NCBI GenBank assembly: GCA_964615515.1
Contig: CAZTOF010000740.1
Span: forward strand, 1-29,595
From: an uncultured Gemmatimonadaceae bacterium
GTDB lineage: Bacteria > Gemmatimonadota > Gemmatimonadetes > Longimicrobiales > Gaopeijiaceae
DNA length: 29,595 bases
Direction of reading: 5' to 3'
Of the stretch, positions 1-29,595 are shown piece after piece (the first letter of the stretch is position 1; every line of letters begins with the position of its first letter). The notes beneath the pieces were generated by a model, which worked only from the letters and a program-made list of their open reading frames with translations, searched no databases and was not told where the DNA came from. Both the position numbers and the translations under genes were made by a program.

Positions 1-1950
1 GCCCAGTTGCTGGCCGACGAGTTCCCGGGCTACGAACCCGTGGGCGTGGCGGGGCAGATCATCCCCTGGAACTTCCCCCTGCTCATGCTGGCCTGGAAGG
101 TTGCGCCCGCCCTGGCCGCCGCGAACACGGTGGTCCTCAAGCCGGCGGAGTACACGCCCCTCACCGCGCTCCTCTTCGCGGAGGTCGCGCACGAGACCGG
201 CCTCCCCCCGGGGGTGCTGAACATCGTCACGGGCGACGGGGAGACCGGCGCGGCGCTGGTGCGGCACCCGGGCGTCGCCAAGGTCGCCTTCACCGGCTCC
301 ACCGGGGTGGGACGGGAGATCCGGCGCGCAACCGCCGGGACGGGCAAGCAGCTGTCGCTGGAACTGGGCGGCAAGTCTCCGGTCGTCGACGTCGAGAGCG
401 CGGACCTCGAGGCCGCCGTGGAAGGGGTGGTGGACGGGGTCTGGTTCAACCAGGGACAGGTCTGCTGCGCCGGCTCGCGGCTGCTCGTGCAGGAGAGCGT
501 GGAGGAAGAGGTGCACGAGCGCATCCGCGACAGGATGGAGCGCATCCGCGTGGGGCACCCGCTGGACAAGGCGATCGACATGGGCGCGCTGGTGGATCGT
601 GTCCAGCTCGACCGTGTGCAGGGCTATCTGGATGAGGGCAGGCACGACGGCGCCGCGATCTGGCAGCCGGCCCGTCCGGTCCCGCCGGGCGGGCTCTTTC
701 TGCCCCCCACCCTGTGCACCGGGGCCCCCGTGTCGAGCCCGATCGTGACCGAGGAGATCTTCGGACCGGTCCTGGTGAGCCTCACCTTCCGCACCCCCGC
801 CGAAGCCGTCGCGCTGGCCAACGACACCCGCTACGGGCTGGCCGCGAGCGTCTGGACCGAGGACCTGAGCCTGGCGCTGGAGGTGGCGCCCGCGATCAAG
901 GCCGGAACGGTGTGGGTGAACTGCACCAACCGCTTCGATGCCGCCTCCGGATTCGGCGGCTATCGCGAGTCGGGGTTCGGGCGCGAGGGCGGGCGCGAGG
1001 GGATGTGGGAGTACATGAAGCCGGCGGGCCCGGGCCGCCAGACGGACTCCGCAGCCGAGACCGCCAAACCGGCCACCCCCACCCCCTCTCCCCCCCGGGA
1101 CGGCATCGACCGGACCCGCAAACTCTGGATCGGCGGCCGCCAGAAGCGTCCCGACGGGGGGTATTCCCTCACGGTGACCGACCCCGCCGGCACCCCCGTC
1201 GCGGAGGTGCCGCGCGGCAACCGGAAGGACATCCGCAACGCCGTTGAGGCGGCGGGCCGGGCGCGGGCCGGATGGGCCGCGAGCAACGGACACCTGCGCG
1301 CGCAGATCCTCTACTTCGTGGCCGAAAACCTGGCGGTGCGCGCCGACGAGTTCATCGCGGAGCTGTGCCGGTGCGAGGGGGCGGACGAGGCGGCCGCGCG
1401 GGCCGAGGTCGACGCCGCGGTGCAGACCCTCTTCACCTTCGCCGCCTGGGCCGACAAGCACGACGGCAGGGTCCATTCCACACCCTTCCGCAACGTCACA
1501 TTCGCCATGAACGAGCCGGTGGGCACGGTGGGTGTCCGCTGCGGAGAGCGGGCACCGCTGGCAGGCGTGACCGGTCCCGTCGCCGCGGCGCTGTCACAGG
1601 GCAACGTCGCCGTTGTGGTCCTCCCCGAACGGTTCCCCGTCCCCGCCCTGGACCTGGTGCAGATCCTCGAGACCTCGGATGTGCCCGCGGGCGTGGTCAA
1701 CATCCTGTCGGGGATTCACCGCGAACTCCTGCCGACGCTCGCCGCCCACGACGACGTGGACCAGATCTGGGACTTCGCGGCGGACGGGCTGTCGGGAGAG
1801 GTGGAGCGCCTGTCGGCCGGCAACCTCAAGCGCGTCTGGGTGGACCGGAAAGGGGCGGTGGACTGGCTCTCCCCATCGGCGCGGGACGGCGAAATGCTGC
1901 TCCGCAAGGGAACCCGCGTCAAGAATATCTGGGTGCCCTACGGGGTTTGA
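1..1950 (+). CDS. Aldehyde dehydrogenase, two-domain ALDH16-type (5' end outside window)
   Basis: Frame open from base 1. N-terminal ALDH motifs IIPWNFP, LKPAE, FTGSTGVG, LELGGKSP, catalytic NQGQVCCAGSR, EEIFGP. A Pro-rich linker leads to a second degenerate Rossmann-like domain ending KNIWVPYGV. Confidence 0.92.
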   Translation, partial: AQLLADEFPGYEPVGVAGQIIPWNFPLLMLAWKVAPALAAANTVVLKPAEYTPLTALLFAEVAHETGLPPGVLNIVTGDGETGAALVRHPGVAKVAFTGSTGVGREIRRATAGTGKQLSLELGGKSPVVDVESADLEAAVEGVVDGVWFNQGQVCCAGSRLLVQESVEEEVHERIRDRMERIRVGHPLDKAIDMGALVDRVQLDRVQGYLDEGRHDGAAIWQPARPVPPGGLFLPPTLCTGAPVSSPIVTEEIFGPVLVSLTFRTPAEAVALANDTRYGLAASVWTEDLSLALEVAPAIKAGTVWVNCTNRFDAASGFGGYRESGFGREGGREGMWEYMKPAGPGRQTDSAAETAKPATPTPSPPRDGIDRTRKLWIGGRQKRPDGGYSLTVTDPAGTPVAEVPRGNRKDIRNAVEAAGRARAGWAASNGHLRAQILYFVAENLAVRADEFIAELCRCEGADEAAARAEVDAAVQTLFTFAAWADKHDGRVHSTPFRNVTFAMNEPVGTVGVRCGERAPLAGVTGPVAAALSQGNVAVVVLPERFPVPALDLVQILETSDVPAGVVNILSGIHRELLPTLAAHDDVDQIWDFAADGLSGEVERLSAGNLKRVWVDRKGAVDWLSPSARDGEMLLRKGTRVKNIWVPYGV

Positions 1951-1968
1951 ATTGTAAAACCCGCAGGT

Positions 1969-2343
1969 TCACCCTCCCCGCACCAGAGTCGACATGCTCG
2001 TCACTTGCTGAATATAGAGGGTGGCCGATTCTCCGGGCTCCAGGGAGATCGAGTTGGTTCTGAACCTGGTTCCGGCAAGCAGGTCGATCTCCAGAACGAG
2101 TTGGTCCACCGTGGGCCAGAAGAGGTCGAACGTTCTCTTACTGTTTCCGGAAACGACGCCGATCTTGCGTTGAGAACGGCCCAGCGCCTTGATGGTTGCC
2201 TGGTTGTAATTGTGGTTTTGCACGATGAGCTTGATGGTTCCCGAGCCCCCTCCCCCCTCCTCGAAGGGATTGGACACATGGCCCTGCCACAGGCATCCCG
2301 CCACCGTCATCGTCGCAGCCAGCAAGAAGACTCGTCTGCGCAT
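1969..2343 (-). CDS. Small hypothetical lipoprotein
   Basis: MRRRVFLLAATMTVAG-C: basic n-region, hydrophobic stretch and lipobox VAGC; beta-rich mature part; AGAGGAG upstream of the ATG. Confidence 0.75.
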   Translation of the reverse strand: MRRRVFLLAATMTVAGCLWQGHVSNPFEEGGGGSGTIKLIVQNHNYNQATIKALGRSQRKIGVVSGNSKRTFDLFWPTVDQLVLEIDLLAGTRFRTNSISLEPGESATLYIQQVTSMSTLVRGG

Positions 2344-2377
2344 GCCTGTACTCCTCTGTTACGGGTCGAGTCGCCTG

Positions 2378-5300
2378 TCAGCTCACCAGGCGGCCTTTTC
2401 CGATCGGTTCCAGGCCCTTCCGGGCCAGGAGTTCGTCCAGCCTGCCCATATCGTCCCGAATGACGACCTCCATCCGCTCCAACTGCCGGCCGAGCAGGTC
2501 TGAAAGGCGTCTGAAGACTACATACGACTGGTCCGTGGGCCGGCTTTCCGGTCCCTCCACCAGCCCCAGCAGCGCGGCCAGCTTGTTGTTGATCCTGATG
2601 GGGTAGTTGAGCGGGTCCTGGTTGCTCCGGTTCCTGACCTGGTAGATCTCCGCTTCGACCATGCCCAGGTTGTCCTTGACGACGACCGCCAGCGTCCGGA
2701 TTTCGTCGTCGTCGGTCTGTTCGAGCCGGTCATCGACCTGCCCCTTGATATTGCGTATCCTGATCACCGCCTCATTGGCCTCCGAGACGCGATCCCGGAT
2801 CTGGACAGCCAGGTCGAAGCGCTCCCGCAGGTCAGCCTCGGCAACCCCCTCCAGGTTGGGATTGAGGCGGACCTCGAAGTCCCGGCTCAGCGGAGCGCCC
2901 CCGTCCACCGTCATTCGCACGGTGTAGGTGCCCGGCACGGCCATGGGGCCCATCGGGCGCGCCGCCCACATGATGCGGCCCTCGAAGTCCGTCCAGGCCG
3001 GATACCGCAGATCCCAGCGCAGAGTGTGAGCGCCCTTCGTCACCTCCGGGCGATTCCCGCCGCCGCCACCGAAGAACCCGGCGCCGGGACTCTCGTCCTC
3101 CCCGTCGCCTTCCTCCTCGGCCACCCCCTCGTAGCTGCGGACCACCACGCCGTTCGCGTCGAGAACATCGAAGGTCACGCGCTCGGCGTCCTCGGCCAGG
3201 TGGTACCGGAAACGCGCGCCCTGGTCGATTCCGCGAAAGGGGTCGACGGGGTCGTACAGCCACGCCGGAGCGGCGGCGACCTCGTCACCCATCTGCCGGA
3301 GCGGCCCGATGTCCTCGAGCACCCAGAAGGACCGTCCGTGCGTCGCGATCACCAGGTCGTTCTCCTCGACCACCAGGTCCGAGACCTGCACGACCGGGAG
3401 GTTCAGGGAGAGGGGCTGCCAGCGTGCTCCGTCGTCGAAGGACACGTACACCGTGCGCTCCGAGGCGGCGTAGAGAAGGCCGGGACGCTTCGGATCCTCG
3501 CGGGTCGCACGGATGAAGTCGTCCTCGGGCAGGCCGCCGACGATCTTCGTCCACGACTGCCCGTAGTCCCCGGTCTTCCAGATGTAGGGACCACGGTCGT
3601 CGTCGACCAGGTAGCGGATGCCCGACACGTAGGCCTTCCCGGCCGTGTTGGGCGATGCCTCGATGGTGTTGATGCGCACGAAGTCGGGCGCGTCGGGTGG
3701 CGTCACCTTCGTCCAGTCCCCGCCGCCGTTCCGGGTGATGTGGACCAGCCCGTCGTCCGACCCGGCCCAGATCATCTCCGGATCGTGATGCGAGGGCGCG
3801 ATCGCGAAGACGGTGGCGTACGTCTCCACGCCGGTCTGGTCCTTCGTGATGGGGCCGCCCGAGGGTCCCATCGTCGCCGGGTCGGCACGCGTGAGGTCGG
3901 GGCTGATCGGCTCCCAGCTCTGTCCCTCCGTCGTGGTCTTCCAGACCTTCTGCGTGCCCGTGTAGAGCACGTCCGGGTCGTGGTGGGAGAAGACGATCGG
4001 AAAGGTCCACTGCACGCGTTCGACGAGGTCCTCGGACGATTGTCCCATCGGGTTTTCGGGCCAGACGTGAATCGCCCGCCTCGCTCCCGTCGCCATGTCG
4101 AACCGGGACAGGCTGCCCCCGTAGCAGCCGGCGTAGAAGATGTCGAGGTCGACCGGGTGCGGGGCGATGTAGCCGCTCTCGCACCCTCCGACCGCGTAGT
4201 ACCACGTCCGGTCGCCGGGACCGCGGGCCGCCATATGGTTCCAGCCGCGCACCGGGATGCAGGCGGTGGAGTTGTCCTGCTGTCCTCCGCAGATGTGGTA
4301 CGGCAGGTGATTCGTGGTGATCACGCGGTAGAACTGCGCCGTCGAGTAGTCCTGGTCGGTCCAGCTCCGGCCCCCGTTGAAGGTGACGTTGGCACCCCCG
4401 TCGTTGGCGTTGACCATCCGGTCGGAGTCGTCGGGCGCGATCCACAGGTCGTGGTTGTCGCCGTGCGGCACACGGATGCCGCGCGGGAAGGTCTCGCCCC
4501 CGTCACGGGACCGGTACAGTCCCGTGTTCAGGGCGTACATCACGTCCTCGTCGTTGGGGTCGGCGTAGACGCGCGTGTAGTAGAAGGCCCGCTGGCGCAG
4601 CTTGCGTTCGTCGTTCACCCGCTCCCAGGTCTCTCCCGCATCGTCGGAGCGCCACACGCCCCCGTCGGGCTCGTGTTCGACCAGCGCCCACACCCGGTCC
4701 GGATTCGCCGGCGACACGGCCACGCCGATCTTGCCGACCGGTCCCTCCGAGAGGCCGATGTTGGCGGTGATCTCGCTCCAGCTCTCGCCGCCGTCGGTGG
4801 ACTTCCAGAGGCCGCTGTCCTCGCCGCCCGACGACATTCCCCAGGAGCGCCTCCACGCCTCCCAGATCGACGCGTAGATGACATCGGGGTTGGTCACGTC
4901 GACGCTGATGTCCGCCGCCCCGGCCTTGTCGCTCCTGTAGAGGACCCTGCGCCAGTTCTCGCCGCCGTCGGTGGTCTTGAAGACCCCCCTCTCCGGATTC
5001 TCGGCGGAGTGCTTCCCGAACGCCGCCGCCCAGGCGATGTCGCAGTTCTCCGGGTGAATGCGGATGCGCGCGATGTTCTGCGTCTCCCTGAGGCCCACAT
5101 GCTCCCACGTCTCCCCGCCGTCGGTGGACCTGTAGGCGCCGTCGCCCTGCTGGATGTTGCCGCGGAGCTGGGTCTCGCCCGTCCCCATGTAGACGATGTC
5201 GGGGTCGCTCTCGCAGACCTGTACGGCCCCGATCGAAGCGCTGCCGATCTGCCCGTCGGTGACGGGGCGCCAGTTCTGCCCGCCGTCGGTCGTCTTCCAG

Positions 5301-5563
5301 AGGCCGCCGCCCGTGGTGCCCATGTAGTACTCGAAGGGCCGCGCGGCCGAGCCCGCCGCGGCGATGGAGCGCCCGCCCCTGGGAGGCCCCACGCTGCGCC
5401 ACTCGAGCGAACCCCAGAGCTCTTCCGGGTAGGCTTCCTGGGCATGGGCGGGAGGGGGAGACGGACCGGAGAACGCGAGAACACCCAAGGCGAGGGCCGC
5501 GGCCGATGTGAGGCGGCGTGACGTAGAGGTGCGAATCGGACGCTCCTGGACTATTGGTGGCAA
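2378..5563 (-). CDS. Secreted VPS10/sortilin-like BNR-repeat (Asp-box) beta-propeller protein, usually annotated as a glycosyl hydrolase; true start may be ATT at 5536
   Basis: Signal peptide ending AHA-Q; WRSVGPPRGGRS N-terminus; many S/T-x-DGG-x-T/S-W Asp-boxes; HGDNHDLWI and GGQQDNS motifs; helical C-terminus with NPLNYP-like QDPLNYP. Confidence 0.9.
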   Translation of the reverse strand: MPPIVQERPIRTSTSRRLTSAAALALGVLAFSGPSPPPAHAQEAYPEELWGSLEWRSVGPPRGGRSIAAAGSAARPFEYYMGTTGGGLWKTTDGGQNWRPVTDGQIGSASIGAVQVCESDPDIVYMGTGETQLRGNIQQGDGAYRSTDGGETWEHVGLRETQNIARIRIHPENCDIAWAAAFGKHSAENPERGVFKTTDGGENWRRVLYRSDKAGAADISVDVTNPDVIYASIWEAWRRSWGMSSGGEDSGLWKSTDGGESWSEITANIGLSEGPVGKIGVAVSPANPDRVWALVEHEPDGGVWRSDDAGETWERVNDERKLRQRAFYYTRVYADPNDEDVMYALNTGLYRSRDGGETFPRGIRVPHGDNHDLWIAPDDSDRMVNANDGGANVTFNGGRSWTDQDYSTAQFYRVITTNHLPYHICGGQQDNSTACIPVRGWNHMAARGPGDRTWYYAVGGCESGYIAPHPVDLDIFYAGCYGGSLSRFDMATGARRAIHVWPENPMGQSSEDLVERVQWTFPIVFSHHDPDVLYTGTQKVWKTTTEGQSWEPISPDLTRADPATMGPSGGPITKDQTGVETYATVFAIAPSHHDPEMIWAGSDDGLVHITRNGGGDWTKVTPPDAPDFVRINTIEASPNTAGKAYVSGIRYLVDDDRGPYIWKTGDYGQSWTKIVGGLPEDDFIRATREDPKRPGLLYAASERTVYVSFDDGARWQPLSLNLPVVQVSDLVVEENDLVIATHGRSFWVLEDIGPLRQMGDEVAAAPAWLYDPVDPFRGIDQGARFRYHLAEDAERVTFDVLDANGVVVRSYEGVAEEEGDGEDESPGAGFFGGGGGNRPEVTKGAHTLRWDLRYPAWTDFEGRIMWAARPMGPMAVPGTYTVRMTVDGGAPLSRDFEVRLNPNLEGVAEADLRERFDLAVQIRDRVSEANEAVIRIRNIKGQVDDRLEQTDDDEIRTLAVVVKDNLGMVEAEIYQVRNRSNQDPLNYPIRINNKLAALLGLVEGPESRPTDQSYVVFRRLSDLLGRQLERMEVVIRDDMGRLDELLARKGLEPIGKGRLVS

Positions 5564-5664
5564 GAAGGAGTAAAGGTACGGGTGCCGACCGCAGGTGAGA
5601 CCCGCAATACGCCTACGTTACCGGCACCGCAAGGATAGAGCCTGGGACCGTTCGCAATCAAGTG

Positions 5665-5695
5665 GGGACGGCGACTGACACCGGGACGGCGACTG
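5665..5695. repeat. 13-bp direct repeat GGGACGGCGACTG x2, 18-bp period
   Basis: Copies at 5665-5677 and 5683-5695 in the intergenic region upstream of the VPS10 gene. Confidence 0.85.
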
Positions 5696-5716
5696 CCGGG
5701 GAGACCTCGGTAAGAA

Positions 5717-6190
5717 TCACCACCCCGGAAACCGGATCGTGAAGGTCTGGCCGCCCCCCTTCCCGTTCTTTTCTCCACCTTCGCCCGTCTCCCCCCGCAA
5801 CGCCGTCACGGCGAGGAAGACGACTCCGGTCACGATCGCCGACCCGAGCACCGCGCTCCGCCTGGGCGAGAACTCGCGTACCTCGACCGCCAACAGCTCG
5901 TCGCGCGCAACCCGATAGGTGTTCTCCTGCACGAATTCGTCGAAGGTCCCGATCACCCGCCGGGTCCGCACCTCGAGGACCAGGGTGTCTCCGGCCTCGA
6001 CCACGACCCCTTCGACCGAAGCGGTCCGGGGTGGCAGACCCGGTTCCTCCAAAGCGGAGCGGACCGGCACGTGCACCCTGGCCACCGACCCCGGCGCCGG
6101 CGTCTCGACCGGCATGTAGGTGTGGCATCCGGACAGCACGGACACACCGAAGATCGCGACGGCACGGCGCAGGGCCCGGAGCGGCCGCAT
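5717..6190 (-). CDS. Hypothetical lipoprotein with C-terminal hydrophobic helix
   Basis: ATG at 6190 overlaps the upstream stop (TGATG). MRPLRALRRAVAIFGVSVLSG-C has lipobox LSGC; hydrophobic segment SAVLGSAIVTGVVFLAVTAL near the C-terminus. Confidence 0.8.
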   Translation of the reverse strand: MRPLRALRRAVAIFGVSVLSGCHTYMPVETPAPGSVARVHVPVRSALEEPGLPPRTASVEGVVVEAGDTLVLEVRTRRVIGTFDEFVQENTYRVARDELLAVEVREFSPRRSAVLGSAIVTGVVFLAVTALRGETGEGGEKNGKGGGQTFTIRFPGW

Positions 6191-6621
6191 CAGAACCTCA
6201 CGTCCACTGAACGCGGGATCCTCTGGTTGAACACGTAGACGAAGCGCCACGGAGTGTCCGGAAAGATCCCTCCGGATTCGGAGAGCAGGTTGCGGCCGTC
6301 GACCTCCACGTCCACGCTGACGTCCAGGGTGTCGCCCGCGAGCGCCTCGACCTGAACCAGCCAGCGATGGTCTCCCGCGATGCTCATCGCCGTGTCGACC
6401 GGCAACGCGTGGACCACGGTGTCCGAGGAGAACACCTGCACCTGCGTGACGCCCTGGTCGTTGACGCCGGCCACGAAGTTCGTCGCGTAGATCACCTTCG
6501 CCTGGAGCCCGGTCTCGCCACGCATATCGAACGAAACCTGCCTCGGCCACTTCTCCTCGAGAATGTCGCAGGCGATCGTCAGGACCAGGACGGCCGACAG
6601 CAAACCAGCGGCGAGCTTCAT
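6190..6621 (-). CDS. Hypothetical lipoprotein
   Basis: MKLAAGLLSAVLVLTIA-C signal II-like peptide; beta-rich mature domain ending in Phe; translationally coupled to the next gene. Confidence 0.8.
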   Translation of the reverse strand: MKLAAGLLSAVLVLTIACDILEEKWPRQVSFDMRGETGLQAKVIYATNFVAGVNDQGVTQVQVFSSDTVVHALPVDTAMSIAGDHRWLVQVEALAGDTLDVSVDVEVDGRNLLSESGGIFPDTPWRFVYVFNQRIPRSVDVRF

Positions 6622-6658
6622 GACTTCAGGCCGAATGCGGGTGATCGAGGCGGACGGC

Positions 6659-6694
6659 GAGGGCGTCCCGGCGGGCCTTCTCCGGGGCGCCCTC
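6659..6694. other. GC-rich 13-bp inverted repeat downstream of susD (no U-tract)
   Basis: GAGGGCGTCCCGG (6659-6671) and CCGGGGCGCCCTC (6682-6694): 12 of 13 Watson-Crick pairs, 10-nt loop. Confidence 0.7.
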
Positions 6695-6721
6695 CACCCT
6701 CCGGTCGAACTCCATGGACTC

Positions 6722-8071
6722 CTACGTGCAACCATCCTTCCAGTCCTGCTGGTTGGCTCGCCGTTCGATGATCGACACCGGCAACATCACGCCCGGACAC
6801 TTCATGGCGTCCGAAGGGCCCTCCCACTTGGGATCCTTGAGGCCCCACCGGTACATGTCCGCCAGCCGCAGACCCTGCAGCATCACGGTCACACGCCGCA
6901 TGTGCTGCAGCATGTCCATGTTCGAGATCTGGCCGCTGAAGGCCGTGAGCCCGTCCATGGCGCGGATGTGGTTGATGTGCGCCGTGAACATCGCGTCGTT
7001 CCCGCCGGCCAGGGCGTTCTCCGCCAGGATGACGTGCATCATCCGCGTGGAGGCGATGGTAAGGGGCGGATAGATGCCGCCCTTATCCAGGTAGTTTCCG
7101 CCCTTCCACTGGTTCAGCCACTTGATCACCGAGGGATCGTCCACGTCGTCGATCGGGTCCTTGAGCGCGATTCCGTCGATGTCGTTCGCGGCATTGACGG
7201 TGACGATCGACAGGTCGACCTGGTTTTCCTTGCGGTCGTTGACCCAGCTCGCCATGGAGTTCGTAGCGCTGGCGCTGGAGAACGTGAGGTTGTAGAGCCA
7301 GTCGGCCTCGTTGCCCCCCGCCGCCTCGATCACGGCCGCGGCGTCGGTCCCCGCCTCCGCGGAGTTGACCAGCCCATTCCCCGAGGGACTGGGATTGATC
7401 GCGTCCCAGACCGCGCGGGAGTGCCGAGCGCGGGCGCGAACGGCCATCGCGCTGAACACCAGTTCCGGGTTGCCTCCGTGCTGCTGGAAGCTGGTGATGG
7501 CGGCACTCAGGCGTTCGATCCCCTTGTCCAGAACCGTGTGCATGTTGCCGGCTCCGACCGGCGCGCCCGCCTCGGTCTTGTTCGAGAAGGCGAAGTCCTC
7601 CTGGATCTCGCCGATGACCGTGTAGATGATCCCGGAGTACAGGTTCGCGCGCGCAAGGTGGTGCGCCATGGCCGTCTTCAGCGCGTCGGTTTCGGCGTTC
7701 GCCACATGTTCCGTCAGGATCTCGATCGCCAAATCGCTCATCCACCGGGCCTGTCCCATCGACGGGAAGGGCCCATCGATGAACTCGTTGAGCGGGTCGT
7801 CGATGAAGCCCTTGTCGAGGGAGAGCCATGCGTCCCTCGATCCGATCCAGTACAGCTCGTCGGAGGTCACCAGGTAGGGCTGCCAGGATTGCGAAATCGA
7901 CGACGACACCAGGGTCAGCGTCCCGTTCACAACCGCGCCCGCCGCCTCGATCTTGCGAATGTCGTCCTCCACGAGGTCGTTGGGGTTGCTCACGTCCAGC
8001 AGTCCGCACGCCGATACGGCCGGTATCGCCGCCAGCACCGCCGCGCGGGTCAGGAAAGTCTGTCCAGTCAT
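6722..8071 (-). CDS. SusD/RagB family outer-membrane lipoprotein
   Basis: Lipobox VSAC followed by GLLDVSNPN; helical TPR-like content; C-terminal LQGLRLADMYRW and LPVSIIERRAN matching the SusD C-terminal pattern; directly downstream of susC with SD GGAG. Confidence 0.9.
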   Translation of the reverse strand: MTGQTFLTRAAVLAAIPAVSACGLLDVSNPNDLVEDDIRKIEAAGAVVNGTLTLVSSSISQSWQPYLVTSDELYWIGSRDAWLSLDKGFIDDPLNEFIDGPFPSMGQARWMSDLAIEILTEHVANAETDALKTAMAHHLARANLYSGIIYTVIGEIQEDFAFSNKTEAGAPVGAGNMHTVLDKGIERLSAAITSFQQHGGNPELVFSAMAVRARARHSRAVWDAINPSPSGNGLVNSAEAGTDAAAVIEAAGGNEADWLYNLTFSSASATNSMASWVNDRKENQVDLSIVTVNAANDIDGIALKDPIDDVDDPSVIKWLNQWKGGNYLDKGGIYPPLTIASTRMMHVILAENALAGGNDAMFTAHINHIRAMDGLTAFSGQISNMDMLQHMRRVTVMLQGLRLADMYRWGLKDPKWEGPSDAMKCPGVMLPVSIIERRANQQDWKDGCT

Positions 8072-8089
8072 GATCTTTTCTCCTTCCTG

Positions 8090-11000
8090 CTAGAACGACA
8101 GGCGGGTGGAAAGCGTGATGCGGCGCGGAACCGGAATACCCCAGCCTTCCGTCGAATCGAGGAAGTTGCAGTCGAGGCCGCCGTTGCACCGGCCCAGCAC
8201 GTTGCCCTCGGGATCCATGCCCGGGTAGTCCCCAAGCATGAAGAGCCGCAGGTTGCGTACGCCCAGGTTCACTGTGGCGGTCGAAACGCCCCACTCCTCA
8301 ACCACGTCGCTCGGTACCCGGTAGACCAGTGACAGCTCCCGCCACTGCACCCAACTGGCGTCGTAGATGCCGTTCATGCCGCTCATCGGTGAGAGCCCCT
8401 CGATCTCCTTGACCCATGCGATCGCCGCGTCGAGCCGGTCCTGCGATGAAGTCGCCGGGTTCAGCATGGTCGAGTAGAGCTCCGCGGCCCGGGGCGTGTT
8501 GCGCCCGATGAAGCCGTTGGACCTGCGGAACATGCCGGACAGGTCCTGCACCTGGTGGCCGAACTTGTACTCGAAGAGCGTGCTCAGCTCGAAGTTGCCG
8601 GCGAACGCGATGTTGAAGCCGAAGGAACCGGCGAAGTCGGGGGCCGGCTTGCCCAGATAGCTGAGCAACAGCCCCTCCCCGCAGTTGTGCGAAGCCAACT
8701 CGCCGTTGGGCGTGCCGAACGGATAGGGCTTCTTGGTGTCGGGATCGATACCGGTCTCGTTTCCGAGCGCCAACGGCTTGAAGCTGCTCGGATCGCGGGG
8801 CACGCTGAAGTACTCCATGGCCTGCATTTCCGTGGGAACCTGGCACACCCCGTCAACGGGCGGAGCGTTGGGGAGGTTCAGCGGAATCGCCTCGTCGGCC
8901 AGCTTGGCCCCGAAGAACGCCGCGGGTGCGTAGCCTTCCGTCAGGTAGTTCCGATAACGCGGATAGCTGCCGCCGGTCTTCAGCGGCGGCGCACCGCCCA
9001 TGTCGGTGATTTCCTGGTACTCGTACGCCGTGTTGGCGAAGACATTCGCCGACAGCCCCTCCTGCTGCAGCACGGCGCCGCGCAGGTTCAACTCCAGGCC
9101 GTGGGCCTTCATCTCGCCGATGTTGTCGAGCTGGGTCTGGGTGAATCCACCGGTCACGGGGAACTGGCGCGCCACCAGCACGTCCGTGCCCTTGCGGTTC
9201 CAGAAGGTGGCCTCCATCGACCAGCTGTCGTCCAGGAAGCCCATCTCGGTGCCGAATTCGATTTCGGTCGACACCTCGGGTCTGAGGTCCGGGTTGCCGA
9301 GATTCGCGGGCCTCACGCCCGGGCCAGCCTCCGAACCCTGCGATGAGAAGGTCGTGAACTTGTCGAAGGCGCCGGGCTGAAGTCCCGATTTTCCGATGGC
9401 GCCGCGCAGGCGGAAGGTGGAAAGCGTCTCCGATGACGTTTCCATGGCGCGAAGCGGCTCCATCGACAGCGAGACCTTGGGGTAGAAGGCGGTGTTGAAG
9501 TTCTCGCCGAAGGCCGAGTTGGCGTCCCAGCGCCCCCCCAGCGTCAGAAAGAACCAGTTGTCCACGCCCAGCTGGTTCTGCAGGTAGCCCCCGACCTGCG
9601 TCACCCTCAGCCAGGTCTCGTAGGAGCCCTCGGAACCCAGGGCCGACAGCGTCGACAGCCCGGGTCCCGGGAAATCGCGGCCGCTGCCGCCGGCGGACTG
9701 GCGCTGCCGTACGAAGCCCTGTCCACCGAAGAGGAAGGTGTTCTCGATCCGGTCTGTGCCGTGGACGTACGAACCCTTGACGTCCGCCGTGATCTCCCGG
9801 CTGCGGTCCTCGTTCACGGCCCGCCAGCCGTCCGGCGTCGAGCCCGAGAATCCGTCCACGTTCCAGGCGTAGGGGCGGAAGGCCACGGCATCGTCGGAGG
9901 TGAAGTCCATGCCGAAGGCGCCCGAGAGGCGGAAGTTATCAGTCGGCGTGTACTCGAGGTTCGCGGTGCCGGTGAAGTGCTGCGAGTTCACGAAGTTCTG
10001 CTGGTACATGTTCTCGCGCAGCGTGGCGAAGGCCGGCTGCCCGTACTGGTTGATCCTGCCGCCGTCCAGATCGGGGTTCGTGTTGGCCAGCCGCAGTTGC
10101 ATCATGAGCGCGGACGAGAAGACCCCGAAAATGTTGTTGGAGTTGTCCGGCGTGTGGTGTTCCATGTCGGAGAACAGCGTGGACACCCCGATGCGCAGCT
10201 TGCTGTTCGGCATCACGGTGAAGTTGGACGTCATCGACGCGCGGCGGTTCCTGTCGGTCTCCGGCTCGATCCCCTCGACGGGCTCGAAGTTCTGGGCGGC
10301 GTCGTAGGGGCCGTCCTCGTTTGTCAGCCGGCCGGACACATAGTATTGGAACGTCTGGGAGCCGCCCGAAACGGAACCGGAGAAGGCCTGGCCCACACCC
10401 AAAGTCAGCATTTCGGGAACCAGGTCCCGCTCGACCGGCGTGAATGCATCGAGGTCTTTCAGATCCCAGCGATCCTCCATTCGCGCCAGAGTCGCGTCCT
10501 TGATCGCATCGTCGTTCGGGCCGGTGCACCCGGGCGCGGCACACGCCCGCCCCGCGAAGTCCGCCATCGGTAGGATCCGGTTCGTGGGAACCGAAATCCC
10601 GGTCAGGTCGACCTGGGCGGTGAAGCGCGGCCTGCCGATCTGTCCCCGCTTGGTGAAGATCTGGATCACGCCGTTCGACGCTTCCGTTCCGTACAGGGTC
10701 GCGGCGGCCGCACCCTTGAGGATCTCGATGCGGTCGATCGACTCGGGCGGGATGTCGTCGAGGCGCGACGGGCTGCCCTGGCCGTTGAAGCTCTGCACGG
10801 CCGAGCGGTCCACGCGGATCCCGTCCACGTAGACGATGGGCTCGTTGAGCTGGGTGAGCGAGGCCGAGCCGCGGATGCGGATGCGGGCGCCCTCGCCGGT
10901 GTACCCCGACGAAGGGAGCGCGACCACACCCGGCTCCCGCCCCGCGATCAGCTGGCTGAAGTCGCTGACCGGGGCGTTCTCGAGCGCGGCCGTGTTCAGG

Positions 11001-11431
11001 GTGGCGATCGTGTTGCCGAGCTTGCGCTTCTCGGTCACGATGCCGGCGCCGGTCACGACGAGTTCGTCGAGCGCGATCACGGTCTGGTTGAGCTGGAAGT
11101 TGAGCTCCACCGTGCCCCCGGCCGCGACGGTCACCGTCTGCTCGCCTTCCCGGTATCCGACCCGCGCGGCGCGAACCGTGTACTCGCCGGCCGGAACCGA
11201 CAGCACCAGGTAGCCTCCCGAGGCGTTGGTCGGGACCCCGAACGCGGTGCCCACGAGCGACACCAGCACCCCCTCCAGCGGCCGCAGGGACCCCGCGTCG
11301 GTCACGCGGCCGGTGACGGTGCCGGTTGCCTGCGCGGAGGCGCCCGGTGCGAGGACAAAGGCCGCCGTCAGGGCCAGGCACAGCCTTGCCGCCCCCTCTA
11401 TGAGGCGAGTTCGAAACAAGTCAGGAATCAT
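8090..11431 (-). CDS. SusC/RagA family TonB-dependent transporter
   Basis: Signal peptide; carboxypeptidase-regulatory-like N-domain (GTVTGRVTDA); TonB box LDELVVTG; plug motifs IRIRGSASL and IEILKGAAAATLYGTEASNGVIQIFTK; NPDLRPE; terminal Phe; SD GGAGG 8 nt upstream. Confidence 0.95.
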   Translation of the reverse strand: MIPDLFRTRLIEGAARLCLALTAAFVLAPGASAQATGTVTGRVTDAGSLRPLEGVLVSLVGTAFGVPTNASGGYLVLSVPAGEYTVRAARVGYREGEQTVTVAAGGTVELNFQLNQTVIALDELVVTGAGIVTEKRKLGNTIATLNTAALENAPVSDFSQLIAGREPGVVALPSSGYTGEGARIRIRGSASLTQLNEPIVYVDGIRVDRSAVQSFNGQGSPSRLDDIPPESIDRIEILKGAAAATLYGTEASNGVIQIFTKRGQIGRPRFTAQVDLTGISVPTNRILPMADFAGRACAAPGCTGPNDDAIKDATLARMEDRWDLKDLDAFTPVERDLVPEMLTLGVGQAFSGSVSGGSQTFQYYVSGRLTNEDGPYDAAQNFEPVEGIEPETDRNRRASMTSNFTVMPNSKLRIGVSTLFSDMEHHTPDNSNNIFGVFSSALMMQLRLANTNPDLDGGRINQYGQPAFATLRENMYQQNFVNSQHFTGTANLEYTPTDNFRLSGAFGMDFTSDDAVAFRPYAWNVDGFSGSTPDGWRAVNEDRSREITADVKGSYVHGTDRIENTFLFGGQGFVRQRQSAGGSGRDFPGPGLSTLSALGSEGSYETWLRVTQVGGYLQNQLGVDNWFFLTLGGRWDANSAFGENFNTAFYPKVSLSMEPLRAMETSSETLSTFRLRGAIGKSGLQPGAFDKFTTFSSQGSEAGPGVRPANLGNPDLRPEVSTEIEFGTEMGFLDDSWSMEATFWNRKGTDVLVARQFPVTGGFTQTQLDNIGEMKAHGLELNLRGAVLQQEGLSANVFANTAYEYQEITDMGGAPPLKTGGSYPRYRNYLTEGYAPAAFFGAKLADEAIPLNLPNAPPVDGVCQVPTEMQAMEYFSVPRDPSSFKPLALGNETGIDPDTKKPYPFGTPNGELASHNCGEGLLLSYLGKPAPDFAGSFGFNIAFAGNFELSTLFEYKFGHQVQDLSGMFRRSNGFIGRNTPRAAELYSTMLNPATSSQDRLDAAIAWVKEIEGLSPMSGMNGIYDASWVQWRELSLVYRVPSDVVEEWGVSTATVNLGVRNLRLFMLGDYPGMDPEGNVLGRCNGGLDCNFLDSTEGWGIPVPRRITLSTRLSF

Positions 11432-11579
11432 GTCATCTACCTCCGATCGCTCCAGTTGCGAGCACTAAGGAGTACGCTACACGCCCAATCCGTCCGGATT
11501 CCCCCGGGAGACCTCCCGGCCAGGGCCTCACAGTCTCTCCCCTCGAAACCTCTACCGCGATCAGGCGGCCAACACCCAA

Positions 11580-11608
11580 AAGCTAAACCGGGTCAATGCC
11601 CCGGGCAA
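11580..11608 (-). promoter_or_regulatory. Candidate sigma70 promoter for the susCD cluster
   Basis: Minus strand TTGCCC-N17-TAGCTT, giving a leader of about 140 nt before the susC ATG. Confidence 0.45.
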
Positions 11609-11753
11609 CGACTTTCGGGGCGCAGGCCCACCGGAGGCGTGGGTCGGCGAGCGGCGGCCCAGCCACCCCCCGCATGGCGAAACTCGCGGCCCGGTGCAGC
11701 TCTGTTTCCCACCGATTCCGAGCACCTTGTCGGGCTCGCGGGCCATCCCCGCA

Positions 11754-12140
11754 TCAGCCAACCCTCGCCACCACCTCGATTTCCACGTCCACGCCCTTGG
11801 GGAGTCCCCCCACCGCCACCGTCGCACGGGCGGGTCGATGGTCGCCGAAGTGCCTGGCGTAGACCGTGTTCATATCGGCGAAAAAGGCCATGTCGGAGAG
11901 GTACACGGTCGTCTTCACCACCGTCCGCAGGCCACCTCCCGCCGCCGCGAGCACGGCCGCCAGATTCCTCATGACCCGGTCGGTCTGGTCCCGCACCGGC
12001 CCCTCCACGAGCAACCCGGTCCGCGGGTCGATGGGAATCTGGCCGGATGCGAAGATCCAGCCGCCGGACACGATCGCCTGGGAATAGGGCCCGAGGGCCT
12101 CGGGGGCGTGGGCGGTGTGGACGGCGGCGATTTCCGGCAT
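11754..12140 (-). CDS. ridA: RidA/YjgF/UK114 enamine-imine deaminase
   Basis: APEALGPYSQAI, FASGQIPIDP, VVKTTVYLSDM, FADMNTVY, PARATVAVGGLPKGVDVEIE; 128 aa from the ATG at 12140. Confidence 0.95.
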   Translation of the reverse strand: MPEIAAVHTAHAPEALGPYSQAIVSGGWIFASGQIPIDPRTGLLVEGPVRDQTDRVMRNLAAVLAAAGGGLRTVVKTTVYLSDMAFFADMNTVYARHFGDHRPARATVAVGGLPKGVDVEIEVVARVG

Positions 12141-12443
12141 CTCCTGTCGATTCTCCGTGCTGGCGGGGTCGGGCGGCGCCGACAACTCTGGCTTTACCCG
12201 GACGCCCAAGTCAACCCGTGACCCGGGAATCGCCCGCGGACGAGCACCGCGGTCCCCGGGAGTGGCGGCCCCATCTCCGTCACAAACCCTGCGGAAACCG
12301 CTCCGCGGGATCGGCGCAGCGCTCGCCGCCTGTCCGCCCGGTTCGCTGCGACGACGTCTCGCGGCATAGTGGAACCGCGCCGGGAGAGCGGTTTCCGGGG
12401 GAGCGGCAGGCTCGGCGCCGCAGAGCCTGCCGTAACACAAATG

Positions 12444-12472
12444 TGGTCATGGCGGTCATAATGGTGTATTCT
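12444..12472 (+). promoter_or_regulatory. Candidate sigma70 promoter for the structured RNA
   Basis: TGGTCA (12444-12449)-N17-TATTCT (12467-12472); predicted +1 near 12479, which is where the hairpin begins. Confidence 0.55.
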
Positions 12473-12478
12473 CCAAGG

Positions 12479-12647
12479 GAGGGTGTGGATCCGAAGCCGC
12501 CATCCCGCCGCATTCGCCGGGTCACCCAACGTGGCCGGGCGCGCGTCGGCAAGGACCTCCGTCCCGAACGCAGTGTATAGGAAGGACAGGTCGGTCAAGG
12601 CCCGGGGGCAGCGAACCGGCAACCGTCGGCGGCTCGGTCCGCGGCTC
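12479..12647 (+). ncRNA. Rod-shaped ~170-nt structured RNA, candidate 6S RNA
   Basis: Nested helices by eye: 12484-89/12638-43, 12491-94/12634-37, 12496-501/12628-33, 12516-20/12616-20, 12535-40/12600-05, 12554-58/12588-92, 12561-64/12584-87. Large internal loop at RNA positions ~43-56 and ~128-137. G-U pairs favour the plus strand. Confidence 0.55.
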
Positions 12648-12678
12648 GGGAAGACATCACGCGAAATAGAGGGCAGTC

Positions 12679-15600
12679 ATGTCAGCAATGAGACGCACAT
12701 TCGCATATCCGGGCGCCCGGGCACTCGCCGCGGCGGGTGTCCTCGGACTCCTGCTTACCCTGCCCCTTCCGGCTGCCGCCCAGTACTTCGGGCGCAACAA
12801 GGTGCAGTATGAGAGCCGTGATTTCCTGGTCCTGACGTCCCAGAACTGGGAGATCCACTTCTACGCCGAAGAGGCCGAGGCGGTCGAGGACATGGCCCGC
12901 ATGGCCGAGCGGTGGTACGAACGCTTCTCGCGTGCGTTTCAGCACGAATTCGAGACCCGGAAGCCGCTGGTCATCTACGCGGACCACCCGGACTTCCAGC
13001 AGACCAACACCCTGGCGGGGGCGATCGGCCAGGGAACGGGCGGCGTCACCGAATCGCTCAAGAACCGGGTGATCATGCCGCTGACCGCCTCGTACCGGGA
13101 AACCGACCGTATCCTGGGACACGAACTGGTGCACGCCTTCCAGTTCAACATCGCCCAGAACCGTCTGAACGGCGGCTTCATGAACCTGGTCCGCCTGCCG
13201 CTGTGGCTCGTCGAGGGCATGGCCGAGTACATGTCGATGGGCCGTGAGCACCCCCACACGGCCATGTGGCTCAGGGACCACATCCTGCGCGACGACAAGC
13301 CGACCCTCAAGGAGATCACGCGCGACCCCAGGTATTTCGCCTACCGCTTCGGACAGGCCTTCCTCTCCTACGTGGGAGGCACCTACGGGGACGACGCCAC
13401 CCAGGATTTCTTCCGCACGGCGCTGCAGCGCGGATGGGAGCCCGCGGTCGAACACGTCTTCGGCATGCCGGCCGACAGCCTCTCGGCGCAGTGGTGGGAA
13501 GCGATCGAGACGGCGTACCGGCCACTGATGGCGGGGAAGACGGTTCCCTACGAGACCGGCGACGTCCTGCTCTGCGAGGAATGCGGCGCGGGGCGCACCA
13601 ACGTGGCACCGTCGCTGAGCCCCGATGGCCGCTATATCGTCTTCCAGTCCGAGAAGGACCTCTTCTCGATGGACCTGTTCCTGGCGGACATCGCCACCGG
13701 AAAGATCCTGCGCACCTTGCGCCGGAACGAAACGGCGTACATCGACGGCATCCGTTTCATCGACAGCAGCGGCTCCTGGTCGCCCGACAGCCGCAAGCTC
13801 GCCTTCGTCGTCTTCGCCGAAGGGAACAACCAGCTCGCGATCATCGACGTCCAGAGCGGCCGCCTGGAAGACCGCATCGACATCGAGGGGCTCGGGGCGA
13901 TTCAGAACCCGGCCTGGTCTCCGGACGGACGGCGGATCGCCTTTACGGGCCTCAAGGGAGGAATCACCGACCTCTACCTGTACGATTTCGAAACGGCGAC
14001 CGTCCAGCAGCTGACCAACGACAAGCACGCCGATCTCCAGGCCGCCTGGTCGCCGGACGGCCGGACGCTGGTCTTCGTGTCCGACCGGAGCGACGAAACG
14101 AACTTCGAGACGCTGACCTTCGGCAACTACGTGCTGTCCTTCCTGGACCTGGAGACGCTGGCTGTCGCGCCGCTCTCGGTCTTCGACGGGGCCAAGCACA
14201 TCAATCCGGTCTACGATCAGACGGGTGAAGGCGTGTTCTTCGTATCGGATGCCGACGGCTTCTCCGACATCTACCACCTGCGCCTGGCGGACGGCGAAAT
14301 GCGGCGGATCACCCGGGCCGTCACCGGGATCAGCGGCATCACGGCCAGTTCACCGGCCTTTTCCTACTCCCCGCGGACCAACCTTCTCGCCTTTTCCGTC
14401 TTCCACGAGCGCGGGTATGTCATCAACACGGCCTATCCCGATGACATTTCCACCCTGGTGGACGTGGTCGCCGACGGCGGTACCCATCCGGGGCGTCTGC
14501 TTCCACCCGGCAGGCCCGGCTTCCAGAGCCGGGTGGCGAGATACCTGGCCGACCCCTATACGGGCCTTGTGGGAGACAGCATCTACACGGCGGAACAGGC
14601 GGAAGAGTACGATCCTTCGCTGCAACTCGACTACATCGGCCAGCCGATGATCGGAATCGGCGCCGACCCCTACGGGGCCAGTGCCGCGGGCGGGACCACC
14701 GCGACCTTCAGCGACATGCTGGGGGACCGGTTCCTCGGAGTTCAGATACTGGCCAACGGGAGTTTCCGGGACATCGGCGGAATGGTGTTCTACATGAACC
14801 AGAAACACCGCTGGAACTGGGGTCTGGGGCTCCGGCACATCCCGATCCTCCGTCGCTTCGTGGATCCCAACACGCAGGGTCAGCTGACCATTTTCAGCCA
14901 ACGCGTGATCCTGGACGTGGCGGACGCCGTAGTGGCCTTCCCCCTCTCGGGAACCCGGCGACTCGAGGGCGGATTGGCCCTGAGCCGCTATTCGTACCAC
15001 CTGGAGGCGGAGACGTGGCACATCGACAGGTACGGGCGCCCCTACGACTACGAGCGCCAGAAACTCCAGTCGTATGATCCCCTGAATCTGGCATCCGCCT
15101 CCGCGGCCTTCGTGGGCGACAACTCCTATCTGGCGTTCACGAGTCCGGTTCGGGGCGAGCGCTTTCGCCTGGAAGCCGGGACCACCCACGGTACGATCAA
15201 CTTCCAGACCATCACGGCGGACTACCGGCGCTACTTCAACAACGGCGGTCCCCTCACCCTGGCCGCCCGCGGACTTCACCTGGGGCGCTACGGAGACCTT
15301 CAGGAGGTGGAAGACCGCATCTATCCGCTTTTCCTGGGCTGGGAGACGTTCATCCGCGGCTACTCCTACAACTCGTTCGACTTCAGCGTGGAATGCACGT
15401 CTTCGGCCGAATCCGGGTGCCTGGAAATCGACAGGCTGCAGGGGCAGCGGGTCGGCGTGCTGAATGCGGAGCTTCGCGTGCCCGTTACCGGGATCGAGGA
15501 ATTCGGACTGTTCAACTTCCCGTACCTGCCCATCGAGTTGACGGCGTTCGCCGACATCGGGCTGGCCTGGGACCGTGACCGGCCCGCGAGTCTGCTGTGG

Positions 15601-15759
15601 TCTCGCGAAGACCCCAGCCGGATTCCGGTCGCCAGCACCGGATTCTCCTTCCGATTCAACATTCTCGGGGCGCTGATCCTCGAATGGTACCACGCCTATC
15701 CCTGGCAGCGTCCGAACGCGGGTTGGGTCAGCGGCTTCCACTTCGCGCCGGGGTGGTAG
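12679..15759 (+). CDS. Zinc-peptidase (HExxH) + PD40/TolB-like propeller + Omp85/BamA-type barrel outer-membrane protein
   Basis: Signal peptide AAA-QYFGRNKVQY; GHELVHAFQ and WLVEGMAEY; repeated SPDG/WSPDG; C-terminal barrel with IRGY loop-6 motif, AFADIG and terminal GW; SD AGAGGG. Confidence 0.88.
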   Translation: MSAMRRTFAYPGARALAAAGVLGLLLTLPLPAAAQYFGRNKVQYESRDFLVLTSQNWEIHFYAEEAEAVEDMARMAERWYERFSRAFQHEFETRKPLVIYADHPDFQQTNTLAGAIGQGTGGVTESLKNRVIMPLTASYRETDRILGHELVHAFQFNIAQNRLNGGFMNLVRLPLWLVEGMAEYMSMGREHPHTAMWLRDHILRDDKPTLKEITRDPRYFAYRFGQAFLSYVGGTYGDDATQDFFRTALQRGWEPAVEHVFGMPADSLSAQWWEAIETAYRPLMAGKTVPYETGDVLLCEECGAGRTNVAPSLSPDGRYIVFQSEKDLFSMDLFLADIATGKILRTLRRNETAYIDGIRFIDSSGSWSPDSRKLAFVVFAEGNNQLAIIDVQSGRLEDRIDIEGLGAIQNPAWSPDGRRIAFTGLKGGITDLYLYDFETATVQQLTNDKHADLQAAWSPDGRTLVFVSDRSDETNFETLTFGNYVLSFLDLETLAVAPLSVFDGAKHINPVYDQTGEGVFFVSDADGFSDIYHLRLADGEMRRITRAVTGISGITASSPAFSYSPRTNLLAFSVFHERGYVINTAYPDDISTLVDVVADGGTHPGRLLPPGRPGFQSRVARYLADPYTGLVGDSIYTAEQAEEYDPSLQLDYIGQPMIGIGADPYGASAAGGTTATFSDMLGDRFLGVQILANGSFRDIGGMVFYMNQKHRWNWGLGLRHIPILRRFVDPNTQGQLTIFSQRVILDVADAVVAFPLSGTRRLEGGLALSRYSYHLEAETWHIDRYGRPYDYERQKLQSYDPLNLASASAAFVGDNSYLAFTSPVRGERFRLEAGTTHGTINFQTITADYRRYFNNGGPLTLAARGLHLGRYGDLQEVEDRIYPLFLGWETFIRGYSYNSFDFSVECTSSAESGCLEIDRLQGQRVGVLNAELRVPVTGIEEFGLFNFPYLPIELTAFADIGLAWDRDRPASLLWSREDPSRIPVASTGFSFRFNILGALILEWYHAYPWQRPNAGWVSGFHFAPGW

Positions 15760-15888
15760 CAAGGTACAGGGCGGCGCCGGGAGTCCGTGGACAAGCCCGC
15801 AGTCCGTGAGTGGACCCGCGCGCGTTCCGGGCACGGCGAGGCGCCCGGCCGGGAAGGCGCGACACGACGCCGGATAGCCGGATAGCTG

Positions 15889-16833
15889 CTAGAAGATCTC
15901 GATCTTCAGGTAGCGGCCCGGGTTGGTCTTCACGTCGACGAGGAGTTCGCGCAGGTTCTCTGCAGCCGCATTCATGGATTCGAAGAGCGAGTCGTCCGTC
16001 AACAGGCGCCCCATCGTGCCTTCACCCCGCTCCAGGCGGCCCAGGATGCCGTTCAGCGAGGCGATCGACTTCGCCATCTCGGTGGAGGTACGGTCGAGAA
16101 CGGCGAGCGTGGCCTCGGCGGAGGCGAGGGTTCGGCGCCATTCCTCGGCCCCGGTGATCCCTTCGACGTTCTCGGCCGACCGCTGGAGGCTTCCGGTCAG
16201 CGTGCGAAGCTCCTCGGCCTGACCCTCCGTAAGCCGTGAGAGGTCGCTCAGCACGTCCCGCAACGAGGACACGGCTTCGTTCGCGGCCACCACCGAGGAG
16301 TCGGTCAGCACGGCCTGGATCTGCTCGAGGACCTTCTCGGCGTCGCCCGCGAGTCCCCCGGCCGATTCCATCATCCCGGGAAACGATTCGCCCGGAATGA
16401 CCTCCATCGGCTCGACGAAGCGCTCGCCGCGGCCCGGCACGATCGACACCACCATACCCCCGAGCACCCCTTCCGCGGACAACTCGGTCCGCGACCCGGC
16501 GGGGATTCTCCATTCGCCTTCGATCTCCAGCGTGATCAGGACTCCCGTGCCATCCAGCTGCGAACGGAGAACCCTGCCGATGTTGATCCCGCGGAGCCGC
16601 ACAGGATCTCCATTGCGCACGCCCTGGGCATCGTTCACGTTTGTCAGGATCGTGTACCGGCCCCGGAATGTCCCCGGGTCGGTCATCAGGAAGAGGAAGA
16701 TGAGGAAGCCCGCGATTCCGAAGATCGCGAAGATCCCCACCCGAAACTCCCTCGCCTTCGCGGTAGGCGGTACGGCCCGCAGGACCTCCTGGTCGGAGAG
16801 CCCCGGATTGCGGGACGGCTCAGTGTTTTTCAT
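15889..16833 (-). CDS. mlaD: MlaD/MCE-domain protein with long helical C-terminus
   Basis: N-terminal TM helix (EFRVGIFAIFG), MCE motif GDPVRLRGINIGRV, GTMGRLLTD, ends NPGRYLKIEIF; ATGA overlap with mlaF. Confidence 0.92.
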   Translation of the reverse strand: MKNTEPSRNPGLSDQEVLRAVPPTAKAREFRVGIFAIFGIAGFLIFLFLMTDPGTFRGRYTILTNVNDAQGVRNGDPVRLRGINIGRVLRSQLDGTGVLITLEIEGEWRIPAGSRTELSAEGVLGGMVVSIVPGRGERFVEPMEVIPGESFPGMMESAGGLAGDAEKVLEQIQAVLTDSSVVAANEAVSSLRDVLSDLSRLTEGQAEELRTLTGSLQRSAENVEGITGAEEWRRTLASAEATLAVLDRTSTEMAKSIASLNGILGRLERGEGTMGRLLTDDSLFESMNAAAENLRELLVDVKTNPGRYLKIEIF

Positions 16834-17612
16834 GTCATCTCCACGACATCCAGGGCGGCCTCGGCGGCCGCTCGATCAACGAAGGCTCTGACGACGGGAT
16901 CCGGACTGGCGCGAAACTCCCCGGGCGTCCCGCAGAAGCGGATGCGCCCCCCTTCCAGCATGGCCACGCGGTCGCACATCCACAGGGCGCCCTCCACATC
17001 GTGGGTCACCAGCACCGAAGTGACCCGCAGCTTTTCCGAGAGCGCCTTGATGAGCCGCTCGACCGCCGCGGTATTGACAGGGTCGAGACCGGTGGTGGGC
17101 TCATCCCAGAGCAGGATGCGGGGGCGCCCGACGATCGCCCGGGCGATGCCGACCCGCTTCTTCATGCCCCCCGACAGCTCCGAAGGGAGGAGAGGCTGCA
17201 CGGCGTCGGCGTCGAGGTTCACCAGCTCGAGCGCCCTCCTCACCGCCCTTGCCACCGCGGTCCGTCCGAGGCGCCTGAGACGATCCGCCGGCAATCCCAT
17301 CGCGACGTTCCGGTACACGTTCAGCGAATCGAAGAGGGCCGCGTGCTGGAACACGTAGCCCACCTGCTTGCGAACGGTCTCCAGTGCCGCCCGACCGCCG
17401 AAGTAGACGGACCCCCCCCTCACCTCGACATCGCCCCGGTCCGGGACGACCAGCCCGATCGTCGTCTTGAGCAGAACGCTCTTGCCCGTGCCCGAAGGCC
17501 CGAAGAGGGCGAACATCTCGCCCTCGTGGATGTCGAGATCCACGCCGGAGAGCACCGGTTTGCCGAACGCCTTGTGGGCGTTCCGGTAGCGGATGACCGG
17601 GTCGGGGCTCAC
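16830..17612 (-). CDS. mlaF: MlaF-type ABC transporter ATPase
   Basis: Walker A GPSGTGKS, VFQHAALFDS, signature LSGGMKKRV, Walker B LLWDEPTTGLDP, VTHD; GTG start at 17612 inferred. Confidence 0.93.
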   Translation of the reverse strand: MSPDPVIRYRNAHKAFGKPVLSGVDLDIHEGEMFALFGPSGTGKSVLLKTTIGLVVPDRGDVEVRGGSVYFGGRAALETVRKQVGYVFQHAALFDSLNVYRNVAMGLPADRLRRLGRTAVARAVRRALELVNLDADAVQPLLPSELSGGMKKRVGIARAIVGRPRILLWDEPTTGLDPVNTAAVERLIKALSEKLRVTSVLVTHDVEGALWMCDRVAMLEGGRIRFCGTPGEFRASPDPVVRAFVDRAAAEAALDVVEMT

Positions 17613-17687
17613 TCGCCCTCTCGCCGCGCCCTGCCGGTCCGGCGCCTCACCGCTCCCGGTGCCTCGTACGGGTCCGTCCACGATCCG

Positions 17688-18479
17688 CTAGTCGAGGAAG
17701 AGGGCCGGAAACATGGCATCCAGGATGAAGATCGTGAGCGTCTGAAACATGACCGACGCCGTCGTCGTGCGCCCGACGCCCTCCGCGCCGCCCCGGGTGC
17801 GCAATCCCATGTGAATCGCGATGATCGGAATGGCGAACCCGAAGGCGACCGACTTCAGGAGGGAGTAGAAGAGGTCCCACGAGAGCCAGAAGAGGCGGGC
17901 GCCGAAGAGGAAGGTCTCGAAGCTGAGCCCCAGGGCGAGCTGGGCCGAGACCATGCCGGAAAACAGTCCCACGATATTGGCGATGCCCACCAGAAGCGGC
18001 GTGACCAGCAGTCCCGCCAGAATGCGGGGCGCCCCCAGGACGATTAACGGATCCCGTCCCAGCGAGCGGTAGGCGTCGATCTGCTCGGAAACCACCATCG
18101 TGCCCAGTTCGGCGGTGATCCGGGCCCCGACCCTGCCCACCAGAACGACGGCCGTGAGAACGGGCGCGAGTTCGAGCACGATGCTCTTGGCCGTGACGCT
18201 CCCGAGCACGTACAGGGGGACCGTCGCGGTGATCTGGTAGCCTCCCTGCTGGGAGGTGACGATCCCCGACAGGATGGAGGTGACCGCCACGATGGGGATG
18301 CTCTGGACACCCATCACGTACAGCTGGTTCACGAATTCGCGATACGAAACCCGCAACCGCATAGTCGCCGTAACGGTGGCCCACACGAGCAGGCCCAGCT
18401 GCCCCGCGTGCTCGGCCCAGATTCCCCACCAGCGCCCGACAGCCCGAACCGGACCCACGAGCAGCGTGGTGCCCGTCAT
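17688..18479 (-). CDS. mlaE: MlaE-type ABC transporter permease
   Basis: MGVQSIPIV, ELAPVLTAVVLVGRVGARITAELGTM, EQIDA, GGAEGVGRTTT; multiple TM helices. Confidence 0.93.
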   Translation of the reverse strand: MTGTTLLVGPVRAVGRWWGIWAEHAGQLGLLVWATVTATMRLRVSYREFVNQLYVMGVQSIPIVAVTSILSGIVTSQQGGYQITATVPLYVLGSVTAKSIVLELAPVLTAVVLVGRVGARITAELGTMVVSEQIDAYRSLGRDPLIVLGAPRILAGLLVTPLLVGIANIVGLFSGMVSAQLALGLSFETFLFGARLFWLSWDLFYSLLKSVAFGFAIPIIAIHMGLRTRGGAEGVGRTTTASVMFQTLTIFILDAMFPALFLD

Positions 18480-19081
18480 CGCGGCCGTGGGGGGCGAGGG
18501 GCCCGCCGTGGCCGGACGGGACCGACAAGGACGCCCAGGGAAATCGCCTGGTCGTTCCAGACCCCGGATCCCATTGATTGCCGAACTTCGAGGAACGGCA
18601 CCACCACCGGCAGGTTCAACACCCGAAGTCCGATGACCACGGAAAACTTCCAGTCGTCGACTACCTCTATCTGGTCGTCGTCGTCGGGCTGCTCCGTGCG
18701 CGCCAGGAGGACGTTCAAGCCGATGTAGCTGACCCCCTCGCCAACCGTGACCTGCCCTCCACTCTCCCAGGAGGCGCACTCGTCACACTCCGCAGAGAAG
18801 CGGTTGTAGATCCCCCCGATTCCAAGCTGCGGCATGATGAATCCCAGGTCGAATTCGGCCCGGGCCCCGATGCCGAAGCCCGACGTCAGGAGCTCACCGC
18901 GGTAGACGCCGTGCCCGCCGATCCGAACCTGAGCCTCGACGGGCGACGCAACCGCCAGGAACGCCAGGAGCCCGTGGATGAATCCGCGCGAGCACCGAGA
19001 CCGGGGAGGCGCCGGGCCGGCAAGGCGCGGTCGCCGGACGCCGCGGGCCCCGGCTGCGATCAGTCCCACTGTGTTCGCCAC
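18476..19081 (-). CDS. Small exported beta-strand-rich protein, probable outer-membrane beta-barrel
   Basis: GTG at 19081 with AGAGGGGGA upstream; signal peptide ending VEA-QV; alternating amphipathic strands (IGARAEFDL, IGGIYNRF, PFLEVR); stop overlaps the mlaE ATG (ATGA). Confidence 0.7.
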   Translation of the reverse strand: MANTVGLIAAGARGVRRPRLAGPAPPRSRCSRGFIHGLLAFLAVASPVEAQVRIGGHGVYRGELLTSGFGIGARAEFDLGFIMPQLGIGGIYNRFSAECDECASWESGGQVTVGEGVSYIGLNVLLARTEQPDDDDQIEVVDDWKFSVVIGLRVLNLPVVVPFLEVRQSMGSGVWNDQAISLGVLVGPVRPRRAPRPPRPR

Positions 19082-19240
19082 AGGTCCCCCTCTGGTTGAT
19101 TCGTTGACACCGGCTTCTGCATCTTGTACTGGTCTGCCGCCTCCACGGTTTCCGTGGCCGACAGTTCCGCACACGGACCTACGGGGCCCGGGCGGAGTAC
19201 GAAATCGCGATCCCGTGCGACCCCGCAAACGAATGTTGGA

Positions 19241-19795
19241 ATGTATCGAAATCGGATTGTCCCCGCCGTCCGCCCCGCTCGAAACGCCGTCCTGACCGCC
19301 GCTTGCGTGCTCACCACCGGCGCGGTGACCGCTCCGGCAACCACCCATCCGTTCCGCCTCTCCGTAGCCGATGTGGGGGTGACCGAAACCAGGTTGCAGG
19401 CACGAATCCGGTTCTTCTGGGACGACCTCCAGTTCGCCCTGATGGAGCACACCTCGGACATGGAGTTCCGGCTCGCGGAGACCGAGGAGGTGGACGGGGT
19501 CATCGAATCCTACATCAACCACATGCTGGTGCTGGAGGTCGGCGACACCGTGGTCCACGGAGAGGTCACCGCCCGCGGCGTGGAAGATGCGGCCCGGATC
19601 GACGAGATCATGTGGTGGTACCGGCTGGAGTACGCCTTGCCGTCCTCCGCGGAGCGCATCCGGATTCGGAACCGGCTCCTCTTCAACATGTTCGAAGACC
19701 AGCGCAACATCGTGAATCTCAAGACCCGGAGCGGCAGGGAGCGGACCTACTCCTTCTCCTGGGACGAAGACAACGTCACGATTCCCATCGGCTGA
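19241..19795 (+). CDS. Exported DUF6702-like protein
   Basis: Signal-like N-terminus then HPFRLSVAD...RIRFFWDDLQFAL, resembling the DUF6702 pattern H-x-F-x-x-S...R-x-F-x-DD-L; NRLLFNMFEDQRNIV. Confidence 0.7.
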   Translation: MYRNRIVPAVRPARNAVLTAACVLTTGAVTAPATTHPFRLSVADVGVTETRLQARIRFFWDDLQFALMEHTSDMEFRLAETEEVDGVIESYINHMLVLEVGDTVVHGEVTARGVEDAARIDEIMWWYRLEYALPSSAERIRIRNRLLFNMFEDQRNIVNLKTRSGRERTYSFSWDEDNVTIPIG

Positions 19796-19828
19796 ACCGT
19801 TTCACCACCCACACATGGTCGCCGCTTC

Positions 19829-21094
19829 TTGCTAGTACAACTCGCCGTCGTCGTCGGAACCAGCCTGGCGGTTTCCTTCCTATGCTCGGTTCTCGAGGCC
19901 GTCCTGCTTTCGGTCAGCCACTCCCATATCGCCGTGCTCAGGAGCCGCGGCGACCGCGCCGGCCACCTCCTGCACGCGATGAAACGCCGAATCGACGAAC
20001 CCATCGCGGCCATCCTGACCCTGAACACGGTAGCACATACGATCGGGGCGGCTCTCGGCGGCGCCATCGCCGCGCGCGCCTTCGGGGATGTCGTGGTCGG
20101 CGTGTTCGCTGCGGTGCTCACTTTGGCCGTGCTCGTGCTGTCCGAGATCATCCCCAAGACGATCGGCGCCACCTTCTCCAGGCAGCTCGCGAAGCCCTCC
20201 GCGCACCTGCTCCGCGCGATGGTGTTCGTGATGAAACCGCTGCTCGTCCCGCTCGGCTACCTGAGCCGCTGGATCAGGCCCCGGGGGGCGCGGCCGGAGA
20301 CGGTCAGCCGCGCGGAGATCGAGGCGCTCGCCGAGATCGGACACCGCGAGGGCGCGATCGACGAGGACGAGTTCCAGGTGATGTCGAATGTGATGCAGCT
20401 CGACGAGATCGCCGTGAGCGAGGTCATGACCCCCAGGATCGACATCGTCGCCGTGCCGGTCGAGGCGACGGTCGGCGAGGCGATGGACGTCATGCTGGAC
20501 CGGGGCAAGCTGCGTCTCCCCGTATACGAGGGAGACCTGGACCGGATCGTGGGCATCCTCCCGGCGCGGGACCTCTGGCGCGCGGCCCGGGAGGGGCGCG
20601 AAGCCGTTGCCGGGATCGCCCGTCCGGCCCGGTTCGCCCCCGCCTCCAAGCCCGTCGAGGAGCTGATCCGCGAAATGCGGGCGGAGCGCACCAGGATGAT
20701 CATCGTTCTGGACGAATTCGGGGGAACGGCGGGCCTCGTAACCCTGGAGGACCTGATCGAGGAGATCGTGGGCGAAATCCAGGACGAACACGAGGCCGAC
20801 ACACCGCGCGATTTTCAGGAGCATGCGGACGGGCGCACCCTGATCCGGGGGGGCGCCCCAGTAAAGGATGTGGCGGAACGGCTGGGGGTCCAACTCGGGG
20901 CGGAGTTCGACACCATCGGCGGGTACGTGTTCGGTGCGCTCGAAGGCGTCGCCAGGCCGGGCGACTCGGTCGAGACGGAGGCCGGCTTCCTGCGGGTCGT
21001 CCGGGTGCGCCGCCGCCGGATCGAATACGTGGTCTTCGAGCCGCGCGGGTGGCTGCCGGAGGTCAGCCCTCCAGCGGCTCCGGGTTCGACATGA
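19829..21094 (+). CDS. Hemolysin-family / CNNM-CorB-CorC transporter (CNNM TM domain + CBS pair + CorC domain)
   Basis: SFLCSVLEAVLLS, ILTLNTVA, LSEIIPKTIG, EVMTPRIDI, IVLDEFGGTAGLVTLEDLIEEIVGEIQDEHE, DTIGGYV. Confidence 0.92.
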   Translation: MLVQLAVVVGTSLAVSFLCSVLEAVLLSVSHSHIAVLRSRGDRAGHLLHAMKRRIDEPIAAILTLNTVAHTIGAALGGAIAARAFGDVVVGVFAAVLTLAVLVLSEIIPKTIGATFSRQLAKPSAHLLRAMVFVMKPLLVPLGYLSRWIRPRGARPETVSRAEIEALAEIGHREGAIDEDEFQVMSNVMQLDEIAVSEVMTPRIDIVAVPVEATVGEAMDVMLDRGKLRLPVYEGDLDRIVGILPARDLWRAAREGREAVAGIARPARFAPASKPVEELIREMRAERTRMIIVLDEFGGTAGLVTLEDLIEEIVGEIQDEHEADTPRDFQEHADGRTLIRGGAPVKDVAERLGVQLGAEFDTIGGYVFGALEGVARPGDSVETEAGFLRVVRVRRRRIEYVVFEPRGWLPEVSPPAAPGST

Positions 21095-21614
21095 CCTCTC
21101 CCGGGTTTTCGCTCGTCTCCTGACCCTGCGCACGCTTCAGGGCCCGCTCCTCGAGCCAGAACGAAATCGCGAGGAGGACCGCTCCGCACGAGATCGCCAT
21201 GTCGGCGACGTTGAAGATCGGCCAGTCCATGAAGCCAAGGTCGACGGGGCCGATGAAGTCGACCACCCCTTTGTCCCAGCGAACGCGATCGATCAGGTTG
21301 CCCAGGGCCCCGGCAATCACCAGCACCAGGGACACGATGCGCACATGGTCGCGCCGGCCCGCACGCACGAGCAATACCACCATCAGCACGAGGGCGAGAA
21401 GGGCCACCGGAATGAAGACCCAGCGCGGGTCGTCGCCGATCGAGATGCCGAAGGCGGCGCCCCGGTTGAACGCCAGGGTGAGGGGCACGTAGCCACCCAG
21501 GAAGTCCGGGCGGGACGCATCCCACAACGCCACCTCGGCCCAGCGCTTGGTGAGGATGTCGGCGACAAGGATGATCGGCACGAGAGTACCGAGGAATGCC
21601 AGCTTTCGCTTCAC
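21063..21614 (-). CDS. lspA: Lipoprotein signal peptidase II
   Basis: ADILTK, FNRGAAFG, GALGNLIDR, VVDFI, FNVADMAI; GTG start at 21614 inferred; 32-bp convergent overlap with the CNNM gene. Confidence 0.95.
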   Translation of the reverse strand: MKRKLAFLGTLVPIILVADILTKRWAEVALWDASRPDFLGGYVPLTLAFNRGAAFGISIGDDPRWVFIPVALLALVLMVVLLVRAGRRDHVRIVSLVLVIAGALGNLIDRVRWDKGVVDFIGPVDLGFMDWPIFNVADMAISCGAVLLAISFWLEERALKRAQGQETSENPGEVMSNPEPLEG

Positions 21615-21707
21615 GGTTTCAGGGTTTCTCAAGGGCTCCGGCCGCGGTGGGCCGGGGCCGGTCATGGGTGACAGGCGGGCCGCCCGGTCACGGGAGGGAC
21701 CGGAAAA

Positions 21708-22060
21708 TGGAGGCGGCGGGAGTCGAACCCGCGTCCGCGAATGGGTCCTTCCAAGCTTCTACGTGCGTAGATCGCCGTTCGGTTTCGCTGCCGGCAGGGG
21801 TCGGCGAACCACCCCCGCCGGGCTAGCCACCAGTGTCTCATTCCCCGGTCCGGTGGCGCGAACCGGGGAACCAGCCCGAATCGTCGACGCTTCCGCGGCC
21901 CGCCTCGGGCGGGCGAACCGGGAAACGGGCTGCTCGTGTCTAAGCGGCCAGAGCCAAGTCAGAGTTGGCAGTTGTGTGATGTCCGGGAGGATTAACGAGG
22001 TCCCCGGACCTCGGCACGCAGCTTCGAGATTCCCAATCCCGTCGAAGCCGTGTCGCCCCC
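21708..22060 (-). ncRNA. ssrA: tmRNA (transfer-messenger RNA), 353 nt; tag (A)ANSDLALAA
   Basis: 5' GGGGGCGACACGGCUUCGAC; 3' GACGCGGGUUCGACUCCCGCCGCCUCCA with T-loop and G3-U acceptor pair; PK1 GAGGUCCGGGGACCUC; tag ORF GCC AAC TCT GAC TTG GCT CTG GCC GCT TAG at 21969-21940; CCA not encoded. Confidence 0.97.
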
Positions 22061-23146
22061 AGGTGTTCTTTCAATCAGCGGCCCGCCGGCGCGTGCCGGA
22101 TCCGATCCGGTCCCGCGCGTGGCACCAGTAACGATAAACCCGTCGTCCAGTCCTGAACACCCCCGTCCGGTGGCGTTCAGGTAGCTCTCCAGAACGCTGC
22201 GCACTTCGCCCAGGTTCCGAACCTGGAAGAGGCGCTGCCGAAGCCGCCGTCCCCCGGCCAGACCCTTCGTGTACCATCCGAGGTGTTTGCGGAACTCGCG
22301 CACCGCCTTGTCCGCGTCCTCTTCGAAGGCAACCGCGTTCTCGGCATGACGCACGCAGATATCGAAGCGGGTGCGGACGTCGGGTTCTCCCGGCACGGGC
22401 AGCCCGTCCAGGGCGGCGCGGGACTGGCGGAAGAGCCAGGGTGCGCCGTGGCACCCCCTGGCGATCATCACCCCGTCACACCCGGTCCGTTCCCGCATGC
22501 GGCGCGCGTCCGCGCCCGAACGCACGTCACCGTTCCCGATTACGGGGACGTCCAGCGCGCGAACCAGCGCCGCGATCTCCTCCCAGCGGGCCTGTCCCGA
22601 GTACATGTCGGCGCGCGTGCGGGGGTGCAGCGTCACCATGCGGGCGCCCGCATCCCGGCAGACTCGCCCGATCGCCACCGCGTCCCGGCTCTCTTCGTCG
22701 AATCCCGAGCGGATCTTCGTGGTCACCGGAAGGTGCGTGGCCGCGACCACGGCCCGGACGATCCGGTCCACGAGCCCCAGGTCGCGCAGGCAGCCGGATC
22801 CCCCGTTGCGCTTGACGACCTTCTTCACCGGGCACCCGAAGTTGATGTCGACGAAGTCCGGTGCGTACACCTCCGTCACGAGGGTGGCCGCGTCGGCCAT
22901 GGTGCCGGGGTCGGCGCCGAAGATCTGGATCCCGATCGGCCGCTCGTCGTCGTCGAAGCGAAGGTAGTCGGCGGTGCGGCCGCTGCCGCGCACGATCCCC
23001 TCCGCGCTCACGAACTCGGTGAGCACGACATCCGCGCCGAAGCTCCGGCAGAGCCTGCGGAACGGTGACTCGGAGACCCCCGCCTGCGGGGCCAGCAACA
23101 GGGGCGTGGAGGGGTTCCCCGGCACGGCGAAGGGCAGCGTCTTCAT
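21992..23146 (-). CDS. dusB: tRNA-dihydrouridine synthase (DusB family)
   Basis: LAPQAGV, IQIFG, DINFGCP (catalytic Cys), VTTKIRSG, TLHPRT, IGNGDV, GVMIARG, RKHLGWY; ATG at 23146; stop lies inside the tmRNA gene. Confidence 0.93.
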   Translation of the reverse strand: MKTLPFAVPGNPSTPLLLAPQAGVSESPFRRLCRSFGADVVLTEFVSAEGIVRGSGRTADYLRFDDDERPIGIQIFGADPGTMADAATLVTEVYAPDFVDINFGCPVKKVVKRNGGSGCLRDLGLVDRIVRAVVAATHLPVTTKIRSGFDEESRDAVAIGRVCRDAGARMVTLHPRTRADMYSGQARWEEIAALVRALDVPVIGNGDVRSGADARRMRERTGCDGVMIARGCHGAPWLFRQSRAALDGLPVPGEPDVRTRFDICVRHAENAVAFEEDADKAVREFRKHLGWYTKGLAGGRRLRQRLFQVRNLGEVRSVLESYLNATGRGCSGLDDGFIVTGATRGTGSDPARAGGPLIERTPGGDTASTGLGISKLRAEVRGPR

Positions 23147-23200
23147 GCTTTCAAGGTAACCGGACCGGGCGGGAGGGGCGGACCGGCGAACGGCGGTCGC

Positions 23201-23274
23201 GCGGCAACCGCGGTCTGGGCGGCAACCGCGGTCTGGCACCAACGGCAGTCCGGCCTCAACGGCAGTCAGTCTGG
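23201..23274. repeat. Tandem 18-bp repeat GCGGCAACCGCGGTCTGG x2 plus two degenerate units
   Basis: Exact copies at 23201-23218 and 23219-23236; CAACGGCAGTC at 23240-23250 and 23257-23267; lies in the divergent dusB/EIIA intergenic region. Confidence 0.85.
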
Positions 23275-23355
23275 CCTTTCAAACCCGTGCCGAATATCTT
23301 GCGGCGCCCGTTCAACCGTAAACCGCCACCGGGGCCCGCCGCCCGTTCGGTTGTC

Positions 23356-23808
23356 ATGCGCCTTCGAGACTTCTTCACCGGAAGCAGGGTCGAACTGAAC
23401 CTGCCGGGAGATTCCAGAGACGACGTTTTGAACGCGCTCCTCTCCCTCCTGGAACTGGACGCCCGCTCCCGGGCGACTCTCTCCCGCACCCTTCGCAGGC
23501 GTGAGAACCTCGGGTCGACCGGGATCGGAAGGGGCATCGCGATTCCTCATTGCCGTTCGCTCGTGGTCAGCCGACTGCACCTGGCCTACGGGCGGCATGT
23601 CCAGGGGGTGGATTTCCGGGCCATCGACAACCGGCCCGCCCATCACTTCTTCCTGATCGTCGCCCCGCCGCTGGAGGTCTCGGGCCAGTACCTGCCGGTG
23701 CTGGGCAAGGTGGCCCAGTTCGCGAAGGAGGCGGACGTGCCGCCGAGCCTTGCCGCGTTGAACTCCGCCGCCGAATTCCTCGACCTGCTGGACCGGAAGC
23801 GGATCTGA
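23356..23808 (+). CDS. PTS EIIA domain protein (fructose/mannitol/Ntr type), orphan
   Basis: RRENLGSTGIGRGIAIPHCR with the phospho-accepting His, GVDFRAIDNRPAHHFFLIVAP; 150 aa from the ATG at 23356. Confidence 0.9.
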   Translation: MRLRDFFTGSRVELNLPGDSRDDVLNALLSLLELDARSRATLSRTLRRRENLGSTGIGRGIAIPHCRSLVVSRLHLAYGRHVQGVDFRAIDNRPAHHFFLIVAPPLEVSGQYLPVLGKVAQFAKEADVPPSLAALNSAAEFLDLLDRKRI

Positions 23809-23932
23809 CGGGCCGCGGACAAACGGTCGCGAGCACCGGGAGAGGCGAGGCGGCGGGTCGGCCCCGACGAGAGGAGACACCGCACCGGTATTCGCCCTTG
23901 CAGCAACGCGGAGCGCCAGCCTGGAAGTCCCC

Positions 23933-24373
23933 CTACTTCGTGACGAACATCCTGCGGACGGCGGGGCCTCGCTCGCCAACTCGCATCTGGACGAAGTACA
24001 CACCGGACGCCACCTGTTTGCCGTGCCGGTTCCGACCGTCCCAATGGGCTTCGTACCGGCCGGGGGAGGTGTACTCGAGCTGGAGCAGCGGCAACCCGTC
24101 TCCATCACGGTATCCGAGCGCCACGGGGGCTGCGACGAACTGCGAGAGGATATTGTAGATCCGAATCGACACCACGACCGGCCTCCCCTCATCGAAGAGC
24201 GCTTCATCCAGCTCGAAGGGAATTCGCGTCTCTGATTTGAAGGGGTTCGGGTAGTTCTGTTCCAGCTTGAAGCCGAGCGTCCGCTCGCCCGTGGGCGGAG
24301 GAGGCTCCTGGGCGGCGAGCGAGGTGAAGCCGCCGGAACAGATGATGGCCATGACGCAAAGCGCGCGTCTCAC
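23933..24373 (-). CDS. Small exported protein consisting of a T9SS type-A CTD / FlgD-Ig-like domain
   Basis: Signal peptide ending LAA-QE; LEQNYPNPF, IRIYNILSQFV, WDGRNRHGKQVASGVYFVQM, terminal MFVTK; GTG start inferred. Confidence 0.8.
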   Translation of the reverse strand: MRRALCVMAIICSGGFTSLAAQEPPPPTGERTLGFKLEQNYPNPFKSETRIPFELDEALFDEGRPVVVSIRIYNILSQFVAAPVALGYRDGDGLPLLQLEYTSPGRYEAHWDGRNRHGKQVASGVYFVQMRVGERGPAVRRMFVTK

Positions 24374-24528
24374 GATATGTCCCGCTTTCGGATCAGTAGC
24401 GTTCGTACGTTCGCCCCTCCCAGGGACTGGATCCGGCAACGCGTGGAGGCAGCGCCGTCCATTATGTGGACGAGGCTTCCGCCGACGACATTCCCGTCGG
24501 ACCCGTTCATTCAATCACTGGCACGAGT

Positions 24529-24558
24529 ATCATACCCCATTCCTACGCAAAAGGTCAA
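24529..24558 (-). promoter_or_regulatory. Near-consensus sigma70 promoter
   Basis: Minus strand TTGACC (24558-24553)-N18-TATGAT (24534-24529), just after the selB stop; predicted +1 near 24522. Confidence 0.7.
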
Positions 24559-24594
24559 GCGGTTCGTCGCGGCGGTACGTCGTGGCGGCCCGCT

Positions 24595-26529
24595 TCAGGG
24601 GCGCGTGGCGGACACCCGACGCCCGGTCTCCAGCCTGGTGGTTACGCCCAACCCGTCGAGGTATCCGAGGATCGGAATCAGGTGCTTGCGGGTGACCGGA
24701 AGTACCTTGCGGAAGTCGGCGGGGCCGAGCCCTCCCCGACCACCCAACACCTCGACCACCCGGTTGACTGCCCGATCCAGCGCCGCCGTCGTGACCCAGA
24801 AGCGATCGGCAAGGAGTCGGAGCTCGCCCCTTTCGCCCAGGAACGCCAGGATGGCGGTGGTTTGGGGGTGACCGGAGAGCCGGTCCTCCAACTCCGTGGT
24901 GGTCAAGCCTTCCAGGCCCGCTTCCGCCAGGATGCCGAGAAGGCGCCCCGCCAGCTCCTCCTCCCGCGGGGACGGTGCCGCCCGGAACTCCGGCAGCCGG
25001 GCAATCGTCCCCTCGATGACCAGCCGGCCGCTGCCGGCCAGCTGCGCCACCAGGCCGTCCGCAAGTCCCGGACGGGCAAGCGCGGGCAGCGCCGATCGCA
25101 GGTTGGACAAGGGAGCGCCGGCCTGGAGCGTGTGCCGGCGGTGGTGGTCGCGCACCGCCGAGAGGATCCGGTCCTCTCCTTCGGCGACGATCCCGGCAGC
25201 GAAGTGCACGCCCTCCACTCGCGGCACCGCGGCGTCGGCCACGCCGGCCGCGTCCCCGCGCCATCCGGCCCGCACTGCCAGATCGCCACCGTGCAGACCG
25301 TGCCAGCCGGCGAGCGCGACCGCGCCCCGGACGGCCCGCATGGCACCGCGCGACACCTCCTCCAGGGCGAGTCGCTCGCTCCCGGACAGCCGTTTCCGCT
25401 TCGGTGGCACCGGCTCCAGGACCGCACCGCCCGCGATGGTCGTAACGGGCGAGTAGGAGCGCACGACGAAGAGGTCTCCGCACCTCGCGACGACGGGCCC
25501 CTCCAGCCTCAGCTGCGCGAGCGCGTCTTCGCCGGGCAGGATCTCGTCGACCCCGAAGAGGGCCACGCGGCTCATCACCTCGACCGTGCCGAGATGTACC
25601 CGAACCCTCTGGCCGCTCCTGAGCCGCCAACCGCTCCCCTCCAGTGTGCGCAGCTTCGCCGTCAGCATCAGCGACGGGGACCAGCTGCGATCGGTCACGA
25701 GCACGTCGCCGCGAGCGATCATCCCACGGCGGACCGCGGTTCCCGTGAGGGCGAGGGCGGTCCGCTGCCCGGCCACCGCGCACTCGACCTGGGCGCCGTG
25801 GACCTGGACGGCACGAACCCGCGCCTCCTCGCCGAGGGGCAGGATCCGCACCGTCGAGCCACGCGCCAGCCGCCCGGACCAGAGGGTCCCGGTCACGACC
25901 GTCCCCGCTCCCTCCATGGTGAAGACCCGGTCGACCGGGAGGCGTGCCAGGTCGTCCGCGGCACGCTCGCGGGCAAGGCCGGCGCCACGCAGCAGGGCCC
26001 GCGACAGTGCAGGCAGGCCCGCGCCGGTTCGTACGGATGTGGGAACGATCTCCGCGCCCTCGTAGGGCGTTTTTCCCAGAAGATCCTGCACGTCCTCGGT
26101 CACCAGTTCGAGCCACTCGCCGTCCACCAGGTCCATCTTCGTGATGGCCACTACGATCGCCGCTACCCCGAGCAGCTTCACGATCGCCAGGTGCTCGCGC
26201 GTCTGGGGCATGACGCCCTCGTCGGCCGCCACCACGAGAAGCACGATGTCCATCCCGGTCGCGCCGGCCACCATTGTGCGGACGAAACCCTCGTGCCCGG
26301 GAACGTCCACGACTCCGAAGGAAACCCCCTGGGCCGGCACGTAGTGCGCGAAGCCGAGCTCGATGGTGATCCCGCGCAGTTTTTCCTCGGCGAGCCGGTC
26401 GGTGTCCACCCCGGTCAGGGCGCGCACGAGCGATGTCTTGCCGTGATCGATGTGTCCCGCGGTGCCGAGGATGAGGCTGGCGGTCCGCGGGCTGCTAGTC
26501 CCCGGGGGACTGTTCGCGTTCGGAGTCAT
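24595..26529 (-). CDS. selB: Selenocysteine-specific translation elongation factor
   Basis: GTAGHIDHGKT, RGITIELGF, DVPGHEGF, ADEGVMPQTREHL, TKMD, RSYSPVTTIAGG, winged-helix end RKHLIPILGYLD; start at the ATG 26529 inferred. Confidence 0.95.
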   Translation of the reverse strand: MTPNANSPPGTSSPRTASLILGTAGHIDHGKTSLVRALTGVDTDRLAEEKLRGITIELGFAHYVPAQGVSFGVVDVPGHEGFVRTMVAGATGMDIVLLVVAADEGVMPQTREHLAIVKLLGVAAIVVAITKMDLVDGEWLELVTEDVQDLLGKTPYEGAEIVPTSVRTGAGLPALSRALLRGAGLARERAADDLARLPVDRVFTMEGAGTVVTGTLWSGRLARGSTVRILPLGEEARVRAVQVHGAQVECAVAGQRTALALTGTAVRRGMIARGDVLVTDRSWSPSLMLTAKLRTLEGSGWRLRSGQRVRVHLGTVEVMSRVALFGVDEILPGEDALAQLRLEGPVVARCGDLFVVRSYSPVTTIAGGAVLEPVPPKRKRLSGSERLALEEVSRGAMRAVRGAVALAGWHGLHGGDLAVRAGWRGDAAGVADAAVPRVEGVHFAAGIVAEGEDRILSAVRDHHRRHTLQAGAPLSNLRSALPALARPGLADGLVAQLAGSGRLVIEGTIARLPEFRAAPSPREEELAGRLLGILAEAGLEGLTTTELEDRLSGHPQTTAILAFLGERGELRLLADRFWVTTAALDRAVNRVVEVLGGRGGLGPADFRKVLPVTRKHLIPILGYLDGLGVTTRLETGRRVSATRP

Positions 26530-27265
26530 CGGGGGGGTCGAGGAAGCGGAAGGAACCGAGGCGGCGGCCGCCCAGCATGTGAAAGGTGGTGAAATCGTCC
26601 AGCAACGACAGGTGGGCACGGGGCTTCAGGAGACCGGCGGGAGCGTCACCCCGAAGGAGGCTCCGGAGTTGCGTCCGTGCCACCGGACCGATCCGCCGGG
26701 AACCCTCGGGCGCCGGGCATTCCGGCCCGCGCAGCCCCCCGTCCGCGAGATCGAACCATCCCATTTCCCCCTCTTCGAGCGACCGGCCGCACATCGTGCA
26801 GGAGGACAGTTCGGGACTGAATCCGAGAACCCGGACCATTCTCCAGCACAGCGCCAGGACCTCCCCCGCCACTTCGCCGGGGGCGCTCCGTGCAAGCCGG
26901 TCGAGTCCCGCTGAAAGGGCGTCGAAGAGTTCCGCGTGCGGCTCCTGGCCCGCGTGCCGGAGCACCAGTTCGGCGGCGATCGATGCGCCCGCCAGCCGCC
27001 GGAAGTCCCCGGCCAGACCCAGGCGGACCCGGTCGGACGTGAACTCGACCAGCGACTGCAGTTCCCGGTTTTCACGCACGGCAATGACGGCCAATCCCTC
27101 TCCGAAGGTGCCCGGAGCGTCCCGGCCGGTGGAGGCTCGGCGGCGGACGCCTCGCGCCATCACGCCCAGAAGCCCGAGTTCCCGGGTGTAGAATCTCAGC
27201 ACGCGGCTGCTCTCGGAGTAGGGATGGGTGCGGAGCAGAATCGCCGGTGTCGCTACCGTGGGCAT
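26495..27265 (-). CDS. recO: DNA repair protein RecO
   Basis: AILLRTHPYSESSRVLRFYTRELG, ARGVRR, GFSPELSSCTMCG...GLRGPEC zinc-finger-like region; overlaps the selB start by 35 nt. Confidence 0.92.
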   Translation of the reverse strand: MPTVATPAILLRTHPYSESSRVLRFYTRELGLLGVMARGVRRRASTGRDAPGTFGEGLAVIAVRENRELQSLVEFTSDRVRLGLAGDFRRLAGASIAAELVLRHAGQEPHAELFDALSAGLDRLARSAPGEVAGEVLALCWRMVRVLGFSPELSSCTMCGRSLEEGEMGWFDLADGGLRGPECPAPEGSRRIGPVARTQLRSLLRGDAPAGLLKPRAHLSLLDDFTTFHMLGGRRLGSFRFLDPPDDSEREQSPGD

Positions 27266-27317
27266 GTCCCGGTCCCGCGCCACGATCGTCCGCACCATTG
27301 CGGGAGAGGAGCGGCGG

Positions 27318-28433
27318 TCATGGGTGCAACTCCTCCAGGAGACGGGTCCGCCGGCTCCCGTAGTCCTCCGGGGCGAGCCGGCCGGCCGCCCACTCCTCGT
27401 CGAGCAGGGCGATATCGGCCAGCACCCGGCCCCTGCGTCTCCTCGCCGGGACAATCGTCGCGTTCGCCGAGCGGGCGGCGAGCAGCGCTCCCGCACCGGC
27501 GAGCACGAGGGTCAGAAGCACTGCCACGATGGACAGCGAGCCGAACGGCATCCGGGTATCGCCGGCGGTCACCCTGACGATCGAGGGCGCCAGGTCGCGG
27601 CCCGCGTACCGACGGTAGCGAACTCCCTCCAGCTCGACTCCCTCGACGGCGGCCAGCCCGGTCACGGCGAGGTCTCCCGCCGGCTCCCGCACGAGCAGCT
27701 CCATCGAACCGGCAGCCACCTCGAGCGGGATGCCGAATTCGTCGCCCGCGATGGCATAGCGGAACGCGTACACGCTTTCACCGGGCGGGATCGGTGCCGA
27801 CACGCGGACACGGCCGTCGCGGAAATCCGCCATGCCGGGAGAGAGGTCGCTCCGGCCCACCTCCGGATCGGCGGCCTCGGGCGGCAAGGGGTGGGACCAT
27901 GTGGCGCCCGTCTCTCCGGCGACCAGGGTGGCCGGAGCGCCGTTCCTCAACTCGAAGACGTCGGCGACGACCCAGCCGTTTCCGGATTCGCGGCGGGCCA
28001 GGATGACGTTTCGAACTTGCAGGAGAGGCCTGGTGCCCGGGCCGGCCGGCAAGGCCGGATAGGCCTGGATGACGTAGCTCCCGGCCGAGTCCGGCAACCC
28101 TGTGACCGCAGGGCCGAAGTAGAGTATGTCCTGGTGACGGAAGGTCGCGAAGAACACGTCGTCCTCCGTTCCGGATGTTGCGGGCAGTCTGAGTTCGAAC
28201 AGTCCGCCCGGTCCTGCCCCGACGCTGTCGACCTCACCCGAGAAGTCCCCCGCGACCCGGTGCAGCACGACGGTCCCGGTGTCGGCGGGGCGGTCCCCGA
28301 TGAGCACCTGGCCGGTGAGAACGCGGCCCCCTTCGACCTGCGGCGCTCCGGTGCGGCGGGGGGGGGCGTCGACCTCCTGCCCCCCGACGGCAAGGAGGCA
28401 GCCGCAGAGCGTAAGCGCCCGGCGCGGATGCAT
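27318..28433 (-). CDS. Hypothetical exported protein with C-terminal TM helix and short charged cytoplasmic helix
   Basis: Signal-like N-terminus from the ATG at 28433; carboxypeptidase-regulatory-like start (VLTGQVLIGDRP); beta-rich middle; TM SIVAVLLTLVLAGAGALLAA; tail VLADIALLDEEWAAGRLAPEDYGSRRTRLLEEL. Start uncertain. Confidence 0.75.
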   Translation of the reverse strand: MHPRRALTLCGCLLAVGGQEVDAPPRRTGAPQVEGGRVLTGQVLIGDRPADTGTVVLHRVAGDFSGEVDSVGAGPGGLFELRLPATSGTEDDVFFATFRHQDILYFGPAVTGLPDSAGSYVIQAYPALPAGPGTRPLLQVRNVILARRESGNGWVVADVFELRNGAPATLVAGETGATWSHPLPPEAADPEVGRSDLSPGMADFRDGRVRVSAPIPPGESVYAFRYAIAGDEFGIPLEVAAGSMELLVREPAGDLAVTGLAAVEGVELEGVRYRRYAGRDLAPSIVRVTAGDTRMPFGSLSIVAVLLTLVLAGAGALLAARSANATIVPARRRRGRVLADIALLDEEWAAGRLAPEDYGSRRTRLLEELHP

Positions 28434-28635
28434 TGCCGGGCGAATCTCGCATGGCCGCGAACTGCCGCCCCGAGGGCCGAAACTCGCGGCGCGGAGCGGT
28501 GCCTCTTTCACGAAAATGCCGTCGGGAACTCGTCTGCGGACTCCCCGGACGACACGCACCACGGCGGCAACCCGGCTCTCACCCGATCGCCGCGAAATCA
28601 CGGAGGGCCCACCGGCCTGCACGCAATCGGGCCGA

Positions 28636-29145
28636 TCAGCCGTCGAACCGACCGAGGTCTTCGGGACGTAGCTTGCGCAGGTGTTCCTCCAGCGTCTCGC
28701 CGCTCATCGGGTCCTCGCCGCCCCCGGATTCACCCTCTTCCGCCACCTCGACCACCTGTCCCGCCGATGCGAGCAGGGCGTCGTCCGCAAAGATGCGCGC
28801 CTCCATTCGGAGCGCGATGGCGATCGAATCGGAAGGCCTCGCGTCGACCGAGATGAGGTCTCCCTCGCGGTCGATGATCATCTCGGCGAAGTACGTGCTG
28901 TTCTCGACCCGGGTGATGAGAACCCTCTGGAGCGTCCCCCCCAGCCCGCCGAGCACCGACACCAGGAGATCGTGCGTGAGCGGGCGCTGGAAGGAGACAC
29001 CCCCCAGGTGCATGGCGATCGCGCTCGCCTCCCCCGGACCGATCCAGATGGGCAGGACCCGGTCGGTCCCGACCTCCCTGAGGATCACCACCGGCGTGTT
29101 CGACGAACGGTCGAAGGCGAGGCTCTGTACGCTGACCTCGATCAC
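28636..29145 (-). CDS. Bifunctional nuclease family protein (DUF151/BFN)
   Basis: PVVILRE, LPIWIGPGEASAIA, RPLTHDL, TYFAEM, DARPSDSIAIALR, C-terminal LRPEDLG; SD GAGGTGG before the GTG at 29145. Confidence 0.92.
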   Translation of the reverse strand: MIEVSVQSLAFDRSSNTPVVILREVGTDRVLPIWIGPGEASAIAMHLGGVSFQRPLTHDLLVSVLGGLGGTLQRVLITRVENSTYFAEMIIDREGDLISVDARPSDSIAIALRMEARIFADDALLASAGQVVEVAEEGESGGGEDPMSGETLEEHLRKLRPEDLGRFDG

Positions 29146-29173
29146 CTGTCCACCTCGCTTTCCGGATTCGTTG

Positions 29174-29595
29174 TTACAGCCCCAACGCCGTCCGCAGGTC
29201 GTCGACTCGGTCGGTTCGTTCCCAGCCGAAGAAGAGCCTCCCGTCTTCCACCGTACGGGGCGTGCGGCCGAAGTGTCCATAGGTGGCGGTGCGACCAAAC
29301 ACCGGGCTCCGAAGACCCAGCTCGCGAATGATGGCGCGGGGCGTGAAGTCGAAGACGCGCTCGACGGCCCGCGAGAGTTCCGGATCGGGTACGACTCCGG
29401 TGCCGAAGGAGTCGACCCAGATCTGCACGGGCTCGGGCCTGCCGATCGCGTAGGCGAGCCGCACCTCGCAGCGGGAAGCCGCGTCGGCGGCCACGAGGTT
29501 CTTCGCCGCCCAGCGCGCGGCGTAGGCGCCGGAGCGGTCCACCTTGGTGGCGTCCTTGCCCGAAAAGGCCCCGCCCCCGTGCCGCCCCATCCCGC
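29174..29595 (-). CDS. metK: S-adenosylmethionine synthetase, C-terminal part (5' end outside window)
   Basis: [62 protein letters not shown]. Confidence 0.96.

Follow-up and report, generated by a model that had tools for sequence, protein, structure and literature searches.

In Carsonella ruddii the stop codon of a coding sequence (CDS), smpB, lies within the ssrA gene for tmRNA (Mao et al. 2009; Hudson, Lau & Williams 2014, PMC4131195). The survey published in the latter paper gives 379 same-orientation overlaps between CDSs and tRNA or tmRNA genes, 250 of them with the CDS upstream, and a frequency of about 1 in 15,000 mRNAs. A selB ORF that contains or overlaps selC, the gene for tRNA-Sec, has been described in Alphaproteobacteria and other bacteria, together with the hypothesis that RNA processing represses the full-length protein (Mukai 2021, PMC8124441). 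Regulation by a programmed non-stop mRNA has been proven experimentally for arfA of E. coli, and kinA of B. subtilis is cited in the same source as an accidental non-stop case (PMC3989581). In E. coli secG and leuU are co-transcribed, and RNase P detaches the tRNA from the mRNA (PMC2241853). The locus described below adds a dusB gene whose reading frame, following the insertion of one base, ends inside the neighbouring ssrA.

The dusB-ssrA Locus

The window, that is, the whole stretch of 29,595 nt that was analysed, belongs to a metagenome-assembled genome (MAG) from sponge metagenomes (878 contigs, 85% complete, 5.9% contamination), the relatives of which carry the label Gemmatimonadota/Longimicrobiales. 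The genes considered here are all located on its minus strand:

21992..23146, minus strand: dusB ORF of this lineage, ATG at 23146-23144, TAA at 21994-21992, 384 aa
22187..23098, minus strand: Dus domain (FMN TIM-barrel plus helical part), PF01207, residues 17-320, 275.8 bits
21992..22060, minus strand: overlap of dusB with ssrA, 22 sense codons (GGDTASTGLGISKLRAEVRGPR) and the TAA, from the acceptor stem to PK1, inside the mature tmRNA
21708..22060, minus strand: tmRNA (ssrA), found by ARAGORN and Rfam RF00023
21063..21665, minus strand: lspA (signal peptidase II), with Peptidase_A8 at the equivalent place in relatives

The ATG at 23146 agrees with the MKTLPF N-terminus of related proteins, and the product is a full-length member of the TIGR00737 DusB equivalog family, with 344.8 bits over residues 15-325 against a cut-off of 293.3. 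The enzyme domain has a GC3 of 0.90, and dN/dS values of 0.10-0.18 against relatives indicate a gene under purifying selection rather than a decaying pseudogene, these values reflecting mostly the history before the insertion. The tmRNA is equally complete: its match to RF00023 reaches 162.9 bits (gathering score 47) and covers model positions 1-374 untruncated, and ARAGORN places the tag ORF at 21969-21940 (ANSDLALAA*). tmRNA boundaries were verified against the conserved GGGGGCGA start; a permuted "tmRNA*" proposed by ARAGORN in L021 proved spurious, and its 5' boundary for the tmRNA of L035 was wrong. The ATG of lspA (21665) lies 42 nt past the encoded CCA end of the tmRNA, and the gap between the two genes (21665-21708, minus strand) holds a hairpin, CCGGTC...GACCGG, without a U tract.

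The earlier note on this DNA had claimed that the dusB frame stays open for about 60 codons beyond the DusB fold and runs 69 nt into the mature tmRNA. Both statements hold: the frame continues for 59 codons past the TIGR00737 match, and its sole in-frame stop is the TAA in the PK1 region (CCUCGUUAAUCC), well inside the tmRNA at 22060-21708, the overlap being composed of 66 nt of sense codons and the stop. The overlapping codons begin with GGG GGC GAC ACG GCT TCG (GGDTAS) and give the peptide GGDTAS...RGPR. G1 of the tmRNA (22060) falls on a codon boundary of the dusB frame, the preceding codon being number 362 (CCT, 22063-22061). A long open frame alone is weak evidence in a genome of 68% GC; the overlap is still a fact of the sequence. 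The locus belongs to the class delimited by Hudson et al. 2014, with a Pfam-positive CDS upstream on the same strand, an in-frame stop within the RNA gene, and an overlap that is present in the DNA and is not an assembly error, as judged at contig level from the X1 and X3 contigs described below.

Two further differences of one base were observed near the tmRNA 5' end. In the PK1 loop (22002) the window tmRNA has an extra G (CCGGGGACC versus CC-GGGACC in the relatives L032-L034), which is absent from an RNA contig of a related strain (run X15), and in the leader (22063-22067) the spacer before G1 is one base longer than in L032-L034.

The Tail of dusB and a Candidate ssrA Promoter

Between the Dus domain and the tmRNA the dusB frame crosses a series of short sequence blocks:

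22061..22171, minus strand: DusB tail, codons 326-362 (37 codons), GC3 0.57 versus 0.90 in the enzyme domain
22154..22164, minus strand: GGGGGTGTTCA block with a putative -35 element (TGTTCA, 22159-22154), conserved genus-wide in the form GGGGT(T/G)(T/C)T
22128..22137, minus strand: TTATCGTTAC block with a candidate -10 element (TATCGT, 22136-22131), conserved across the genus
22089..22118, minus strand: GC-rich hairpin (GCGCG/CGCGC, CCGGATC/GATCCGG), presumed pre-tmRNA leader
22071..22077, minus strand: TGATTGA motif, the first TGA of which (22077-22075) is the dusB stop in relatives

From the Dus domain to the tmRNA the order is GGGGT(T/G)(T/C)T, about 20 nt, (C)TTATCGTTAC, the GC-rich hairpin and TGATTGA. 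The exact 10-mer TTATCGTTAC occurs three times in the genome, roughly one copy being expected from a rough calculation on base composition. One of the other copies (L059 302-311, minus strand, contig C525 of the genome G000) precedes a tRNA-Met gene (L059 226-299, minus strand) by 2 nt, and the third is at C364:64-73.

Across relatives the TTATCGTTA block is translated in all three phases, as GFIVTG, YRYD or LSLP, which together with the low GC3 of the tail argues that its blocks are not conserved for protein. Judged by phase and composition, the tail is not protein-like, and the constraint on it appears to act at the DNA or RNA level, without conservation at the protein level.

The tail most likely carries the ssrA promoter (TGTTCA and TATCGT, separated in the sequence by 17 nt), the leader hairpin and TGATTGA, an assignment based on conservation and position. 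The same -10 box is present 8-12 nt before G1 in the leaderless relatives L007, L025 and L026, and relatives that belong to different families of the order carry promoters of the ordinary TTGACC-17-TAACTT type 9-11 nt before G1. A scan of 21500-23400 with the sigma-70 consensus gave no promoter match; we know of no characterisation of Gemmatimonadota promoters. TTATCGTTAC may be the -10 box of stable-RNA promoters in the phylum.

The hairpin is found at the same place in every leader-bearing relative, with a sequence that differs clade by clade. Its stems are invariant among the eight closest sequences and thus show no covariation there, and leaders of different clades align too poorly for pairs to be counted. 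Leader folding z-scores against mononucleotide shuffles range from -2.2 to +0.1, modest values that are expected for a GC-rich sequence.

Termination of dusB in Relatives and the One-Base Insertion

The tmRNA gene lies 47-277 nt from the end of the Dus domain in 25 of the 28 sampled genomes of the genus. In 15 of the 28 dusB ends at the first TGA of (C)TGATTGA, 10-12 nt before G1 of the tmRNA, in eight it stops earlier, and in two (G011 and G017) the frame enters the tmRNA by 101 nt. Most relatives share the state of E. coli secG, the stop codon of which probably lies upstream of the RNase P cut; the window does not. Among the best 120 DusB cluster representatives, about 48 have a C-terminus of the type xGR, xDR or xRR, by which use of that TGA is recognised, and none of the 120 has a tmRNA-derived one. 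The phase of the promoter block varies by clade, and compensating spacing still brings the frame to the first TGA in four clades, which, the clades being few and mutually related, weakly suggests that termination at this codon is kept by selection.

In G011 and G017 (L025 and L026; oriented positions 2424-2628) there is no pre-tmRNA leader, the sequence TATCAT is found 12 nt before G1, and the dusB stop is a TGA formed out of frame within the tag-coding region.

A related motif, TG(A/T)TTGA(C/A)A, or its shorter core TTTGAC(A/C), ends 4-6 nt before G1 in most of the genus and several other genera of the family, just upstream of the tmRNA in L036, L040, L041, L043, L048, L049, L053 and L054; in the window (22066-22077, minus strand) the distance is 8 nt. 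It looks like a perfect -35 hexamer (TTGACA), yet it is too near G1 for that role; perhaps it serves in the leader as a recognition element for RNase P processing. Whether TGATTGA generally precedes substrates of RNase P was checked at the three further CTGATTGAMA sites of the genome, none of which lies beside a tRNA gene.

Of the three frames, two meet a TGA within TGATTGA; the window frame, CTG ATT GAA, misses both TGAs. It does so by way of a single additional base:

22121..22122, minus strand: insertion of 1 nt specific to the lineage, coding strand CC versus a single C in relatives

The inserted base moves dusB into the third frame, in which it runs to the TAA in PK1. A sequence without it comes from a strain about 96% identical (X4, from a third study), in which 315 nt show 11 substitutions and a single base is missing at 22122; its frame reads ...GFIVTGARAGPDPIRHAPAGR* and ends at the TGA at 22077-22075. 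The C-terminus of X4 is letter-identical to that of P0002, the closest database homologue (95% identical, 356 aa). The extra base is likewise absent from all seven close relatives whose DNA was available (L032, L033, L035 and L003-L006; alignments A1 and A2). Since X4 and all seven relatives lack the base, the window allele is, on this comparison, a real and derived 1-nt insertion.

The earlier note had called for a check of 22000-22250 for an indel; the insertion at 22122/22121 lies in that stretch and is matched by the X1 and X3 contigs. The off-frame TGA near 22178 to which it had drawn attention proved irrelevant, as in relatives the Leu codon context is identical and the frame extends far beyond it. 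Close relatives stop upstream of 22060, which speaks against its proposal of a dusB mRNA deprived of its stop codon by tmRNA maturation; sequences of the window lineage do not, which speaks for it.

Transcription and the Proposed Mechanism

No terminator-like site was found between dusB and ssrA in a scan of 21500-23400. In the one RNA set compared, the metatranscriptome X15, contigs of a related strain lie inside the tmRNA only, and one of them ends at 22060. In most of the genus, where dusB stops 10-12 nt before G1, a stop codon so close to G1 and past the leader hairpin, with no terminator-like site, suggests that dusB transcripts extend into ssrA. The distance of only 42 nt from the tmRNA 3' end to the start of lspA suggests that dusB, ssrA and lspA may be transcribed as a single unit, with the tmRNA excised from it.

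The mechanism that we propose starts from the packing of dusB and ssrA in the genus, so tight that the last 30-45 codons of dusB would overlie the ssrA promoter, the leader and TGATTGA. In the window lineage the extra C (22122/22121) put dusB in the sole frame that misses both TGAs, and so on to a chance TAA. Transcription would read through from dusB into ssrA, there being no room for a terminator, and RNase P would cut at G1. As this cut lies between two codons, the processed read-through transcript would be a dusB mRNA without a stop, ending with codon 362 (...IERTP). Ribosomes on this mRNA would be rescued by tmRNA-SmpB, and part of DusB would be ssrA-tagged. The remaining DusB, made from unprocessed precursor, would have a 22-residue tail ending in PK1, the predicted read-through peptide being TPGGDTASTGLGISK.

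If, instead, dusB transcripts ended upstream, at the leader hairpin or by collision of polymerases at the ssrA promoter, the overlap codons would never be translated. The stable GC-rich hairpin at 22118-22089, found in the same place in relatives, is compatible with such an early end; high-GC bacteria are able to terminate without a U tract, and ssrA promoters are very active. The position of the hairpin nevertheless makes this unlikely. It lies upstream of the conserved TGA, and ending there would leave dusB non-stop throughout the genus, which fits badly with the repeated in-frame restoration of that TGA; in addition, the presumed ssrA promoter precedes it, so that an efficient terminator at this place would block tmRNA synthesis.

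Read-through followed by RNase P cleavage can be extended into a broader reading, which we regard as tentative and, taken as a whole, doubtful. In the window lineage, and independently in G011 and G017, DusB would be made largely from RNase P-cut mRNA and would thus be a constitutive substrate of the tmRNA encoded on its own transcript. The level of DusB would track RNase P and trans-translation activity, and throughout the genus the ssrA promoter and leader would lie in the dusB tail, with the 3' end of dusB mRNA produced by tmRNA maturation.

A Tolerated or a Selected Overlap

The overlap is probably a tolerated, neutral or mildly costly by-product of tight packing and not a selected form of regulation. 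A similar layout has lasted in two other species, represented by G011 (three contigs, 99% complete) and G017, whose dusB genes share 88% nucleotide identity, with a dS of 0.42 and a dN/dS of 0.10. From these values a functional DusB has long coexisted with the overlap, and the layout is therefore tolerated. That a similar overlap has persisted in this second lineage, with purifying selection acting, could also be a sign that the arrangement is useful, beyond being tolerated.

The strongest form of the latter idea is an evolved feedback circuit, in which the overlap was selected, RNase P maturation makes the dusB mRNA non-stop, and the level of DusB is set inversely to trans-translation capacity, as with arfA in E. 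coli. The geometry fits, with the stop in the mature tmRNA, G1 on a codon boundary and no terminator-like site, and the independent lineage of G011 and G017 has kept an overlap of 101 nt while purifying selection acts on its dusB. There are precedents as well, in arfA (PMC3989581) and in a feedback proposed for smpB-ssrA of Carsonella (PMC4131195). The history of the locus points the other way and renders such a circuit very unlikely. The window overlap goes back to a single recent insertion, absent from the strain of about 96% identity and from all close relatives, so that a stop-less layout conserved among relatives, as in arfA, is not what is found here (the same strain and the seven close relatives are without it). 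A stop just before the tmRNA is conserved in most of the genus, and the tail is without coding-type constraint. To our knowledge no functional link between DusB and tmRNA has been described, and a search of the literature on dusB together with ssrA found nothing relevant. Of the non-stop circuit put forward in the earlier note, the stop inside the mature tmRNA and the lack of a terminator-like site are thus retained, and the evolved circuit is not, the insertion being lineage-specific.

Contig-Level Support for the Insertion

The insertion was checked on Logan contigs, produced by a different assembler, which were aligned to the window, and the evidence is accordingly at contig level. Over 21755-22450 the window is matched without a difference by a contig of the probable source run (X1, depth 42), and over 22061-22450, without differences or gaps, by one from an independent study (X3, depth 11.5). 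A search for further contigs of the lineage with a pattern across the insertion site gave no matches among metagenome contigs. The sole match among genome contigs, in L060, belongs to an unrelated short-chain dehydrogenase gene (VIVTGGTRGIG), and the resemblance of the shifted tail of the window, FIVTGATRGTG, to the glycine-rich dehydrogenase motif is due to chance.

An error of assembly or consensus as the origin of the extra base, with the true dusB stop at the TGA at 22077-22075, is highly improbable: the MAG is fragmented and incomplete, as its figures given above indicate, the base is missing from every relative, and single-base indels are the commonest type of error, yet two contigs from another assembler agree without a gap (X1 at depth 42 and X3 at depth 11.5) and the site is a 2-base run, not a long homopolymer. 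Runs represented by contigs only could conceal a minority allele or a systematic error common to them all, which is a point to be set against the preferred explanation of a real insertion with read-through into ssrA.

Significance

If read-through and RNase P cleavage are true, the locus is a natural experiment in which two near-identical strains are one base apart. One base would then decide between a normal and a non-stop mRNA for a housekeeping enzyme, rescued by the product of the downstream gene, and the pair would offer a clean test of the cost of constitutive non-stop expression. The most useful by-products of the analysis are the embedded candidate ssrA promoter and leader, and the natural pair of alleles. 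Through the former, a probable promoter box of stable RNAs (TTATCGTTAC) and a conserved leader of pre-tmRNA come into view for the first time in Gemmatimonadota. For annotation, caution is advisable with C-terminal "extensions" of proteins encoded beside tRNA-like genes in GC-rich genomes, which are possibly a translated promoter, leader or RNA gene.

Comparison with Known Systems

Carsonella smpB-ssrA resembles the window in having an upstream CDS on the same strand and in that tmRNA maturation should yield a non-stop mRNA; the overlap there is present in some strains only, and the C-terminal extension is an apparently random sequence (PMC4131195). The two differ in gene and host: in Carsonella, an endosymbiont with a tiny, AT-rich genome, the gene is smpB, which encodes the tmRNA partner, whereas here dusB is concerned, in a free-standing genome of about 4 Mb and 68% GC. 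In the present case, moreover, the cause is traceable to the insertion of a single base, and a candidate ssrA promoter and leader lie in the overlapped region as well.

With the overlaps surveyed by Hudson et al. the window shares a Pfam-positive CDS that runs into a downstream tRNA-like gene and from which non-stop mRNA would be expected at high frequency. The top families named in the available portion of that survey are FtsW with tRNA-Ile and SelB with tRNA-Sec, and dusB-ssrA is not mentioned there. The selB/selC overlap is conserved in many taxa and joins functionally coupled partners, whereas that of dusB is lineage-specific. In arfA, too, the stop is lost through RNA processing, the product is ssrA-tagged and degraded, and a hairpin lies within the 3' end of the ORF (PMC3989581); arfA differs in being conserved and shown experimentally, in its cleavage by RNase III, and in that the truncated protein is the active form, the dusB case being a prediction from sequence. 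The secG-leuU co-transcript is a likeness for the possible excision of tmRNA from a dusB-ssrA-lspA transcript.

That a CDS overlapping ssrA gives rise to a non-stop mRNA is thus a concept already published, for Carsonella (PMC4131195). What is new here against the published, rare class is a different gene, dusB, together with a traceable causal mutation and a matched wild-type strain.
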